Position numbers and translations under genes: made by a program. Below the pieces are notes generated by a model. The model saw only the letters and a list, made by a program, of their open reading frames with translations, made no database searches and was not told where the DNA came from. 64,000 bases of DNA from an uncultured Planctomycetota bacterium (GTDB lineage: Bacteria > Planctomycetota > PLA2 > JAEUHO01). The DNA lies in NCBI GenBank assembly GCA_963752285.1, contig CAVVXN010000005.1, positions 1,120,001 to 1,184,000 on the forward strand, in the 5' to 3' direction. This document shows positions 1 through 64,000 of the stretch, one piece after another (positions within the stretch are counted from its first letter, which is position 1; every line of letters starts with the position of its first letter).

Positions 1-66
1 CTGAAGCGCCGTCTCGACGCAGCGGCCACGCTGATCGCGACCGGCCTCGTCCGCGGCAACGTCTGA
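1..66 (+). CDS. 3' end of an unidentified CDS entering the window (partial)
   Basis: Frame 1 reads LKRRLDAAATLIATGLVRGNV* and stops 8 nt before the next gene. Confidence 0.45.
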   Translation: MKRRLDAAATLIATGLVRGNV

Positions 67-74
67 GGTCGCCC

Positions 75-818
75 GTGGACGGACCGGGAGGCGGGGACGA
101 CGGCCGCGCCGGGCTGCGCCCCCTCTCGCTCGACGACGCCGAGGCGATCGAGGTCCGGTTCGTCTCGAGCGCGCGGCTCCACCTCGTCCGCCCGCGGACG
201 CCGGCGGCGGGGCCCGCGCCGCTCCTCCTCCTCCTGCACGGCTACGCCCAGGACCCCGAGGTGCTGCTCCGCTTCGCCGAGGGGATCGTGCCGCCCGGGG
301 TGGCCCTCGCGCTCCCCGAGGCGCCGAACGCGTTCGCGCGCCGCGGGGCCACCCCGCGCCACGGCGTCGTCCACGACTGGATCGTGAGACGCCCGCGCGG
401 GCCGGAGGACCGGCGGAACACCGCCTATCTCCTCGCCGCCCTGGACGCCGTCCGCCACCGGACGCGGGTGGACCCCGCGCGCACCGTCGTGCTCGGCTAC
501 AGCCAGGGCGCGGGCGTCGCGTTCCACCTCGCGACCGAGCGCCCCGACGCGGTGTCCGCCGTCGTGAGCCTCGCGGGCGGGTTCGCGGCGGACTACCGGC
601 CGCGCCTCTGCGCGCTCCGCGGGAAGGACGTGCTCTTCGTGGGCGGACACTCCGACGCGTCCTACCCGCCCGCGTACCAGGACGAGCTCTGCCGCGAGAT
701 CTCCGACGCGGGGGTCGCGCTCACGCGCGAGACGCTCGACGCCGGCCACGCGCTCCTCGAGCCCGCGGCGCCGCTCGTCGCGCGCTGGCTCGCGCCGCGC
801 CTCGCCCCGTCGCCGTGA
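75..818 (+). CDS. alpha/beta hydrolase, phospholipase/carboxylesterase family
   Basis: LLLHGY oxyanion segment, GYSQG nucleophile elbow, G-x-x-D and C-terminal GH triad residues. Confidence 0.8.
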   Translation: MDGPGGGDDGRAGLRPLSLDDAEAIEVRFVSSARLHLVRPRTPAAGPAPLLLLLHGYAQDPEVLLRFAEGIVPPGVALALPEAPNAFARRGATPRHGVVHDWIVRRPRGPEDRRNTAYLLAALDAVRHRTRVDPARTVVLGYSQGAGVAFHLATERPDAVSAVVSLAGGFAADYRPRLCALRGKDVLFVGGHSDASYPPAYQDELCREISDAGVALTRETLDAGHALLEPAAPLVARWLAPRLAPSP

Positions 819-920
819 TCGGGCCGGGACCGGGCCCCGGGACGACCCGGAGACGATGCGGCGCGGGGCCCGCGGGACGCTTCGGCGGACCCGCCCCGGG
901 AACCGCCCCGAGGAGGCCCG

Positions 921-3900
921 CTACCGGAAGCGCTTCTGCAGCGCGTCCACCACCGCGCGGCGGTCGGCCTCGGACCCGTCCGGGTCGTAGCGGTCGAGGT
1001 CGTCCGGGTAGCGACGCCAGAGCGCGGAGGCCGCGGCCACCCGGACGTCGCGCGAGGGGTCGAGGAGGAGCGGCGCCGCGAGCGGGAAGAGACCGTCGTC
1101 GCCGTCGGCCGCGATCGCGTCGGCGGTCGCGAGCCGCAGCGTCTCGTCCCCCGAGGCCGCCAGGCTCCTGGCGGCGTCGGGGTGCGCGCGGAGGAGACGA
1201 CGACGCCCGGCCTCGACGAGGGCCGCGTGCGCCTCGGCGGCGAGGTCCGACCCGAGGAGCGGGGCGAGCGCGTCCGCCCCGGGGTCGAGCGCGTCCCGGA
1301 GCGCCGCCAGGACCGCGCGCGCCTCGGGGCGCTGGGGCGACGGGAGGGCCCGGAGCCGCGTCGCGGCCTCCGAGGCGACGTGCGCCGCGCGCGCGTCCGC
1401 GAGCACGGCGTCCGCGCGGAGCCGGAGGGTGCGGAGGTCCCCGCCGTCCAGGGCCTCCGCGAGACGCGTGAGCGGCTCCGCGACGAGGGCGGCGCCCTCC
1501 GGGCCGCACGGGCGCGCGTCCCCGAGCGCCGGCGCGAGGTCCGCCTCGAACGGCCGACCGGCGCGGTGCGCCTCGACGGCCGCGAGCAACCGCCCGAGCG
1601 CCTCCCTCTCCGCGCTCGACTCCGCGGCGGCGTGGACCTCGGCGTCGAGACGCGCCCGGGCCTCGCCGCACCGGCCCATCGCGAGGAGCACCTCGGCCTC
1701 CAGCGCGACGGTCGCGCCCCGCTCCGCCGCCTCGCGGTCGCCGGGCGGCGGCGCGAGCGCCGCGTCGAGGAGCGCCTGCGCGCGCTGGAGGTACTCGTCG
1801 CCCGAGCGGCCGCTCGCGCGGTCCGCGCGCGCCTGGGCGCGGAGGAGACCGGCCTCGAGCCGGGCCGCGCGGCCGTGGGCCCGCGCCGCGCGCCAGACGA
1901 GGGTCTCGTCGTGCGCGTCGCCGCCGTGCGCGGCGTCGTAGAGGCCGGCTGCGCGCTTCCAGCCCTCGAGCTCGTCCACGACGAGCCCGGGGTCCATCGG
2001 CGCGGTGGCGCGGCGCTCGACCGAGAGCCAGGCGGCCCGCGCGTCCTCGCGGCGGGCGTCGAGCGCGTCCTTCGTGGCCTTCCGCAGACGGGCGTCGCCG
2101 CCGGGCACGGGCGCCTCCTCCGACGAGTCCACGAGCGTCGAGATCCAGGCGAGCGTGTCCGAGAGGTACGTGGTGTTCAAGTGCGCGCGCGGGAGCGGGT
2201 GGAACTCGGGCCACGGGTCGAGGTCGAGCACGGGCCGCACCTCGACCGACGACGGCGGGAGCGCGGCGGCCCGAACGGAGCGACCCGACGCGACGAACGC
2301 GGCCGCCACGGCCCTCTCGTCGTCCAGGCCGGCGTCCGCGAGGTCCCGCTTCGCGGCCGCGATGCGGCGGCGCAGCGCGTCGGGCCCGGGGGCCGCGGAG
2401 CCGCGGCGTCCCACGAGCGCCGTGGACTGCTCGAAGAACCAGAGCGAACCGTCGGGGAACACGTCGAAGAACGTGCGGAGGAACGCCGCGTAGAGCCCCG
2501 CCGGCATCGCGTGCACGGGGAGCCACTGGCACAGCACGCCGCCCTCCCTCAGCCGCGCGCGCGCGAGCTCGTAGAACTCCTTCGTGTAGAAGGGGTAGCC
2601 GGCCGGCGCGTACGGCATCAGCGGCTCGAGCGTGATCACGTCGAGGTCCGCGTCGTGGAGGAGGAGTACGTTTCGTCCGTCGTCGTGGATCACGCGGACC
2701 CGCGGGTCGTGGAGCACACCGCGGTTCGCCTCCGCGAACCGAGGCGCGAGGTCCAGCACCGCGCGGCTCACCTCGACGACCTCGATCCGCCTCACCTCGG
2801 GGTGCGCCGCGACGGCGCCCGCGGTGGTGCCGGTGCCGAACGCGATCACGAGCGCGTTCTCGGGCCGGTCCGCGAGGAGCACCGGCAGGTGGCCGAGGAG
2901 CCGCATGTAGCGATAGTGGCGCCCGGTCGCCGCGGCGAGGAAGTCGTCCGTGTAGAGACAACGCTCGCCGTCCTGGGTGTCTACGACGCTCGCGGTCGTG
3001 ACGGGATCGGTTTCGACCTGGAGCAGCCGTCGCTCCCCGGGACCGCGGAGCACGTGGCTGAACCGGACGACGGTCGCGCCCGCCTCGGCGGGCCAAAGCG
3101 CGACGGCCCCCCCGACGATCGCGAGGAGCGTCACGAGCCCCGCCAGGGCGCCGCGGCGCGAACCGACCGCGCGCCGGCCGAGCGCGAGCGCGGCCGCCGC
3201 GAGCCCGAGCGCGAGGACGCCGAGCCACGTAAAGGCCCCCACGGGCCCGAGCGCGGGCACCAGGAAGAAACCCACGAGCGCCGGCGCCACGATCGTCCCG
3301 AGGCTGTTCGCGAGGTACACGCGCCCCACCGCTTCGCCCGGCGCGAGGCCCGAGAGCTCCGCGTAGCGGACGGCGAGCGGGAACGTCGCGCCGAGAAGGA
3401 ACGCGGGGGGGAGGAGCGCGACCGCCGAGCCCACGAACGCCGTCCACCGAAGCCCGGCCGTCGGGCTGGTGGCCCCCGTGTACGCCCACCGCCGCACCGA
3501 CTCGACCGTCGCGTCGAGGCCCGGGAGAACGAGCGCCCGCTCGAGGAGCAGGGCGGCGCCCGCGAGGACGAGCAGCGCCGCGAGGGCGCGGTCGGGGCGA
3601 CGCGACCGCGCGAGCAGCGGCCCGAGGAGGAGGCTCCCGAGCCCCAGGCCCAGGACGAAAACGCCGACCATCGCGGCGAACGTCGCGGTGAAGCCCTCCA
3701 CGAAGAACACGAGGAGCCGGAACGAGGCCATCTCGAGCCCGAGCCCGAGGAAGCCCGTCGCCGCGGCGAGGGCGAGCGCCCCCGACCGCGCGTGCGTCGG
3801 GGTCGGGCCGCGCTCGATCTCGCGGCGCAGCGGCTCGGGGAGCACGGGAAGGCGCCGGCCGACGGCCCAGGCGACCAGGCCGACCGACGCCGCGACTGCG

Positions 3901-4541
3901 GCGGCGAGGCGCACGGTACCCGTGACCCCGAACGCCTCCACGAGGACGAACCCGGTCGCGAGCGCGCCGAGGACCGCGCCGAGCGTGTTCGCGCCGTAGA
4001 GCCACGCGGTGCTCCGGCCCGCCTCGCCCGGGAGCCGCACCACGTGGCGCACGAGGAGAGGGAGGGTCGCGCCGAGGAAGAAGGAGCCGGGCAGCACGAC
4101 GACGAGCGCGAGCAGGACCCGGAGCACGAGGCGCGGCGCGGGGCCGAGCGCCGCGCCGACGCCCGCGTACGGCGCCTGGAGCGCATGGGCCAGGGGCAGC
4201 GCGAGGACCGCCCAGAGCGCGGCCAGCAGCTCGAGGCGGCCGTAGAGGGCCAGGGGTCGATCGGCCCGCTCCGCGCGCGGGCCGGCCCAGCGTGCGCCGA
4301 GCCCGAGCCCCCCCACGAACGCGCCGAGCACGACGGCGGCGCTCGCGGCCGTCGAGCCGAGGACCAGGACGAGCCCGCGCGTCCAGGCGACCTCGTAGGA
4401 GAGCGCGGTCGCGCCGGTCAGCGTGACGGCGAGGAGGAGGAGGACGAGCCCGCCCCACCCGGGGCGCCCCCCGGCGCGGGAGGCCGGCGCGCCCAGCCGG
4501 TCCGGGACGAGGGGGCGCGGAAGCTCGCGCCCGAGGCTCAC
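921..4541 (-). CDS. fused membrane (MFS-like)/spermidine synthase-family protein with C-terminal TPR/HEAT-like helical region
   Basis: TGATALSYEVAWTR and LYGANTLGAVLG membrane repeats; IAFGTGTT, VEVS, DDGRN, DVITLEP and FYTKEFY SAM/dcSAM-binding domain; helical Ala/Arg/Leu-rich tail. Confidence 0.8.
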   Translation of the reverse strand: MSLGRELPRPLVPDRLGAPASRAGGRPGWGGLVLLLLAVTLTGATALSYEVAWTRGLVLVLGSTAASAAVVLGAFVGGLGLGARWAGPRAERADRPLALYGRLELLAALWAVLALPLAHALQAPYAGVGAALGPAPRLVLRVLLALVVVLPGSFFLGATLPLLVRHVVRLPGEAGRSTAWLYGANTLGAVLGALATGFVLVEAFGVTGTVRLAAAVAASVGLVAWAVGRRLPVLPEPLRREIERGPTPTHARSGALALAAATGFLGLGLEMASFRLLVFFVEGFTATFAAMVGVFVLGLGLGSLLLGPLLARSRRPDRALAALLVLAGAALLLERALVLPGLDATVESVRRWAYTGATSPTAGLRWTAFVGSAVALLPPAFLLGATFPLAVRYAELSGLAPGEAVGRVYLANSLGTIVAPALVGFFLVPALGPVGAFTWLGVLALGLAAAALALGRRAVGSRRGALAGLVTLLAIVGGAVALWPAEAGATVVRFSHVLRGPGERRLLQVETDPVTTASVVDTQDGERCLYTDDFLAAATGRHYRYMRLLGHLPVLLADRPENALVIAFGTGTTAGAVAAHPEVRRIEVVEVSRAVLDLAPRFAEANRGVLHDPRVRVIHDDGRNVLLLHDADLDVITLEPLMPYAPAGYPFYTKEFYELARARLREGGVLCQWLPVHAMPAGLYAAFLRTFFDVFPDGSLWFFEQSTALVGRRGSAAPGPDALRRRIAAAKRDLADAGLDDERAVAAAFVASGRSVRAAALPPSSVEVRPVLDLDPWPEFHPLPRAHLNTTYLSDTLAWISTLVDSSEEAPVPGGDARLRKATKDALDARREDARAAWLSVERRATAPMDPGLVVDELEGWKRAAGLYDAAHGGDAHDETLVWRAARAHGRAARLEAGLLRAQARADRASGRSGDEYLQRAQALLDAALAPPPGDREAAERGATVALEAEVLLAMGRCGEARARLDAEVHAAAESSAEREALGRLLAAVEAHRAGRPFEADLAPALGDARPCGPEGAALVAEPLTRLAEALDGGDLRTLRLRADAVLADARAAHVASEAATRLRALPSPQRPEARAVLAALRDALDPGADALAPLLGSDLAAEAHAALVEAGRRRLLRAHPDAARSLAASGDETLRLATADAIAADGDDGLFPLAAPLLLDPSRDVRVAAASALWRRYPDDLDRYDPDGSEADRRAVVDALQKRFR

Positions 4542-4747
4542 CCGCCCATGAGCTCCTGCGCCTTCTGGGCCAGCCGGATCGTCTTCAGGCGCTCGCGGGC
4601 CCGGCGGCGGCGGCGCTCGCTCGGCTTCTCGTAGTAGGCGTGCCGCTTCACCTCGCGGGTGATCCCCTCGTTGTTGCAGATCTTCCGAAGGCGCCGGAGC
4701 GTCTTCTCGAGGGGCTCGTTCGACTTGGCCTGGACGCGGACCGCCAT
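4538..4747 (-). CDS. rpsU: 30S ribosomal protein S21
   Basis: MAVRVQAKSNEPLEKTLRRLRKIC...YYEKPSERRRR; GGAG RBS upstream of the ATG. Confidence 0.95.
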   Translation of the reverse strand: MAVRVQAKSNEPLEKTLRRLRKICNNEGITREVKRHAYYEKPSERRRRRARERLKTIRLAQKAQELMGG

Positions 4748-5170
4748 ACCTGCTCCACGAGACCTTTCGGGCCTCGACTCGATACGTGGGGATCGGGGCC
4801 CGGGGCGCGGCCCGAAGCAGCGGAGGGTAGAGGGCCCCCCCGGGCGGGTCAACATCGACGCGGACCGCGAGGGCGGCCCGTCGGGGCGAGATCGGGCGTC
4901 CCCCCGGTACCGACCGACGCGGGGTCTCTCGGTCCGACCGGGTCGCCCGACCCCTCGGCGCGCGCGCGACGCCACGGCGGACGTGCGGCGCGCGGTCCAG
5001 ACCCCCCTTCCGATCACCGGACGGTCACCAAACGACGGACCTTCGGCCGTGAGGGTCGAGATTCATGCCCGAAGGACCGACCGAGCGGGGAAGAAGGCGT
5101 GACACGACTTCCGTCCAATGTGGCGACCGCCGGGTCCGTCGGAGGGCGACGGCGGGGGGAGGCGCATCCC

Positions 5171-7558
5171 ATGCGAAGGCCCATCACCTGGCTCGGCACG
5201 CCGACCGGCCGCGCCGTCGGTGTGCTCGGGACCGCGCTCTTGGTGCTGGCGGCCCTGTTCCTCCTCGGTCCGCGGCCCACCCGCGCCGACCCCGAGGGGC
5301 CGAGCATCGTCCTGACCGAGGAGATGGACCTGCAGGCGTTCCTCCGCCTGATCGGGAACGTCACGCAGAAGCCGCTCTACTGGGACCCCCAGTCCCGCCA
5401 GATCCAGGGCAAGAAGATCATCGGCGCGTCCGACCTGAAGGCCCCCGACAAGAACTCGCTCTTCGACATCGCGCGCGCGCTCCTGACCTTCTACGACCTG
5501 GTCATCATCCCGGTCGGGCCGCCCCAGTACGAGGTGTACCTCGTCATGGACGCGCGACAGACGGCCGGCATCCTGAAGCTCAAGCCGCAGTACATCGAGC
5601 TGACCGACGACAACCTCTCCTACTACGAGAGCCAGGACGGTCTCTTCGTCGCGACCACGATCAAGGTCCAGAACATGACGAGCCTCCGTGAGGCGCGGAC
5701 CGCCGTCTCGAAGATCGTCACGGGGACCAACATCGGGAGCGTCACGGAGGTGCCGGCGGCGCGCTCCTTCGTGGTCACGGACTTCGCCCCGAACGTCGTC
5801 GCGATCTACCGCCTCCTCCGCACGATGGACGTGAAGCCTCCCGGCAAGGAGATCCGCTCGGCCTTCATCGAGCTGAAGTACGCCCTCGCCGACGAGGTGG
5901 AGCCGATCCTGACCGACATCTTCACGGGCCGCGAGCGCATCAACGCCCCGTCGATCCGGCCGAACCAGGGCGACTCGGGCAACGACGTCGAGGAGTACCC
6001 GGAGCCGCGCATCATCAGCGACTACCGGACGAACAAGCTGATCATCTACGGCATCCAGGACGACATCGACGCGATCAGGGACGTCGTCGCCCAGCTCGAC
6101 GTGATCATCTGGCAGCCGAAGTCGTGGGTGCACGTGATCCCCCTGAAGAACCTCGACGCGAAAGACACGGCCGAGACCCTCCAGACGCTCATCGAGCAGT
6201 CCACGTTCTTCGGCACCTCGTCCACGAGCGGTGGCCTCTCGAGCTCGCGGGGCCGGAGCAGCGGCGGGGGGGCCCGCACCACGCCGCCGCCCCGGACGGG
6301 CGGCCCGGAGAGCACGAACCCCTCCGACCAGGAGAAGCCGGCCGTCGTAGCGGACGTGGCCAGCAACAGCCTCTTGATCTCGGCCTCGGAGGAGCAGTAC
6401 GCCCAGCTCAAGAAGATCATCGCCGAGATCGACATCAAGAAGCCGCAGGTCCTGATCGAGGCGGCGCTCCTCGAGCTGACGCTCGACGACTCCTACCGGA
6501 TCGCCGTCGAGCTCGGCCTCGGCGACGACAACGGCCTCGTGAACAAGGGCACGGCGTCCGGCTTCGGCTTCACGACCTTCGGACTGTCCACCTTCGCCGA
6601 CAAGAACGGCGACACGTACTTCACGGACCGCATCCCGAGCTTCGTGGACCAGGGCGGATCGGCCCCCACCGGGCTCGTCGGCGGCATCTTCGCCCTCGGC
6701 CAGATCCCGCTCATCTTCAACCTCCTGAACACGGTCAGCCAGAGCCGGATCCTCCAGCTCCCGAGCATCGTCACGGCCGACAACGAGGAGGCGGTGATCC
6801 AGGTCCTGGACCTGCAGGCCACGTCCCAGAGCACGACCACCTCGGGCGGCAACATCACGGGCGGCTTCGGCTCCTTCCAGGAGGCCGGGGTCACGCTCCA
6901 GATCTCGCCCCACATCGCCGACGCCTCGTACCTCCTCCTCAACATCCGGCTCAAGGTGAGCGCGTTCGTGGGCGAGCCCCGGGTCATCGGCGACGCCCTG
7001 CTCCCCGCCAACCAGATCAGCCGCGAGATCATCACGGCCGTGAGCTGCCCGGACCGCCACACGGTCGTCCTCGGCGGCCTCCTCGGCACGAACCAGACCT
7101 CGTCGGTGGACCGGACCCCGTTCCTCGCCGACATCCCCTACCTCGGCTACCTCTTCCAGGGCACGAGCGCCCGCGACCGGGAAACGAGCCTCTTCCTCTT
7201 CGTCACGCCGACGATCATGGCGGAGCCGGACGGCTTCGACGTCCTCGACCAGGAGTCGTGCAAGCGCAAGCTCAAGGCCGACCAGCTGATCGGCAAGACC
7301 GAGATCTTCAACTCGTACTTCCCGGCCTGCGACTACCAGGACCCGTGCACGGGCTGCATCCGCGGCTCCGGCAGCGCCTCGGACCGCCTGGACAAGCTCG
7401 GCGCGTTCGAGGAGACCCGCTTCTCGGGCGTCAGCGAGGAGCGGCTCCGCGCGGAGCGTGTGGCGCGCCTCCAGGCCCTCGGGGGCGGTTCGAACGCGGC
7501 GTCGAACCCGAACGTCCGGGTGCTCAAGGGCACGCCGGTCGGCAGCACGGGCCGCTGA
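5171..7558 (+). CDS. gspD: type II secretion system secretin (GspD-like)
   Basis: Signal peptide; N-domain repeats (LKYALADEV, LKNLDAKDTAETL); QVLIEAALLE, GVTLQISPHI, PFLADIPYLGYLF and LFLFVTPTI secretin motifs. Confidence 0.9.
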   Translation: MRRPITWLGTPTGRAVGVLGTALLVLAALFLLGPRPTRADPEGPSIVLTEEMDLQAFLRLIGNVTQKPLYWDPQSRQIQGKKIIGASDLKAPDKNSLFDIARALLTFYDLVIIPVGPPQYEVYLVMDARQTAGILKLKPQYIELTDDNLSYYESQDGLFVATTIKVQNMTSLREARTAVSKIVTGTNIGSVTEVPAARSFVVTDFAPNVVAIYRLLRTMDVKPPGKEIRSAFIELKYALADEVEPILTDIFTGRERINAPSIRPNQGDSGNDVEEYPEPRIISDYRTNKLIIYGIQDDIDAIRDVVAQLDVIIWQPKSWVHVIPLKNLDAKDTAETLQTLIEQSTFFGTSSTSGGLSSSRGRSSGGGARTTPPPRTGGPESTNPSDQEKPAVVADVASNSLLISASEEQYAQLKKIIAEIDIKKPQVLIEAALLELTLDDSYRIAVELGLGDDNGLVNKGTASGFGFTTFGLSTFADKNGDTYFTDRIPSFVDQGGSAPTGLVGGIFALGQIPLIFNLLNTVSQSRILQLPSIVTADNEEAVIQVLDLQATSQSTTTSGGNITGGFGSFQEAGVTLQISPHIADASYLLLNIRLKVSAFVGEPRVIGDALLPANQISREIITAVSCPDRHTVVLGGLLGTNQTSSVDRTPFLADIPYLGYLFQGTSARDRETSLFLFVTPTIMAEPDGFDVLDQESCKRKLKADQLIGKTEIFNSYFPACDYQDPCTGCIRGSGSASDRLDKLGAFEETRFSGVSEERLRAERVARLQALGGGSNAASNPNVRVLKGTPVGSTGR

Positions 7559-7762
7559 GCGGGTCCTCGAATCTCGGGTCTCGGCGGCGTCCGCGCCAGG
7601 CGACGCCGGGACCCGGGAATGCGGCGGGCGCCGCGCGCGTCCGATACGGGGAAGTCGGCTCTTCCCCGCCCCGTCGTCCCCTCCGTCTCGTGCGAACCTG
7701 CGGGATGCTGCTCCCGTCGCCGCGAGCGAGACGGGCGGGGTGGGTCGGCGTAGGATCCCCGC

Positions 7763-9472
7763 GTGGAAAACCCTCTCCTCAGCACGCTCCGTGACCTCCA
7801 GCTCCTCGACGAGGAGGTCCTGAACCAGGCCCTGGAGACCCAGCGGGAAACCGGCTGGCCGCTCGACAAGGTCCTCCTCTCGAAGGGCGTCCTGACCGAG
7901 CACGACCTCCTCCGGGCCATGTCCCACAGCCTGGGCATGGAGTACGCCGAGACCCTGAACCACGCGGTCGTCCCGCCCGTGTTCGTGGAGCGGGTTCCGG
8001 TTCAGTTCGCCCGGAACTACTACCTCGTGGGCCTCGCCCAGACGAACGGGACCATGCGGGTCGCCACGGCGTCGCCGTTCGACGCGTACCCGATGGACGA
8101 CCTGGCCGCGATGCTCGGCATGGAGCTCGAGCCGGTCCTCGCCCCGCGGACCGAGATCACGGGCCTCATCAACAAGGCCTACCGGAACAAGCAGGACATC
8201 GTCGAGGAGTCCCTCGGCGACCTCCGGGACGCGGAGCTCGAGAGCCTGGCGGCCGAGGTGGGCGACAGCGAGGACATCCTCGACATCGCCAACAAGGCCC
8301 CGATCATCAAGCTCGTCAACACGCTCTTCTTCCAGGCGCTCAAGATGCGCGCCTCGGACATCCACCTCCAGCCGTTCGAAGACCGCCTCCAGGTCCGGTA
8401 CCGGATCGACGGGATCCTGTACGACATGGAGGCCATCCCGAAGAAGATCCAGGACGCGGTGACGAGCCGCATCAAGGTCCAGGGCAAGCTCGACATCGCG
8501 GAGCGGCGCCTCCCCCAGGACGGCCGGTCCAGCCTCCGCCTCGGCGACGCCGAGGTGGACGTCCGCATCTCGGTCGTGCCGACCAACTACGGCGAGCGCG
8601 TGGTGATGCGTCTGCTCGACAAGTCGGCGCGTCTGTACGAGCTCGAGGAGATCGGCCTCTTCGACCAGAACCTCGAGATGCTCGACCGGTTCATCCACTA
8701 CACGCACGGGATCATCTTCGTCTCGGGCCCCACGGGCTCGGGCAAGACGACGACGCTCTACTCGTGCCTCTCGCGCATCAACAGCGTGCGCATGAACGTG
8801 ATGACGATCGAGGACCCGATCGAGTACCACCTGCCGGGCATCAGCCAGATCCAGGTGAACGAGAAGAAGGGCCTGAACTTCGCGTCCGGGCTGCGGTCGC
8901 TCCTGCGCCAGGACCCCGACATCATGATGGTCGGCGAGGTGCGCGACGTCGAGACGGCGCGCATCGCGGTCCAGGCCGCCCAGACCGGTCACCTCGTGTT
9001 CAGCACGATCCACACGAACGACGCTCCCACGGTCATGACGCGCCTGCTCGACATCGGGATCGAGCCCTACCTGGTGGCGTCGTCCGTGATCGTCGCGATC
9101 GCCCAGAGGCTCGTGCGCCAGATCTGCCCGGACTGCCGGGAGTCCTACGATCCCGACGGCGACGACGTGCTCCGCCTGAAGGAGCTGAACATCGAGGTCC
9201 CCCAGCTCGCGGACGGCAAGCTCGTACGCGGCCGCGGCTGCGGGTCGTGCTTCGGCAGCGGCTATCAGAACCGGACGGGGATCTACGAGGTGCTGCCGGT
9301 GGACGACGAGATCCGCGAGCAGATCGTCGAGCGGTCGAGCGCGAGCAAGATGAAGCGGACGGCGTTCAAGCGCGGCTTCCGGACTCTGCGCATGGACGGC
9401 GCCGACAAGGTCGTCCGAGGCATCACCACGATGGACGAGGTACTCCGCGTGACGCAGCTGGACGTGGTGTAG
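7763..9472 (+). CDS. gspE: type II secretion ATPase GspE
   Basis: ASDIHLQP, LDIAERRLPQDG, Walker A GPTGSGKTT, LRQDPDIMMVGEVRD, tetra-Cys CPDC/CGSC. Confidence 0.95.
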   Translation: MENPLLSTLRDLQLLDEEVLNQALETQRETGWPLDKVLLSKGVLTEHDLLRAMSHSLGMEYAETLNHAVVPPVFVERVPVQFARNYYLVGLAQTNGTMRVATASPFDAYPMDDLAAMLGMELEPVLAPRTEITGLINKAYRNKQDIVEESLGDLRDAELESLAAEVGDSEDILDIANKAPIIKLVNTLFFQALKMRASDIHLQPFEDRLQVRYRIDGILYDMEAIPKKIQDAVTSRIKVQGKLDIAERRLPQDGRSSLRLGDAEVDVRISVVPTNYGERVVMRLLDKSARLYELEEIGLFDQNLEMLDRFIHYTHGIIFVSGPTGSGKTTTLYSCLSRINSVRMNVMTIEDPIEYHLPGISQIQVNEKKGLNFASGLRSLLRQDPDIMMVGEVRDVETARIAVQAAQTGHLVFSTIHTNDAPTVMTRLLDIGIEPYLVASSVIVAIAQRLVRQICPDCRESYDPDGDDVLRLKELNIEVPQLADGKLVRGRGCGSCFGSGYQNRTGIYEVLPVDDEIREQIVERSSASKMKRTAFKRGFRTLRMDGADKVVRGITTMDEVLRVTQLDVV

Positions 9473-9481
9473 AGCCGTCGG

Positions 9482-10717
9482 ATGCCCGTCTACAACTACA
9501 AGGGCCTGACGCGCGCCGGCGAGGGGAAGACCGGCATCATCGACGCCGACTCGCCGCGTGAGGCGCGGCTCAAGCTGCGGAGCCAGAACCTCCTCGTCAC
9601 CGACCTCTCCCCGCGGGCGCAGAGCGTGCGCCGCGACCGCCAGCGCGCGAAGCTCCTCGACTTCAAGCGCGCGCCGAAGGGCAAGGGCGAGGTGCCGATG
9701 TACACGCGGCAGCTCGCGACGCTCCTCAAGGCCGGTATCCCGCTGGCGCAGTCCATGGCGGCGCTGATCGAGCAGTGCTCCGTCGCCGACCTCGAGGCGG
9801 CGTTCCGCGACGTCCGCGAGAAGCTGACGCAGGGCCTCTCGTTCGCCGAGGCCCTCGCCTACCACCCCCACTACTTCACCGACCTCTACGTGAACATGGT
9901 CAAGGCGGGCGAGGCGAGCGGCAGCCTCGACCTCGTCCTCGACCGGCTGGCCGACTACCTGCAGCGCCAGGCCCAGATCAAGAACAAGATCGTCGCGGCC
10001 CTCGCCTACCCGATGGTCATGATCGGCGTCGGCGTGCTGATCGTGATCATCCTGATGACGTGGGTGGTCCCGAAGGTCATGCAGGTCGTGCAGCAGTCCG
10101 GGCAGCAGATCCCGGCCATGACGATGGCCCTGAAGGGCATGGCCGACTTCCTCGGCGCCTACTGGTACGTACTCGGGTTCGGTGTGGTGGCCATCATGCT
10201 GACCCACCGCCGCCTCAGCCGCCGCGCCGAGTACCGGTACCGGGTGGACCGCGCGAAGCTGGCCCTCCCCGTCCTCGGCGAGCTCTTCAAGAAGGCGGCC
10301 GTGAGCCGGTTCGCGGTCTCCATGAGCACGCTCCTGAAGAGCGGCGTGCCCGTGCTCGAGGCCCTGAAGATCGTGAAGGACATCGTCAACAACGCGGTCC
10401 TCGCCCGGGTCCTCGAGGAGGTCCACAAGCGGATCATCGAGGGCACGGACATCGCCACGCCCATCAAGCGATCCGGCGTGTTCCCGCCCGTGGTCGGCTA
10501 CATGATCGCGGTCGGGGAACAGTCCGGTCAGCTGGAAGAGATGCTCGACCGCGTGGCCGAGGCGTACGACGAGGAGGTCGCCGTCCAGACCCAGAAGGTC
10601 ACGAGCCTCCTCGAGCCGCTCCTGATCGTGGGGATGGCGATGGTGGTGGGCTTCATCGTCATCTCCGTCATGCTCCCCATTCTCAAGATCTCGGACATCC
10701 GGAACATCCGCCGCTGA
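9482..10717 (+). CDS. gspF: type II secretion inner-membrane platform protein GspF/PilC
   Basis: TRQLATLLKAGIPL, AGEASGSL, ALAYP, VGEQSGQL and LLEPLLIV. Confidence 0.95.
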   Translation: MPVYNYKGLTRAGEGKTGIIDADSPREARLKLRSQNLLVTDLSPRAQSVRRDRQRAKLLDFKRAPKGKGEVPMYTRQLATLLKAGIPLAQSMAALIEQCSVADLEAAFRDVREKLTQGLSFAEALAYHPHYFTDLYVNMVKAGEASGSLDLVLDRLADYLQRQAQIKNKIVAALAYPMVMIGVGVLIVIILMTWVVPKVMQVVQQSGQQIPAMTMALKGMADFLGAYWYVLGFGVVAIMLTHRRLSRRAEYRYRVDRAKLALPVLGELFKKAAVSRFAVSMSTLLKSGVPVLEALKIVKDIVNNAVLARVLEEVHKRIIEGTDIATPIKRSGVFPPVVGYMIAVGEQSGQLEEMLDRVAEAYDEEVAVQTQKVTSLLEPLLIVGMAMVVGFIVISVMLPILKISDIRNIRR

Positions 10718-10884
10718 CCCGGGTACGCACGTCCGGCCGGGGGACGACCCGCCGCGCTCCCCGCCTGCCGCCGCCCGGGCGGCCTCCGCCCCCCCGACCC
10801 GGGGCCGGGGACTACCGGTAGGATGCAGGGTCGTCGTTCGATCCGGCGTCCAAAGGACGACGTCGGCCCCGCCGGAGGTTTGCC

Positions 10885-11313
10885 ATGTCCCCGCGCCGCT
10901 CGCTACGTGGATCCCGTCCCCTCCGAGACTCCGCCGCTCGCGGCTTCACGCTGGTGGAGCTGATGGTCGTGATCGTGATCCTCGGAAGCCTGATCGCCAT
11001 CGTCGGCCCCCGGGTCTTCCACGCCATCGCCGAGAGTGACAACAGCATCGCCGAGCAGCAGATGCACAACTTCGCGCAGTCGCTCGACATGTACTACATC
11101 AAGCACCGCAAGATGCCGAACACGCTCGACGCCCTGACCGAGGAGGATCCCCAGACCGGCGAGCCCCTCATCGAGAAGATCCCGAACGATCCCTGGGGGA
11201 ACCCCTACCAGTACCACCTCGAGGGTGCGAAGAAGTACAAGATCGTCAGCATGGGCGAGGACGGCCAGGAAGGCACGCAAGACGACATCACCTGGCCGAA
11301 GATCGACGAGTAG
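10885..11313 (+). CDS. gspG: major pseudopilin GspG-like
   Basis: Prepilin G/FTLVELMVV and PNDPWGNPYQY...SMGEDGQEGT motif; GGAGG RBS. Confidence 0.85.
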   Translation: MSPRRSLRGSRPLRDSAARGFTLVELMVVIVILGSLIAIVGPRVFHAIAESDNSIAEQQMHNFAQSLDMYYIKHRKMPNTLDALTEEDPQTGEPLIEKIPNDPWGNPYQYHLEGAKKYKIVSMGEDGQEGTQDDITWPKIDE

Positions 11314-11326
11314 CGGCACGACTCCG

Positions 11327-11989
11327 ATGCGCGCCGGTCGCGGGTTCACCCTGATCGAGCTGATGGTCGTCGTGACCATCCTCGCGACGGCGCTCCTCCT
11401 GGTCCCGCCGAACCTGTACGCGTTCGGCGCGCGCTCCCGCCTCGAGAACGTGGGGAACACCCTCGTCGCCGTGATCGGCGCGGCCCGCGCGCAGGCCATC
11501 CTCGACGGGTACCCCGTCTATCTCGAGTTCGGGAGCTTCAAGGACGACGACGGGAAGGAGCAGCAGGGCTACCGCTGGATCATCACGAGCCAGCCCGCCC
11601 AGCGCTCGGACGAGCTCCTCGGCGCCGAGCGGGCGCGCGACCCCAAGACGGCCGACCAGGAAGACCCGCAGGACCGCAAGTCCAAGGAACGGGAGTGGCT
11701 CGCGACCGAGTGGAACCCCTTCACGCGCGGCGTGAAGCTCGTGGGATTCAGCGAGAAGGGCGACAACTGGCAGCGGGTCCGCGACGACCGCCCCTATCGC
11801 GTAGGCTTCTCTCCCGACGGCGCCGTCGAGAAGTGGTTCGCCATTCGCGTAATGAGCGAGGACCTCGACGTTCGCGAGGAGGACCGCAGCCTGACCGTGG
11901 TGGTGAACGGCCTGACCGGCGAGGCGGCCAGCTACGACGGCTACCGCGAAGTCCCCCCCCAACGCGACGAGCACGACTTTGTCCGGTAA
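11327..11989 (+). CDS. minor pseudopilin (GspH-like)
   Basis: MRAGRG/FTLIELMVVV N-methylation motif; ARAQAI helix; position after gspG. Confidence 0.8.
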   Translation: MRAGRGFTLIELMVVVTILATALLLVPPNLYAFGARSRLENVGNTLVAVIGAARAQAILDGYPVYLEFGSFKDDDGKEQQGYRWIITSQPAQRSDELLGAERARDPKTADQEDPQDRKSKEREWLATEWNPFTRGVKLVGFSEKGDNWQRVRDDRPYRVGFSPDGAVEKWFAIRVMSEDLDVREEDRSLTVVVNGLTGEAASYDGYREVPPQRDEHDFVR

Positions 11990-12719
11990 CGAACCCTTCT
12001 CCGCCCTCGCCACCGTCCGACGCGCGGAGCGGCCGGACGGCCTGGCCGTGACGACGACGACGGGTGCGAATGCACGCACAGAGGGGGACGGGCCGCGAGC
12101 GGGCCGCTTTGCGCGCCAGCAGGCCGGCTTCACGCTCCTCGAGGTGATGTGCGCCTTCGCGATCCTGGCCGCCGTGACCGGCTTCCTGACCAAGATCTTC
12201 GTGGAGAGCGTGGACCGCGCGTCCGACGCGCTCGCGCTCCGAGAGCTCCGCGAGGCGGCCGACACGATCTTCCGCAAGATCATCTACGAGAACCAGACGT
12301 ACGACGACGGCACGACCCGCGGCCTCGACCAGGAGTACGGCGACTTCGCTCGGCTCCCCGGCTGGCAGAAGGACCGCTGGGCCATCTACACGATGACCCT
12401 CGAGAAGAAGGAGGAGACGGTCGTCGGGCGCACCGACGACGGCGAGCAGAGCGTGTTCGACGAGGAGAGCTCCTCCTACGCCGACGACGTTTCCGGACAC
12501 TCGTCCTCGTCCCACGCCTCCTCCAGCTCCTCCTCGTCGAGCTCCTCCTCGTCGAGCTCCTCCTCTTCGAGCACCTCCGGCGGCGACGCCGGGACCACGG
12601 GCCGGAAGCTCACGCGCCTCACGCTCAAGATCTACCGTACGGGCGAGAGCCCGGACGACCCCCTCTTCGTGCTCACGACCCGGATCGACACGAAGAAGGG
12701 AGAGACGACCACCAAATGA
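11979..12719 (+). CDS. minor pseudopilin (GspI-like) with poly-Ser insert
   Basis: QQAG/FTLLEVMCAFAIL prepilin motif; start codon uncertain. Confidence 0.75.
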   Translation: MSGNEPFSALATVRRAERPDGLAVTTTTGANARTEGDGPRAGRFARQQAGFTLLEVMCAFAILAAVTGFLTKIFVESVDRASDALALRELREAADTIFRKIIYENQTYDDGTTRGLDQEYGDFARLPGWQKDRWAIYTMTLEKKEETVVGRTDDGEQSVFDEESSSYADDVSGHSSSSHASSSSSSSSSSSSSSSSSSTSGGDAGTTGRKLTRLTLKIYRTGESPDDPLFVLTTRIDTKKGETTTK

Positions 12720-13468
12720 GGCGTCTTCGGCGAGGCTTCACGCTGCTCGAGGTCATGGTGTCGCTCACCGTGATGGCCGTGGTAGTGATGTTCATCTACC
12801 AGGTTTTGCAGAACTCCGTTCGCGGCCAGGACATGGTCCGCGAGGGCCTGCGCACACCGAAGATCCAGAACGCCATCCTCGGACAGATCTTCCGCGACTT
12901 CCGGTACATCTACTGGGACGGGTTCACGGGCAACACGGGGTTCGTCGGTCGGAGCCGGGAGGCGGGCGGCAAGGAGGCCGACGCGGTGGACTTCGTCACG
13001 TGCCGTCCCAGCCGGACGGCGCACCTCGAGGACGAGACGGCCCGCGACAACATGCCGAGCCCCATCACGGAGGTCGGCTACGCGTGCCGGGTGAACGACG
13101 AGAACCCGGACTACCTCGAGCTCTGGCGGCGCGAGGACTGGTTCGTGGACGACGACCCGGTCCGGGGTGGGAAGTACACGCTGATCTACGACCGGATCCG
13201 CCGGTTCAGCCTGCTCTACTTCCCGATCCCCGAGGAGAACGTGGACGCGAAGGGGCTCGAGGAGTGGGACTCGCGCGCCAAGGGGAAGCTCCCCTACGCG
13301 ATCGTGCTCGAGATCGAGTTCGACGTGGACGATCCGGCGGCCAAGTCCGCGAAGACCGACGACACGACGGAGCGGATCACGCGCATCATCATCCTGAAGA
13401 ACGCGTACAACGTCGCGCCGGCCACGCCGCCCGGACAGGGGCAGGGGAACACGCCGCGGAGCAGCTGA
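12716..13468 (+). CDS. minor pseudopilin (GspJ-like)
   Basis: MRRLRRG/FTLLEVMVSL; EVGY..LWRRE and WDS..KLPYAI motifs; ATGA overlap with the previous gene. Confidence 0.8.
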   Translation: MRRLRRGFTLLEVMVSLTVMAVVVMFIYQVLQNSVRGQDMVREGLRTPKIQNAILGQIFRDFRYIYWDGFTGNTGFVGRSREAGGKEADAVDFVTCRPSRTAHLEDETARDNMPSPITEVGYACRVNDENPDYLELWRREDWFVDDDPVRGGKYTLIYDRIRRFSLLYFPIPEENVDAKGLEEWDSRAKGKLPYAIVLEIEFDVDDPAAKSAKTDDTTERITRIIILKNAYNVAPATPPGQGQGNTPRSS

Positions 13469-13495
13469 GCGCCCGGCGCGGCCCGGCCGCGTCGC

Positions 13496-14785
13496 TCAGC
13501 CCCTCGGGCGGAGGACCTCCGTGCCGCCGAGATACGGGCGGAGCGCCTGGGGGACCCGCACGCTCCCGTCCTCCTGCTGGTGGACCTCGAGGAGCGGAAT
13601 CAGGATCCGGGGCGTCGCCACGACGGTGTTGTTGAGCGTGTGGCAGTGGCGGACGCGTCCCTCGGCGTCGCGGTACCGGAGGTCGAGCCGCCGGGCCTGG
13701 TACTCGTAGAACCGGCTCGCGGTGTGGGTCTCGCCGTACGCGCCGCGCGACGGCATCCACGCCTCCAGGTCGTACTTGAACGCCGCGGCCCGCCCGATGT
13801 CGCCCGTGGCGGTCGCGGTGACCCGGTACGGCAGCTCGAGCGCCCGAAGCACCTCCTCGGCGTTCTGGACGATCGCCTCGTGGTGTGCGCGGCTCCTCTC
13901 CACGTCGGCCACGTCCACGATCACCTGCTCGACCTTGTTGAACTGGTGGACCCGGTAGACGCCCCGCGTGTCCTTCCCGTACGTCCCCGCCTCGCGGCGG
14001 AAGCACGGCGAGAACCCCGCGTAGCGCCGCGGAAGGGCCGCCTCCTCGAGGATCTCACCCGAGTGGAACGCGGTGACGCTCACCTCGCTGGTCCCCGCGA
14101 GCCACATCTCGTCGTCCTCGGAGGTGGGGTTCGCGATGCGGTACGTCTGCTCCTCGGCCCCGGGGAAGTACGCGGTGCCCCGGAGCGCCCACGCCTTCAC
14201 GATCACGGGGACGGAGAGCGGCGTGAACCCCTTGGCCGAGATGGAGTCGAGCGCGAGGCGAAGGACGGCCTGCTCCAGGCGCATGACGTCGCCCATCAGC
14301 ACGTAGGACCGGCTCCCCGCGAGGCGCCCCGCGCGCTCGATGTCCACACCGTCGAGCCCCTGGAGGAGCACCACGTGGTCCTTCGGCTCGAAGGAGAACG
14401 CGGGGGCCTCCCCCCACCGCCGGACCTCGACGCTGGCGGTCTCGTCGGGTCCGTCCGGCGCGTCGTCGTCGGGCGGGTTCGGGACCTCGAGGAGGAGGCG
14501 GTCGATCCGCTCCTGGATCGGCTTGAGCGCGGCGTCCCTCTCCTGGACGTCGGCCTTCAGCTGCTTCAGGCGCTCGAGCACGCGCTCCCGCGACGGGCCC
14601 GAGACGGTGCGGACCTGCTGGCCGAGCGCCTTCTGCTCGGCACGCGCGTCCTCGAGGAGCCGGATCCGCTGGCGCCGGTCGCGGTCGAGCTCGAGGAGCA
14701 GGTCCACGTCGAAGGGGATCCGCTTCCGCTCTGCGCCGCGGCGGACCTCGTCGGGGTGCTCCCGGATCCAGGCGAGGTCAAGCAC
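13496..14785 (-). CDS. serS: serine--tRNA ligase
   Basis: MLDLAWIRE, LAGTSEV, CFRREAGTYGKDTRGVYRVHQFNKVEQ, HTLNNT. Confidence 0.97.
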   Translation of the reverse strand: MLDLAWIREHPDEVRRGAERKRIPFDVDLLLELDRDRRQRIRLLEDARAEQKALGQQVRTVSGPSRERVLERLKQLKADVQERDAALKPIQERIDRLLLEVPNPPDDDAPDGPDETASVEVRRWGEAPAFSFEPKDHVVLLQGLDGVDIERAGRLAGSRSYVLMGDVMRLEQAVLRLALDSISAKGFTPLSVPVIVKAWALRGTAYFPGAEEQTYRIANPTSEDDEMWLAGTSEVSVTAFHSGEILEEAALPRRYAGFSPCFRREAGTYGKDTRGVYRVHQFNKVEQVIVDVADVERSRAHHEAIVQNAEEVLRALELPYRVTATATGDIGRAAAFKYDLEAWMPSRGAYGETHTASRFYEYQARRLDLRYRDAEGRVRHCHTLNNTVVATPRILIPLLEVHQQEDGSVRVPQALRPYLGGTEVLRPRG

Positions 14786-15560
14786 GGGACACCCCGGTCG
14801 GGCGGAGGTCCTCGGCCTCGAGCGCGGCGGCGTAGCGGGCGAGCCCCGCCTCTTCGCGCGGGCCGATCGGGTACGTCACGTTCTCCCGGACGTAGCGCGC
14901 CGCCACCTCCGGGTCCTCGCCGCGTTCGGTGGCCCACGCGCGCGCGAGGGCCTCGCGGCGTGCGATCCCCGAGCGGGCCGCCGCGTCCAGGCGCGTGGCG
15001 AGCGCCTCGCGCTCGTCCGCGGCGAGCCCGGGGCGCGCGGTCCACCGCGCGTACACGAACGGGAGCCCCGTCCGCTCCCGCCAGGCGAGGCCGAGGTCCA
15101 CGACCTCCCCCGGCCACGGGAGGTCGCGGTAGCGAAGGGCCGGGTCGCCGATCACGAGGACCGCGTCGGCGACCTCCGTCCGCGGGTCGGCGCCGGGCCG
15201 CGCGCCGGCGCGGAACCGTACGTCCGGCCCGGCCGCGCCGAGGACGACGTGCCGCGCGAGTCCGGCGCTGGTGCGGCTCGCAGGATCGAGCGCGACCGTC
15301 CGGACGCGCGCGAGGGGCACGCGCAGGAAGAGGAGGACGCTCGCGACGGGCCCGTCGCTCACGATGCCGTGGCGGCCGAGGTAGCAAAGCCCCCGGCCCC
15401 GGATCGCCTCGGCGACGGGCAGCAACGCCGCGTCGATCTCGCCCGCGACGAGCCGCGGCGCGAGACGGGAGGGCACGTCCACGAGGCGTTCCACGTCCGA
15501 CGGGAGGTCCGCGACGAGCGGGAGCGCGTTCAAGTAGGGGACGATGCCGACCAGGACCAT
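14778..15560 (-). CDS. mqnA: chorismate dehydratase MqnA (futalosine menaquinone pathway)
   Basis: VPYLNALPL, GPVASVLLF, SRTS, LVIGDPAL, DLGLAWRERTGLPFVYARW. Confidence 0.88.
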   Translation of the reverse strand: MVLVGIVPYLNALPLVADLPSDVERLVDVPSRLAPRLVAGEIDAALLPVAEAIRGRGLCYLGRHGIVSDGPVASVLLFLRVPLARVRTVALDPASRTSAGLARHVVLGAAGPDVRFRAGARPGADPRTEVADAVLVIGDPALRYRDLPWPGEVVDLGLAWRERTGLPFVYARWTARPGLAADEREALATRLDAAARSGIARREALARAWATERGEDPEVAARYVRENVTYPIGPREEAGLARYAAALEAEDLRPTGVSRA

Positions 15561-15730
15561 GGCGTCGCGGGACCGTATCCCCGGCGGGGGGCGGGGTCCA
15601 CTCCCGGGCGAGGCGCGCCGGAGGTCCCGCCGGGCCGGGTCTCTACGACGCCGCCCGCCCTCCGCGCGGCGGGGGGCGGGCGGCGCGAGACCGGACCCGA
15701 GGCGCCCGGACGACGCCTCGGAGGATCCGC

Positions 15731-15991
15731 TCAGTATCCGACGACGCAGTCGCCGCGGTACGGATCGTGGATGTCGTAGTTGAAGAAGTACTCGTCGATG
15801 AACCGCTCGTTGCGCCGGGCGTCCGCGCCCCACTGGCGGAGCATCGCCTTCGTCTTCGTGTCGCACGCGCCCATGTGGCAGGAGTACGGACACCCGCCGA
15901 CGTCCTCGAGGACCGGCGCCGCGAAACGGCAACCGCCGAGGAGCGGGCTCCCCAGCATCAGAGCGAACACCAGGGCCAGGCGCTTCTGCAT
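15731..15991 (-). CDS. small Cys-containing putative lipoprotein (86 aa)
   Basis: GGAGG RBS; MQKR + hydrophobic stretch + LGGC lipobox; protein-like composition (FIDEYFFNYDIHDPY). Confidence 0.7.
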   Translation of the reverse strand: MQKRLALVFALMLGSPLLGGCRFAAPVLEDVGGCPYSCHMGACDTKTKAMLRQWGADARRNERFIDEYFFNYDIHDPYRGDCVVGY

Positions 15992-16233
15992 GACCGAACC
16001 TCCCGCCCGCGGGCCTCGTCGGCCCGCCCTCGTCGCGCCACCTCGGGGGATGGCGACCGCTTGTCGCGCCATCCCTCCGATGGCGATGGCGCGTAGGTAC
16101 CAATGCGGCCGCGTCGGGTCAAGAGACTCTTCGCGTCCCGGCGGCACGCAAGTGCCCATCCCCCACGCGGTTACGCATTCATGACACGCCACGGACGTGA
16201 CCGCGACAAAGGGCCGTTCCGGACCGCGCTGCG

Positions 16234-17307
16234 TCAGCGCGCACCGTAGAGCCCGTGTGCGCGCACGTACGCGAGCACCGACGGCGAGACGAGGTCGCCG
16301 ACGCTCTCGCCGTTCTGGATCGCGGCGCGGACCCGGCTCGACGACACGTCCACGGCCGGCGCCGGGAGTCGCTCGATCACCACGCTCCGACCCTCGAGCT
16401 CGGGCGGCGGGTCGAGGTCGAAGCCGGGGCGGTCGGCCACGAGGAGCGTGACCATCTCGAGGATCCGACCGCAATCGTGCCAGGTGGGGAAGTCCTGGAA
16501 CATGTCCGCGCCGAGTACGAGGAGGAGGCGGGCGGACTCGGGCTGCGTACGCCGGACGACGTCGAGCGTGTCCACCGTGTAGGACGGGCCCGGGCGGCGT
16601 CCCTCGAGCGAGAGCACCTCCACGCGCCCCAGGCCCTCCACGCCGAGGCGGGCCATCTGCAGGCGGTGGTGGAAGGGCGTCGCCTCTTCCCTCCCGAGCT
16701 TGTGCGGGGGCTGGCCGGCGGGGACGACGAGCAGGCGGTCCGCGACCTTGAGGGCCGCCTCCGCGAGCACCCGGTGGCCCCGGTGGAAAGGGTCGAAGCT
16801 GCCCCCCAGGATCGCGACGCGCGGCCCTACCGGCTCCGGGGGGGCGCGCCGCGGGCGGGCGTGGAAGACCTCGAGGGCCAGCGCGAAGGCGAGCGCGAGG
16901 GAGAGGCCCGTCGCCGCCACGGGGAGGGGTCCGAAGCGGCAGAGGAGCGCGACGACGAGCGCCCCGGCCGAGGCGGCGAGGAGGACCGCGCGGGTCCCCA
17001 CCGGAAGCGGCGGGAGCCTCACGAGGAACGCCGACGCGACGAGCAGCCAGGCCAGGGCGTCCAGGACCGTCGCGACGGCCCCCGGAACCGTCGCGAGGAG
17101 CAACGCGAGGACGCCGGCGGCGAACACGACCGTCTCGCCCTGGCCTCTTCGGAGGCGGATCGGGAGGCAGAGGAGCGCGCCCCCCGCGCCGACCACGAGC
17201 GCGAGCCCGCCGACGAGTCCCCGGCCGGCGCTCACGTTCCACCCGAGGAGGAGGAGGCCCGAGAGCGCGAGCAGGAGGGGAACCCAGAGGTCGCTCTTCT
17301 CGCTCAA
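16234..17307 (-). CDS. nadD: nicotinate-nucleotide adenylyltransferase with N-terminal multi-TM extension
   Basis: ILGGSFDPFHRGH, PPHK, PSYTVDTL, LGAD..FPTWHD, VSSSRVR; GGAG RBS before TTG. Confidence 0.88.
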   Translation of the reverse strand: MSEKSDLWVPLLLALSGLLLLGWNVSAGRGLVGGLALVVGAGGALLCLPIRLRRGQGETVVFAAGVLALLLATVPGAVATVLDALAWLLVASAFLVRLPPLPVGTRAVLLAASAGALVVALLCRFGPLPVAATGLSLALAFALALEVFHARPRRAPPEPVGPRVAILGGSFDPFHRGHRVLAEAALKVADRLLVVPAGQPPHKLGREEATPFHHRLQMARLGVEGLGRVEVLSLEGRRPGPSYTVDTLDVVRRTQPESARLLLVLGADMFQDFPTWHDCGRILEMVTLLVADRPGFDLDPPPELEGRSVVIERLPAPAVDVSSSRVRAAIQNGESVGDLVSPSVLAYVRAHGLYGAR

Positions 17308-17371
17308 CGGCTCCTCCGGGGGCGGAGGGTATCACGCACGACCCCGCGCGGACCCGCGGTACGTTCGCGCC

Positions 17372-18364
17372 GTGCGAGCGCTTCGGCCGGTCCCCGTCCT
17401 CGTCGGTCCGACCGCCTCCGGGAAGACCGCGGTCGGGGTTCTCCTGGCCCGGCGAGTCGGCGCGGAGGTGATCGCGTGCGACGCGTACACCGTGTACCGC
17501 GGCCTCTCGATCTTGACGGCGGCACCCGACGCGGTACCCGACGTCCCGCACCACCTCGTCGGCGAGCGCGCCCCCGACCGGCCGTGGAACGCGGCCCTCT
17601 TCGTGGAGGCGGCCGACCGGCTCGTCGGGGAGATCGGGGCGCGCGGTCGGCGCCCGCTCGTGGTCGGCGGGACGGCGCTCTACCTGCGCGCGTTCCAGAA
17701 GGGCTTCGGCGCCGCGGTGCCGCGCGACGACCGGCTCCGCGCCGCGCTCCGGGAGATCGCCCAGCGCGAGGGCACGAAGGCGCTCCACGCCCGGCTCGCC
17801 CGCGCCGACCCAGCGCGCGCCCGCGAGGTCCACGAGAACGACGTGGTGCGCCTCGTCCGCGCCCTCGAGATCGTCGCGGCGACGGGCCGGCCGGCGAGCG
17901 CGCAACGCGGCGAGTGGTCGGGCCCCGACCGGCGGCGTCTCGCGATCGTCGGCCTGCGGCGCGAGCCCGCGGACCTCGAACGGCGGATCGAGGCGCGCAC
18001 GCGCGCGATGTTCGACGCGGGGGTGCGGAACGAGGTGGCGGCCCTCCGCCTCCACGCGGTGAGCCGCGAGGCGTCGCTGACGATCGGGCTCTCGGAGGTG
18101 GGCCGGCTCCTCGACGGCGAGATCGACGAGGCCGCGGCGATTCGGCTCGTCGTCAGGGCGACGCGACGGCTCGCGCGGAAGCAACGGACCTTCTTCGCCT
18201 CGTTCGAGGACGTCACGTGGCTCGACGTCGGGCCCGACGAGAGCCCCGCGTCGGTCGCGGACCGCGCGGAAGCGGCGCTACGCCGACAGGGTGCGCTCGA
18301 CGCGCCTGGCGAGCGCGCGGGACCCGACCCCGCCGCTCAGGCGGAGGGCGGGACGTCGGCGTAG
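17372..18364 (+). CDS. miaA: tRNA dimethylallyltransferase (divergent)
   Basis: VGPTASGKT, VPHHLV, VVGGTALY, RLVRALEI, TRRLARKQRTFF. Confidence 0.85.
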   Translation: MRALRPVPVLVGPTASGKTAVGVLLARRVGAEVIACDAYTVYRGLSILTAAPDAVPDVPHHLVGERAPDRPWNAALFVEAADRLVGEIGARGRRPLVVGGTALYLRAFQKGFGAAVPRDDRLRAALREIAQREGTKALHARLARADPARAREVHENDVVRLVRALEIVAATGRPASAQRGEWSGPDRRRLAIVGLRREPADLERRIEARTRAMFDAGVRNEVAALRLHAVSREASLTIGLSEVGRLLDGEIDEAAAIRLVVRATRRLARKQRTFFASFEDVTWLDVGPDESPASVADRAEAALRRQGALDAPGERAGPDPAAQAEGGTSA

Positions 18365-19380
18365 AGCGCGCGCGTCTCGTCGATGCGCTCCTGCCAGGCG
18401 CGCGCGAGGCGCTCGGGCGAGACGATCCGCGCCCGCTGTCCGTACTCGGCGAGCCAGCGGAAGAGGCCCTCCTCGCTCCGGACGATCACCTCGAAGCGCC
18501 CGCGCCCGTCGTCGAGCCGCGTCAGGGTGCCCACGCCGTGGCGCCGCCGCTCCATCAGCCAGGTCGCCGTCGGGTCGAGCTCCAGCACGACCGCGACCTC
18601 GGGGCCCTCCGCGATCTCGAACTCCTCGGTCCCGATGTGGCGGCTGGCGTCGAATCCCTCGGGAACCTCGTACGCGCCGTCCTGGCGGTCCGCCATGGAG
18701 ACGCGGCCGCGGATCCGATCGAGACGGAAGTTCCTCACGTCGTCGCGCGACTCGTCGTGGCCCACGAGGTACCAGTTGCCACCGCCCACGCCGAGGCCCC
18801 ACGGCCGGACGACGCGCGCGCTCGCCGTCTCGGCGTCCGGCGGCTGGTAGCGGAACTGCACACGGCGCCGGCGCCCGAGGGCCTCGCCGAGCACGCCGAG
18901 GTGCACGCGCCCGGGGTCCCGGCCCGGCCGGCCGAGGGTGAGCAGGTGTTGCTCCCCCATCGACGCGCGGAGCGGTTCTGGCAGTCGCGAGTCGATCGTG
19001 AGCTTCGCGAGGGCGCTCTTGAGGTTTCTCCCGATCGGGTCGTCGACCACGCCCATCGTCTGCTGGAGCACCGCGAGGAGCATCGCGTCCTCGGGCTCGA
19101 GTGTCGTCTCGGGCAGGTAGTACCCCTGCGGGTCGATGACGTAGCCGGCCCGTCCGAAGGAGTCTCCGCTCACGTACTCGATGTCCACGCCGATCGAGCG
19201 CAGGTCGGCCTTGTCGCGGTCGAAGCGCTTCTCGACCGCGTCCGGGCTCGCCTGGTCGTCGTAGCCGACCACCCGCCCCCGGATCTCCGCGAAGGGGACC
19301 GGCGCGCGCGCGGAGAGCAGGTACGAAACCAGGTTGAGCTGGCGCTCGAGCTTCAGCACCTTCGGGTCGCCCGCCTTCAC
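18337..19380 (-). CDS. wHTH-WYL-WCX transcriptional regulator, PafB-like
   Basis: ERQLNLVSYLL...KRFDRDKADLRSIG wHTH; NWYLVGHD..RNFRLDRI WYL domain; WLAEYG..IVSPERL WCX domain. Confidence 0.88.
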   Translation of the reverse strand: MKAGDPKVLKLERQLNLVSYLLSARAPVPFAEIRGRVVGYDDQASPDAVEKRFDRDKADLRSIGVDIEYVSGDSFGRAGYVIDPQGYYLPETTLEPEDAMLLAVLQQTMGVVDDPIGRNLKSALAKLTIDSRLPEPLRASMGEQHLLTLGRPGRDPGRVHLGVLGEALGRRRRVQFRYQPPDAETASARVVRPWGLGVGGGNWYLVGHDESRDDVRNFRLDRIRGRVSMADRQDGAYEVPEGFDASRHIGTEEFEIAEGPEVAVVLELDPTATWLMERRRHGVGTLTRLDDGRGRFEVIVRSEEGLFRWLAEYGQRARIVSPERLARAWQERIDETRALYADVPPSA

Positions 19381-20783
19381 CGAACCTCCTTCGCGAGCCA
19401 CCGGCCGTGGCGGAACCATAGCACGTAGGCCACCGCGACCGCGAGGTGCAGGAACACCGGAACGGCCCAGAAGGTCCGGAGGCCCAGCGTGTCGGCGTGC
19501 GCGGCCACCCAGCCGGCCAGGGGGTACCCGATCACCCCGTACGCGAGGGTCTCGATCACGAACGGGAACTTCGTGGCGCCGGCCCCGGCGAGCGCCTGCG
19601 ACACCACGACGGCCACCGCGAGGAAGACGTACCCCGCCGACGAGACGTAGAGGTACGTCCGACCGAGCTGGCGCACGACCTCCGTGTTGACGGTGGGCCC
19701 CACGTCGAACCCCATCAGCCGGAGCAGCGGGTCGGCGAAGAGGACGTAGGCGCCCGCGAAGAGCAGCATCATCGTCATGTTCAGGCCCAGGCTGATCCAC
19801 GTCGCCCGGACGGCGCGGTCCGGCAGGTGGCGGCCCAGGTTCTGGCCCACGAAGGTCGCCGCGGCGGCGCCCCAGCCGAAGCCGCCGAAGAGCGCGAGGC
19901 TGTCGAGGCGGAGCCCGACGCCGAACGCCGCCTGGACCTCGGTCGTGCCCAGGTGGGCGAGCGGGGCCGCGCGCGCGAGGAAGCGCAGGACGTACAAGTA
20001 CGAGAGCATCCGCACGAGCCACTGCGCGCACGACGGGACGCCGATCCGGAGGATCGACCAGACCATCGACCCGCGCCAGGCGAAGCGACGGAGCATCAGG
20101 CCCGCGAAGCCCCGGTAGAGGACGGCCACCCCCACCGCCGCGAAGAGGCCGCGCGAGATGACGGTGGCCCACGCGGCCCCGGCCACGCCCATCGGGGGGA
20201 GCCCGAGTCCGCCGAAGACGAACCAGACGTCCAGCACGATGTTCAGGACGTTGGCGGCCACGATGAGCAGCATGGGGAGCATGCTGTTCCCCGCCGCCCG
20301 CATGGCCCCGGTGACGGTCAGGAGCACGAACATCGTGCCGGTGCCCGCGCTCATGATGGCGAGGTACGCGGTCGCGGGCGCGACGACGGCGCCCTGCGCG
20401 CCGAGGTGAGAGACGATGTCGCCCGCGTAGATCCACGGCGGCACCCCGAACACCACCGACAGGAGCAGGGTCACGAGCAGCCCCTGCTCGGCGGCGAGGC
20501 TCGCGCGGCGCCGGTTGCCGAGGCCGTGGTGCCGGGCCACCAGCGCGATGATCGCGTTCACGATCCCGTTGAAGATGATCATCGGGATCGAGTTGACGAG
20601 CGACGGGATCGTCACCGCCGCGACGGCGACCTCCGGGTGCGGCAGCCGCGCCACGATGACGAGGTCGACGAGGTTGAACAGGGCGGCCAGCATCATGGCC
20701 GCCACGAGGGGGAGCCCGAACGCGAAGATGCCCCTCAAGAGCGGTGCACGCGTGATCCCGGCACCGCTCTCGAGGGGCTCCAC
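19377..20783 (-). CDS. MATE family efflux transporter
   Basis: NLVDLVIV, NIVLDVWFVFG..GVAGAAWAT, FVGQNLG; about 12 TM segments. Confidence 0.9.
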   Translation of the reverse strand: MEPLESGAGITRAPLLRGIFAFGLPLVAAMMLAALFNLVDLVIVARLPHPEVAVAAVTIPSLVNSIPMIIFNGIVNAIIALVARHHGLGNRRRASLAAEQGLLVTLLLSVVFGVPPWIYAGDIVSHLGAQGAVVAPATAYLAIMSAGTGTMFVLLTVTGAMRAAGNSMLPMLLIVAANVLNIVLDVWFVFGGLGLPPMGVAGAAWATVISRGLFAAVGVAVLYRGFAGLMLRRFAWRGSMVWSILRIGVPSCAQWLVRMLSYLYVLRFLARAAPLAHLGTTEVQAAFGVGLRLDSLALFGGFGWGAAAATFVGQNLGRHLPDRAVRATWISLGLNMTMMLLFAGAYVLFADPLLRLMGFDVGPTVNTEVVRQLGRTYLYVSSAGYVFLAVAVVVSQALAGAGATKFPFVIETLAYGVIGYPLAGWVAAHADTLGLRTFWAVPVFLHLAVAVAYVLWFRHGRWLAKEVR

Positions 20784-20807
20784 GTAGGTTCCGGTCTTCC
20801 GGTAGGG

Positions 20808-21917
20808 CTAGACGAGCGCTTCGGCCGGCTCGACGGCGAAGTCGAAGGCCTCGGCGACGCCCCGATGGGTGATCTTGCCCTTCCAGGCGTTCAGCGCGGA
20901 CTTGAGGTGCTTGTCCTCGCGGACCGCCTTCTCGGCGCCGAGGCGCGCGAGCTTGCGGACCCAGGGCAGCGTCGCGTTCGTCAGGGCGAACGTGGACGTG
21001 CGCGGCACCGCGCCCGGCATGTTCGCGACGCCGTAGTGGACGACCCCGTCCACGACGTACGTCGGCTTGTCGTGCGTGGTGGCCTTGGTGGTCTCGCAGC
21101 AGCCGCCCTGGTCCACGGCGATGTCGACGATCGCCGAGCCGTCCTTCATGTAGCGGAGATACGTGCGCGGGACGAGGATCGGGGCCCGTGCGCCCTCGAG
21201 GAGCACCGCGCCCACGACGAGGTCGGCGTACTCGATGCGCGTCCGGATGTTCGCCGGGTTGGAGAACACGGTGGCCACGTTCTTCGGCATGACGTCGTCG
21301 AGGTAGCGCAGCCGCTCGAGGTCCACGTCCATGATCGTGACCGACGCGCCGAGGCCGGCGGCCATCTTGGCCGCGTTCGTGCCCACGACGCCACCGCCCA
21401 GGATCAGGACGTTCGCGGGCTCGACGCCGGGGACGCCGCCGAGGAGCACGCCGCGCCCGCCGTGTTCGCGCTCGAGGCACGACGCGCCGACCTGGATCGC
21501 CATCCGGCCCGCGACCTCGCTCATCGGCGTCAGGAGCGGCAGGCGGCCGTTCACCTCGAGCGTCTCGTAGGTGAAGCACGCGGACCCGGCCTTCAGCATC
21601 GCCTCGGTCAGCTCGCGCGCGGCCGCGAAGTGGAAGTACGTGAAGATCGTGAGGTCCGAGCGGGCCCAGCCGAACTCCGGCGGCAGCGGCTCCTTGACCT
21701 TGACGATCATCTGGGCCTTCGCCCAGACGTCCGCGGCCTTGTCGATCAGCGTGGCTCCCGCCTGGGTGTACTCCTCGTCGGAGATCCCGCTCCCGAGGCC
21801 CGCGCCGCGCTCGATCATGACCTCGTGACCGTCCTGGACGAGCGACTGGACGCCGCCCGGAACGATGGCGACTCGACCCTCGAGCGCCTTGATCTCCTTC
21901 GGAACGCCGATCCGCAT
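20808..21917 (-). CDS. ald: alanine dehydrogenase
   Basis: [48 protein letters not shown]. Confidence 0.96.
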
Positions 21918-22104
21918 GACTACCTCCAAGCGGCGCCTGGTCCGGCGGCGCCTTGTACGAAGTCCCGGGAGTATAGGGCGTTCGAGGTTTCCGGTCGCGC
22001 CCGGGAGGCGGTGCCCGACGGGACGCCGGGCCGGGTCCGACGCGGTCGCCACCCGGCTTCGGTCCCGGCCGGGGGCCCCGATCGTTCGGCTGCGAATGGA
22101 CCGT

Positions 22105-22839
22105 TCACCGCGGGGGAAAGCCCATGCCCGGATAGCCCCCCAGCGTCTTCGCGATCTTCTCGGCATCGTCGGGGGTGACGCCCCGGATGCGGCTCACCGT
22201 GGCCTGGAAGTCGGCATGGCTCTGGACGAGCACGTCCCTCCGCCTCTCGGCGTCCCACTTCTCGCGCGCCGCCTGCATCATGACGTCCCGGTTCTTCTCC
22301 CGATACGTGCGCGTCGCGGCGACCACCGCGGCCCGCGGCTCGGCGTCGAGCATCACACCGGCGCGCTCGAGCACGTTCTCGATGCTCTTCCTCTCTCTCT
22401 CTTCGCGGTCGCGCCGCGACACCTCGTCCCGCAGCGCGCGGAACCACGCGATCTCCTCGGGGTCGAACTCGTCCTTCCCTCCGGCCTCCCTCGGCTCGAC
22501 GCTCGCCGGCGTCTCGACGCCGGAGGTGCCCGCGTCGCCCGCGGACGCGTCCGGCTCCTTCGTCTCGCCGGCGCGCGACGACTCGATCTTCTCCAACCGC
22601 TCCTCGAGCCGGCGCATGCGAGCGAGGAGGGTCTCGTAGGCCTGCCCGTCGAGCGCGGCGGGCGGCCGCACGTCGGGCGAGGGCAGCGCGGGTGTCGCCG
22701 ACGGTGGGGTGGTGACGGGGATCCGGGCGCCCTCCCCCAGGGCGGGCCCGGTGACGCGGTCGGACCGCAGGAAGAGGTCGTAGGTCAGGATCCCGGCGGC
22801 CACGAGCGCTGCGGTAACGAGAACCTGGACGAGGCGCAT
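22105..22839 (-). CDS. hypothetical membrane-anchored coiled-coil protein
   Basis: N-terminal hydrophobic anchor, charged helical body, GGAGAG RBS. Confidence 0.65.
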   Translation of the reverse strand: MRLVQVLVTAALVAAGILTYDLFLRSDRVTGPALGEGARIPVTTPPSATPALPSPDVRPPAALDGQAYETLLARMRRLEERLEKIESSRAGETKEPDASAGDAGTSGVETPASVEPREAGGKDEFDPEEIAWFRALRDEVSRRDREERERKSIENVLERAGVMLDAEPRAAVVAATRTYREKNRDVMMQAAREKWDAERRRDVLVQSHADFQATVSRIRGVTPDDAEKIAKTLGGYPGMGFPPR

Positions 22840-22902
22840 CGGAGACTCTCCCGGGACCACGGGCGATCCTATCGACGCCCGCCGGCCCCCGTGCGGCGCG
22901 CA

Positions 22903-22932
22903 TTCGACGCCGGCGCCACCCCCTGGTATACC
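22903..22932 (+). promoter_or_regulatory. possible sigma70-type promoter for tRNA-Val
   Basis: TTCGAC...TGG-TATACC ending about 20 nt upstream of the tRNA; imperfect match. Confidence 0.35.
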
Positions 22933-22951
22933 CGTCGCCGCATCGACCCCG

Positions 22952-23028
22952 GGGCGTTTAGCTCAGTTGGCTAGAGCACCAGCTCGACAAGCTGGGGGTC
23001 ACTGGTTCGAGTCCAGTAACGCCCACCA
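22952..23028 (+). tRNA. tRNA-Val(GAC)
   Basis: Acceptor stem GGGCGTT/AACGCCC, D arm GCTC..GAGC, anticodon arm CCAGC-TC-GAC-AA-GCTGG, T arm ACTGG-TTCGAGT-CCAGT, encoded CCA. Confidence 0.97.
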
Positions 23029-23760
23029 CTTCTTCGGTCGGAGCTCCCAGGTCGCGCGCTTCGTCGCCCGTCGATCGGTCTTCGTCGGACTCGAACCCGC
23101 GACCCCCACGGGGTCGATCATCCTGGGGGGCCGAGCCCCCCAGACCCCCACCGGTTCGAGTCCAGTAACGCCCACCACTTCTTCGGTCGGAGCTCCCAGG
23201 TCGCGCGCTTCGTCGCCCGTCGATCGGTCTTCGTCGGACTCGAACCCGCGACCCCCACGGGGTCGATCATCCTGGGGGGCCGAGCCCTTGAGACCCCCAC
23301 CGGTTCGAGTCCAGGAACGCCCACCACTTCTTCGGTCGGAGCTCCCAGGTCGCGCGCTTCGTCGCTCGTCGATCGGTCTTCGTCGGACTCGAACCCGCGA
23401 CCCCCACGGGGTCGATCATCCTGGGGGGCCGAGCCCTTGAGACCCCCACCGGTTCGAGTCCAGGAACGCCCACCACTTCTTCGGTCGGAGCTCCCAGGTC
23501 GCGCGCTTCGTCGCCCGTCGATCGGTCTTCGTCGGACTCGAACCCGCGACCCCCACGGGGTCGATCATCCTGGGGGGCCGAGCCCTCGAGACCCCCACCG
23601 GTTCGAGTCCAGGAACGCCCACCACTTCTTCGGTCGGAGCTCTCAGGTCGCGCGCTTCGTCGCCCGTCGATCGGTCTTCGTCGGACGCGAACCCGCGACC
23701 CCCAGGGGGTCGATCATCCTGGGGGGCCGAGCCCTTGAGACCCCCACCGGTTCGCGCTCC
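23004..23760 (+). repeat. tRNA-linked tandem array: 5 x 149-bp units plus a partial sixth start
   Basis: Units start at 23004, 23153, 23302, 23451 and 23600 (partial at 23749). Each begins with the tRNA 3' 25 nt GGTTCGAGTCCAG(T/G)AACGCCCACCA; few substitutions between units. Confidence 0.97.
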
Positions 23761-23871
23761 GTAGCGCGCGCCCTGTACTCGCTCGACCCGTCGCGGTCGC
23801 AGAGCGCGCGCTCTGTCGGTCGATCGCCTGCGGTTCCTTCTCTACCCGGGCGGGCGTGTTGCCATCGAAGG

Positions 23872-24210
23872 GTGCTCGTCTCCGTCTCCGCCCTCGGCTC
23901 GGCCGCGATCGCGTACGCGACGCACGTCCTCGCCGGTTGGCCGGCGTGCGCGGTGGCCGCGGTGTTCTGCGCCGGGATGTCGGCCTTGACCTTCGTGTAC
24001 TTCGGCGTGGACAAGGCCCGGGCGCGTTCCGGCGGACGCCGCATCCGCGAGGCGGATCTCCTCGGGGCCGCGCTGCTCGGCGGCGCGTTCGGGGCGCTCC
24101 TCGGCATGCGTCGCTTCCGCCACAAGACGCGCCACCTCCGCTTCCGGATCTTCGTGCCGACGCTGCTCCTGCTGCAGGTGGCGCTCCTCGCCTACGCCGC
24201 GTCCCGGTAG
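23872..24210 (+). CDS. DUF1294-family small membrane protein
   Basis: FVYFGVDKARA....RIRE..L...LLGGAFGALLGMRRFRHKT signature; start uncertain. Confidence 0.85.
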   Translation: MLVSVSALGSAAIAYATHVLAGWPACAVAAVFCAGMSALTFVYFGVDKARARSGGRRIREADLLGAALLGGAFGALLGMRRFRHKTRHLRFRIFVPTLLLLQVALLAYAASR

Positions 24211-24288
24211 TCGTCTCCGGAAGGCGGCGCCCCGCCCTCGACCGCGGTTCCGAGCGGGGCGCGGCCGATCGCGCCGGCGAACGTGCGC

Positions 24289-25146
24289 CTACTCTCGGAG
24301 GTCGAAGACGACGTCGGAAGCGCCGCTCTCGATCGACTTCACGACGGGCACCGTGACGCGGCCCCGGGCGAACCACGCCGCCACCCGGTACGCGCCCTCC
24401 GGCAGCTCGGAGACGACGAACGATCCGTCCGCCCCGATCTTCGCGCGTCCGACCGCGAAGTGCGGGTAGGCCTCGACCGAGACCTCGACCCGCGGGAGCG
24501 ACTCCGCCGAGGCCACCAGGAGCCGGCCGCGGATCTGCCGACCCTCGGTCGCCAGAACGCGCTGCTCGTCCTCGCCCGTGCGAAGTCCGCCTCGACGAAC
24601 GGGATGGCCCTCGTCGGCGACGGCCCACACCTCGAGATCGCGATCCGACGGAAGTCGAACGAAGCGCGTCCAGCCGTCGGCGCGGATCGGCGCGTAGCGG
24701 ACCGGACGCCTTCCGTCGGGCTCCTGCCACACGAGACGCGCGTAGCGCGGCTCGCCCGGCGGCGCGACGTAGCCCTCGATTCGCAGGAAGAGCTCGGGAC
24801 CCGGGTCGAGCACGACCCGGAGATCGGCGACGCCCGCCGTGGTCTCGACCCGAACGCCCGCGGCCGAGGTCAGGTTCGCTTCGCCGGGGATCACGCGCAG
24901 CGTGAGCTTTCCCTCCGGAACGCCGTCGATCCGAAACCGCCCGTCGGGACCCGAACGCCACCACGCCACGCCGCCCGTCCGGTTCCGGTAGCCCTCGCGC
25001 GTGATCCATACGCCCGGAATCGCCCGGCCCTTGGCGTCCTGGACGACGCCGACGACGGTCGTGGCGGGACCCGCCACGACGACGCGGAAGGCGAACACGG
25101 TCGCGCACGCACATCCGACGAGAGTGAGGAGATCCCGGGCTCGCAC
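24289..25146 (-). CDS. exported protein with carboxypeptidase-regulatory-like (beta-sandwich) repeats
   Basis: GVVQDAKGRAIPGVWI..SGPDGRFRIDGVPEG and ADGSFVVSELPEGAYRV repeats; hydrophobic N-terminus; start uncertain. Confidence 0.65.
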   Translation of the reverse strand: MRARDLLTLVGCACATVFAFRVVVAGPATTVVGVVQDAKGRAIPGVWITREGYRNRTGGVAWWRSGPDGRFRIDGVPEGKLTLRVIPGEANLTSAAGVRVETTAGVADLRVVLDPGPELFLRIEGYVAPPGEPRYARLVWQEPDGRRPVRYAPIRADGWTRFVRLPSDRDLEVWAVADEGHPVRRGGLRTGEDEQRVLATEGRQIRGRLLVASAESLPRVEVSVEAYPHFAVGRAKIGADGSFVVSELPEGAYRVAAWFARGRVTVPVVKSIESGASDVVFDLRE

Positions 25147-25441
25147 ACGGCAGATCGTGACTTCTTCTGCGATCGCTGGCAAGGGGCTGGTCCCGCCGGG
25201 ATGCGAAGACGCGGTTTCGTCGCCTCGAGCTCCTCTCAGCGGCCGTCTCGGGGGGTCGTGAGGCCTCGTCCGCGCTCCGGGAGAGGGTGCGGGTCCGCCG
25301 CCTCGGCGCCACGGACGCGATCGTGTTCGCCGCCGAGGTCCTCGCGAGCGTCGTTCCGGTCCGAGCCGGCCCACAGAGGGGCGGCCCTGCGTGTGCGGGC
25401 TCCGCCCGGCGGGCAGCGGTACATTCCCCGCCGGAGACTCG

Positions 25442-25870
25442 ATGACCCGCGAGAACCTGCAGGAGATCCTGGCCGCGCTCGTCCCGTTCGGGAAACAGCA
25501 GATCGAGGACCGCGGCGCGTGTCCGCCCGTCGCCGCGAGCCTCGACGGCGGAGGCGACATCGACCTCCACCTCCCCCCCGTCGGCGAGGGTGGCGAGTCC
25601 GGGGCGCTCCTCGACCTCCTCAAGGAGACGCTCCGCCAGGGCGTTCGGGAGGGGCGCTACGAGGCGACGGGACTCCTGATGGAGGTGCGCGCGGAGCGGA
25701 TGGGAGACCCCCACCCCGTGGACGCGCTCTGCATCCACCTGGAGGGCCCCGGCGAGGCGATCCAGTGCTTCGTCCCCTACGACCGGGACGACGACGGCGC
25801 GCCGGTGTGGGGCGAGACCTTCTTCGGCCCCGCCGACGCCGAGGTGTTCCCCGCGAACGGCGCGGCGTAG
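25442..25870 (+). CDS. hypothetical protein
   Basis: GGAG RBS, acidic protein-like composition (DALCIHLE..CFVPYD). Confidence 0.7.
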   Translation: MTRENLQEILAALVPFGKQQIEDRGACPPVAASLDGGGDIDLHLPPVGEGGESGALLDLLKETLRQGVREGRYEATGLLMEVRAERMGDPHPVDALCIHLEGPGEAIQCFVPYDRDDDGAPVWGETFFGPADAEVFPANGAA

Positions 25871-26015
25871 CGCCACGAGGCCGGGTCGCAGCCGACGGGC
25901 GGGGTGCGAGGGTCCGGGGGGCCCCGGCGCGGGTGGACCGCGCGATCGCCGAGCGCGCGTCCCCGCGTGACGGCACGGCGCGCGGGCCCGCGCGACCGCG
26001 TGGCGCGCGACACAC

Positions 26016-27368
26016 CTACTCGACGTCGTAGTCCTTCATCTTCTCCCACAGGTTCTTGCGGGAGATCCCCAGCATGTGCGCCGCGTTCGCGCGGTGGCCG
26101 TTCGAGGCCTTGAGCGCGCGTCGGATCGCCTGCTTCTCGGACTCGCGCACGACCTCGCGCAGCGTCAGCACGGGGCCGCCGTCGGGCTCGTCGCCGGCGC
26201 GGCGCCGCCGGCGCGCGGCCTCCTCGAGCAGGTGGTCTCGCGTCAGCTCCTCGCGGGGACCCGCGAGGGCCACGGCGCGCTCCACGGCGTTCTCGAGCTC
26301 GCGCACGTTGCCCCGCCACGGGAAGGCGCAGAGCTCGGCCATCACCTCGGGCGGGATCGTGTGCGTGCGACCGCGGGCGTACTTCTCGAGGAAGTGCTCC
26401 ACGAGCAACGGCACGTCGCCGTCCCGTTCGCGGAGCGGCGGGAGGTTCACCGGAACGACGTTCAGGCGGTAGTAGAGGTCCTCGCGGAACTCGCCGTCCT
26501 CGACCGCTTCTCCGAGATCCACCTTCGTCGCGGCGATGACGCGCACGTCCACGGGGACCGCGTGGCGCGAGCCGAGGGGCTCCACCACGCCCTCCTGCAG
26601 GACGCGAAGCAGCTTCACCTGCGTCTCGAGCGGCATGTCGTCGATGTCGTCGAGGAAGAGCGTGCCGCTGTTCGCGAGCTCGAACTTGCCGGGCTTTCGT
26701 TCCTTCGCGTCCGTGAACGCGCCGCGCTCGTGCCCGAAGATCTCGTCCTCGAGCAGCGGCGCGGGAATCGCGGCGCAGGCGAGCGGCACGAACGGCCCCT
26801 TCGCGCGAGGCGAGATGTCGTGGATGGCGCGGGCCACGCGCTCCTTGCCCGTTCCCGACTCGCCCAGGATGAGCACGCGGGCGTCGGTGTCGGCGACGGT
26901 CCGGATCCGCTCGATGACCCGCTGCATCGCGGGGCTGCGGCCGATGATCTGCGCCAGGCCCTGCTCGCGGTCCAGGGCCTGCCGCAGTCGCGCGTTCTCG
27001 TCCTTGAGGCGGCGGAACTCCTCGATCTTCCCCAGGGCGACCAGGATCTCGTCGTTGTCGAAGGGTTTCAGGATGTAGTCGAAGGCGCCCTTCTTGATCG
27101 CGTCCACGGCCGACTCGATCGTGCCGTAGCCCGTGATGATCACGACCTCCGTGTCCTTGCCGGACGACTTGACCTCCTCCAGGAGCTCGACCCCGTTCGC
27201 CTGCGGCATCCGGATGTCGGTGACCAGGACGTCGTACTCCGCGGTCCTCAGGGCCTGGCGGGCCTGGCCCCCGTCGGAGACCACCTTCACCTGGTGGCCG
27301 GCGCGCGCCAGGTCGTCGGCCAGGGTGATGGCGATCGCACGTTCGTCGTCGGCGAGTAGGATCCGCAA
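26016..27368 (-). CDS. sigma54-dependent response regulator (NtrC/AtoC family)
   Basis: REC domain (DD, DIRMP, KPF), GESGTGKE, GAFTDA, FREDLYYRLNV, Fis-type HTH. Confidence 0.93.
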   Translation of the reverse strand: MRILLADDERAIAITLADDLARAGHQVKVVSDGGQARQALRTAEYDVLVTDIRMPQANGVELLEEVKSSGKDTEVVIITGYGTIESAVDAIKKGAFDYILKPFDNDEILVALGKIEEFRRLKDENARLRQALDREQGLAQIIGRSPAMQRVIERIRTVADTDARVLILGESGTGKERVARAIHDISPRAKGPFVPLACAAIPAPLLEDEIFGHERGAFTDAKERKPGKFELANSGTLFLDDIDDMPLETQVKLLRVLQEGVVEPLGSRHAVPVDVRVIAATKVDLGEAVEDGEFREDLYYRLNVVPVNLPPLRERDGDVPLLVEHFLEKYARGRTHTIPPEVMAELCAFPWRGNVRELENAVERAVALAGPREELTRDHLLEEAARRRRRAGDEPDGGPVLTLREVVRESEKQAIRRALKASNGHRANAAHMLGISRKNLWEKMKDYDVE

Positions 27369-27516
27369 GGCACGCCCTTCGCTTGGGATTCGGGTCGGGG
27401 GGAGCCGGATTGTATGCTCGGGCGGCCGTCCGGCCCGACGAACCTAAGGAGGCCAGGGGGGGATCGTGGGGGCAGGCAGGACTCGCCGCACTCCTCGGGA
27501 TCCCGATGGCGAGCAG

Positions 27517-28614
27517 ATGTCCCGCGAGGACCAGCGGCCGCCCCCGGCGAGCCGGCCCACGGCCCTGATCGTGGCGCCCCGGGGCGCGTTTCGCACGCGC
27601 CTCGAGGGGCTCCTCGAGGGCCTCGGCTACGAGGCCATCTCGGCCGACGAGCCCTACGCCGCGACCGACCGGTTCGCCGAGGTCCAGGCCGAGCTGGTGG
27701 TCGCCTCCCTGGAGGTCTTCCACCCCCGCGACCGCGGCTTCTTCCAGGCCGTCCGGCGTCGATCTCCCGCAACGCGGGTGGTGGTGCTCGTTCGTGAAGG
27801 TGAACGCGCGCGCGCCCGCGTGGCGCTGAAGGCGGGCGCGTCCTTCTCGCTGCCCTACCCCGAGCAGGACGTCGAGTGGCTGGGCCTCGCCCGGGCGCTC
27901 CAGCCCCCCGGCGCGATCCCCGGCGCCGCGGGGCGCGCGATGCTCTCCCGGCTCGCCGAGGAGTGGAACCACGCCGTCCGGAACCCGCTCCAGGTCGTTC
28001 GGCTCCTCGCCGACGATCCGAACCTCCCCGACAAGACCCGCCCCTCCCTCGTGCGCGCGGTCGAAGACATCCAGGACGGCCTCGCGCGCCTGCGTCGCAT
28101 CGCCACGATGCCGCCGCGGGAGGCCCGCCGGGTCCGCCTCGGGTCGTGCCTGGCCGCGGGCCTCGCGCCGCTCGTCGAGCAGGGGCGCGTGAAGGCGCCC
28201 GACCCGCCGCTCCGGCCCGGCCCGCTGATCACGGCGGACGAGGCGGCGCTCGCCCTCGCCTTCGAGGCGGCCGCCGACGCGCTCGCGGGTTCGCTCCCCG
28301 TCCAGGAGAAGGGGGGCGCGCCGGTCGTGGTCGAGGCCCGGATCGGTCGCCCGCGCCCCGATCCCCTCGGCCTCCTCTCGGACCGCGCCGCGCCGGCCGT
28401 CGTGGAGGCCAGGCTCCGGGTGCCCGGGCTCGACCTGACGCGCCGCGGCTTCGAGGAGCTCGCCGAGCACGTCCTCTGGCGCTCGGACGACCGGCGCGCG
28501 GTCCACTGGGGCCTCTGGCTCCCGCGGGAGCTCGTCCGCGCCGAGGGCGGCGTGCTGCTCCACCGCCGGCGGACCGGCGGGGGCGGCGTGGCGGTCGCGT
28601 TCCGACTCCGCTAG
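27517..28614 (+). CDS. degenerate receiver + histidine-kinase-like protein
   Basis: REC-like N-terminus without the acidic pocket; WNHAVRNPL H-box; GLWL..ELVRAEGG..GGGVAV resembles a HATPase C-terminus. Confidence 0.55.
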   Translation: MSREDQRPPPASRPTALIVAPRGAFRTRLEGLLEGLGYEAISADEPYAATDRFAEVQAELVVASLEVFHPRDRGFFQAVRRRSPATRVVVLVREGERARARVALKAGASFSLPYPEQDVEWLGLARALQPPGAIPGAAGRAMLSRLAEEWNHAVRNPLQVVRLLADDPNLPDKTRPSLVRAVEDIQDGLARLRRIATMPPREARRVRLGSCLAAGLAPLVEQGRVKAPDPPLRPGPLITADEAALALAFEAAADALAGSLPVQEKGGAPVVVEARIGRPRPDPLGLLSDRAAPAVVEARLRVPGLDLTRRGFEELAEHVLWRSDDRRAVHWGLWLPRELVRAEGGVLLHRRRTGGGGVAVAFRLR

Positions 28615-28678
28615 CCCTCGGCCCCGGCGTCCGGGGACGCGCGAAAGCCCCGCCCTCCCGCGACCGATCCAAGCGGGC

Positions 28679-30220
28679 ATGCGGCCCTTCCCGGCCCCGG
28701 ACGTGGACCGTCCGCACGTGCTCGTCGTGGACGACGAGGTCGAGATCCGCGACCTCCTCCAGCGGGTCCTCGAGCGGCAAGGTTACCGAGTCTCCGTCGA
28801 GAGCGACGGCCAACGCGCCCTCGACGGGCTCGCGGACGACGTCCGGCTCCTGATCACCGACCTCCGCATGCCGCGCATGGGCGGCCTGGACCTCGTCCGG
28901 TCGGCCCGGAGCATGCGGCCCGGCCTCGCGAGCATCGTGATCACCGCCTACGCCTCGACCGAGACCGCGGTGGAGGCGCTCCGCTTCGGGGTGGACGACT
29001 TCCTGACCAAGCCGTTCGGCGTGGACGACCTCACGCGTACCGTCGAGCGCGTCCTCAAGGCGCGCCGGCTCCAGGACCAGGAGCGCGACGCCCTCTACCT
29101 CGCGCAGGACGAGGCCGACCGGCTCCGCACCCGCGAGCAGGAGGCCCGTCGCGCGCTGGAGGACGCCGAGCGGGGCCTCGCCATCTCGCAGCGCGACCTC
29201 GAGCGGCGGGTCGAGGACCTGCACTTCGTGAGCGAGCTCCAGGCGCTCCTCGCGGGCGAGCAGGACCTGGAACGCCTCCTCGAACGCACGATCCGCGTGC
29301 TGGCCGCGCGCTTCCAGGCCGAGGGCGTGCGGGTGGACCTCGCGCTGTCCGACGGCGTCCACCGCGCCCGCCACGAGTCGGAGGATCTCCCCGACGGGGC
29401 GTTCGCCGTGGACTCGGACCTCCTCCGTCGCGCGCGCCTCGCGCCCGACGGCGTCGGCCGGGACGCGCTCCTCGTGCTCGGTCGTCCGTACGAGGTCCTC
29501 GCCGTGGCGGTGGACCTCGCGACGGGACCCGTCGGGTCCGTCGCGATCGCGCGGCCCCGTGCGGAGCGGGACGACCCGGCCGACCGCTTCCTCCTCTCGC
29601 TCGTGCCCCGTGCGCTGGCGGTGGGCATCGAGGCGGAGGCGAAGCGCCGCGACGCGGTGGACAAGGCGGTCCAGATCGCGACCTCGCTCCTCGACGCGCT
29701 GGAGGGCCGCGGGGTCCTGCCGCGCGGGCACGGCGAGCGGGTATCGAGCCTCGCGGGCGAGATGGCCCAGGCGCTCGGGCTCTCGCCGCGTCTCGAGGAG
29801 GTGGTCCGGACGGCCGGCCGGCTCCACGACGTGGGCGAGGTCGGGATCCCCGACCACGTGCTCTGCCGACCGGGCCGGCTCTCCGACCCCGAGCGCGAGC
29901 TCGTGCGCACGCACCCGGTGCTCGGCGCGCGGATCCTCGCGCCCTTCGGCGAGGCCGCGGCGTTCGTGCGCCACCACCACGAGCGTCCCGACGGTCGCGG
30001 CTGGCCCGACCGTCTCCGGGCGGAGGACATCCCCCTCGGCGCCGCCCTGATCGGGTGCGCCGAGGCCTACGACGCGATGACGCACCACCGCTCGTGGCGG
30101 CCCTCGCGGTCCCGCGACGCGGCCATCTCCGAGATCCAGCGGCTCAGCGGCCGGCAGTTCGTGCCCGAGGCCGTCGAGGCCCTCTGCCGCGTCGTCCGCA
30201 GGGAGACGTCCTCGTGGTGA
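28679..30220 (+). CDS. response regulator with HD-GYP-like output domain
   Basis: REC (VVDDE, DLRMP, TKPF), coiled coil, LHDVGE, HHHERPDGRGWP, AYDAMT. Confidence 0.85.
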   Translation: MRPFPAPDVDRPHVLVVDDEVEIRDLLQRVLERQGYRVSVESDGQRALDGLADDVRLLITDLRMPRMGGLDLVRSARSMRPGLASIVITAYASTETAVEALRFGVDDFLTKPFGVDDLTRTVERVLKARRLQDQERDALYLAQDEADRLRTREQEARRALEDAERGLAISQRDLERRVEDLHFVSELQALLAGEQDLERLLERTIRVLAARFQAEGVRVDLALSDGVHRARHESEDLPDGAFAVDSDLLRRARLAPDGVGRDALLVLGRPYEVLAVAVDLATGPVGSVAIARPRAERDDPADRFLLSLVPRALAVGIEAEAKRRDAVDKAVQIATSLLDALEGRGVLPRGHGERVSSLAGEMAQALGLSPRLEEVVRTAGRLHDVGEVGIPDHVLCRPGRLSDPERELVRTHPVLGARILAPFGEAAAFVRHHHERPDGRGWPDRLRAEDIPLGAALIGCAEAYDAMTHHRSWRPSRSRDAAISEIQRLSGRQFVPEAVEALCRVVRRETSSW

Positions 30221-31602
30221 GCCTCGACGACGCCCTCCGCCACGCGTCCCCCGAGGAGCCGTGGCTCGCGCTCGGACGACGCGCGGCCCGACTGCTCCGC
30301 TCGCGACTCGAGGCCGAGGGGCAGGTCGGCGTGGTGCGAAACGTGCACGAGGCGGTCGAGGCCCTCGGCGATCGCCCGTGGGCGGGGCTCGTCGCCTCCT
30401 CGGAACGGTTGAGCCCGCGCCGGCGCGAGGCGCTCCGGGTCCTCGTCCGCCGCCTCGGCGCCCGTCCGCTCGTCGAGGTCCGGGCCGGGCTCCCCGTCGC
30501 GATCGACGGAGCGCTCGCGCGCGGCCGCCCCGCGCCGCCCCGGCCGGAGCGCGAGCTCCCGCGCGCCGACGCGGTGACGGCCGCGACCACCGGGCTCGAC
30601 CCCTTCGCGCGCGGCCTCCTCGAGCGACAGCAGGCCGAGGACCCGAGGCGCGCGGCCGAGCAGCTCGAGACGTACCTGCTCGAGACGCTCCGTCTGCGCC
30701 TCGGCGCCGCGCGCGCGAGCCTGCTTCGCGTCCTGCCCGACGGCCATCGGCTCGGGCTCGTGCGGGGCGTCGGCCTTCCCCCCGGACTCGTCGGCGTCGT
30801 GCACGGCGTCGTGGGGCGCGGCGTGGCGGGGACCGTCGCGGCGTCGGGCCGGCCGGCGACGGGACGCGCGACCTCCCTCCCGCACCGCGAATACGCCGGC
30901 CAGGGCTACGTGATCCTGCCGCTCGGCGCGGGACCCGACCTCCTCGGCGTCGTCTGCCTGACCGACCTGCCCCGCGACGACGTGCCCGACGAGCCGTCCC
31001 TCGCCCTCGCCAGCCAGATGGCGAGCGTCGGCGCCGAGGCGCTCCGCGTCGTCGAACGCATCGCGGCGGCCGAGAGCCTCGCGCGACGCGACGCGCTGAC
31101 CGGCCTTCCCAACCGACGCGCGTTCGAGGAGGCGGTGGCCCGCGAAGAGGAGCGCGCCCGCCGCGGCGGAGGCGGGTTCGCCATCGCCGTGTACGACGTG
31201 GACCGCTTCAAGCAGGTGAACGACCGCTACGGCCACCACCCCGCGGGCGATGCCGTCCTCCGGGCCGTCGCGAGCCGCCTCGAGGACGCGTTCCGCCAGG
31301 CGGACCTGGTGGCGCGCTGGGGCGGCGAGGAGTTCGCTGCGCTGCTGACGGGGGTCTCGGCCGACGTGGCGAGCGAGGTCTTCCACGCCGCGGACCGGGC
31401 GAGGTCGCTCGTCCGGCGGCAGGAGATCGAGCTCGGCCCGGGCCTCCCCCGGGTCCGGGCGACCGTCTCGGCGGGGGTCGCGCTCTACCCGGTCCACGGG
31501 CGGACGGCGGCGTCCGTCTTCGAGGCCGCCGACCGCGCGCTCTACGCCGCGAAGTCCGGCGGCCGGGACCGCGTCGAGCTTCCGGGATCGCCCGGCGCGT
31601 AG
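30217..31602 (+). CDS. GAF-GGDEF diguanylate cyclase
   Basis: DALTGLPNRR, DVDRFKQVNDRYGH, RQAD I-site, GGEEF, ADRALYAAK; GTGA overlap with the upstream gene. Confidence 0.9.
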   Translation: MSLDDALRHASPEEPWLALGRRAARLLRSRLEAEGQVGVVRNVHEAVEALGDRPWAGLVASSERLSPRRREALRVLVRRLGARPLVEVRAGLPVAIDGALARGRPAPPRPERELPRADAVTAATTGLDPFARGLLERQQAEDPRRAAEQLETYLLETLRLRLGAARASLLRVLPDGHRLGLVRGVGLPPGLVGVVHGVVGRGVAGTVAASGRPATGRATSLPHREYAGQGYVILPLGAGPDLLGVVCLTDLPRDDVPDEPSLALASQMASVGAEALRVVERIAAAESLARRDALTGLPNRRAFEEAVAREEERARRGGGGFAIAVYDVDRFKQVNDRYGHHPAGDAVLRAVASRLEDAFRQADLVARWGGEEFAALLTGVSADVASEVFHAADRARSLVRRQEIELGPGLPRVRATVSAGVALYPVHGRTAASVFEAADRALYAAKSGGRDRVELPGSPGA

Positions 31603-31746
31603 GCTCCGCGACCCGTGCGGGGCAAGACGCCCCGTCGGTGTCCAGTCCCCGCGACGCGCGGGGCCCCGGCCCGCGATTTCCTCAAGCGGCGGCCGCCGAC
31701 GGTCGAAAGGTCCCCGTCGGGATTTCTCGACTGATGGGATCCGTCC

Positions 31747-32883
31747 ATGTCACGGCTCGAACCCGAGACCGGCTCCCCGCTCCCCCACCATGTCCTCGTC
31801 GTGGACGACAAGGCGGTCGTGCGGGACTTCCTCCGCGAGGTCCTGGAGCTCCAGGGCCACCGCGTCACCACGGTCGGCGACGGCCTGGCCGCGCTCGAGG
31901 TCTGTCGCCGCGACACCCCGCAGGTCGTGCTGACCGACCTCCAGATGAGCCCGATGCCCGGCCGCGAGCTGATCCTCGCGCTCGAGCAGGAGTGCCCCTC
32001 GGCGGTGGCCGTCGTGCTGACCGGGCACGGCACGGTCGAGCGCGCGGTGGACCTCATGCGCCTCGGCGCGTTCGACGTGCTGACGAAGCCCTGTCGCGCC
32101 GAGGAGATCTCGGCCACCGTCGAGAAGGCGCTCGAGCACCAGGAGGCGCTCCAGGCGAACCGCGACCTGCGCGAACGGCTCCGCGTGCAGGAGAAGCTCG
32201 CCATGATCGGCAAGCTCGCCGCGGGCGTGGCCCACGAGCTGAACAACCCGCTCGACGCCGTCCTCCGCTGCGTCCGCCTGACGCGGGAGCACGTGAACGG
32301 GAGCGACGAGGCCCGCGAGTTCCTGGACCTCGCCGAGTCGGGCCTGATCCGCATGGCGGACATCGTCCAGAGCCTGCTCACCTTCTCGCGCCACGCCGCC
32401 GTCGAGCAGACGCCGCAGGCGCTCGAGGAGGTCCTCGGCGGCGCGATCACGTCGGTCTCGCTCGCCCTCGGCGACGAGGCCCCACCCATGGGTCGCGAGG
32501 TGCGCCCCAACGTCTCGCGCCTGCCCGTGCCGCGCGGCCTGCACCAGGTGGTCGTGAACCTCCTCAAGAACGCGTGCGACGCGTCGGGGCCCCAAGCCCC
32601 CATCGTCGTCCGCGCGTGGCGGGAGGCCGACGAGCTCGTGGTGGAGGTGGAGGACCACGGGCCGGGCATCCCCGAGGAGGTCCGCGCGCGCGTCTTCGAG
32701 CCCTTCTTCACGACGAAGTCCCCCGGTCGGGGCACGGGCCTCGGCCTCCCCCTCTCCGCGCGCCTCGTGGAGAAGTTCGGAGGGCGTATCGGCCTCACGT
32801 GTCCGAACGGCGGCGGCACGACGGTCCGTGTCACCCTGCCCGTGACGCACGCCGCGCCCGCGGCCATGCAGGAGGCGCGGTAG
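31747..32883 (+). CDS. receiver-histidine kinase hybrid
   Basis: REC domain; AHELNNPL, NLLKNA, DHGPGI, FEPFFTTK, GTGLGL. Confidence 0.92.
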   Translation: MSRLEPETGSPLPHHVLVVDDKAVVRDFLREVLELQGHRVTTVGDGLAALEVCRRDTPQVVLTDLQMSPMPGRELILALEQECPSAVAVVLTGHGTVERAVDLMRLGAFDVLTKPCRAEEISATVEKALEHQEALQANRDLRERLRVQEKLAMIGKLAAGVAHELNNPLDAVLRCVRLTREHVNGSDEAREFLDLAESGLIRMADIVQSLLTFSRHAAVEQTPQALEEVLGGAITSVSLALGDEAPPMGREVRPNVSRLPVPRGLHQVVVNLLKNACDASGPQAPIVVRAWREADELVVEVEDHGPGIPEEVRARVFEPFFTTKSPGRGTGLGLPLSARLVEKFGGRIGLTCPNGGGTTVRVTLPVTHAAPAAMQEAR

Positions 32884-32886
32884 CAC

Positions 32887-34263
<1,377 letters not shown>

Positions 34264-34308
34264 CCCGCGCCCGTCGTTCGTCCGCCCGGAACGGGTACGA
34301 TCGGACGG

Positions 34309-35058
34309 ATGAACGAGACCCTCGCGCTCCTCCTCCGCCACCGCTCGATCCGCCGGTACACGGACGACCCGATCTCCGACGCGGACGTGCGCGCCGCGGT
34401 AAAGGCGGGGCAGCGCGCCAGCACGAGCAGCGCGGTCGAGGCGTACGCGCTCCTCCGCGTTCGCGACGAGGCGCGGCGAACGCGCCTGGCCGAGCTCGCC
34501 GGTTCCCAGGACAAGGTTCGTCTCGCGCCCGCGTTCTTCGTGGTCCTGGCGGACACGCGCCGACACCGCCTCGCGGCGCGGCGCCACGGCGTCCCGCACG
34601 TGGCGAACCTGGAGAGCTTCCTCGTCTCGACCGTGGACGCGACGCTCTTCGCCGAGAACGTGGTGGTGGCCTTCGAGTCGCTGGGCTACGGCGCCTGCTT
34701 CGTCGGCGGGCTCCGGAACGACCTCCCCGAGGTCGTGCGCGTGCTCGGTCTGCCGGAGGGCGTGTTCCCCCTCTACGGGCTCTGCGTCGGCCGTCCCGCC
34801 GAGGACCCGCGGCCGCGTCCGCGGCTCCCCGTGGACGCCGTGCTGCTCGAGGAGCGGTATCCCGACGACGAGCGCACGCTCGCCCTCCTCGACGCACACG
34901 ACCTCGCGGTGGAGGCGTGGTGGCGGGAGCTACGCCGCCCGGGCCGCACGTGGACCGCCTCGATCGCGGAGAAGTTCCGCGCCGCGCGCCGCGGGACGAT
35001 CGTCCAGGCGTACCGCGCGCTCGGCGCCGACCTCGGCCCCGGGCCCCCGCCCGACTGA
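34309..35058 (+). CDS. NADPH-dependent nitroreductase, NfsA/CrrS family
   Basis: HRSIRRY, ASTSS, ESLGYG..VGGLRN, RPRLP. Confidence 0.88.
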   Translation: MNETLALLLRHRSIRRYTDDPISDADVRAAVKAGQRASTSSAVEAYALLRVRDEARRTRLAELAGSQDKVRLAPAFFVVLADTRRHRLAARRHGVPHVANLESFLVSTVDATLFAENVVVAFESLGYGACFVGGLRNDLPEVVRVLGLPEGVFPLYGLCVGRPAEDPRPRPRLPVDAVLLEERYPDDERTLALLDAHDLAVEAWWRELRRPGRTWTASIAEKFRAARRGTIVQAYRALGADLGPGPPPD

Positions 35059-35146
35059 GCGCGCGGCGGGCGTGCCCGGCGGGGTCCGACGCGGCCCGAG
35101 ACCTTCGCTCCCCATCGCCCTCTGCGTCCGCCGTCGTATCGGCGTC

Positions 35147-35162
35147 TGGTACGCCGATCGCT
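35147..35162 (+). promoter_or_regulatory. putative sigma54 -24/-12 promoter
   Basis: TGGTACG-CCGA-TCGCT with exact GG-N10-GC spacing, 54 nt upstream of the DUF1328 ATG. Confidence 0.6.
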
Positions 35163-35215
35163 GGTCGTGGACCGGCCCCGTCGCATCGTGAAGCGCGGGG
35201 CGAAGGAGATGTCCG

Positions 35216-35377
35216 ATGTTGAGCTGGGCCCTGTTCTTCCTGGTGATCGCCCTGATCGCCGGCGCGCTCGGGTTTTGGGCGTTCGCCGGCCTCGCAGCGA
35301 CGATCGCCAAGGTCTTGCTGGTGGTCTTCCTCGTCGTCTTCCTCATCGCGCTGGTGGGAGGCCGCCGAGTCGTCTGA
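35216..35377 (+). CDS. DUF1328 (UPF0391/YtjA-like) small membrane protein, 53 aa; not in the ORF track
   Basis: [62 protein letters not shown]. Confidence 0.9.
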
Positions 35378-35571
35378 GCCCGCAGGCGGCGCGGTCGGTC
35401 CGAGACACGACGGGCCGCGCCGCCGGGACGGGCAGATCTGCGACGCCGCGGAAGAGGGGTGGGCATTCCGTGCCGATCCACGGACGGGGCCCTGGCCCAA
35501 CGGGGTCGTCCGACGTCGGGCCGACCGACTCGGCGACGGCGGGTTCGGCGACGGCCGGGTCCGCGACGCGG

Positions 35572-35916
35572 TCAGATCACGAGGAGGTCGGAGAAGGGCG
35601 AGCGAACGTCCACGGGACGGTCGAAAGCCACGCCCGCCTCGGGGCCCGACTCGGGGGTCCGGATCCAGACCACGCGGCCGCTCCCGTCGAGGACGAGTCG
35701 CTCGGGCTGTCCCGGCTCCTGGAGATGGATCTCGATCCGGACGCTACAGCCGGCGACCGGCGGGGACGCGGCGGCGAGGCGCAGTCCGCGGGCGCTCACG
35801 TCGAGGAGCGCGCCCTCGACGGCCCGGCCCTCGGCCGGCGAGATGCGGACACGGCCCCGCGGGGAGACCCGGGGGTCACGACGCCGTTCATCGGACTGTG
35901 AAGCCTTCCACCCCAT
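35572..35916 (-). CDS. stand-alone PilZ domain protein
   Basis: ERRRDPR (RxxxR), DVSARG (DxSxxG), GRVVW, GVAF. Confidence 0.85.
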   Translation of the reverse strand: MGWKASQSDERRRDPRVSPRGRVRISPAEGRAVEGALLDVSARGLRLAAASPPVAGCSVRIEIHLQEPGQPERLVLDGSGRVVWIRTPESGPEAGVAFDRPVDVRSPFSDLLVI

Positions 35917-36207
35917 GCGGACCTCGCGGCAACACATCGCGTGCCCGACGGCGAGGCGCCCGAGGAATCCGCCCTCCCGGGCGGGAGGGGCCCGCGAGCG
36001 TCCTCCCGTCTGGACGTCGGGTGGCGCGGCCGCGACGGTGGCGGCCGCGGGTCGCGCCGGACGGCGTGCGCTCGCGCGACGAGCCGTCCACCGGGCTGCC
36101 GTCCCCCCCCGCGCGTCGTGGCGCCCCCCCGGTGCGACCGCGGTCCCGGTCGCCGCCGTGCCCCCCTCGGCGGGCTCCGGGCGAGACCGGCCCGGGTCGG
36201 ACCGGGG

Positions 36208-37314
36208 TCAGGACGCCAGGGCGGTCCGGACGGCGTGGATCACGGCGTCCTGCTCCTCCGGGAGGAGCCCCGGGAAGCACGGCAGCGAGAGCACCTGTTT
36301 CGCGAGGGACTCCGCGACCGGGCAGGCCGCCCCGAGGTACGGGGCGAAGCAGGACTGCTGGTGGAGCGGCATGGGGTAGTAGACCCCCGTCGCGACGCCG
36401 GCCGCCTCCAGCCGCTCGCGCACGAGGTCGCGACGCGGCACGCGGACCGTGTACAGGTGCGCGGCGCTCTTCGCGCCGGGCAGCACGCGCTGGGGCCGCG
36501 CGGGGCTGCCCTGGAACGCCAGGTCGTAGCGCGCGGCGATCGCGCGCCGCTCGCGCGTCCAGGCGTCGATCCGCGGGAGCTTCACGCGCAGCACCGCGGC
36601 CTGGATCTCGTCCATGCGGCTGTTCGTGCCGACGAGGCTGTGGTCGTAGAGCTTCTTCGTCTGCCCGTGGTCCCTCAGCGCCGCCACGGTGTCGGCGAGA
36701 CGCTCGTCGTCGGTCGTGACCACGCCGCCGTCTCCCGCGGCCGCGAGGTTCTTGGAGGGGTAGAACGAGAAGGCCGCCGCGTCGCCGAGGCCGCCCACGC
36801 GCCGGCCGCCCACCTCCGCGTGGATGGCCTGGGCCGCGTCCTCCAGCACGAGCACGTCGGGGGCGACCGCCGCGCGAAGCGCCCCCATGTCGGCCGGGCT
36901 CCCGTAGAGGTGCACGGGCACGATCGCCGCGGTCCGCGGGCCGGCGAGCCGCCGGACCGCCTCCGGGTCGAGGTTCATCGTGTCCTCGAGCACGTCCGCG
37001 AACACGGGGCGGCCGCCGGCGTTCACGACGGCGCCGGCCGTGGCCACGAACGTGAACGTCGGGAGGATCACCTCCCGCCGGTCCGCGGGTCGGCCCTCGA
37101 GCACGGCGCGAAGCGTCAGCATGAGGGCGTCGGTGCACGAGTCCACCGCGACGGCCCGACGGACCCCGACGTACGCGGCCATCTCGGTCTCGAACCCCCG
37201 GACCTCCGGGCCCTTCACGTACGTGTGGTCCCGCAGGATCCGGACGACCGCGTCCTCCGCCCGGGGCCCCCACTCGTCGTACACCCGCCGGGGGTCCATG
37301 AGCGGGACCTCCAT
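36208..37314 (-). CDS. DegT/DnrJ/EryC1/StrS sugar aminotransferase
   Basis: FTFVATA, PVHLYG, EDAAQA, SFYPSKNL, NSRMDEIQAA. Confidence 0.93.
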   Translation of the reverse strand: MEVPLMDPRRVYDEWGPRAEDAVVRILRDHTYVKGPEVRGFETEMAAYVGVRRAVAVDSCTDALMLTLRAVLEGRPADRREVILPTFTFVATAGAVVNAGGRPVFADVLEDTMNLDPEAVRRLAGPRTAAIVPVHLYGSPADMGALRAAVAPDVLVLEDAAQAIHAEVGGRRVGGLGDAAAFSFYPSKNLAAAGDGGVVTTDDERLADTVAALRDHGQTKKLYDHSLVGTNSRMDEIQAAVLRVKLPRIDAWTRERRAIAARYDLAFQGSPARPQRVLPGAKSAAHLYTVRVPRRDLVRERLEAAGVATGVYYPMPLHQQSCFAPYLGAACPVAESLAKQVLSLPCFPGLLPEEQDAVIHAVRTALAS

Positions 37315-37414
37315 GGTGGCGGCGAGCTTTTCCTCGCGCTGGCTCGGGGCGGCGAAGGGCAGGGCGGGGTCGTTCACGCGGGGATTCTCGCGGCGGTCCC
37401 CGAGGGGCCCGCCG

Positions 37415-37445
37415 AAAAAAATGAAGACCCGGAAAAGGGCCGGGC
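37415..37445 (-). terminator. possible intrinsic terminator after the Gfo gene
   Basis: Minus strand CCCGG-cccuuuu-CCGGG hairpin followed by UCUUCAUUUUUUU; weak stem. Confidence 0.3.
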
Positions 37446-38410
37446 TACCGCACCCGGAGGGGGATCTCGCGCCCGCCCTCGGCGAGGGACCGGCGCGCTG
37501 CCTCCAGCACGCGGGCGACGCGGACGCCGTCCTCGCCCGGGGTCGGGATCTCCGCCCCGCCCGCGACGCACCGGACGAACACCTGGAGCTCCGCCCGGAG
37601 CGCCGGCCGCCGCGGCACGGGGACCACCTCGCCGGGGAGGGCGTGACCGCAGAGGTGGAGCCGGAGGGGGGCCTCGGCGCTCACGTCGTCGAACACGGCC
37701 ATGCCCCGCTCGGCGACCACGGCGACGCGGCGGACCTTCACCGCGTCGAGCCAGGAGAGGTGCACGTGCCCGAGCACCCCGCCGGGGAAACGGAGGCCGA
37801 GGAACACCAGGTCCTCGAGCTGGGGCTGCGCGTACACACCGCCCCGGGCCGACACGCCGACGGGCCACGCGCCGAGGAGGTGGGCCATGAGGCTCACGTC
37901 GTGGGGCGCGAGGCTCGAGAGGGCCCCCTCGTCGCTCCGAAGCCGCCCCAGGTTCGTGCGTTGCGCGATCAGGTACCGCGGCCGGCCGAGCCGACCGGAC
38001 CGCATCACGCGCTCGAGCGCCGTGACCGCCGGGTGGTAGCGGAGCAGGTGGCCCACCGCCAGGATCCGACCCGCGCGCCTCGCCAGCGACACGAGCTGGC
38101 TCGCCTCGCGCGCCGTCTCCGCGAGCGGCTTCTCGACGAGCACGTGCTTTCCCGCGCGCAGGGCGGCTCGCGCGAGCGGGACGTGCGTGGGCGTCGGGCT
38201 CGCGATGACCAGGGCGTCTACGCGCTCGTCCTCGAGCGCGGGCTCCAGCCGGTCGGAGAGACGCGCGCCCTTCGCGAGCCGGCCCGCGCCCTCGCGGCGA
38301 ACCTCGTCGGGCTCCACGATCCAACGGAGCCGAACCCCCCGCATGGACGCGAGATCGCGTACGTGGTTGAGCCCCCACGCCCCCGCCCCCGCGATCGCGA
38401 CGTGGATCAA
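37445..38410 (-). CDS. Gfo/Idh/MocA family oxidoreductase
   Basis: IAGAGAWG, HVLVEKPLA, VGHLLRYHP, LAPHD; TTG start. Confidence 0.9.
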   Translation of the reverse strand: MIHVAIAGAGAWGLNHVRDLASMRGVRLRWIVEPDEVRREGAGRLAKGARLSDRLEPALEDERVDALVIASPTPTHVPLARAALRAGKHVLVEKPLAETAREASQLVSLARRAGRILAVGHLLRYHPAVTALERVMRSGRLGRPRYLIAQRTNLGRLRSDEGALSSLAPHDVSLMAHLLGAWPVGVSARGGVYAQPQLEDLVFLGLRFPGGVLGHVHLSWLDAVKVRRVAVVAERGMAVFDDVSAEAPLRLHLCGHALPGEVVPVPRRPALRAELQVFVRCVAGGAEIPTPGEDGVRVARVLEAARRSLAEGGREIPLRVR

Positions 38411-38997
38411 CCGCCCGACCCGCCGTCTCGGGACTGGAGCTTCTCCCGGGCCTTCCCGATGGCCTCGAGAACCGCGGGCGCCTCGTCCGGCGGGGCGCGC
38501 CGGTACACGTCCCACGCCGCACGGAACGCCGGCGCGTCGTCCGCGGCCATCATCTGGACCTCGGCGGCGCGGACCCACTCGGAGTCGTGCTCGAGCTTCG
38601 CCGTCCACGCGTCGAGCGAGGCCCGTCCCTCCTTCGAGAGCCCCCCGTACCGCTTGGCCAGCGCCTCGAACATGGACCGCGCGGCCCCGGACGAGCCGAA
38701 CAGCCCGCCGACGCCGCCCGCGGTCCCGTCCGAGGCCGCCTCGACCGGCCGGCCCGCGGCGCCGATCGCGATCTCCTCGAGAAGGCTCCGGTCGAGGTCC
38801 GCCTCGGCCGCCTGGTTCCACGCGTCCACGAAGGCGCCCTTCGCCATCGCCTTCCTCGCCTGCGCCTCGACGTCGCCGCGCTCGCTCGGCTGGAGCGCCA
38901 GGGTCGGCTGGTCGAGGCCGCGGGGCGAGCTGCAGCCGACGGCGAGCAGCGCGACGACGCCGAGGAGCGATCGGAAGGCGACGGTGCCTGCGCGCAT
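38407..38997 (-). CDS. hypothetical lipoprotein
   Basis: MRAG..LLGVVALLAVGC lipobox followed by a helical domain. Confidence 0.7.
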   Translation of the reverse strand: MRAGTVAFRSLLGVVALLAVGCSSPRGLDQPTLALQPSERGDVEAQARKAMAKGAFVDAWNQAAEADLDRSLLEEIAIGAAGRPVEAASDGTAGGVGGLFGSSGAARSMFEALAKRYGGLSKEGRASLDAWTAKLEHDSEWVRAAEVQMMAADDAPAFRAAWDVYRRAPPDEAPAVLEAIGKAREKLQSRDGGSGG

Positions 38998-39089
38998 GGG
39001 CGGTGATGGTAGGTCCCGCCCGGGACGGGTGTCAAAGTCCGGGGACGTAGCGGGTCGCCGGAACGCCCTGCCCCTACCATGGAGGGTCG

Positions 39090-40637
39090 ATGACGGAGAC
39101 CCGCCCCCGCGAGCCGGACGACGACCTACCGGCACCTCCCTCCGACCCCGAGGACCCGCCTCGCACCCGCCGGGCCCACATCGAGCGCTCGTTGCTCGAC
39201 GAGCACGCCCTGACGGTGGTGCGGCGGCTCCAGCGCCACGGCCACGAGGCCTACCTCGTGGGCGGCTGCGTCCGGGACCTCCTGGCGGGCCACGAGCCCA
39301 AGGACTTCGACGTCGCCACGGACGCGCGGCCCAACCGGATCAAGCGTGTCTTCCGCAACGCCCGGATCATCGGTCGGCGCTTCCGTCTGGCGCACATCCA
39401 CTTCGGCGAAGGTCGCGTCATCGAGACCGCGACGTTCCGCGGCCCGCCGCCGGTCGGCGAGGACGCCGACGAGCAGGACGAGGGCTCCCCCGAGAACGTC
39501 TTCGGGACTGCCGCCGAGGACGCGCGACGGCGCGACTTCACGATCAACGCGCTCTTCTACGATCCCGTGCGCGACGAGATCCTCGACTGGGTGGGCGGCC
39601 TCGACGACGTGGAGGCCCGCGTCGTGCGCTCGATCGGCGACCCCGCGACGCGGATCTACGAGGATCCCGTGCGCATGATCCGCGCGGTCCACTTCGCCGT
39701 ACGCCTCGACTTCCAGATCGAGCCCACGCTCGAGCGCGCCATCGCGGAGCACGCCGACCGGATCGTCGAGGCGAGCCAGGCCCGCCTCTACGTCGAGCTC
39801 CTGAAGATCCTCGGCCGCGGCGCCGCCTGGCGCACGCTGCATCGTCTCCACCGGCTCGGCGTCCTCGCCCACTGGGTCCCCGAGGTCGTGGCGTTCCTCG
39901 ACGAGCCGCGGACGTGGGGCGACCTCGCCGGCCCGGCCTCCGAGCCCGAGGACCCCGAGGGTCTCCCTCCGAGCGGCGCGCACGCGACCTGGAACCTGCT
40001 CGGCGTCGCGGACCGCTGGGGTCTCGGCGCCGGGGGCGCCGAGGAGGCGATGCTCCTCGCGCCGCTCCTCGCGCCCTGGATCGTCTCGGCCTGGCTCGAG
40101 GACGACCACGGCGGGTACCTCGCGTGGTGCGACCGGTTCGACGAGACCGTGCGACCGCTCGCGCAGCGGACGAGCATGCCGCGCCGGACGCTGGGTCGCC
40201 TGAAGGAGGCCCTCTGGCTGTGGCTCACGATGCGCCACCCGCCGGACGGCCGCTGGGCGCACAAGGTCGTCCGACGCCAGGCGTTCCCACTCGCGCTCTC
40301 GTTCCTGCGCCTCGACCTCGAGGCGCGCAACCGGGTCGACGGGACGCTCGCGGCGTGGGAGGAGCTGGGGGCCCGGAGCCGCCCGGCCGCCCACGCGCAC
40401 CGGCGCGACGAGGACGAGGAGCCCCGCCGGCGCCGCCGCGGCGGCCGGAGCGGGCGCGGGCGCCGCGGTCGCCGCGCCGGGCCGGGGTCCGCCGCCCACG
40501 GCGACGGCGAGGGCGGCGGCGCGCCCCGCGTCGGATCGGAGGCGGCCGCGTGGACGCCGGCTCCCCCGCCGCCGGAGCGCGGGCCCGACCCGCGGGACCG
40601 CGAGCAGCCGCCCCAGAGGGACGCCGCGGACGTCTAG
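39090..40637 (+). CDS. pcnB: poly(A) polymerase I / CCA-adding superfamily nucleotidyltransferase
   Basis: YLVGGCVRDLL..PKDFDVAT, IIGRRFRLAHI (PAP-type signature), RRDFTINALFY, EDPVRMIRA, Arg-rich tail. Confidence 0.88.
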   Translation: MTETRPREPDDDLPAPPSDPEDPPRTRRAHIERSLLDEHALTVVRRLQRHGHEAYLVGGCVRDLLAGHEPKDFDVATDARPNRIKRVFRNARIIGRRFRLAHIHFGEGRVIETATFRGPPPVGEDADEQDEGSPENVFGTAAEDARRRDFTINALFYDPVRDEILDWVGGLDDVEARVVRSIGDPATRIYEDPVRMIRAVHFAVRLDFQIEPTLERAIAEHADRIVEASQARLYVELLKILGRGAAWRTLHRLHRLGVLAHWVPEVVAFLDEPRTWGDLAGPASEPEDPEGLPPSGAHATWNLLGVADRWGLGAGGAEEAMLLAPLLAPWIVSAWLEDDHGGYLAWCDRFDETVRPLAQRTSMPRRTLGRLKEALWLWLTMRHPPDGRWAHKVVRRQAFPLALSFLRLDLEARNRVDGTLAAWEELGARSRPAAHAHRRDEDEEPRRRRRGGRSGRGRRGRRAGPGSAAHGDGEGGGAPRVGSEAAAWTPAPPPPERGPDPRDREQPPQRDAADV

Positions 40638-40707
40638 CTTCGCGCGCGTCGGGCGACGCGCGCGTCGGACGTCGCGGCCGTCCGGCGTCGAGCGGGCGTG
40701 GCTTCGG

Positions 40708-43560
40708 TCAGGGCGTGACGACCCAGAGCGTGACGCGGCCGGCGAGACCGAGCGGGACGGCCGACACGGGGTACTGCGCCGCGATCCGGCCCGTGCCTGC
40801 GTACGGGTGCCCGGGCACGTGGATCTCGATCACCTCGACGCCCGTTCGCGTCCCGCCGAACATCTCCCGCGCCTTCGCGACCTCCGCTCCCACCGCCATC
40901 GGGAGCCAGACCGTCCGTTCCGCGGGCTTCGTCGGCATGCTCACGCGGACCCGGACGAGATCGCCGGGACGCAGCCCGCCGCCGGCGTCGGGTGCCGTGG
41001 CGAGCACCGTCCCCGCGGGGCGGTCGGACGCGCGCTCGACCTCGACGATCGGGAGCAGCCCCGCCTGGAGGATCTTCGGGATCGCCTCGCGCGCGTCCAT
41101 TCCGGCCACCATGGGCACGCTCGCCGAGCGCGGCGCGTCCCGGGGCGGCAGCGCGACGGGCGGGACCGGCGCCGACGCGCGGGCCGACGTGCCGCCGGGC
41201 CCGATCGGACCCGTCCCCACCGCGGGCGGCCGTCCCGGCTCGCCCGTCGGTCCCGGCGTGGACGTCGGGCGCGGCGGCTCGAGACGCATCGGCGCACCCG
41301 TCGCCGTGCGACGTGGTCCCGTTCCCGCCGCCACGACGATCTCCACCCAGGAACGTCCGGGGACCTCGGTGTCGCCCCCAGGGGCCTGGTCCACGACCTT
41401 CCCCTGCTCCTCCGCCGTGCCGCCGCCCTGCGTGACGTTCACGAGGAGACCCTCGATCCTCAGCGCCCGCTCGGCATCCGCGCGGTCCATCCCGACGACG
41501 GACGGCACGCGCACGGCATCGCCCGCGACCGGAGGCGTCGCGGGGCCCGGCGCGGGGGTGGTGCCCGGGCTCGTCCCGGGGCTCGTCCCGGGGCTCGTCC
41601 CAGGAGTCGTCCCAGGAGTCGTCCCGGGACTCGCCGGTGTCGGGGGAACGCTCGGCGTCGGCGTGGTGCCCGTAGGCGGAGCGGCGACCTCGACCACGAT
41701 CTCGCCGCCCCGCACGAGCGGCTCGCCCGGGGGCGGGTCCTGCGCCAGCACGGTGCCGGCGGCCGGATACGAGGTCTCACGCGTCACGATCCGCGCCGTG
41801 TAGCCGGCGGCCTCGATCGCCCGGACGGCGCGCGCGCGGTCCATCGCGACCACGTCCGGCACCGGCAGGGTCGTGGCAGGCGTCGCACCGGGCGTCGCAC
41901 CGGGCGTCGCACCGGGCGTCGGGCCGGGCGTCGGCCCGGCGGAGGCGGGCGTCTCGCCCGTGTGCGCCCGGACCGACGCGGGAACGTCGGCGATCGTCAG
42001 GAAGATGGTGTCGCCCGCGCTCTCGTGCTCGCCGCCGCGCGGGCGGTGACGCAGCACACGTCCGTCCATCGCCGGGTCGTCGCTTCGAAGCGTCATCACC
42101 TGGGGCACCATGCCCGCCCGCCGGAGCGTCTCCTCGGCCACCTCACGCGTCCATCCCGTCATGTCGGGGACCACGACGCTCCCGTCCGCCCCCTTCGCGA
42201 GCGTGACGGGTTCGGACGGACCGCCCGGCGTGGGGCTGGGCGGCGTCGCCGGCGCCGTGCCGGGCGTACCAGGCGTGCCGCCGGGGCCGGGGCCCGGGGC
42301 GACGGGCGGCGGAGAGGTCGTCCATGGCTGCGGCGGCCCCTCGCCCGGCGTCGTCCCGCCCGGCTCGGTCGTCGTGCCCGGCTCGGTCGTCGTACCCGGG
42401 GTCTCGGTCGTCGTACCCGGGGTCTCGGTCGTCCCGGGCCCGGTCGGGGCCGTGCCTGGTTCGACCGTGGGCGTGTCGTCCGGCCCCTCGGGACCCGACG
42501 GCGAGGGACCGGGCGTCGTGCCCGGCGTCGCCGCGATCTCGCCGGGACCGCCGACCGCGCGGCCCACCGCGATCGTCACGGTGCCGCCGGCGGCGAGCGA
42601 CTCGCCCGCGGCCGGTCGCTGGTCCACGACCTTGCCGTGCTCGCGCACCGCGACCGCCGACACCTCGGTCTCCGTCTCGAGGCCGACCGCGGCGAGCGCG
42701 CGCCGCGCCTCGTCTTCCGACTGTCCCACCACGTTCGGGACGGTGACCGCCTCGGGCGCGCGTCCGACGATGATCTCGACCTGTCGGCCCGCGTCGAGCG
42801 GCGTGTCGCCGGTGGGCGACTGGTTGAGCACCTTGCCCGCGCGACCGGCGTCGTCCTCGTACATCACCACGACCTGGTAGCCGAGGCCCTCGAGCGTCGC
42901 CTTCGCGTCGGCCTCGAGCTGGCCGACGACGGCCGGCACGTGCGGGATCCGCTGCTCCGCGCGCCCGACCACGATCTCGACGATCTTGTCGGCGGGCTCG
43001 TCCGACCCGCCTTCCGGGATCTGTCGGAGCACGACGCCCGACTGAGCGAGCTCCTGGGTGCTCTCCTCGGAGACACGGACCTCGTACCCCGCGTTCTCGA
43101 GCGTGCCCTCCGCCTCGGCCTGCGTGTGGCCGCGCACGTCCGGCACGCGCGCCGTGGCGGGCCGGGTGAACCACCACGCGGCGAGCCCCGCGAGGACCAC
43201 CGCGGCCGCACCCAGGAGCCACCGGCGGCCCCCGCTCGCCGCCGCGCCGCCCGCCGGCGCCTCCAGGACGACCGCGCGGTCCTCGGACTGCCCCGCCTCC
43301 GGGCCCTCGGTGCAGAGCACGGTCACGTGGGCTTCGCCCGCGCCGTCTTCGACCACGCGCATGGGGACGTGGAGGCGCTCGAGACCGACGGGGATGCGGT
43401 ACGCGCCGCCCCGCGAGCTCCCCGAGAGGTCCAGGGCCTCGATCGGCCCGGAGGTCTTGACCTCCACCCCGCGCTCGGACGAGGCGACGGGAAAGCCCAC
43501 CTCGAGCACGAAGAGCGCGTCGCGCGCGCCCATGACCTTCTCGGGCAACGTCACCCTCAT
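40708..43560 (-). CDS. single-pass membrane protein with eight PASTA domains and Pro/Thr/Gly linkers
   Basis: Eight (V/L)P.V.G...A...L...G repeats after one TM segment (WLLGAAAVVLAGLAAWWF). Confidence 0.85.
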   Translation of the reverse strand: MRVTLPEKVMGARDALFVLEVGFPVASSERGVEVKTSGPIEALDLSGSSRGGAYRIPVGLERLHVPMRVVEDGAGEAHVTVLCTEGPEAGQSEDRAVVLEAPAGGAAASGGRRWLLGAAAVVLAGLAAWWFTRPATARVPDVRGHTQAEAEGTLENAGYEVRVSEESTQELAQSGVVLRQIPEGGSDEPADKIVEIVVGRAEQRIPHVPAVVGQLEADAKATLEGLGYQVVVMYEDDAGRAGKVLNQSPTGDTPLDAGRQVEIIVGRAPEAVTVPNVVGQSEDEARRALAAVGLETETEVSAVAVREHGKVVDQRPAAGESLAAGGTVTIAVGRAVGGPGEIAATPGTTPGPSPSGPEGPDDTPTVEPGTAPTGPGTTETPGTTTETPGTTTEPGTTTEPGGTTPGEGPPQPWTTSPPPVAPGPGPGGTPGTPGTAPATPPSPTPGGPSEPVTLAKGADGSVVVPDMTGWTREVAEETLRRAGMVPQVMTLRSDDPAMDGRVLRHRPRGGEHESAGDTIFLTIADVPASVRAHTGETPASAGPTPGPTPGATPGATPGATPATTLPVPDVVAMDRARAVRAIEAAGYTARIVTRETSYPAAGTVLAQDPPPGEPLVRGGEIVVEVAAPPTGTTPTPSVPPTPASPGTTPGTTPGTSPGTSPGTSPGTTPAPGPATPPVAGDAVRVPSVVGMDRADAERALRIEGLLVNVTQGGGTAEEQGKVVDQAPGGDTEVPGRSWVEIVVAAGTGPRRTATGAPMRLEPPRPTSTPGPTGEPGRPPAVGTGPIGPGGTSARASAPVPPVALPPRDAPRSASVPMVAGMDAREAIPKILQAGLLPIVEVERASDRPAGTVLATAPDAGGGLRPGDLVRVRVSMPTKPAERTVWLPMAVGAEVAKAREMFGGTRTGVEVIEIHVPGHPYAGTGRIAAQYPVSAVPLGLAGRVTLWVVTP
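41560..42440 (-). repeat. short coding tandem repeats in PASTA linkers (TPGT/TSPG, ATPG, TTETPG)
   Basis: 12-bp repeats near 41565-41630 and 41880-41940; 18-21-bp repeats near 42350-42440. Confidence 0.8.
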
Positions 43561-43631
43561 CGTCAGCTCCCGGCCCACGGGTACGCCGACGCCCGAGCGA
43601 CAGACACGCCCCGGACGCCCGCGTCGCGATC

Positions 43632-44462
43632 CTACCGCAGAACGGCCCCGTCCGAGGTTCCGGCGACCCCCGCGGTCTCGTCGGCGTCGCCCGCGAGCCG
43701 GCGACCCCGGCGCGGTCCGACGACGACCTCGAAGAGCGCGAGAAGCGCCATCGTCCCGATCGCGGCGCCGAACGCGCCCCCGCCCACGAGGACCGCGGCC
43801 GGCCACGGGTCGCCGAACGCGCGCGTCGCGAACCACCCGCCGACGTCCAACACCGCGCCCCCGAACGCCGAGGCGACCAGCAACGCCTTGAGCGCGCCCG
43901 GCGCGCCCGTTCCGACCACGAGCAGCGAGAGGAGGAGCGCGAGGACGGAGAACGCGAACGCGTGGTTGTGCGCGGTCACGAGCAGGTTGCTCGTCGAGAT
44001 GGCCGGCGCGGCCCGCGCCACGGCACGCACCTCCTCGTACGTCTCGAACGGGAGGTCGGCGCGCTGGCCGCCGGGGGCGTGGCACTGGAGGCACGACGCC
44101 TCCTGGTGCATCACCTGGCCGACCGCGGGCCACCCGCTCTCGGGCGCGCCCTCCTCCACCCACGACAGGATCACCTCGCGACGTTTCTGGATGCTCTCGG
44201 GATCCTGCAGCGGGTCGAGGTACACCCACATCGCGCGCGGGCTCGTCGGAGGACGGTCGGCGGAGAGCACCTCGTGGAGCGGCGAGGTCTCGGGCGTGCC
44301 GTGGTACTTGACGAGCACGTCGTGGTAGCCCGGCAGGCGGCCGCCGCCGTCCCGCACCCACAGCGTCGCCTGCGCGGCGAGGTAGAACCCGCCGAGGAGG
44401 AGGACGAAGAGCGCGATTGCGAGCCGGGCGGGGCCGGGGAGGTCGCGGAGCCGATACGCCAT
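43632..44462 (-). CDS. membrane protein with one CxxCH heme c motif
   Basis: N-terminal TM, SCLQCHAP, then three TM helices starting at AHNHAFAF. Confidence 0.7.
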   Translation of the reverse strand: MAYRLRDLPGPARLAIALFVLLLGGFYLAAQATLWVRDGGGRLPGYHDVLVKYHGTPETSPLHEVLSADRPPTSPRAMWVYLDPLQDPESIQKRREVILSWVEEGAPESGWPAVGQVMHQEASCLQCHAPGGQRADLPFETYEEVRAVARAAPAISTSNLLVTAHNHAFAFSVLALLLSLLVVGTGAPGALKALLVASAFGGAVLDVGGWFATRAFGDPWPAAVLVGGGAFGAAIGTMALLALFEVVVGPRRGRRLAGDADETAGVAGTSDGAVLR

Positions 44463-44506
44463 CGGGCGCATGGTAGCGGCCGTCGGGCCCCGCCCCGGTG
44501 CGGACG

Positions 44507-45559
44507 CTACTTCGCCTTCCGCGCGCGCGTCTTCGACCGGGCCGGCCGCGACTTCGCCCTCGCCTTCTTCGCGCCGCGTTTCGCCGGTCCCCGCTTCGCG
44601 GCCGCGCGACGCTTCGCCCCGGCGGACCGCGCGGACGCCCGGTCCCGCTTCGCCGGGGACCGCTTCGCGCCGCGGCCGCGCCCCCGGCGCTCGAGCAGCG
44701 CCGCCATGACGCGCCCCATGTCGGCCGGGCTCTCGGCCACGCGGATCCCCGCCGCGACGAGCGCGGCCTGCTTCTCGGCCGCGGTGCCCTTGCCGCCCGC
44801 GATGATCGCGCCCGCGTGCCCCATGCGCTTGCCCGAGGGCGCCGTGCGCCCGGCGACGAACGCGCCAACCGGCTTCGTCACGTGGGCCTTCACGAACGCG
44901 GCCGCGTCCTCCTCGGCCGTGCCGCCGATCTCGCCGATCATCAGGATCGCGTCGGTCTCGGGATCGGCCTCGAAGAGGGCCAGGACGTCCACGAAGCTCG
45001 TGCCGGGCACGGGGTCGCCGCCGATGCCGAGGCACGTGCTCTGGCCGAGGCCGAGGCTCGAGAGCTGCCACACGGCCTCGTACGTGAGCGTCCCGCTCCT
45101 CGAGACCACGCCCACGCCGCCGGGACGGTGGATGTAGCCCGGCATGATGCCCACCTTCGCCTTCTCGCCGGGCGAGAGGATGCCGGGGCCGTTGGGACCG
45201 ATCAGCCGCGCGCCCGCGCGGGCCACTTCGCGCTTCACGCGCACCTCGTCGAGGGCCGGGAGGCCCTCGGTGATGCACACGACGACGGCGATCCCCGCGT
45301 CCACGGCCTCGAGGACGGCGTCGGCCGCGAACGCGGCGGGCACGAAAATCATGCTCGTGTTCGCGCCCGTCTTCTCGACGGCGTCGGCCACGGTGTCGAA
45401 GACGGGAATCTTCGACACACGCGTGCCGCCGCGACCGGGCGTCACGCCCGCCACGACGTTCGTGCCGTACTCGCGGCACGCGAGCGTGTGGAAGCGCCCC
45501 GCGTCCCCGGTGATGCCTTGGACCAAGAGCCGCGTGTTCCGATCGACGAGGATGCTCAC
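44507..45559 (-). CDS. sucD: succinate--CoA ligase alpha subunit with basic C-terminal tail
   Basis: [40 protein letters not shown]. Confidence 0.96.
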
Positions 45560-46716
45560 GCCACCGCCTCCACGATCCGCCGCGCGGCGTCGTCCATGTC
45601 TTTCGCGGGCGTGATGTCGAGCCCGCTCTTCGCGAGGATGGCGCGACCCTTCTCGACGTTCGTGCCCTCGAGCCGGACGACGAGCGGGCGATCGAGCCCC
45701 ACCGCCTTCGTGGCGGCGACCACGCCCTCCGCGATCACGTCGCAGCGCATGATCCCGCCGAAGATGTTCACGAGGATGCCCTGGACCGACGGGTCCTCGA
45801 GGATGATGCGGAACGCGGTCGTGACCTGCTCCGCGGTCGCGCCGCCGCCCACGTCGAGGAAGTTCGCCGGTTCGCCGCCGTGGAGCTTCACGATGTCCAT
45901 GGTGGCCATCGCGAGGCCCGCGCCGTTCACGAGACACCCGATGTTGCCCTCGAGCTTCACGTACGAGAGGCCGGCGTCGCGCGCCCGAACCTCCGTCGGC
46001 TCCTCCTCGCTTCGGTCCCGCTCCGCCGCGAGCTCCTTCTGGCGGAACAGGGCGTTGTCGTCGATGCTCATCTTGCCGTCGAGGCACACGACCCTGCCGT
46101 CCTTCGTCGTGACGAGCGGGTTCACCTCGACGAGGCTCGCGTCGCTCTCGAGCCAGAGCCGCGCGAGGCGCTGGAGCGTGGTCGCCAGCGGCCGGACGAG
46201 CTCGGCGGGCACCTTGAGGCGATACGCGAGCCGCCGCGCCTTGAATCCGTCGAGGCCGCGGAGCGGGTCCACGACCTCGCGGAGGATGGCCTTCGGCCGG
46301 CGCGCCGCCACCTCCTCGATCTCGACGCCGCCCTCGGCGGACGCCATCACGACCGGAGACTCGAGGCGACGGTCGAGGACGACCGCGGCGTAGAGCTGCC
46401 GATCGAGGTCGAGGCCCTCCTCGACGAGCAGCGTGCGGACGACCGTTCCCTCCCGGCCCGTCTGCTTCGTGACGAGCGGGTGGCCGAGGAGCGTCTCCGC
46501 GACCTGCCGCGCCTCGTCGGCGGAGCGGACGAGCTTCACGCCGCCCGCCTTGCCGCGCCCGCCGGCGTGGATCTGCGCCTTCACGACGACGACCGGCGTG
46601 CCGAGGCTCGCGAACGCCTCGGCGGCCGCGGACGCCTCCTTCACGACGACGCCGCGCGGCACGGTGAGGCCCACCGCGCGGAAGCGTTCCTTCGCCTGGT
46701 ACTCGTGGAGCTTCAC
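45556..46716 (-). CDS. sucC: succinate--CoA ligase beta subunit
   Basis: [45 protein letters not shown]. Confidence 0.97.
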
Positions 46717-46824
46717 GCGCGGCGCCTCCCTCGGGACGAGCCGGCATCCTACGCCTCGGCCCCTCGCCTCCCACTTCCGCGCGACCCGCCGTGTCGAGGG
46801 CCGTCCGTCCCCGTCGGCGCGGGC

Positions 46825-48465
46825 TCAGCGCGAGTCGGTCGGGCCGGCTTCGTCGCCGGGCGTCACGGGAGCGGGCGAGAGGTGGCTCGTCGCGCGCTTC
46901 AGGAACAGCAGCGCGAAACACGTGTCGAGGACGTCCTTGGGTTCGTGCGTGGAGCCGGTGTTCCAGAACACGACGTCCCGCTCCGGCGCGCGGCCGTCGA
47001 AGAGGTCCTTGACCTTCGCGTGTTGCTGCCGCTGCAGGATCTCGCGGGCTCCCTCGCGGTACCAGAGGTGCTTCCCGAGCAGGTTCTTCATCCGCAGGTC
47101 CTGCTCGCGCTCGATCGCGTACAGGTAGTAGACGTGATAGCCGTACTGGCTCGACGGGTTCATGAACGGCGACCAGTTCCGGTCGAGCCACGCGAGACCG
47201 TCCCACACCGCGGTCGTGACCTTGCGGTCGAGGCCGCGCTCGCTGAATTCCTTGCGCCCCTTCGGCGACTCCTCGAGCGCCCGGACCGCGATCAGGAGGT
47301 TCGTGATGCCGCACGCGGTCATCGACCCCGTGGCGACGCCCTCCGTGCCGTCCGGGCTCCCCTTGATGTACATGAAGCCCCGCGCGTGGTCCTTCTGCTG
47401 CGCGTACCCGCCGGCCGCCAAGGTGGGGTCGTACCGCTCCTGCTCGGGCCCGTCCTCCTCCTGGTGCGCCAGCGTGAAGTCCAGGATGTCGAACCACACG
47501 TCGTCCGGGATCTTCATGCCGAAGCGCCGCGCGGAGAAGAGCGCGAGCGTCGCGAGCTGCGTGCTCGAGAGGTCCTGGTTCGCGTTCGGCGGGACGTTGT
47601 TCCGACGCTGCCAGGAGCTCCGACCGGCCTTCGACGCCTCGAAGAGGTCGAGGTGCGGCACGTTGTACCGCCAGCCGAGGCGTTGCTCGTGCGGCGGGAG
47701 GTCGCCCTCCGGCTTGGGCGGGTCCTGCGCCTTCGACGGGTCCGACAGGCGCTCGATCATGCCCGCGTCGAGCGCCGTCGCGGTCTCGAGCGGTTGGCCG
47801 CGCCGCTCGAGGAGCGCGGTGACCAGCTGGTCGAGCCACACCCGGTCGTCCCGGTCCTTGATCCGGAGCTTGTGCCGGCGCTGGGCCTCGTCGGACTGCG
47901 CGCTCTTCTTGTACTGGTCGTACTTCGCCGTGAGCGCGAGGATCATCGCGGCGAGCTCGTAGGAGGACCCCGCGATCAGGTGGGTCCAGACCCGCGTCCG
48001 CCCCTGGGTCTCCTGCCCGTCCCACTCCGGCGTGATCGTGTGCACCGACGCGAGCCACGCGAAGCCGCGCTCGATGATCGGCTCCTTCGGCGAGACGCCG
48101 CATTTGAGGAGCGTGTAGAGCGCGAGCGCCGTGGGGCCCGCCGGATGGCGGTACTGCGGCCCGTCCCCGCCGCCATAGGCGCGATCCCCCTTCACGAGAC
48201 CCCAGGACGCGCCGTCCGCCACCGGCCGGGTTCCGGGAATCGAGAAGAGCGACGCGCGGTTCCGCAGCCACTCGACGCCCTGCTCGATCGCCTGGTTCAC
48301 CTGGGCCTCGAACGGGACGTTCTGGTCGCCGAGGTCCGGCCCCGCCCCGACGGGCGGGTCGTCGTCGCCGGGATCGCCGGCCACGGCGCCGGGGCCCGAG
48401 AGGCCCATCGCCACGAGGAGGAGCAACGCGAGCGGGGGAGCGAGGCGCCGGGCGAGCCTGGGCAT
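46825..48465 (-). CDS. exported protein with prenyltransferase/squalene-oxidase-like helical repeats
   Basis: Signal peptide; [50 protein letters not shown]. Confidence 0.7.
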
Positions 48466-48591
48466 GTCTTCTCCGGCCGGACGGACGGGGGCGTTCCCAT
48501 CGTACGCCGCGGCCGGAGCAAGCGTCGGGCCACCGCGGCGACCGGGGTCGGACCGGGGGGCGGCGCGCGACGCCTCGACCGGCTCCGCCGG

Positions 48592-49599
48592 TCAGGCGAG
48601 GGCGGCCGCCAGGCGCGGCAGGCTCACCGCGTACCGATACGAGATCGAGCGGTGCGTGTCGTCGAACTCCTCGTACACGTGCGGCACGTCGTGCGCTCGC
48701 AGGCGGTTCGAGAGGATCCGCGCGCCGTGCTGGAGGTTGTACTCGTCGCGCGTGCCGCACTCGACCCAGAGGAGCGAGAGGGACCGGAGGTCCGCCGCGT
48801 GCTCCCCGACCAGGAAGACGGGGTCGCGCCGCGCCCATCGCGCGAGGACGTCCTCGCGCCGTGCGCCCGTCGCCTCGTCGAACGGGAGGTCCACGCCTGC
48901 GGGCGCGTCTGGGTTCGGCGAGTAGAAGTGGGCCATCGCGACGACGAGGAGCGCGGGGAAGAGGTGCGCAGGGAGCTTCGGCCAGCGCCGGCGACGGACG
49001 TCGGCGAGGAAGGGCAGCAGCCCGCCCGCCGCGCGGAGCCCGTCCGCTGCGCGCGGCAGGTCGGGCCCGTAGCAGTACTCGAAGTAGCAGTCGCCGGAGT
49101 GGCTCGCGACCGCCGAGAACACGTCGGCGTGCTCGAGGCCCATCATCAGGGCGCCGTACCCGCCGCTCGACTTCCCGAACACGCCGCGGTGCCGTCGGCC
49201 CTCCAGGACGCGGAAGGTCTGCTCCGCCCACGGGACGACCTCGCGCGTCACGTGCGTGGCCCAGGGTCCCGTCGCGGCCGAGTCCACGTACTGGTTCCCG
49301 CCGAGCGCGGTCATGCCGTCCACCATCACGACGACCACCGGCGGCATCGCCCCCGACGCGATCTCGCGGTCGAGGAGCTCGGGCAGCGAGGGCTGCCACC
49401 AGTCGTACGACAGGAAGGATAGACCCGTTCCGGTGAACCCGGCGAGCGCGAAGAGCACGGGGCAGCGGCGGGGACCGCGCGGGTCGTAGCCGGGCGGGAG
49501 GTAGACGGGGACGCGACGCGTGGTCGGGTCGCCGAGGGGGTTCCCGCGGAGAACCTCGCTCTCGAGCTCGTGGACGACGACGGTCCCGCGCGACGCCAC
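48592..49599 (-). CDS. putative esterase (alpha/beta hydrolase, enterochelin-esterase-like)
   Basis: [31 protein letters not shown]. Confidence 0.85.
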
Positions 49600-49604
49600 C
49601 GCGG

Positions 49605-50255
49605 CTACCCGATCGGGAACCACGTCCACCGCCCGTTGTCGAGCCGGATCTCGCCGCCGAGGTCGAGCACGGGCTGGCGGTCGAGCACGTCGTCGTGCCG
49701 CCCGCGCGACGCGTTGCCCTGGGCGTGGACGCGCAGCCGGACGGGCGCGGTCTGGTCGCGCGTCTTCACGAGGTGGAGCGTCAGGCGCTTGCGCGCCGTC
49801 ACGGTGAGGCCCGTGCCGATGAGGATGCGCGGGCTCGACGTCACCACGACCGCGCCGCCGGGGCGGAGGCTCACGAGGTCCACGGTCGTCTCGTCCGCGC
49901 GCGTCGTGTCCTGGCGGCTCACCTCCCCCACGGTCGCGTTCACGGTGAGCACCTGCGCGAAGTACTCGCGGCTCGCGGTGACCTCCACCTCGTCGCCGAG
50001 GATCCACTGCGCGTTCCTCGCCGAGATGAACGCGTCCACGGGCGCGAGGTCGCGGTCGGACAGGAACACGCGCCCGTTGCCCGACGGGGTCGACCCGGAC
50101 ACGGAGGACGGCTGGCCGGCGGTCGAGCCGTCCGTCGTGAAGACGTGCCGGCCCTGGCACCCCGCGAGCGGGACGACGAGCGCGAGGGCCACGGAGAGGA
50201 GGCGCGGCCGCGCCGCGGCGTCGGGTCGGGCGGGCGTCGATCGGTGGGCGTGCAT
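49605..50255 (-). CDS. hypothetical lipoprotein
   Basis: [18 protein letters not shown] lipobox; beta-rich body. Confidence 0.7.
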
Positions 50256-50326
50256 GCGGCTCCTCCCGGGCGGGACCCGGTCCGCGGCCGCGCGGCGCGC
50301 GCGGGCCCGGGCCGGCGGGGGCGTCC

Positions 50327-50965
50327 TCACCCTTCCCTGGGATCGGTCCGGACGAGGATACGGCGGACGTGGTGCTCCACCCACCGTCCGAGCACGTCGG
50401 GCTCGACGTTCACGCGGTCCCCCGGAGCCAGACCGCCGAACCCCGTCACCCCGAGCGTGTGCGGGACCAGGTAGACCGAGAAGCGCCCCCCCCCGCCCCG
50501 GGGGGCGGCCGAGACCTCGCCGAGCGTCAGGCTCACCCCGTCCACCGCGACGCTGCCCTTCGGGATCAGGCCGCCGAAGAGGTCGGGGCCGACCTCGACC
50601 TCCAGCCGAACGTCCTCTCCGACCGTGGTCCGCGCGGCGACGACGCCCGTCCCCTCGACGTGCCCCTGGACGACGTGCCCCCCCATCTCGTCCCCGACGC
50701 GTAGCGAGCGCTCCAGGTTCGTGCGGTCGCCCGGACGTCGCAGCCCGATCGTGGAGCGACGGAGCGTCTCGGGGACGACGTCGAAGCCGAGCGTTCCGCC
50801 GTCGATCGACGCCACGGTGAGGCACACGCCGTCCACGGCGATCGAGTCGCCGAGGCGCACCGCGTCCAGGGGCGGCGCGGGGCTCAGGCGGAGCCGCCGG
50901 CCGCCGCCCGCGAGGTCCTCGGCGGCCTCGACGAGGCCCCGGTGCGTCACGATGCCGGTGAACAT
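50327..50965 (-). CDS. ribE: riboflavin synthase
   Basis: [40 protein letters not shown]. Confidence 0.95.
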
Positions 50966-51660
50966 CGGCTCCCTCCCTCCCCGGCGAACAGGTCGGGCCG
51001 CCGCGCGCGCGTGCGCCGCTCGGCCTCGCCCCGTCGCCACGCGGCGATCTTCGCGTGGTCTCCCGAGAGCAGCACGTCCGGGACCTCGAGGCCGCGCCAG
51101 GTCTTCGGACGCGTGTACTGCGGGTGGTCGAGGAGGCCGTCCGCGAACGAGTCCTCGCGCGCGCTCGCGTCGTCGCCCAGCACGCCGGGCACGAGACGCA
51201 GCGTCGCGTCGAGCACCACCATCGCGGCGGCCTCCCCCCCGCCGAGGACGTAGTCGCCGATCGAGACCTCCTCCGGACGGAGCGCCTCGAACAAGCGCTC
51301 GTCGATGCCCTCGTAGCGCCCGCAGACGAGCACGAAGCCCGCCTCGTGGCGTGCGAGCTCGTGGGCGAGGTCCTGCGTGAAGGGACGCCCCTGGGGCGAG
51401 AGGACGAGGGTCCGGACCCCGGGCGCGTGCCCCGCGCGGGCGGCCTCCGTGGCGCGGGCCACGGGCTCCGCCATCAGGACCATGCCGGGGCCGCCCCCGA
51501 ACGGGCGGTCGTCCACCTGCCGGTGGGGCCCCGCCCCGAAGGTCCTCAGGTCCAAGAGGTCGATCCGCACGAGACCCGAGCGGACCGCGCGGCCCGTGAT
51601 CGAGGTGTCCCGGAAGGCGGCCAGGAGCCCCGGGAAGAGCGTCACGACCGTGGCGTGCAT
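50947..51660 (-). CDS. trmD: tRNA (guanine-N1)-methyltransferase
   Basis: [49 protein letters not shown]. Confidence 0.97.
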
Positions 51661-51801
51661 CGCCTGATCCTACGGCCGCGGTCGCGTGGGCTCCCCCCCT
51701 GTCAGGTCGGGGAATTGCATGGAGCCGCCTCGGACTCGGGTACCTTGTCCTGCTTCCCCGTGACCCCGGCGCCGATTCGCGCGATGTACCCGGAGGCCGT
51801 C

Positions 51802-52269
51802 ATGGACCGCATCCGTCTGGCCGAGACCCCGTATCTCCGCTCGGACCTCCCGGAGCTCGAGGTCGGGGACACCGTGGACGTGGCGGTGAAGATCACCGAG
51901 GGCGACCGCGAGCGCGTGCAGACCTTCACCGGGACCGTCATCCGGATCCGCGGCGCCGGCCTCGGCCGCACGTTCACCGTCCGGCGCATCGTCCAGGGCG
52001 AGGGCGTCGAGCGCGTGTTCCCCGTGCACAGCCCCGTGATCGAGTCGATCCACGTCGTGCGCAAGGGCCGCGTGCGTCGCGCGAAACTCTACTACCTCCG
52101 CGACCGCGTCGGCAAGGCGACGCGCCTGAAGGAGGTGATCGGCGGGCGGAAGCAGAAGCGCCGCCGCGCGCGCATCGAGGTCGCCGGCGAGGACGAGACC
52201 GCTTCCGGCTCCGGCGCGAACGACACCCTCCCGGCGAACGAGCCCGTCGAGCACGCCGCGAAGGAGTAG
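51802..52269 (+). CDS. rplS: 50S ribosomal protein L19
   Basis: [47 protein letters not shown]. Confidence 0.97.
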
Positions 52270-52358
52270 GCGAGGGCCCCGGGGCGACCCGGAGCCCGGG
52301 TCCTTCCTCCCGCGCCGGCGCGCCCGAAGGGGCGGCGCCCGGACGGGGGGAGGACACG

Positions 52359-52745
52359 ATGGAACCCGCCCGGCGCCAGGGGCTGCTCGCGAGGCGCCTG
52401 GGCCGGCGGGGCGAGCGGGCGGCGGCCCGGGCGCTCGCGCGCCTCGGCCTCCGCATCCTGGCGAGGAACGTCGTGACCCCCGAGGGCGAGGTGGACCTCC
52501 TGGCGCTGGAAGGACGCACCCTGGTCCTGGTGGAGGTGAAGACGACCCGCTGCGGCGCCGCGCTCGCGCGGCGCGTGGGCGCGGTCCAGAAGCGTCGGGT
52601 CCGGGCCGCCGGACGCTGGCTCGCCGCGAAGCGGGGCTTCGGACGGCGCCCCTGGCGCGCCGACCTGGTGGAGGTGAGGTTCGACGGATTCCGTCCTGTC
52701 GTTACGATCCGCCGCGGACGGATCGCGAGCTCGCGGTCGGTCTGA
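52359..52745 (+). CDS. YraN (UPF0102) family protein
   Basis: LGRRGE..A, ILARN..GEVDL, LVEVKT, RADLV; GGAGG RBS. Confidence 0.88.
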   Translation: MEPARRQGLLARRLGRRGERAAARALARLGLRILARNVVTPEGEVDLLALEGRTLVLVEVKTTRCGAALARRVGAVQKRRVRAAGRWLAAKRGFGRRPWRADLVEVRFDGFRPVVTIRRGRIASSRSV

Positions 52746-52773
52746 TCCGGGAAGGAGAGCCTGAGGCAGTCCC

Positions 52774-53259
52774 ATGGAGCGTCCGACGATCGACTTGAGG
52801 GACCACCTCGGTCCGGACCACGTGATCGACCTCCAGGCCCGGACGAAGGAGGAGGCGCTCATCGAGATGGTGGACACCGTCTCGGACTCCGAGGCGGTCG
52901 TCGACAAGCAGGCCCTGCTCGAGGCGGTGAAGGCGCGCGAGAAGATCCTCTCCACGGGGATCGGCCTCGGCATCGCGATCCCGCACGCGCGCATCGACGC
53001 CGTGAAGCACTTCGTCGTCGCGGTCGGACGTCACCCCTCCGGCATCGACTTCGAGTCGATCGACCAGAAGCCGGTGCAGATCGTCGTGTTGATCGCGGGC
53101 CCGAAGGACACGCAGAAGCCCTACCTCGAGCTCCTCGCCCAGCTCAGCAAACGACTGAAGCTCGCCGACGTGCGCGCGCGCATCGTGGGTGGCGCCCCCG
53201 CCGAGACCGTCGTGGACCTGCTCACCGGGGACGTGGGCGGACGAGCGGCACGGCACTGA
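52774..53259 (+). CDS. PTS IIA (EIIA-Ntr/fructose type) domain protein
   Basis: REKILSTGIGLGIAIPHAR, GIDFESID.KPV. Confidence 0.9.
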   Translation: MERPTIDLRDHLGPDHVIDLQARTKEEALIEMVDTVSDSEAVVDKQALLEAVKAREKILSTGIGLGIAIPHARIDAVKHFVVAVGRHPSGIDFESIDQKPVQIVVLIAGPKDTQKPYLELLAQLSKRLKLADVRARIVGGAPAETVVDLLTGDVGGRAARH

Positions 53260-56200
53260 CGCCTTCGTCGGTCGGCAGGAGCAGCCGATCGCCCACGAAC
53301 GCGGGCGGAGAGCGGCGGGGCTGGATCACGCCGCCGGGCCGCAGGGGGTCCCTCCACGTCTCGATCGAGCCGTCGGCGCCGATCCACGCCGTCTCCCGCG
53401 ACGCGCCGTCGCCACCCGTCGTGCCGACGATCACCACGCCACCCTGCCGCGTGCGGGACGCCGTGAGGAACGGCCACGGGCCGAGCGCGCGGAACAGGTA
53501 CGGCGCCGGCACCGGGACGGCGCGCAGCGCCATGCCGCGCGCGTCCACGCGGACCTCGAGGATCGCGACCGAGAGCTCCTGCCCGCGTCCGCCGCCGACG
53601 GCGATCGCCGCGTGACCCGCGACGAAGAGCCGCGCGTCGTCCGTGAGGAAGGGGCCCGCGTGCACCGGGTCCTCGCTCGGGGGCGTCGGGACCATCCACG
53701 TGCGCTCCGCCATCGGCGCGCCGGTGCGCGGGTCGGGGGCGACGACCTCGAGCCGGCGGTCGGCGAGGCCCAGCACCACGAACGAGCCCGCCGCGATCAG
53801 GGGATCGGCCACCCCGCCCGCGAGCGCCTTCTCCCAGACGCCCTCGCCCGTGCTCGTGTCGATCACGAGGAGCCGGTCGCCCGACGGCGCGATCGCGAAG
53901 AGCCGACCGGCGACCTCCGCCGAGACCGGCGCGTCGAGGATGGTGCGCTGGCGGTCGTCCGTCCTCCGCTCCAGCACGTCCACGCGGAAGCGCTCGCGAC
54001 CGTCGAACGCGTCCACCAGGAGCACGCGCGCCGGCGACTCGACGGAGGCGACGACGGCCGACCCGCTCGCCGCGAGCCGCGTGAGGGTCCCCGGCAGGGC
54101 GCGGCGCCAGCGCTCCCGGCCCGACTCGGGGTCCACCGCGACGAGGAGGTCGCCCGTCCCGCGCCCGCGCACCGTCACGACGGCGAGGCCGAAGAGCACC
54201 CGCACGCCGTCCACGACGCCGGCCTCGTCCCACGACCAGAGCCGCGTCGCCTCGCCGCGGCCCACGTCGAGGAGGAGGAGCCCGTCGCGCGTGGGGACGA
54301 GCGCGCGCCCGTCGGCGCGCATCCACACATCGTCGCGATCGACGACGTTCGACTGCCCCAGCGGCCGACGTCCCGGCGTGAAGCGCCCGACGCGCCGGCG
54401 GCCCGCGCGGTACGAGACGACCTCGACGCTCTCGCCCGGCCGGGCACGCGCGGCGTCGGCCATGAAGTCGGCGGTCGCGCCGATACGCCGTCCGTCCCAC
54501 GAGACGATCCAGTCACCCGCCCGGAACCCCTCCACGTCGGCGGGCTCGCGCGCGACGACGGACGTCACGATCACGCCCCCCTCGGGCAGCCACGGCGCGA
54601 CGGCGTGGAGCGCGCCGCCGAACCAGCCCGCCCCCCCGCCGGGGACCTCGGCCGTCCGCACGCCCCGCCGGAGGTCCCACACCTCGGCGTCGAGGCCGCG
54701 GAACACCACGAGACGGTCCGTGACGCGGTCGCGCCCGGGACCGACGGGCTGGGGCACGACGAGGGCCGCGAGGTCGCCCGCGCCTTCCGGGGGCCCCACC
54801 GACGACCAGAGGTCGAGCAGGGGGTGCGCCCGCGCGCCCGCGGCCACGTCCGCGTCCTCGAGGACGGCCCGCGTGTCCGGGTCGTCCGGCGACCAGGCGG
54901 CGAGGTCGCCCGCGAGGCGCGCCGCGCGGCGTTCCTCTCCGGCGCCGAGGAGGAGCCGCGCCTCCTGGCGCTCCAGCGCGGCGAGCTCGACGAGCGACGC
55001 CGTGCGCGCGGCGCCGAGCCGGAGGTCTGCGAGCGCCGCGGCCGCGAGGCCCTCGTCGTGCGTCGCCAGGAGGCGCGCGACCAGCCGACGACGACCCGCG
55101 GACGCGGCGGGGGTGCCCACCGCGCTCCGGACCGCCTCGACGAGGGCGGGGAGCGGCCCCTCCGCCGCCGACGCGACGCGGCGCTCCGCCTCCGCGCCGA
55201 GTCGCTCCATCTCGGCGCGGGCCTCCGGCCGCGTCGCGAGCCACCGGAGTCGGGACGCCGCGTAGAGGTCGGCGCGGAGCGACGAGCCGGAGCCCACCTC
55301 GACGCGCTGGTCCGCGCCCGTCACCACCCAGCGCCCGAGTCGGCGCGCGAGCGGGCCCGCGAGGCGCGGCTCGTCCGCGAGGGACGTCGCGAGACGCTCG
55401 ACGAGGGCGGCGATCCGCGTGGCGGCGCCCGGCGCCGGGAGGGCGAGGAGGAGGTCCAGGCGCGCGAGCGCCTCGTCCGTGCGCGATACCGGCCTCGCGT
55501 CGAGGAGGTCGAGGTCGAGCGGGAGGTCCGGGTCGTCGGGCACGCCGCCGTCCGTCGCGCGGGGGCACGACGACTCGCGGACGACCGCGGCGGACAGCGC
55601 CTCGAGCACGTCGTGCTCGTCGCCCCCGACGCGCGCGAGGAGCGCGGCCGCCGCCGCCCGCGCCGCGGGGTCGAGCGCGCGTGCGTCGTCGAGACGCGCG
55701 CGCGCCCACGCGACCGCGTCGGAACGCGCGCCGAGCACCGCGACGCGATCCGCTCCGACGACGACGTGGAGGCGGCCCGCGCGGAGGACGTCGCCGTCCT
55801 CCGGGAGGTCGGGCGCGCCGGGGCCGAGCGAGACACGGAGCACGGGTCCCGACCAGGGCAGACGGACGAGTCCTCCCTCGCTCCGCACGAGCGCCGCGCC
55901 GTCGTCGAGGGGGCGTCCCGTCGCGCGGGTCTCCGCGTCCGACGCGGGGAGTGCGCGGTCGTCGAGCGTCGCGGTCGCGACGCCGGGCACGAGTCGCGTG
56001 GGACGGTCGCCGACGAGATCGAGGACGACCTCCCCGGAGGGCGTCACGAACGGCCCGAGGAGGTGTCGCCACGGCGGCGTGCCCGGCGCGTCGTCGCGGG
56101 GCAACGTCGTCTCGACCGCCCCCGTCCACGCCTGGATCGCCACCAGGCGCGGCGCGTCCATCGGCGCGAGCCACCACGCGCCCGCGGCGAAGAGGGGTTC

Positions 56201-57790
56201 GTTCCTCGCGGAGAACCCGGCCTCTGCGGCCGGCAACGAGCCCGGGTAACGCGGCAGCGCGCGGACCCAGCGAACCTCACCCGTCTCCGCGACCACGCCC
56301 GCCGCGAAGCCCGCGTGCGGGAGCGCGAGCACCTCGCCCTCCGCCTCCGCCGGGCGGGCGCCCCAGGGCACGGCGTCCACGTACGCGCGCTCGAACCGCT
56401 CGTCGCCCTCGGCGACGCGGGGCTGGCGTCCGCTCTCGCCGGAGGCGAGCGGCGCCACGAACCGGGCCCGGCCCGTCTCGAGGTCGAGACACGCGAGCGC
56501 GATCTCGGCCGCGCCGCGGCGCCGCGCGACGAGCACGTACACGCGGTCCCCGCGTACGAGCGGAGGCGACGCGACGCCCGTGTCGGGGTCGGCGAGGAAC
56601 GAGTCCGACGCGTCCGCGCGCCCCGTCGCCCAGACGAGCGCGCCCGTCGCCGCCTCGAGCGCGACGAGCCGGACGCGGCTCTCGCGAGGCAGGTCGTCGA
56701 GGCTCGCCAACCGTCCGTCGAGCCGGAAGGCCCCCTCCCCGCCCGGGGCGCCCAGGACGGCCAGCGCGAGGTGCCCGGCGACTCGGACGTCGTAGCAGGG
56801 ACGGTCGTACGGGGCGTACCGCTCGTCGCCGTCCGGACCCTGCGCCTCGGGCTCGGTCGGGAACCGCCACAGGAGCCGTCCGGTCTCGGCCTCGTACGCC
56901 GCGACCGAACGACCGTCGTCCACCAGGAGGCGCCCGTCGTCCGCCGCGGCGCCCGCGCGGACGACCGCGCCCGTCTCACGACGGTCGTCGGACGGGGCCG
57001 CGGGCGCGTCGCCGAGGCGGCGGGACCAGAGCACGACCGCGTCTTCGGCCCGGGCGGCGCCGGCCGCGTGCGGCGCACGTTCCGGCGCGTCGTCGCCTTC
57101 GCCGGGCCCGGCGCGCCCGCCCGGCGGCGCGGACGCCGTCGCGACGCGCGGCTGGAGCAACGCGTCCCGCGCCACGGCGAGCCCGCGCCGCACCGCGGCC
57201 CGCCGCGCCTGCCGCTCGGGCGACACGTCGGCGGGCCCTTCGGGATGGAGCGCGAGCCATCGCTCGTACGCGGCCCGAGCGCGGGCCGGCCGCCCGCGCT
57301 CGAGGTCGCGCGCCGCGCGCGCGAGGAGCGCCGCCGACCCGTCGGGCGCCAGGGCGAACCGCGCGCAGAGTCGGTCGAGGGCCGCCTCGTCGCCTCGGAG
57401 GGCCTGGCGGACGAGGAACGCCGCCGCCGGCGCGAGGCGCTGGACGGCCCGCGCCACGAGCTCGGGGGGAAGCGCGGCGACGCGACGTTCGGCGACGAGC
57501 GCGGCGGGGACGTGCGCCCCGGGCTCCTCCCCCCGGACCAGCGGCGACGGCACGCGCTCGATCTCGCCGACGAGGAGGTCGAGCGCCTCGTCGCGTTGGC
57601 CCGCGTCGAGGAGGGCGCGCGCGTGCCCGAGACGCGCCTCGGCGTCCTCGCCCCCGCCCGGCCGGACCTCCGCCAGCGGCAGCCTCGGCGTCGGAGACGG
57701 GTCGTCCGCCCGGCACGACGAGCGTCCCGAGGCGGCGAGCGCGAGCAGCAGGAGCACGCTCGAGGCGGCCAGGCGACGCGCGACGGACAT
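53222..57790 (-). CDS. large exported PQQ-like beta-propeller protein with TPR-like helices and a PDZ domain
   Basis: Repeated (A/L).TG...W blades (ETGRLLW, ATGALVW, ESGRERW); VTSVV..EPADVEGFRAGDWIVSWDG PDZ; signal peptide. Confidence 0.75.
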   Translation of the reverse strand: MSVARRLAASSVLLLLALAASGRSSCRADDPSPTPRLPLAEVRPGGGEDAEARLGHARALLDAGQRDEALDLLVGEIERVPSPLVRGEEPGAHVPAALVAERRVAALPPELVARAVQRLAPAAAFLVRQALRGDEAALDRLCARFALAPDGSAALLARAARDLERGRPARARAAYERWLALHPEGPADVSPERQARRAAVRRGLAVARDALLQPRVATASAPPGGRAGPGEGDDAPERAPHAAGAARAEDAVVLWSRRLGDAPAAPSDDRRETGAVVRAGAAADDGRLLVDDGRSVAAYEAETGRLLWRFPTEPEAQGPDGDERYAPYDRPCYDVRVAGHLALAVLGAPGGEGAFRLDGRLASLDDLPRESRVRLVALEAATGALVWATGRADASDSFLADPDTGVASPPLVRGDRVYVLVARRRGAAEIALACLDLETGRARFVAPLASGESGRQPRVAEGDERFERAYVDAVPWGARPAEAEGEVLALPHAGFAAGVVAETGEVRWVRALPRYPGSLPAAEAGFSARNEPLFAAGAWWLAPMDAPRLVAIQAWTGAVETTLPRDDAPGTPPWRHLLGPFVTPSGEVVLDLVGDRPTRLVPGVATATLDDRALPASDAETRATGRPLDDGAALVRSEGGLVRLPWSGPVLRVSLGPGAPDLPEDGDVLRAGRLHVVVGADRVAVLGARSDAVAWARARLDDARALDPAARAAAAALLARVGGDEHDVLEALSAAVVRESSCPRATDGGVPDDPDLPLDLDLLDARPVSRTDEALARLDLLLALPAPGAATRIAALVERLATSLADEPRLAGPLARRLGRWVVTGADQRVEVGSGSSLRADLYAASRLRWLATRPEARAEMERLGAEAERRVASAAEGPLPALVEAVRSAVGTPAASAGRRRLVARLLATHDEGLAAAALADLRLGAARTASLVELAALERQEARLLLGAGEERRAARLAGDLAAWSPDDPDTRAVLEDADVAAGARAHPLLDLWSSVGPPEGAGDLAALVVPQPVGPGRDRVTDRLVVFRGLDAEVWDLRRGVRTAEVPGGGAGWFGGALHAVAPWLPEGGVIVTSVVAREPADVEGFRAGDWIVSWDGRRIGATADFMADAARARPGESVEVVSYRAGRRRVGRFTPGRRPLGQSNVVDRDDVWMRADGRALVPTRDGLLLLDVGRGEATRLWSWDEAGVVDGVRVLFGLAVVTVRGRGTGDLLVAVDPESGRERWRRALPGTLTRLAASGSAVVASVESPARVLLVDAFDGRERFRVDVLERRTDDRQRTILDAPVSAEVAGRLFAIAPSGDRLLVIDTSTGEGVWEKALAGGVADPLIAAGSFVVLGLADRRLEVVAPDPRTGAPMAERTWMVPTPPSEDPVHAGPFLTDDARLFVAGHAAIAVGGGRGQELSVAILEVRVDARGMALRAVPVPAPYLFRALGPWPFLTASRTRQGGVVIVGTTGGDGASRETAWIGADGSIETWRDPLRPGGVIQPRRSPPAFVGDRLLLPTDEGVSAVPLVRPRPR

Positions 57791-57866
57791 CGCGCGTGAG
57801 CGTAGCACCCACACCTCCCCCCCGGCCCGGAGGGGATCTCGACCGCGGCCGAGCCGCCCGAGCCGC

Positions 57867-60212
57867 TCAGGGCCGATCCGGGAGGCCGAGGGCCGCGCGC
57901 GCCGCCCGCCGGACCTCTTCGGGCCGGAGGCGGTCGAGCTGGGGCAGGACGCGGTACTGGCGGTCGATCTCCGGGTAGCGGTCGGGACGGAGCCACACCT
58001 CCGAGACGATTCCCGCCACGCCGAGGCGGTAGCCGCCCGCGTGGACCTCCGGGTCCCGCGTCCGGACCGGGAGCTCCGCGAGCATCTCGGCGAGGGCGAG
58101 GTCGGGGTCGGGCGACTCCGCGACGGCGGCGAGCTGCGCGCGTCGCTCGAGCTCCATCTCCACCTGCTTCGGGTCGAAGCCCTCGCGCGCGAGGAGGGCC
58201 AGCGTCGCGGGGAGGCGCGGCAGAATCGGCAGGTGGCGCCGGATCTCGACCACGTGGCCGAGCTCGTGCGCGGTCAGCGTCCCAAGCGACCCCCACCGCT
58301 CCGTGGGGCGCCTCGCGACGTACCGCGCGAGCACCCGTTCGGCGACCCCCTGCGGCGAGGAGAGGCCGAGCAGGCCGCCGGGCCCGTCGGGCGGGAGCCT
58401 CGTCTCGGCGTGCTCGACACGCCGGGTCCGCGACGGGTCGAGCGTCAGCGCGCGCCGGAGGTCGTGCTCGGCCTCCCGCGCCGCGTCCACGTCGATCCAC
58501 ACGCCGTCGGGCAGCGACGCGCCGGCGAGCCCGTCGCCCTTCGCGTCCTGCCACGAGGCGAGGCGCCGGTCGTAGCCGAACGCCACGTCCTGACGGTACG
58601 TCCCGCCTCGGGTGTGGACCTCGGCCGCGGGCGTCAGGGCCGCGACCGAGAGGAGGATCGCCTCCGGCGGGTCGTCGCCGCGCTGTCCGAGCACGAGGAA
58701 CCGCCCGTACCGCCGGAAGTGGCGCACGATCGGCGACGCGCTCCGCGCGCCGTGGTCGAGCCAGGACCCGAGGAGCGGGATGCGTCTGAGCCCGACGTAC
58801 GGCGGTTCGAACGCGCGCGCCTCGTCCGGCGGGAGGTGCGCCTCGGCGAGCGTCGTCATGACGTGCAGCAGCTGTTCGAGCGCGGGCGCCCGTTCCTTCC
58901 GGTGTCCCTTCACGAAGCCCTTCTCGATCGCCGCCTCCAGCGCATCCTCGAACGCGAGGTGCGCGCCGAGGTGCGCGTCGAGGGACCGCGCCGTTGGCGA
59001 CGCCACGCCGAGGAGCACCGACCGGGCCTCGGGGAGCGCGCCGACGGCGACGAGGGAGCGCGCGAGGGCGATCCGCGCCGCGTCCGGCGCGCGCCGGTCG
59101 GGCGCGGACCGGACCGACGACTCGACCTCGTGCCACGCGTCCCGCACGAGGCTCCCCGGGGCCGTGCGGACCCACGGGGGGACGGCGTCCACCAGCAGGC
59201 GGACCGCGCCCGCGAAGTCGCCGCGCGCCGCGCGCCAACGCCGGAGGTCGCGCGAGAGGGCCACGGGCGACGCGCCCCGCGCGAGCGCGTCCTCGGCCTC
59301 TTGCGAGGCCGTGGCGAGGTCGCCCCGCCGCGCGGCGAGGAGGGCGCGGAGCGCCTCGTGCTCGGGCGTCGCCGGCCCGACGCCCGCGAGCGCGCGCTCG
59401 AGCCGCGCGGCGAGCGCCGGGTCGGGGAAGCGCCGGAGCAGCCGGGCCGCCGCGAGGGGCAGCCCCTCGTTCGTGGGCGCGAGGCGCATCGCGGCGGCCC
59501 ACGCGTCCACGGCGCGCTCGATCTCGTCCGCGCGGCGCGCCACCTCCGCCTCGAGCACGAGCGGCCGGACGTCGGTCCCCTCGATCGCGTGCGCGGCGGC
59601 CGCCTCGCGACGCGCGGCGTCGAGGTCGCCCTCCGCGGCGAAGACGCGCGCGCGTACGAGCCGCGCCTCGACGTCCACGTACGCCCAGCCCCGACCGAGG
59701 GCCTCCGTCGCGCGCCGGGCCGCCCCGTCGTCGTCGCCGAGCTCCGCCGACAGCCACGCCGCCGCGAGGCGCGTCCAGGGGTCCGGCGGGTCGCCGAACG
59801 TCGCCTCGAGGTCTCGAAGCGCGCGCTCGGGCTCCTCCGAGAGGCTCGCGAGGAGCGCGGTGCGAAAGCGCCCCGGCGGGAGGGTCGCGGCGTAGCGCCG
59901 CGCCTCCACGTCGAGACCCACGGACGCGTACACGTAAGCCTCGAGCCAGGCCGCCTCGGAGGGCGCGGGCCCCGCGGGCGGCGGCGCCCCCCCGAGGAGG
60001 GCGAGGGCGCCCTCGAGGTCGTGGGCCCGGAGGCGTTGGCGGGCGAGGACGACGGCGGCGGGGACCGCGCGGCGCGGGCGTCCCCCGGGCCCGCCCGCGG
60101 CCTCGGTGGGGCCGCGCGCCGCCACGGGGACGGAGGTCCGACACGACGGCGCCGCCAGCGCGAGAAGGGCCGTGGCGAGGAGGGCCGACACGGCGGGTGA
60201 GCGCGACCACAT
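57867..60212 (-). CDS. TPR-rich lipoprotein with C-terminal HExxH motif
   Basis: LLALAAPSC lipobox-like segment; TPR-like helices; AHELGHV followed by a downstream E (MELERRAQ). Confidence 0.65.
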   Translation of the reverse strand: MWSRSPAVSALLATALLALAAPSCRTSVPVAARGPTEAAGGPGGRPRRAVPAAVVLARQRLRAHDLEGALALLGGAPPPAGPAPSEAAWLEAYVYASVGLDVEARRYAATLPPGRFRTALLASLSEEPERALRDLEATFGDPPDPWTRLAAAWLSAELGDDDGAARRATEALGRGWAYVDVEARLVRARVFAAEGDLDAARREAAAAHAIEGTDVRPLVLEAEVARRADEIERAVDAWAAAMRLAPTNEGLPLAAARLLRRFPDPALAARLERALAGVGPATPEHEALRALLAARRGDLATASQEAEDALARGASPVALSRDLRRWRAARGDFAGAVRLLVDAVPPWVRTAPGSLVRDAWHEVESSVRSAPDRRAPDAARIALARSLVAVGALPEARSVLLGVASPTARSLDAHLGAHLAFEDALEAAIEKGFVKGHRKERAPALEQLLHVMTTLAEAHLPPDEARAFEPPYVGLRRIPLLGSWLDHGARSASPIVRHFRRYGRFLVLGQRGDDPPEAILLSVAALTPAAEVHTRGGTYRQDVAFGYDRRLASWQDAKGDGLAGASLPDGVWIDVDAAREAEHDLRRALTLDPSRTRRVEHAETRLPPDGPGGLLGLSSPQGVAERVLARYVARRPTERWGSLGTLTAHELGHVVEIRRHLPILPRLPATLALLAREGFDPKQVEMELERRAQLAAVAESPDPDLALAEMLAELPVRTRDPEVHAGGYRLGVAGIVSEVWLRPDRYPEIDRQYRVLPQLDRLRPEEVRRAARAALGLPDRP

Positions 60213-60294
60213 CGGTCGCGAAAGGTATCCGCCGCCCGCGGCGGTCCGGGCCGGGTCCTTCGCCCTACTTCCGTCGCAACGCAGTGGACGGCCC

Positions 60295-60342
60295 TTGCGT
60301 TTGTCGCTCGTAAGGTTAGCATGTATTTCATCGTGACAAACG
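60295..60342 (+). promoter_or_regulatory. AT-rich promoter-like site with inverted repeat
   Basis: TTGCGT-N16-TAGCAT; CGTTTGTCGC / GTGACAAACG inverted repeat flanking the -10. Confidence 0.45.
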
Positions 60343-60528
60343 ACGACGACGTTGCGAGAGACCCCGCGGACGCCGGGCGAATGCCGCCCGCCGCGTCCGT
60401 GCCGACCCGGCGGGTGCGCACCGGGCTGCAGCGGCGGCCGCGCCGTCGTCATCGACCCTTCGCGGCGGCGTTCGGACCCGGCTCGCGACCCTTCTCGCCG
60501 CCCGGCGCCGCCGCGTCTCTCCCCGCGC

Positions 60529-60822
60529 CCATGACCGCGCCCATGACCGCGCCCATGAGTGCACCCATGTCTGCGCCCGCAGCCGCGCCCCGGACCGCGC
60601 CTCGTCCCGCCGGCGCCTCCCACACGCCCGTCCACCACGACCGGAGGACATCCTCGTGTCTGCTCTCGTCCGCCGCCTGGCTCCCGACTCACCACGCTGC
60701 CCGCTCCGCCCACTCGGCCCACACCGCCCACTCGGCCCACTCGGCCCACTCTGGCGCCTCTCCCCTCGGTCCAGCCTCTCCCCCTGGTCCCGCCTCTCCC
60801 CCTCGTCCCGCCTCTCCCGCCT
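60529..60822 (+). repeat. cluster of short tandem repeats (12-bp CCATGACCGCGC, 9-bp CCACTCGGC, 18-bp CGCCTCTCCCCTCGGTCC)
   Basis: Directly visible: about 4 x 12 bp at 60529-60578, about 5 x 9 bp at 60705-60752, about 3-4 x 18 bp at 60755-60822. Confidence 0.8.
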
Positions 60823-60898
60823 CGGTCGCGTCGCCGCCGGCGAGATGGGCTTCGTGGGGATCGTGGTGCTCGCGCTCCTGGTCGCCCTGCTCGCCTGA
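60656..60898 (+). CDS. possible small protein with C-terminal TM helix
   Basis: GGAGG RBS before GTG; ends GFVGIVVLALLVALLA*; the body is repeat-derived. Confidence 0.35.
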   Translation: MSALVRRLAPDSPRCPLRPLGPHRPLGPLGPLWRLSPRSSLSPWSRLSPSSRLSRLGRVAAGEMGFVGIVVLALLVALLA

Positions 60899-61020
60899 AC
60901 CGCGCGCACGCCACGCCTCGCACGCCACCGGCACGCACCCGACCGGGCCGCTGCCCGCACCCGAAGGGCCCGCCCGTGAACGACGGTCACCCCTTCCACT
61001 CGCCTTCACGCCGTCTGCGG

Positions 61021-61100
61021 ACCCGAGGATCCGACGACCCGAGGACCCGAGGACCCGAGGACGCGAGGACGCGAGGACCCGAGGACCCGACGATCGAACG
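61021..61100 (+). repeat. 10 x 8-bp tandem repeat, consensus ACCCGAGG
   Basis: acccgagg atccgacg acccgagg acccgagg acccgagg acgcgagg acgcgagg acccgagg acccgacg atcgaacg. Confidence 0.9.
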
Positions 61101-61244
61101 ACGTCACGAACGAACAATGCAAAGACACCTGCCCGGACGACCGATCCAGGGTTCCAGGAGGACCCTCGGGTCCCGATCGAGGAGCCGCCGGCTCGCGAGA
61201 GGGACCCGATCGGGAGGATCGGCGGTCGGGAGGAGGAACCCCGG

Positions 61245-61850
61245 ATGAACTACACCCCGAAACAGCTCGAGATCATGCGCTTCATCCGCGAGTACCGGAT
61301 GGAGCACGAGACCTCCCCGACGCTCGAGGAGATCGGACAGTCCCTCGGCGTGCATCGGGTGACCGTCCACCAGCACGTGGCCGCGCTCGTCAAGAAGGGC
61401 GCGATCCGCAAGCTCCCCCAGCGCTCCCGGTCGATCGAGATCCTCGACCGCGACTACCTCCCGCAGCCGACGGTCAAGCTCCTCGGGCGCATCGCCGCCG
61501 GCCGGCCGATCGAGGCCGTAGAGGAACCCGAGCCCTTCACCTTCGAGGAGCTCCTGCCGTTCGAGCCGGGCGACGACGTGTACATGCTTCGCGTGGTCGG
61601 CGACTCGATGGTCGAGGACCACATCACCGACGGCGACCTCGTGCTCGTCGAGCGCGGCGCGAACCCGCGCGACGGAGACATCGTCGTCGCCGTGGTCGAC
61701 GGCGAGGCCACGTTGAAGCGTCTCCACCACGAGCCGGGCGGTGTGATCCGCCTCCAGCCGGCGAACCACACGCTCGAGCCGATCTACGTACGCCCGCCGG
61801 AGACGCTCGAGGTGCGCGGCATCGTCCGCGGGGTGCTGCGCCGCTACTGA
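61245..61850 (+). CDS. lexA: SOS repressor LexA
   Basis: TPKQLEI wHTH, SPTLEEIG, IAAGRP cleavage site, GDSM Ser, ATLKR Lys; GGAGGAGG RBS. Confidence 0.95.
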   Translation: MNYTPKQLEIMRFIREYRMEHETSPTLEEIGQSLGVHRVTVHQHVAALVKKGAIRKLPQRSRSIEILDRDYLPQPTVKLLGRIAAGRPIEAVEEPEPFTFEELLPFEPGDDVYMLRVVGDSMVEDHITDGDLVLVERGANPRDGDIVVAVVDGEATLKRLHHEPGGVIRLQPANHTLEPIYVRPPETLEVRGIVRGVLRRY

Positions 61851-61858
61851 GCCCGCGC

Positions 61859-62857
61859 TCAGCGGAGCGTGGCCTCCACCTCGAACGCCTGTCCGCCGCG
61901 CAGGAAGCGCACGCGAACCGCGGCGCCGCGCGCCCGCGACCAGACCACGCGTTGGAGGTCGCTCGCGCGCGGGGTCGGAACCCCGTCCACCGACACGACG
62001 ACGTCGCCCGCCCGCAGGCCCGCGTCGCGGGCCGCCGACGTACGGTGGAACCGGGTCACCTCCAGACCGGCGACGGCGCCGCGCGTCGAGGCCTCGATCT
62101 CCCGGACCACGAGGCCGAGCGAGGGCCTGCTCGCGTCCCCGCTCTGGATACGCTCGACCGCGTCCACCACCACGTCGATCGGCGTCGCGAGGGCCACGCC
62201 CTCGCTCTTCCCCGTACGGGAGAGGATCGCCGTCATCACGCCGACGACCCGGCCGTCCGCGTCCACGAGCGGCCCCCCGGAGTTCCCGAGGTTCGTCGCG
62301 GCGTCGGTCTGAATGAAATCCTCGTAGCCCTTCGGGTTCACCCCGACGCCCGAGCGACCGAGCCCGCTCACGATCCCGGCCGACCACGAAAAGGCGAGAC
62401 GGAACGGGCTCCCCCCGGCGAGGACCCACGCCCCCTTGCGGAGCGCCTGCGGGTCGCCGACGGGCATCGGGACGAGGTCGCGGGCCGCGACCCGGAGCAG
62501 GGCGACGTCGGTCACGTCGTCGGTCCCCACGATGCTCGCCGGGAGCGTGCCCCGCCCCGGCAGCGTCACGAACACCTCGTGCGCGCCGCTCACGACGTGC
62601 CGGCTCGTCACCACGAACCCGTCCGGACGCAGCACGAAGCCGGCCCCGATCCCGTCGTCGCGGGACGCCGGCTCCCGATCGCCCTCGCGCGTGCTCACGT
62701 ACGCGAGCCCCGGGTCCAGCCGACGGACGACGTCCTCGAAATCGGGGCGGCCTTCGGCGCCGCGCGCGGGCGCGGCGTGGCCGCCGCCGCCCGCGAGCCA
62801 ACCCGCCGTGAGCGCGGCGAGCATGGTGAAGACGGATCGCGCGCCCCGCGTCGTCAT
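61859..62857 (-). CDS. HtrA/DegP-like trypsin serine protease with PDZ domain
   Basis: GAGF, TSRHVV, DVALL, FIQTDAATNLGNSGGPL, AGLRAGDVV. Confidence 0.92.
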   Translation of the reverse strand: MTTRGARSVFTMLAALTAGWLAGGGGHAAPARGAEGRPDFEDVVRRLDPGLAYVSTREGDREPASRDDGIGAGFVLRPDGFVVTSRHVVSGAHEVFVTLPGRGTLPASIVGTDDVTDVALLRVAARDLVPMPVGDPQALRKGAWVLAGGSPFRLAFSWSAGIVSGLGRSGVGVNPKGYEDFIQTDAATNLGNSGGPLVDADGRVVGVMTAILSRTGKSEGVALATPIDVVVDAVERIQSGDASRPSLGLVVREIEASTRGAVAGLEVTRFHRTSAARDAGLRAGDVVVSVDGVPTPRASDLQRVVWSRARGAAVRVRFLRGGQAFEVEATLR

Positions 62858-62879
62858 GTCCACTCCTCTCCCGGTCCGG

Positions 62880-64000
62880 CTACGTCCCGCCGGACTCCCC
62901 GTACTGCTCGAGCTTGCGGTAGAGCGTGCGGAGGCCGATGCCCAGGATCCGCGCCGCCGCGGTCTTGTTGCCGTCCGTGCGCCGGAGCGTGTCGAGGATG
63001 ATGCGTCGCTCCGCCTCGGGAAGCGAGGTGCCCGCCGGGATCCGCAACGCGTCGTCCGCTTCCGGGAGGTCCTCCACGCGCGAGCGCCCGCCCACCTCGA
63101 CGGGCAACGCCTCGGGCCCGATCTCGGTCCCGTCCGAGAGCACGAGCGCGGCCTCCACGACGTTCTCGAGCTCGCGAACGTTGCCGGGCCAGTCGTAGCC
63201 CACGAGGAGTTCCAGCGCGGCCTTCGAGAACCCCACCACCTGCGTCCGCTCGTGGCGCGCGCCGTAGAGGACGCGGAAGTGCTCCGCCAGCGCCGGGATG
63301 TCTTCGCGCCGCTCGCGCAGCGGCGGCATCCGGATCGTGATCACCTTCAGGCGGAAGTAGAAGTCCTCGCGGAACGTCCCCTTCCGGACCCGCTCTTCGA
63401 GGTCCGCGTTCGTGGCCGCCACCAGGCGGACGTCCACGGGTCGGGTCGTGGACTCGCCGACGCGTTCGATCTCCCGGTTCTGGAGGACGCGCAGCAGCTT
63501 CACCTGCGTGTGCAGCGGCACCTCGCCGACCTCGTCGAGGAACATCGTCCCCTCGTTCGCCGCCTCGAACCGGCCCGCGCGATCGGCGACCGCGCCCGTG
63601 AACGACCCCTTCACATGACCGAAGAGCTCGCTCTCGAGCACGCCCTCGGGGAGCGCCGCGCAGTTCACCTTCACGAACGGCCCCTTGGCCCGCGCACTCG
63701 CCCGGTGGATCGTCTCGGCCACGAGCTCCTTGCCCGTCCCGCTCTCGCCGAGGATCAGGATCGTGGCGTTCGTCGGCGCGGCCTTCGCCACGACGTGGAA
63801 CAAGTCCCGGATGGCCGGCGCCTTGCCGACGAACCCCGCCGGCGCGCCCTCGCGCTCCAGCTCCGCGACGTAGGCGGCGCGCGCGGGGGCGAGCGCCCGG
63901 CTCTTCAGGGCCGACGCGACGACCGCCCGAAGCCGTCTGAGGTCCAGCGGCTTCTCGAGGAAGTCGTACGCGCCGTCGCGCATCGCGCGCACGGCCTTCT
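62880..64000 (-). CDS. sigma54-dependent response regulator (5' end outside the window)
   Basis: GAYDFLEKP, GESGTGKE, ESELFGH..GSFTGA, HTH ILGIGLRTLYRKL. Confidence 0.92.
   Translation of the reverse strand, partial: KAVRAMRDGAYDFLEKPLDLRRLRAVVASALKSRALAPARAAYVAELEREGAPAGFVGKAPAIRDLFHVVAKAAPTNATILILGESGTGKELVAETIHRASARAKGPFVKVNCAALPEGVLESELFGHVKGSFTGAVADRAGRFEAANEGTMFLDEVGEVPLHTQVKLLRVLQNREIERVGESTTRPVDVRLVAATNADLEERVRKGTFREDFYFRLKVITIRMPPLRERREDIPALAEHFRVLYGARHERTQVVGFSKAALELLVGYDWPGNVRELENVVEAALVLSDGTEIGPEALPVEVGGRSRVEDLPEADDALRIPAGTSLPEAERRIILDTLRRTDGNKTAAARILGIGLRTLYRKLEQYGESGGT

Follow-up and report, generated by a model that had tools for sequence, protein, structure and literature searches.

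The tail-bearing tandem repeats behind tyrT of Escherichia coli have, to our knowledge, been known since the 1970s without agreement on their origin and role; the original papers on these repeats and on the rtT RNA are reportedly those of Egan and Landy in 1978, Rossi in 1981 and Bosl and Kersten in 1991. The initial annotation of the locus described here had already drawn the parallel, and the anatomy at the tyrV locus does match: there, a 178-bp unit is present in 3.1 copies (3.14), every unit ends in the tail of tRNA-Tyr, and the unit contains a word complementary to that tail (GGGGAAGGA versus TCCTTCCCC). The annotated small RNA RttR (1287066-1287236) has its end 178 nt past the 3′ end of tyrV, where the first repeat has its CCA; a preprint (bioRxiv 10.1101/2024.07.17.603846) deals with rttR. 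Also described are CIMEs, decayed integrative elements flanked by att sites, and tandem accretion at tRNA and tmRNA genes (PMC5704250; see also PMC4383910 and PMC3146451).

Here, a window of 64,000 nt (the whole stretch of DNA that was analysed) from an uncultured soil planctomycete is considered, in which a tandem array follows tRNA-Val(GAC). The source genome (G000) was assembled from a metagenome and comprises five contigs at 89% completeness; it was compared with 60 relatives, among them G001 of the same genus.

The array behind tRNA-Val(GAC)

The only tRNA found by ARAGORN across the window is tRNA-Val(GAC), the last 25-29 nt of which form the first copy of the repeated tail (Table 1). 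TRF assigned the array a period of 149, with 5.1 copies, 98% matches, 0% indels and a score of 1433. Each unit reads GGTTCGAGTCCAG, T or G, and AACGCCCACCA, followed by a GC-rich body of 124 nt; the identity between tail and tRNA extends to 29 nt if one mismatch is admitted (CACTGG in the tRNA, CACCGG in the units). Whole units are 95-100% identical to one another; their differences fall on nine positions and follow a consistent pattern, unit 5 having the highest number of private changes. Thus, the tandem repeat that the initial annotation had placed behind tRNA-Val is confirmed by TRF, by ARAGORN and by alignment of the units in register, including its exact 149-bp period, its composition of 25 nt of tRNA plus 124 nt, and the T of units 1-2 that becomes G in units 3-5. 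That five units re-create the tRNA 3′ end is correct in that all carry the tail with CCA, but unit 1 is the genuine 3′ end, which leaves four extra copies. The tRNA is completed in unit 1 only, and the T-stem of the extra tails contains C.A and A.G mismatches and is therefore not maintained.

Table 1. Features at the tRNA-Val(GAC) locus (positions in the window)
Feature	Position	Strand	Basis
Upstream ORFs	19446-22178; 22105-22860	+; -	Syntenic with tRNA-Val across the family
tRNA-Val(GAC), intact, CCA encoded	22952..23028	+	ARAGORN; Rfam tRNA, 68.7 bits
149-bp tandem array, 5.07 copies as assembled	23000..23754	+	TRF; units aligned in register
Array unit starts	23004, 23153, 23302, 23451, 23600	+	Units in register
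Unit 1 body, 124 nt	23029..23152	+	
Inverted tRNA T-arm copy	23087..23108, then every 149 nt (23236, 23385, 23534, 23683)	+	Sequence, pattern matches
Hairpin 1 (CGACCCCC ACG GGGGTCG)	23100..23116	+	RNA fold
Hairpin 2 (CTGGGGGGC CGA GCCCCCCAG)	23123..23143	+	RNA fold
First extra tRNA tail copy (T-loop to CCA, 25 nt)	23153..23177	+	Units in register
Bodies of units 2-5	23178-23301, 23327-23450, 23476-23599, 23625-23748	+	
Further tail copies, G for T at offset 14	23302-23326, 23451-23475, 23600-23624	+	
Right edge of array: CACCGGTTCG, then weakly tail-like stretch	23745..23777	+	
DUF1294 gene, downstream	23830..24210	+	Pfam PF06961, E 2.3e-20; DNA match G001:C10:630786-631145

Two stretches of the locus, 22988-23138 and 23084-23234, are each matched with one mismatch by low-depth contigs from soil metagenomes that possibly derive from the source sample; the contig for the second stretch spans the junction of units 1 and 2. 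All sequencing runs with matches had small shares of the locus words, and the four best DNA runs yielded sparse contigs of at most 151 nt; in RNA runs this share did not exceed 0.04.

All five full-length matches of the body in G000 lie inside the array and it stands behind no other tRNA gene, so the suggestion that it might follow other tRNAs with matching 3′ ends was not upheld for this genome. Nor was a full-length match present in the 60 relatives, the same genus included, or in 401 genomes of the phylum and a metagenome scan, where G018-like contigs were the sole related find. The inverted T-arm begins 59 nt past the CCA of tRNA-Val and is followed by the two G/C hairpins; GGACTCGAACC and the T-loop word GGTTCGAGTCC are exact reverse complements of each other. 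A 9-nt word inside the inverted T-arm, CCCGCGACC (23096-23104), begins 68 nt after the CCA (67 nt between); it agrees with the tRNA-Val of the window at 7/9 positions and is the same as the fMet/Asp-type word. Compared with the minus strand, body positions 59-79 are 95% identical to the tRNA-Asp and tRNA-Arg(CCT) genes and 91% to the tRNA-Val of the window. Hairpin 2 is a perfect 9-bp stem in unit 1 alone, CCC being replaced by TTG or TCG in units 2-5; together with the ACCCCCA that follows, it recurs in relatives after rpsG (G011) and after tRNA-Glu (G027). Because the inverted T-arm fits the tRNA-Asp/Arg/fMet type better than tRNA-Val, and because hairpin 2 is found in other contexts, the body looks more like module debris than like a tuned product.

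A search of positions 22000-25000 against Rfam at E<=1 returned the tRNA and one chance match to sR14, the RtT family not being matched; with the window region and eight related loci, tRNAs were found, the rest being sub-threshold plastid and snoRNA noise. A coding reading of the array was rejected, as its ORFs have no Pfam match and 149 is not a multiple of 3; a CRISPR array was likewise rejected, since units that are near-identical over their entire 149 bp leave no unique spacers.

At its right edge, the array halts 10 nt into a sixth unit, with CACCGGTTCG (23745-23754). The sequence beyond is weakly similar to the rest of the tail (2.4% of 20,000 random 23-mers from the genome score equally) and may be a decayed terminal tail copy. 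Viewed as an att-bounded element, the array has perfect internal tails and a terminal tail of which 10 nt are clear and the remainder is faint (p about 0.024). As tblastx of the window against the relatives' loci was swamped by composition-driven matches, tblastn with composition statistics was used, by which the two upstream ORFs are present at the tRNA-Val loci of 11 and 3 relatives, respectively. The DUF1294 gene is colinear with that of G001, which places the array in a conserved spacer between it and tRNA-Val; in G001, tRNA-Val is followed by a terminator hairpin only, between colinear flanking genes, and the spacer is therefore the variable part. A promoter/terminator scan, uninformative for this phylum, gave no sites, and none that is terminator-like between tRNA-Val and the array.

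Tail-bearing repeats elsewhere in the genome and family

Closely spaced extra tails at tRNA-Val(GAC) occur in 3 of the 25 relatives having the locus (G015, G018, G028), and the mini-units behind tRNA-Val in relatives represent at least three body types. The body of G018 and that of the window have GGACTCGAACCnnnnnCCCCCAnGGGG in common at the same offset; one other genus has a 27-nt core of the body at its original offset. The exact pattern of the Z-core is present in two of the 401 phylum genomes (G000 and G018) and, among metagenome contigs, in two G018-like ones only, both cut at the repeat. Tail plus body start as an exact pattern gave 0 matches in a scan of genome contigs, and the X-type word was found in the three known metagenome-assembled genomes and, as a chance match, in a coding region of Terriglobia. 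That the body might be unique to the locus and unconserved, as the initial annotation had allowed, is thus true of its single locus and of its full length in relatives, but not of the 27-nt core.

G000 contains 77 long-period arrays, three of which begin inside the 3′ end of a tRNA or directly next to it, versus 0.04 expected by random placement (0/5000 trials reach three). At tRNA-Met (C5:243255), a 180-bp unit is repeated 3.2 times and four tails are present, the tRNA's own and three copies; the last is a full 32-nt tail that closes the array, so a tail duplication must have pre-existed there. Tails follow tRNA-Pro(CGG) at +194, +638 and +1082, and tRNA-Pro(GGG) at +427; these two genes have a common 3′ end and a common body (93.7% identity over 714 nt), while their upstream flanks are unrelated beyond about 40 nt. 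The tRNA-Ser array is a plain duplication of the trailer without tail, and at tRNA-Gly(CCC) there are genuine integrase islands with tandem copies of the tRNA tail. Tail-bearing arrays behind tRNA genes are, as a kind of feature, not unique; the body of the Val array is unique in G000.

Following the tRNA-Pro body led to a structured scaffold, R1, for which 61 genomes were searched with a covariance model. R1 was found in 18/61 genomes (17/28 in the family, 0/32 outside), with 43 matches, 35 of which have a same-strand tRNA upstream, about 45-126 nt away. Its 9-nt word matches the reverse complement of the upstream tRNA at 9/9 positions in 25 of these 35, at 8/9 in six, at 7/9 in three and at 4/9 in one; the target is the variable loop plus the 5′ strand of the T-stem, nine target words are used, and none of 204 non-cognate pairs reaches 9/9. 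The hairpins of the scaffold covary and are followed by a spare T-arm-to-CCA copy of the tRNA, and the element is often tandem, as in G001, G015, G007, G009, G020 and G027; in G001, 222 bp are repeated three times, with three bodies, three tails and no terminal tail. In G015, one R1 module holds 2.3 kb of cargo between 13-nt direct repeats. A G/A tract of R1 mirrors the main hairpin's purine strand and displays mirror covariation, which is what an intramolecular triple helix of the purine motif would be expected to show; this would point to folded single-stranded DNA. R1 is apparently a wider family of structured tRNA-trailing elements that has not been described; a description was not found in the literature on tyrT, integration sites, accretion and tRNA-trailing repeats, which is not proof of absence.

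The Val body resembles R1 in its position behind a same-strand tRNA, the inverted T-arm word, the G/C hairpins, the T-arm-to-CCA copy and the tandem repetition; it differs in having no hairpin P2, in a word that fits the tRNA of the window at 7/9 positions only, and in a G6/C6 hairpin with ACCCCCA that has the orientation of J-P3 on the other strand. As R1 has no match in the array at E<=0.01 (the highest unfiltered scores are 5.8 bits on the plus and 8.8 bits on the minus strand), the link between the two is one of layout alone. The R1 scores of 7.7-8.8 bits and the orientation of the motif in G005 give no more than a hint that the Val body, when read on the minus strand, might be a module that lacks P2 and has a decayed tail of the Asp/Arg type. 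Tentatively, the Val array might be an amplified and degenerate representative of a class of structured, tRNA-addressed modules, so far undescribed, in this family of Planctomycetota. Such modules could provide tRNA genes with a docking or recombination site that is addressed by nucleic acid or, alternatively, could act in trans as a spare 3′ part pairing with damaged tRNA.

Origin of the array

With a probability of about one half, the array arose when a gene-less trailer module or att-type scar of tRNA-Val(GAC) was amplified locally by unequal recombination. Short gene-less modules are regularly found behind tRNA genes in this family, and their layout is recurrent: a word complementary to the variable-loop/T-stem, hairpins and a second T-arm-to-CCA, often in tandem. 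An initial duplication of the tRNA tail, either by T-arm recombination as an element docked on the tRNA gene or through an inserted module, would have created the order tRNA-body-tail; unequal exchange, at first between the 25-29-nt tails and later between whole 149-bp units, might then have generated five units. Homogenisation would presumably spare the edges of the array, which would leave unit 5 and the terminal tail as its most diverged parts.

The two readings offered by the initial annotation are supported in part. The first was a mini-element that integrated serially or was amplified. Such an element fits the gene-less repeats behind tRNA-Met and the two tRNA-Pro genes, the mini-units at tRNA-Val of relatives and the tRNA-Gly islands, but unequal recombination explains near-identical units more simply than five integrations do, and the body follows no other tRNA. 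An attP-only minicircle of 149 bp (tail plus body) that entered the T-loop att site again and again, with the integrase supplied from elsewhere, is an unlikely source. The 25-29-nt block of identity does span T-stem/T-loop to CCA, which, in the account that Williams is said to have given in 2002, is a known class of tRNA att site. While the window has no PF00589 integrase, as had been stated, twelve matches exist elsewhere in G000, the nearest (G000:C5:1098467) about 21.5 kb before the window start; the single body behind two tRNA-Pro genes and the cargo of G015 would also suit mobility. However, n insertions should give n+1 full tails, whereas the last tail here consists of 10 nt and a weak remnant, and substitutions are common to blocks of units (T/G at offset 14; TTG/TCG), as from unequal exchange; moreover, a 149-bp circle would be very small for recombination. 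A chance duplication, in which replication slippage between CACTGGTTCG of the tRNA and, 149 nt further downstream, CACCGGTTCG (a 9/10 microhomology) copied the native trailer with the tail as a passenger and with no link to modules or integration, appears slightly less credible still. The array is bounded exactly by these two 10-mers at 5.07 copies, the many long-period arrays of G000 argue that the genome tolerates or generates such duplications, and the tRNA-Ser array is an instance without tail; yet the excess of arrays at tRNA 3′ ends, the full tail closing the tRNA-Met array, the similar mini-units behind tRNA-Val in three other genomes and the inverted T-arm, unexpected in a native trailer, all speak for something other than chance. 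Against the amplified module it has to be said that a duplication seeded by the same microhomology gives the same picture, and that the terminal tail is incomplete.

A function as RNA, the second reading of the initial annotation, would be modelled on RttR, in that tRNA-Val could be co-transcribed with the repeats and the transcript cut at, or trimmed to, each CCA into structured RNAs of about 149 nt with a function such as has been proposed for the rtT RNA of E. coli; by this analogy it is a conceivable but rather doubtful reading. E. coli tyrV, with the same anatomy and with RttR ending at the first-repeat CCA, is an exact precedent that even includes a complementary word in its unit. The interval between tRNA and array is free of terminator-like sites and unit 1 folds better than shuffled sequences (z -3.4 to -4.1), two observations that also weigh against the amplified module. 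However, the folds of units 2-3 do not stand out from those of shuffled sequences (z -0.9 to -1.2), no Rfam family besides tRNA is matched at E<=1, the T-stems of the extra tails are mismatched, hairpin 2 is degraded in units 2-5, and a full-length match to the body is missing even from the same genus. That the assembler inflated the copy number is very improbable: the genome is metagenome-assembled and the read-derived contigs are short, but the nine inter-unit differences form a consistent pattern, one independent contig of 151 nt runs, with one mismatch, across the boundary between units 1 and 2, and in relatives, arrays of this type break up short-read contigs instead of being made up in assembly.

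Comparison with known systems

REPs and BIMEs, which go with RAYT (Y1) transposases, are GC-rich extragenic hairpins, as is the Val body in part, and GTAG is a hallmark of REPs; the R1 scaffold has two units of "GTAG + hairpin", and a Y1_Tnp gene is present in G000. Nevertheless, an assignment to REP/BIME was rejected because the Val body is not dispersed, hairpin 2 alone recurring in relatives, and a link to RAYT because Y1_Tnp (14/29 family genomes) does not track the modules (18/29); the RAYT-like gene of G000 is flanked by a different inverted motif. With CIMEs and accretion, the array shares gene-less DNA bounded by direct repeats of a tRNA 3′ end, in tandem behind a regenerated tRNA, whereas its units are merely 149 bp, near-identical, and without a relic gene or a full terminal displaced fragment. 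As to a descent from an integrase-bearing element, no relic gene and no larger or autonomous relative of the Val body was found in the genome, the 60 relatives, the 401 phylum genomes or the metagenome scan.

For annotation, such arrays matter because they break short-read assemblies at tRNA genes and because their tail copies may be taken wrongly for the ends of islands. The R1 address word covaries with the adjacent tRNA over nine target sequences, family-wide; if base-pair-guided tRNA targeting or a natural DNA triplex were to hold true, this would be a new principle in the use of tRNA genes by mobile DNA or by cells.

The closest counterpart is E. coli tyrT-tyrV, where, as here, tandem units of 150-180 bp in 3-5 copies directly follow a tRNA, each with the 3′ end including CCA and with a word complementary to part of the tRNA. 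The two have no sequence or Rfam similarity; in E. coli the tail copy is 19 nt, the array is closed by a full tail, and a small RNA and the small ORF tpr are annotated, whereas the Val array is known from DNA sequence alone. For tail-bearing repeats, this is a second occurrence, independent of the first and at several loci, in a phylum far from that of E. coli; the layout thus recurs, and comparative material for E. coli tyrT is now at hand.

The array behind tRNA-Val and its unit

The tandem array behind tRNA-Val(GAC) is real and far beyond chance. When aligned in register, its units consist of the last 25 nt of tRNA-Val (the tail) and a body of 124 nt, so that the period and makeup claimed in the initial annotation are confirmed, as is the claimed T of units 1-2 and G of units 3-5, found at unit offset 14; the identity between unit and tRNA extends to 29 nt with one mismatch (CACTGG in the tRNA, CACCGG in the units). 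The five units reported earlier also stand in the assembled sequence, but not the five re-created CCA ends; since unit 1 holds the genuine tRNA 3' end, the extra CCA-bearing tails number four. The array ends with CACCGGTTCG (23745-23754), and the 23 nt past it show a weak likeness to the remaining tail, with a score equalled by 2.4% of 20,000 random genome 23-mers. Most private substitutions are in unit 5, and a perfect second hairpin occurs in unit 1 alone, the other units being marked by a CCC to TTG/TCG cluster.

Within the body, 59 nt past CCA, begins GGACTCGAACC, which reproduces the T-loop word GGTTCGAGTCC exactly as its reverse complement. On the minus strand, the tRNA-Asp and tRNA-Arg(CCT) genes of this genome (G000) match body positions 59-79 at 95%; for the tRNA-Val of the window the figure is 91%. 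Two G/C hairpins follow this inverted T-arm copy. A coding reading of the array was rejected, as its ORFs are without Pfam match and a period of 149 is not divisible by 3; a scan of the locus, uninformative for this phylum, gave no promoter-like or terminator-like sites. G001, a relative of the same genus, has the ORFs upstream and the DUF1294 gene downstream in colinear order, and an ordinary terminator hairpin directly follows tRNA-Val there and in the relative G009. With flanking genes conserved and a spacer that differs in relatives, the array thus fills a variable spacer rather than marking where a large island ends.

Coordinates of the array and of comparable loci (positions without prefix are those of the window, G000:C5:1120001-1184000; G000, genome under study; G015, a relative; L, locus label)
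Feature	Position	Strand	Remarks
tRNA-Val(GAC)	22952-23028	+	sole tRNA gene in window
149-bp array	23000-23754		5.1 copies, 98% matches, no indels (TRF, on assembled sequence)
Inverted T-arm copy	23087-23108		22 nt, includes GGACTCGAACC
G/C hairpin 1	23100-23116		
G/C hairpin 2	23123-23143		
GC-rich tandem repeat	25938-26009		25 bp x 2.9, 77% matches (TRF)
tRNA-Met	G000:C5:243255-243331	-	180 bp x 3.2
tRNA-Met array locus	G000:C5:242715-243286		L062; further tail C5:241238
R1 scaffold, tRNA-Pro loci	G000:C5:2005980-2007287, G000:C4:53368-54046		L063, L064, L087; relatives L075-L115
tRNA-Gly(CCC) tails	G000:C1:509-64613, C2:8995, C3:15167		
tRNA-Ser(GCT) repeat	G000:C1:97520-97720		101 bp x 2
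Y1_Tnp (RAYT-like) gene with flanks	G000:C1:102600-104900		6 kb from tRNA-Ser(GCT)
G015 tRNA-Arg(ACG) locus	G015:C7:1877700-1880574		L090, L124

Comparable loci in the genome and its relatives

The body does not follow other tRNAs of G000, since all five full-length copies lie within the array. The same question asked of relatives has a divided answer: a full-length match was found in none of 60 relatives (nor in an exact scan of genome_contigs), but a 27-nt core, GGACTCGAACCnnnnnCCCCCAnGGGG, lies behind tRNA-Val in G018. Of 401 genomes of the phylum, only G000 and G018 contain this core, which was otherwise seen in two G018-like metagenome contigs; in G018 it has the same offset, within two 147-nt units with a full tail at the end, and the inverted piece matches the T-stem of G018 itself. 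Hairpin 2, along with its 3' flank, turns up again after rpsG (G011), after tRNA-Glu (G027), and on the other strand of a tRNA-Met trailer (G005). Behind tRNA-Glu in G027 (L017, contig C40), the terminator hairpin continues as a long stem that pairs the CCA end and trailer of the tRNA (CACCATCGACGA ... TCGTCGATGGTG), and the G6/C7 hairpin motif comes after it.

Among 25 family relatives carrying a tRNA-Val(GAC) locus, three (G015, G018, G028) have extra tails within 300 nt of the gene, with at least three body types; the X-type body (G015, G028, G026) holds the tRNA-Val word GGTCACTGG in exact reverse complement, as CCAGTGACC. Two more second-tail candidates were set aside, as they proved to be tRNA-Val(CAC) genes close by. 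In G027, G013, G019 and G014, partial tails (47-51 nt) distant from the gene are ordinary island marks.

In G000 itself, TRF (score 100 or more, period 40 or more) finds 77 non-overlapping arrays, three of which (Val, Met, Ser) begin within or right next to a tRNA 3' end. In many arrays the period is no multiple of 3 and the identity is 94-99%, for example 97 bp x 8 at C5:236596-237372. The tRNA-Met array has four 32-nt tails (the tRNA's own and three copies, with a full tail at the end), and a fifth lies at +2000, past a Metallophos gene; its first body is unlike the other two over the first ~40-60 nt, and CCAACGACCCCACGC, within the body, is the variable-loop/T-stem sequence of the tRNA in reverse complement. 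Directly behind tRNA-Ser(GCT), the repeat contains CGACTCCCGACCCGGATTTTCG, and the near-identical CGACTCCCGACCCAGATTTTCG flanks the Y1_Tnp gene in inverted orientation. Behind tRNA-Gly(CCC), five tail copies at intervals of 3-30 kb, interspersed with tyrosine-recombinase genes, mark an ordinary tandem-island hotspot; two more orphan tails are near contig ends.

tRNA-Pro(CGG) has tails at +194, +638 and +1082, and tRNA-Pro(GGG), on a different contig, has one at +427; the two bodies are 93.7% identical over 714 nt, and the upstream flanks differ beyond about 40 nt. The 444-bp Pro unit is a 194-bp form with ~250 nt inserted into the P3 hairpin loop; part of this insert (C5:2006396-2006522) belongs to a dispersed repeat family present in at least 20 other places (80-94% identity).

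A structured scaffold behind tRNA genes

BLAST with the tRNA-Pro body gave partial matches behind other tRNAs in G009 and G027, and a covariance model (R1; 91 positions, three hairpins P1-P3) was built from five copies. The scaffold is without Rfam family. R1 matches occur in 18 of 61 genomes, that is, G000 and 17 of 28 family genomes, and in none of 32 outside the family; a search of 31 source sequences gave 43 matches, with none in the window or in the tRNA-Met array of G000. Pairing is seen in 93.4% of cells versus 72.9% in shuffles, in an alignment that is fitted to the model and leans towards its structure; likewise model-fitted are the 22 of 28 hairpin pairs that change on both sides (slid controls pair at 44-53%).

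An upstream tRNA on the same strand accompanies 35 of the 43 matches (Pro CGG/GGG/TGG, initiator-like Met, Ala, Arg(ACG), Asp), at 9-145 nt, mostly 45-126 nt, from the first unit. R1 positions 4-12 form a 9-nt "address word". Its counterpart in the tRNA, to which it is the reverse complement, spans the final four bases of the variable loop and the T-stem 5' strand. The word fits at 9/9 in 25 matches, 8/9 in six, 7/9 in three and 4/9 in one, over nine target words, whereas 0 of 204 non-cognate pairs reach 9/9; many matches are tandem or orthologous and hence not independent, and among distinct word/tRNA pairs 8 of 16 are perfect. In some copies (those of G001, and the tRNA-Met locus of G009) the word ends a longer inverted T-arm copy (19-23 nt). 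Most first units have a tail copy (T-stem/T-loop to acceptor end) 41-56 nt past the scaffold; in others the distance is 93-110 nt, and it is 284 nt with a dispersed repeat inserted. Tandem units are common; behind initiator-like tRNA-Met, G001 has three 222-bp units (tail-terminator-word-scaffold-linker), with tails as many as bodies and no terminal tail.

Right after the address word, a G/A-rich tract mirrors the P3 purine strand. Under an antiparallel rule (G with G, A with A or T; alignment A3, columns 13-30 versus 104-118), 12 of 18 informative tract pairs match perfectly, compared with 3 of 18 in parallel reading and 41 of 290 non-cognate pairs. Intramolecular triple helices of the purine motif, which are known in DNA but have poor support in RNA, show such a pattern; judged from sequence, the R1 tracts would match it. 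In G015, a perfect address word and scaffold start lie 51 nt past tRNA-Arg(ACG), and the module holds a 2.3-kb insert (including an HTH_3 gene) with the 13-nt word AACCGGGTTGGAG at both ends; two complete modules with tails come next, then a third that is cut. Modules can thus be insertion sites themselves.

The Val array resembles these modules in its inverted T-arm word, G/C hairpins, tail and tandem repetition. However, it has no significant R1 match; its word CCCGCGACC (23096-23104, starting 68 nt after CCA) is of the fMet/Asp type and fits tRNA-Val at only 7/9; and its G6/C6 hairpin and ACCCCCA are in J-P3 order on the opposite strand. We therefore read the Val body as module debris or an amplified private variant, rather than as a tuned representative of the scaffold.

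Origin of the array

Our best account, held at a probability of about 0.5, is duplication of the tail followed by amplification through unequal recombination in a module-rich lineage. Duplication at the T-arm would have given the order tRNA-body-tail, and unequal recombination would then have multiplied the unit, against a background of gene-less modules that regularly trail tRNA genes in this lineage. Serial integration of minicircles appears improbable. The window holds no PF00589 integrase match, as first claimed; 12 are found elsewhere in G000, several adjoining tRNA genes. Chance duplication by microhomology has a slightly lower standing still. The minisatellite load of G000, which is unusually high, speaks for it; against it, random placement expects 0.04 arrays at a tRNA 3' end, with 0 of 5000 trials reaching the observed three (an intergenic-only null would be less extreme). 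That the array is an artefact of the assembly (4.64 Mb, 5 contigs, 73% G+C, 89% complete) is hardly credible. Public sequencing runs contain small shares of the stretch, and two low-depth 151-nt soil-metagenome contigs, which may derive from the source sample, cover 22988-23138 and 23084-23234, each with a single mismatch, the latter spanning the unit 1/unit 2 junction.

A processed RNA like RttR of E. coli is unlikely, if less so than these three rivals. Unit 1 is predicted to fold more stably than shuffles (z -3.4 to -4.1), units 2-3 show no extra stability (z -0.9 to -1.2), and an Rfam search of the array region gave no family besides tRNA. A preprint (10.1101/2024.07.17.603846) describes rttR as encoding rtT RNA and ties it to tyrT transcript processing. 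In E. coli K-12, a 178 bp x 3.1 array lies behind tyrV, whose units each end in the last 19 nt of tRNA-Tyr, with a full tail at the array's end; annotated RttR (1287066-1287236), with tpr inside it, ends exactly 178 nt after tyrV, and the unit holds GGGGAAGGA, complementary to TCCTTCCCC in the tRNA-Tyr tail. While the Rfam search gave no homology between the two, the tyrV repeats equal the Val array in anatomy.

Follow-up and report, generated by a model that had tools for sequence, protein, structure and literature searches.

A conserved three-way junction in repeats behind tRNA genes of one Planctomycetota family, best described as a new RtT-like family

What kind of element is the tandem array that stands directly behind a tRNA gene at this locus, and is the fold of its units maintained? 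The gene, tRNA-Val(GAC) (22952–23028, plus strand; called by ARAGORN and matched by Rfam RF00005 with 68.7 bits), is the sole tRNA gene in the window, by which we mean the whole stretch of 64,000 nt of DNA that was analysed. Analysis with TRF reveals a unit of 149 nt repeated 5.1 times with 98% matches (23000–23754), the first copy of which is the 3' end of tRNA-Val(GAC) itself, namely its last 29 nt (23000–23028). Five units follow on the plus strand, and they are 97–100% identical to one another and therefore young. Genes for AlaDH, MatE, a CarboxypepD_reg protein and a sigma-54 activator flank the array, and a consensus scan for a promoter or a terminator found none. Long open frames also span the array; they run through the tRNA, and the frame shifts with every 149-nt unit. 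A look-up of RNA runs for 22300–24600 found none that contains this segment. Contigs from four DNA runs are represented at the array mostly by tRNA-only pieces and by one contig of 151 nt (equal to 22988–23138), with no joints.

Each unit opens with a spacer of 58 nt that has a trailer-like start. The spacer is followed by GGACTCGAACC and then CGCGACCCCC, by two hairpins (H1 and H2), by a short linker and finally by a copy of the tRNA tail. The antisense part of the unit is the reverse complement of the T-loop, the 5' half of the T-stem and the variable loop of the tRNA, while the sense part copies the tRNA beginning with the last two pairs of the T-stem and takes in the T-loop and everything up to the CCA. 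H1 reads CGACCCC-CAC-GGGGTCG in the units, and H2 reads CTGGGGGGC-CGA-GCCCCCCAG, with full pairing in unit 1 and a weaker stem in units 2–5. In unit 1 (23029–23177, 149 nt; matched at 23083–23177 by our covariance model CM R1 with 99.5 bits) the antisense arm lies at 23087–23097, H1 at 23100–23116, H2 at 23123–23143 and the sense arm at 23153–23163, and the tRNA-tail copy occupies 23153–23177 with CCA at its end. Unit 2 (23178–23326) has its antisense arm at 23236–23246, H1 at 23249–23265, H2 at 23272–23292 and its sense arm at 23302–23312; its H2 is weakened (GCCCTTGAG) and its tail copy carries G for T in the 3' half of the T-stem. The same order is found in unit 3 (23327–23475; antisense arm 23385–23395, H1 23398–23414, H2 23421–23441, sense arm 23451–23461) and in unit 4 (23476–23624; antisense arm 23534–23544, H1 23547–23563, H2 23570–23590, sense arm 23600–23610). 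The distal unit 5 (23625–23773) is matched by the covariance model with 85.3 bits, its antisense arm being located at 23683–23693, H1 at 23696–23712, H2 at 23719–23739 and the right arm at 23749–23760. All of these features are on the plus strand.

The initial annotation, which was made from the letters of the DNA, had described the arm as an antisense copy of the tRNA T-arm closing a 77-nt three-way junction. Our analysis confirms this description. The stretch GGACTCGAACCCGCGACCCCC at 23087–23107 matches the reverse complement of tRNA positions 22994–23014 at 19/21 positions, with all coordinates exact, and the complementarity to the tRNA extends to 31 nt at 81% (25/31). RNAfold of the segment 23080–23180 returns exactly the proposed junction, in which GGACTCGAACC pairs with GGTTCGAGTCC in a closing helix of 11 bp around H1 and H2. 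The fold has an energy of −52.6 kcal/mol with z = −6.0, and none of 200 shuffled sequences is as stable. The 14-nt tail that follows the closing helix has no partner strand, and for that reason the unit does not obviously qualify as a tRNA-like substrate.

Unit 5 differs from the other units in an informative manner. Its arms, GGACGCGAACC at 23683–23693 and GGTTCGCGCTCC at 23749–23760, are as initially described, and the compensatory change between them is real, with the correction that the right arm belongs to a decayed copy of the tRNA tail. Relative to the consensus of units 1–4, unit 5 carries 13 differences, four of which are located in its first 124 nt and nine in its last 25 nt. One of the four is common to units 2 and 3 and three are private, and among the private changes is a T to G in the left arm (23687), which matches the A to C at 23755 in the right arm. 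By a rough estimate, the chance that one of the three private changes hits that base with that letter is about 0.008. In the model alignment the tail of unit 5 can still be identified as a tRNA tail, though a decayed one, and no part of this old tail is better kept than the 11-nt right arm, which has one substitution and one inserted C. Young unit and old tail meet within the T-loop sequence, the boundary following GGTTCG. The compensatory change would be explained by selection on pairing, and also by hairpin-templated correction of the DNA.

As a control for chance, and with the five units counted as one event because they are mutual copies, we compared all 46 ARAGORN tRNA calls of the source genome for an antisense 21-mer of their own T-arm within 300 nt downstream. 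Such a 21-mer follows tRNA-Val(GAC) alone, where it has 2 mismatches, and the best 21-mers of the remaining 45 calls have 6–11 mismatches. An origin of the antisense piece from another named tRNA was also considered; tRNA-Arg(CCT), tRNA-Asp and tRNA-Val(GAC) all reach a local score of 19, so that the source tRNA is not nameable from sequence alone. A unit search and motif scans of the 4.64-Mb genome found neither the unit nor its hairpins beyond the array, and the covariance model matched the five units only. This confinement to the array argues against a dispersed REP or MITE element.

A BLAST-type search of 60 relatives showed that genomes of other genera, G018 and G015, also have arrays of this kind behind tRNA-Val(GAC). 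We then describe the family with the covariance model CM R1, which was built from 8 units and was given only the closing helix and H1 as structure. The model finds 19 full-length modules in 9 of the 29 genomes of the family, belonging to 4 of its 16 genera; 14 of them lie outside the source genome (G000), in 8 others. All of these genomes are Planctomycetota MAGs, which occur in soils and wetlands, and all 19 modules stand directly behind a tRNA gene on the same strand. The tRNA concerned is Val-GAC in the source genome, G018 and G015, Val-CAC in G001 (142 nt × 3), G005 (149 nt × 2), G018, G022 and G027, Ile-GAT in G028 and Pro-GGG in G021. The Val-GAC array of G018 consists of 147 nt × 2.2, and one unit in a Val array of this genome departs from the rest in its H2 and has a tail of the Ile type. 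Across arrays the unit length ranges from 111 to 163 nt, being 132–150 nt in most and 111 nt in G027. The antisense arm starts 56–58 nt after the CCA in the first units compared from G000, G018, G015 and G028, and the spacers are shorter in G027 and G021. A related array is present in G013 between the genes of tRNA-Ile and tRNA-Ala, which are only 14 nt apart in the source genome, and this array probably sits inside a tRNA transcript. Units of two further types, type 2 and type 3, are present at tRNA-Met and tRNA-Pro.

The distribution of the module is narrow. In 11 genomes of the sister family the model finds no module, and in a sample of 151 genomes of the phylum it matches only the source genome and one other genome of its family, with none in 148 others. 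The syntenic AlaDH/tRNA-Val(GAC) loci of G001, which is of the same genus, and of G009 carry a terminator-like hairpin only, and the array in the source genome is therefore a recent gain; the flanks of tRNA-Val(CAC) in G001 and in the source genome are not comparable in synteny. A pattern search for the type-1 backbone gave five loci in genome contigs, all from Planctomycetota MAGs, one truncated and aberrant copy in metagenome contigs (L069), which was left out of the analysis, and none in viral contigs. A looser antisense-hairpin-sense pattern gave 24 loci, 13 of which are tRNA-Glu genes that happen to follow GAACC; two others are known Planctomycetota units, two come from a Bacteroidales MAG and the remainder are unrelated or unclear. 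Apart from tRNA, no Rfam family was found at the window locus or at the homologous loci.

Comparison of the modules reveals that the fold is maintained. We counted base pairs on a CM-built alignment of the 19 modules (17 distinct, from 9 genomes), which was fitted to the closing helix and H1 and so favours both: standard pairs occupy 89.4% of 388 cells, against 25–50% when the 3' partners are slid by 1–3 columns. Both sides have changed in 11 of the 23 pairs, a number that none of 500 column shuffles reaches, although the sequences are related and this is not a probability. The covariation score is 0.266, compared with a shuffled mean of 0.120. H2, which lies outside the model, has changed on both sides in four of its five pairs, with the five window rows and that of G015 being out of register there; its stems among the modules include GGCGC/GCGCC, GCCGC/GCGGC, GACCC/GGGTC, GGTCC/GGACC and AGCCG/CGGCT. 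The closing helix tracks the T-loop type of the neighbouring tRNA, reading GGACTCGAACC/GGTTCGAGTCC, GGATTCGAACC/GGTTCGAATCC or GGACTTGAACC/GGTTCAAGTCC, and it is present in the minimum-energy fold of each of the 17 distinct modules. The initial annotation had suggested selection on the structure from a single covarying pair, and maintenance of the structure is now supported far beyond that one pair. The three-way junction is conserved, with compensatory changes, behind tRNA-Val(GAC), tRNA-Val(CAC), tRNA-Ile(GAT) and tRNA-Pro(GGG) in one Planctomycetota family, and the natural variation among the modules suffices to establish this. The nature of the folded molecule is a separate matter. Of the 17 modules, 14 fold slightly better as the reverse complement and 3 as the sense strand, and the counts of G.T against A.C (11 and 21) are confounded by register shifts. 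Since the fold has no strand bias, folded DNA fits the data equally well.

The arms also follow the tRNA next to which they are found. In 16 of the 17 distinct modules the antisense 21-mer matches the local tRNA at 17–20 of 21 positions, and in G005, G001 and G021 the arm is an exact match over its first 18–20 nt. This match takes in the 5' half of the T-stem, which is variable among tRNAs and for which the unit itself offers no partner. Only G022 departs from this rule: its unit keeps an older version of the T-arm and the tRNA itself has changed, with the internal helix being kept. To judge from these sequences, the agreement may reflect conversion or copying with the tRNA gene as the source, or else selection that favours arms complementary to the tRNA.

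Taken as a whole, these repeats with their fold and their tRNA tails are best regarded as a new RtT-like family that is absent from the catalogues, RtT being a repeat of E. coli that is compared below. That it works as a co-transcribed, processed trailer RNA is the likeliest reading, at about even odds. The units would be read through from the tRNA promoter. Every unit ends in a tRNA 3' end, behind which a trailer of the same type begins, and for this reason the enzymes that finish tRNA 3' ends would release each unit as a separate folded RNA of about 150 nt. Such a release of a discrete RNA by processing of a tRNA transcript is reported for E. coli RtT. The closing helix would lock up the pseudo T-arm so that it does not compete with the 3' half of the real tRNA, and would leave a single-stranded tRNA-like ...ACCA end. 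Copy number would change through unequal recombination between the tail copies. As for the released RNA, our guess is that it acts as a mimic of the tRNA 3' end or as a modulator of tRNA processing. The reading as an RNA is favoured by the strict position and orientation behind tRNAs, the trailer-like start of the units, the G013 array and the RtT precedent. Against it stand the patchy distribution (4/16 genera) and recent gain, which suit mobile DNA better than an old functional RNA, together with the lack of a promoter or terminator consensus, the lack of strand bias in the fold, the youth of the units and their unpaired 14-nt tail.

A serious rival, which we regard as possible though less probable than the RNA reading, is that the array is a gene-less integrative cassette. 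The 149-bp unit, made up of tRNA tail, spacer and folded module, would recombine at the tRNA T-loop by means of a recombinase supplied in trans, with the folded or cruciform junction as part of the recombination site, and further insertions, or exchange between sister chromosomes, would lengthen the array. Integron attC and the folded attP of phage CTX are loose parallels for a folded recombination site. The sharp age boundary within the T-loop of unit 5, with 3–4 changes in the left 124 nt and nine in the right 25 nt, looks like a displaced attR-like tail, and the lineage-specific gain of the array at a site that is a plain hairpin in G001 and G009 points the same way. So do the presence of the same module backbone behind four tRNA species, mosaic units such as the one with an Ile-like tail and a different H2 in the G018 Val array, the G022 unit with a T-arm unlike that of the neighbouring tRNA and the equally good fold of both strands; in this family, moreover, ordinary islands have a hot spot at tRNA-Val(GAC). 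However, no recombinase gene adjoins the window array, the neighbours of which are AlaDH, MatE and the sigma-54 activator, and no module was found to terminate an island that carries genes. The classical att remnants at tRNA-Val and tRNA-Gly start at the anticodon loop and have no antisense or hairpin module. Between the array of G015 and a tail copy 16 kb away there is no integrase but only an IS110 transposase, the type-1 pattern is absent from viral contigs, the source genome has no integron integrase above the cut-off, and the closing helix, with its 11 bp, is too short for the core site of a two-subunit recombinase. If the cassette reading were true, the unit would be a minimal integrative cassette without any gene of its own.

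A neutral by-product is a further reading, which we think improbable. A stretch with an inverted tRNA fragment would have been duplicated in tandem by slippage or unequal crossing-over at short T-loop homologies, and the apparent structure would merely reflect inverted sequence of tRNA origin, its similarity to the tRNA gene being kept by gene conversion. The youth of the units (97–100% identity) is in keeping with this, as is the antisense match to the local tRNA, which includes T-stem bases without a partner in the unit and thereby suggests copying or conversion; templated hairpin correction could yield the change in unit 5 without selection. What it accounts for poorly is that the tRNA offers no template for H2 or for the right strand of H1, the pairing of which is nevertheless kept by compensatory changes, that architecture and unit length are mostly kept across four genera, and that E. 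coli RtT has the same plan with no sequence similarity. We consider just as improbable the cis switch or antisense regulator offered in the initial annotation, in which the arm would alternate between the variable loop and T-arm of the tRNA, blocking its maturation, and the downstream tail as a decoy. The complementarity of arm and tRNA (19/21, or 25/31) gives a predicted duplex of −46 kcal/mol, against −19.5 kcal/mol for the 11-bp helix alone. For the tRNA with unit 1, the junction form is predicted at −111.1 kcal/mol and the forced arm:tRNA form at −108.2 kcal/mol, only 2.9 above the minimum, these being in silico values for a truncated transcript that ignore tRNA tertiary structure and co-transcriptional order. 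The exact match of the G005, G001 and G021 arms to the local tRNA over the first 18–20 nt would also suit a switch. On the other hand, only the first unit is near the tRNA, the further tail copies have no variable-loop part, and the G022 unit mismatches its tRNA, yet the internal helix is kept.

A broader reading, which we find unlikely though worth stating, is that the module belongs to a widespread and unrecognised gene-less class that colonises the 3' flanks of tRNA genes, rebuilds both of its arms from the host tRNA, spreads by recombination at the T-loop and is transcribed with the tRNA, RtT being one member. If so, the spread between tRNA loci would use machinery of the host or machinery supplied in trans, and the folded RNAs would carry 18–20 nt of antisense to the tRNA together with a free tRNA-like CCA end. 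It is possible in that case that these RNAs affect how the tRNA matures, or the sensors that respond to uncharged tRNA, and E. coli RtT would be an isolated member of a class that crosses phyla. For annotation it matters that such arrays break MAG assemblies at tRNA genes (for example in G028) and are mistakable for att scars.

Among known systems, the att remnants of genomic islands (attL/attR, tandem islands) are like the array in that the 3' part of a tRNA is copied downstream of the intact gene and the distal copy is the oldest. The direct copies of the tRNA 3' end in the array are bounded at a loop, as in true remnants, since they begin at the start of the T-loop and the unit 5 boundary lies in GGTTCG; according to Williams in 2002, some integrase subfamilies are said to cross over in the T-loop. 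True att remnants occur in the source genome and family at tRNA-Gly(CCC), tRNA-Arg(CCT) and tRNA-Val(GAC). Unlike the array, they start in the anticodon loop with about 47 nt of identity, are kilobases apart with genes between them and contain direct arm-type repeats without an antisense arm and hairpins, whereas the array has a spacing of 149 nt, no genes and a conserved fold. No island genes with an integrase lie between the tRNA and the repeat, the 149-nt units being gene-less.

Integron attC arrays resemble the window array because their units share structure more than sequence. Both attC and the window unit are imperfect palindromes with outer boxes of the form AAC...GTT, and the unit junction is located at GTT. 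In contrast to attC, the closing helix of the window unit has 11 bp and leads at once into a three-way junction, so that there is no L box, and the units are gene-less; the bases that flank the unit presumably do not fit the R-box consensus of attC. The best TIGR02249 match for an integron integrase in the source genome is in two pieces of 116 and 88 bits with the middle missing, against a cut-off of 265.

REP/BIME and MITE elements are similarly short, GC-rich, hairpin-forming, non-coding and able to cluster. We reject them for the module because it is not dispersed, being confined in the source genome to the array and in the relatives to sites behind tRNA genes. The terminal inverted repeats of a transposon-like element, which the initial annotation had offered as one option, are a poor fit too, as the module occurs only directly behind tRNAs and its right 'repeat' is the start of the tRNA-tail copy. 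A CRISPR array was likewise rejected: the whole 149-nt unit repeats at 97–100% identity, so there are no variable spacers.

The closest parallel is RtT of E. coli (tyrT-tyrV locus; gene rttR). In K-12, units of 178 nt are repeated 3.1 times behind tyrV, each ending in the 3' end of tRNA-Tyr. As a positive control, the Rfam model RF00391 recovered all three K-12 units with 134–138 bits. The same model (gathering score 45 bits) found no match in 22500–24300 of the window by cmscan with E up to 10, and no match at the gathering threshold in 10 homologous loci of the relatives. A literal word search of open-access text, which is weak evidence of absence, found neither RtT-like families outside enterobacteria nor tRNA-tail repeats in Planctomycetota. 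In the literature, rttR is described as encoded by one repeat unit of the tyrT operon (PMC3318445, which cites the original paper of Bosl and Kersten, 1991), and its role as still unknown, with transcript processing and the stringent response as possibilities (bioRxiv 10.1101/2024.07.17.603846).

The two families differ in that there is no similarity of sequence or of covariance model, and phylum and tRNA are others. In the window family the closing helix is made of the T-loop (GG+TTCGAGT+CC) and leaves a tail of 14 nt, whereas in RtT it is made of the 3' half of the T-stem with the beginning of the acceptor strand, so that 8–9 nt are left; in the RF00391 consensus, GgGaaGGAU and AUCCuuCcC close around two inner hairpins and are followed by the unpaired ccaCCACCA. 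Unlike RtT, the window family serves four tRNA species, with the arms matched to each.

The likeness concerns the plan. In both systems, tandem units stand directly behind a tRNA gene on its strand, and each unit ends in a copy of the 3' end of that tRNA with its CCA. An antisense of part of this tail copy pairs with the tail and closes a multi-branch fold around two inner hairpins, and the ...CCA end is left single-stranded. The initial annotation had allowed that an Rfam or REP family might already explain the element. By sequence none does, although RtT has the same architecture, and the kind of element is for this reason not new. RtT is catalogued as a single family (RF00391), and here an unrelated family follows the same plan in a distant phylum. 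The RtT plan thereby changes from a curiosity of E. coli to a recurrent design that is open to comparative study.

A second unit type is present behind tRNA-Val(GAC) in genomes G015 and G028 (L008:1262-1447, L013:1530-1730 and L043:1-232). The outer arms of this unit are CCAGTGACCCC and GGGGTCACTGG, which are derived from the variable loop and the 5' half of the T-stem, not from the T-loop. Its ends are kept while the middle is of variable length, and the G028 assembly is broken within the array. G015 also carries, 16 kb past its tRNA-Val array, a 'minihelix' version of tRNA-Val (L042:1745-1790, contig G015:C3). Here, the acceptor 5' strand runs straight into the T-arm, which is followed by the acceptor 3' strand (GGCGTTACTGG-TTCGAGC-CCAGTAACGC...); the D and anticodon arms are absent. 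tRNA-Val(CAC) lies 21-135 nt downstream of tRNA-Val(GAC) in 6 of the 23 relatives' loci examined (L019 and L028-L032, belonging to genomes G008, G017, G010, G020, G024 and G007). The two genes are distant from each other in the window's own genome.

A stretch of 29 nucleotides in a relative's contig (L007:1501-1529, G011:C77) exactly reproduces unit 1's hairpin H2 and the ACCCCCAC that comes after it, and is located directly 3' of the stop codon of a gene which, judged from its C-terminus, looks like that of ribosomal protein S7. H2 may be a small terminator-like module that is mobile on its own. On the minus strand of a metagenome contig, L069:1-160 carries an aberrant right half of the module, consisting of the right strand of H1, the linker, H2 and the T-loop; ahead of it, in place of the antisense arm, lies a sense sequence resembling the anticodon arm of tRNA-Val(CAC). 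ARAGORN called no tRNA in this stretch.

Outside the window but on the same contig, three units of 180 nt each stand behind tRNA-Met(CAT) (G000:C5:242700-243331, minus strand). All three have the same order, in which an exact antisense 15-mer of the tRNA's anticodon-stem 3' strand, variable loop and 5' half of the T-stem precedes hairpins, and a tail copy comes last. The acceptor strand of the tail is predicted to pair with an upstream strand, so that the unit would fold as a tRNA-like cloverleaf with additional arms. A further 1.4 kb, which holds two reverse-strand open frames, separates these units from a fourth tail copy; one of the frames might, judged from its sequence, encode a metallophosphoesterase.

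Tail-bearing units of a third type, also outside the window, lie downstream of both tRNA-Pro(CGG) and tRNA-Pro(GGG) (G000:C5:2005903-2007100 and G000:C4:53600-54124). They are either 211 nt or about 444 nt in length, the long form containing a GGGGGG/CCCCCC hairpin whose loop is enlarged by an insert of about 240 nt. In G013, tRNA-Ile and tRNA-Ala are separated by 150-nt units (L036:572-871) that apparently belong to this third type as well.

The window's genome also contains classical partial-tRNA repeats, at least five of which follow tRNA-Gly(CCC) over 64 kb outside the window (G000:C1:500-64613). Each extends from the anticodon loop to CCA with about 40 nt of common flank, and arm-type motifs are repeated upstream; the series looks like tandem island accretion. 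A comparable partial copy of tRNA-Arg(CCT) is present at a distance of 38 kb.

An antisense-hairpins-sense layout is found behind a tRNA with anticodon GTC in a Bacteroidales MAG as well (L076:150-240 and L086:109-199), where the tRNA is followed by a terminator-like hairpin, an antisense copy of the variable loop and T-stem, hairpins and a sense tail copy. The closing helix, if formed, would comprise only about 6 bp, and the layout is similar to that of the Planctomycetota units although the phylum is unrelated.
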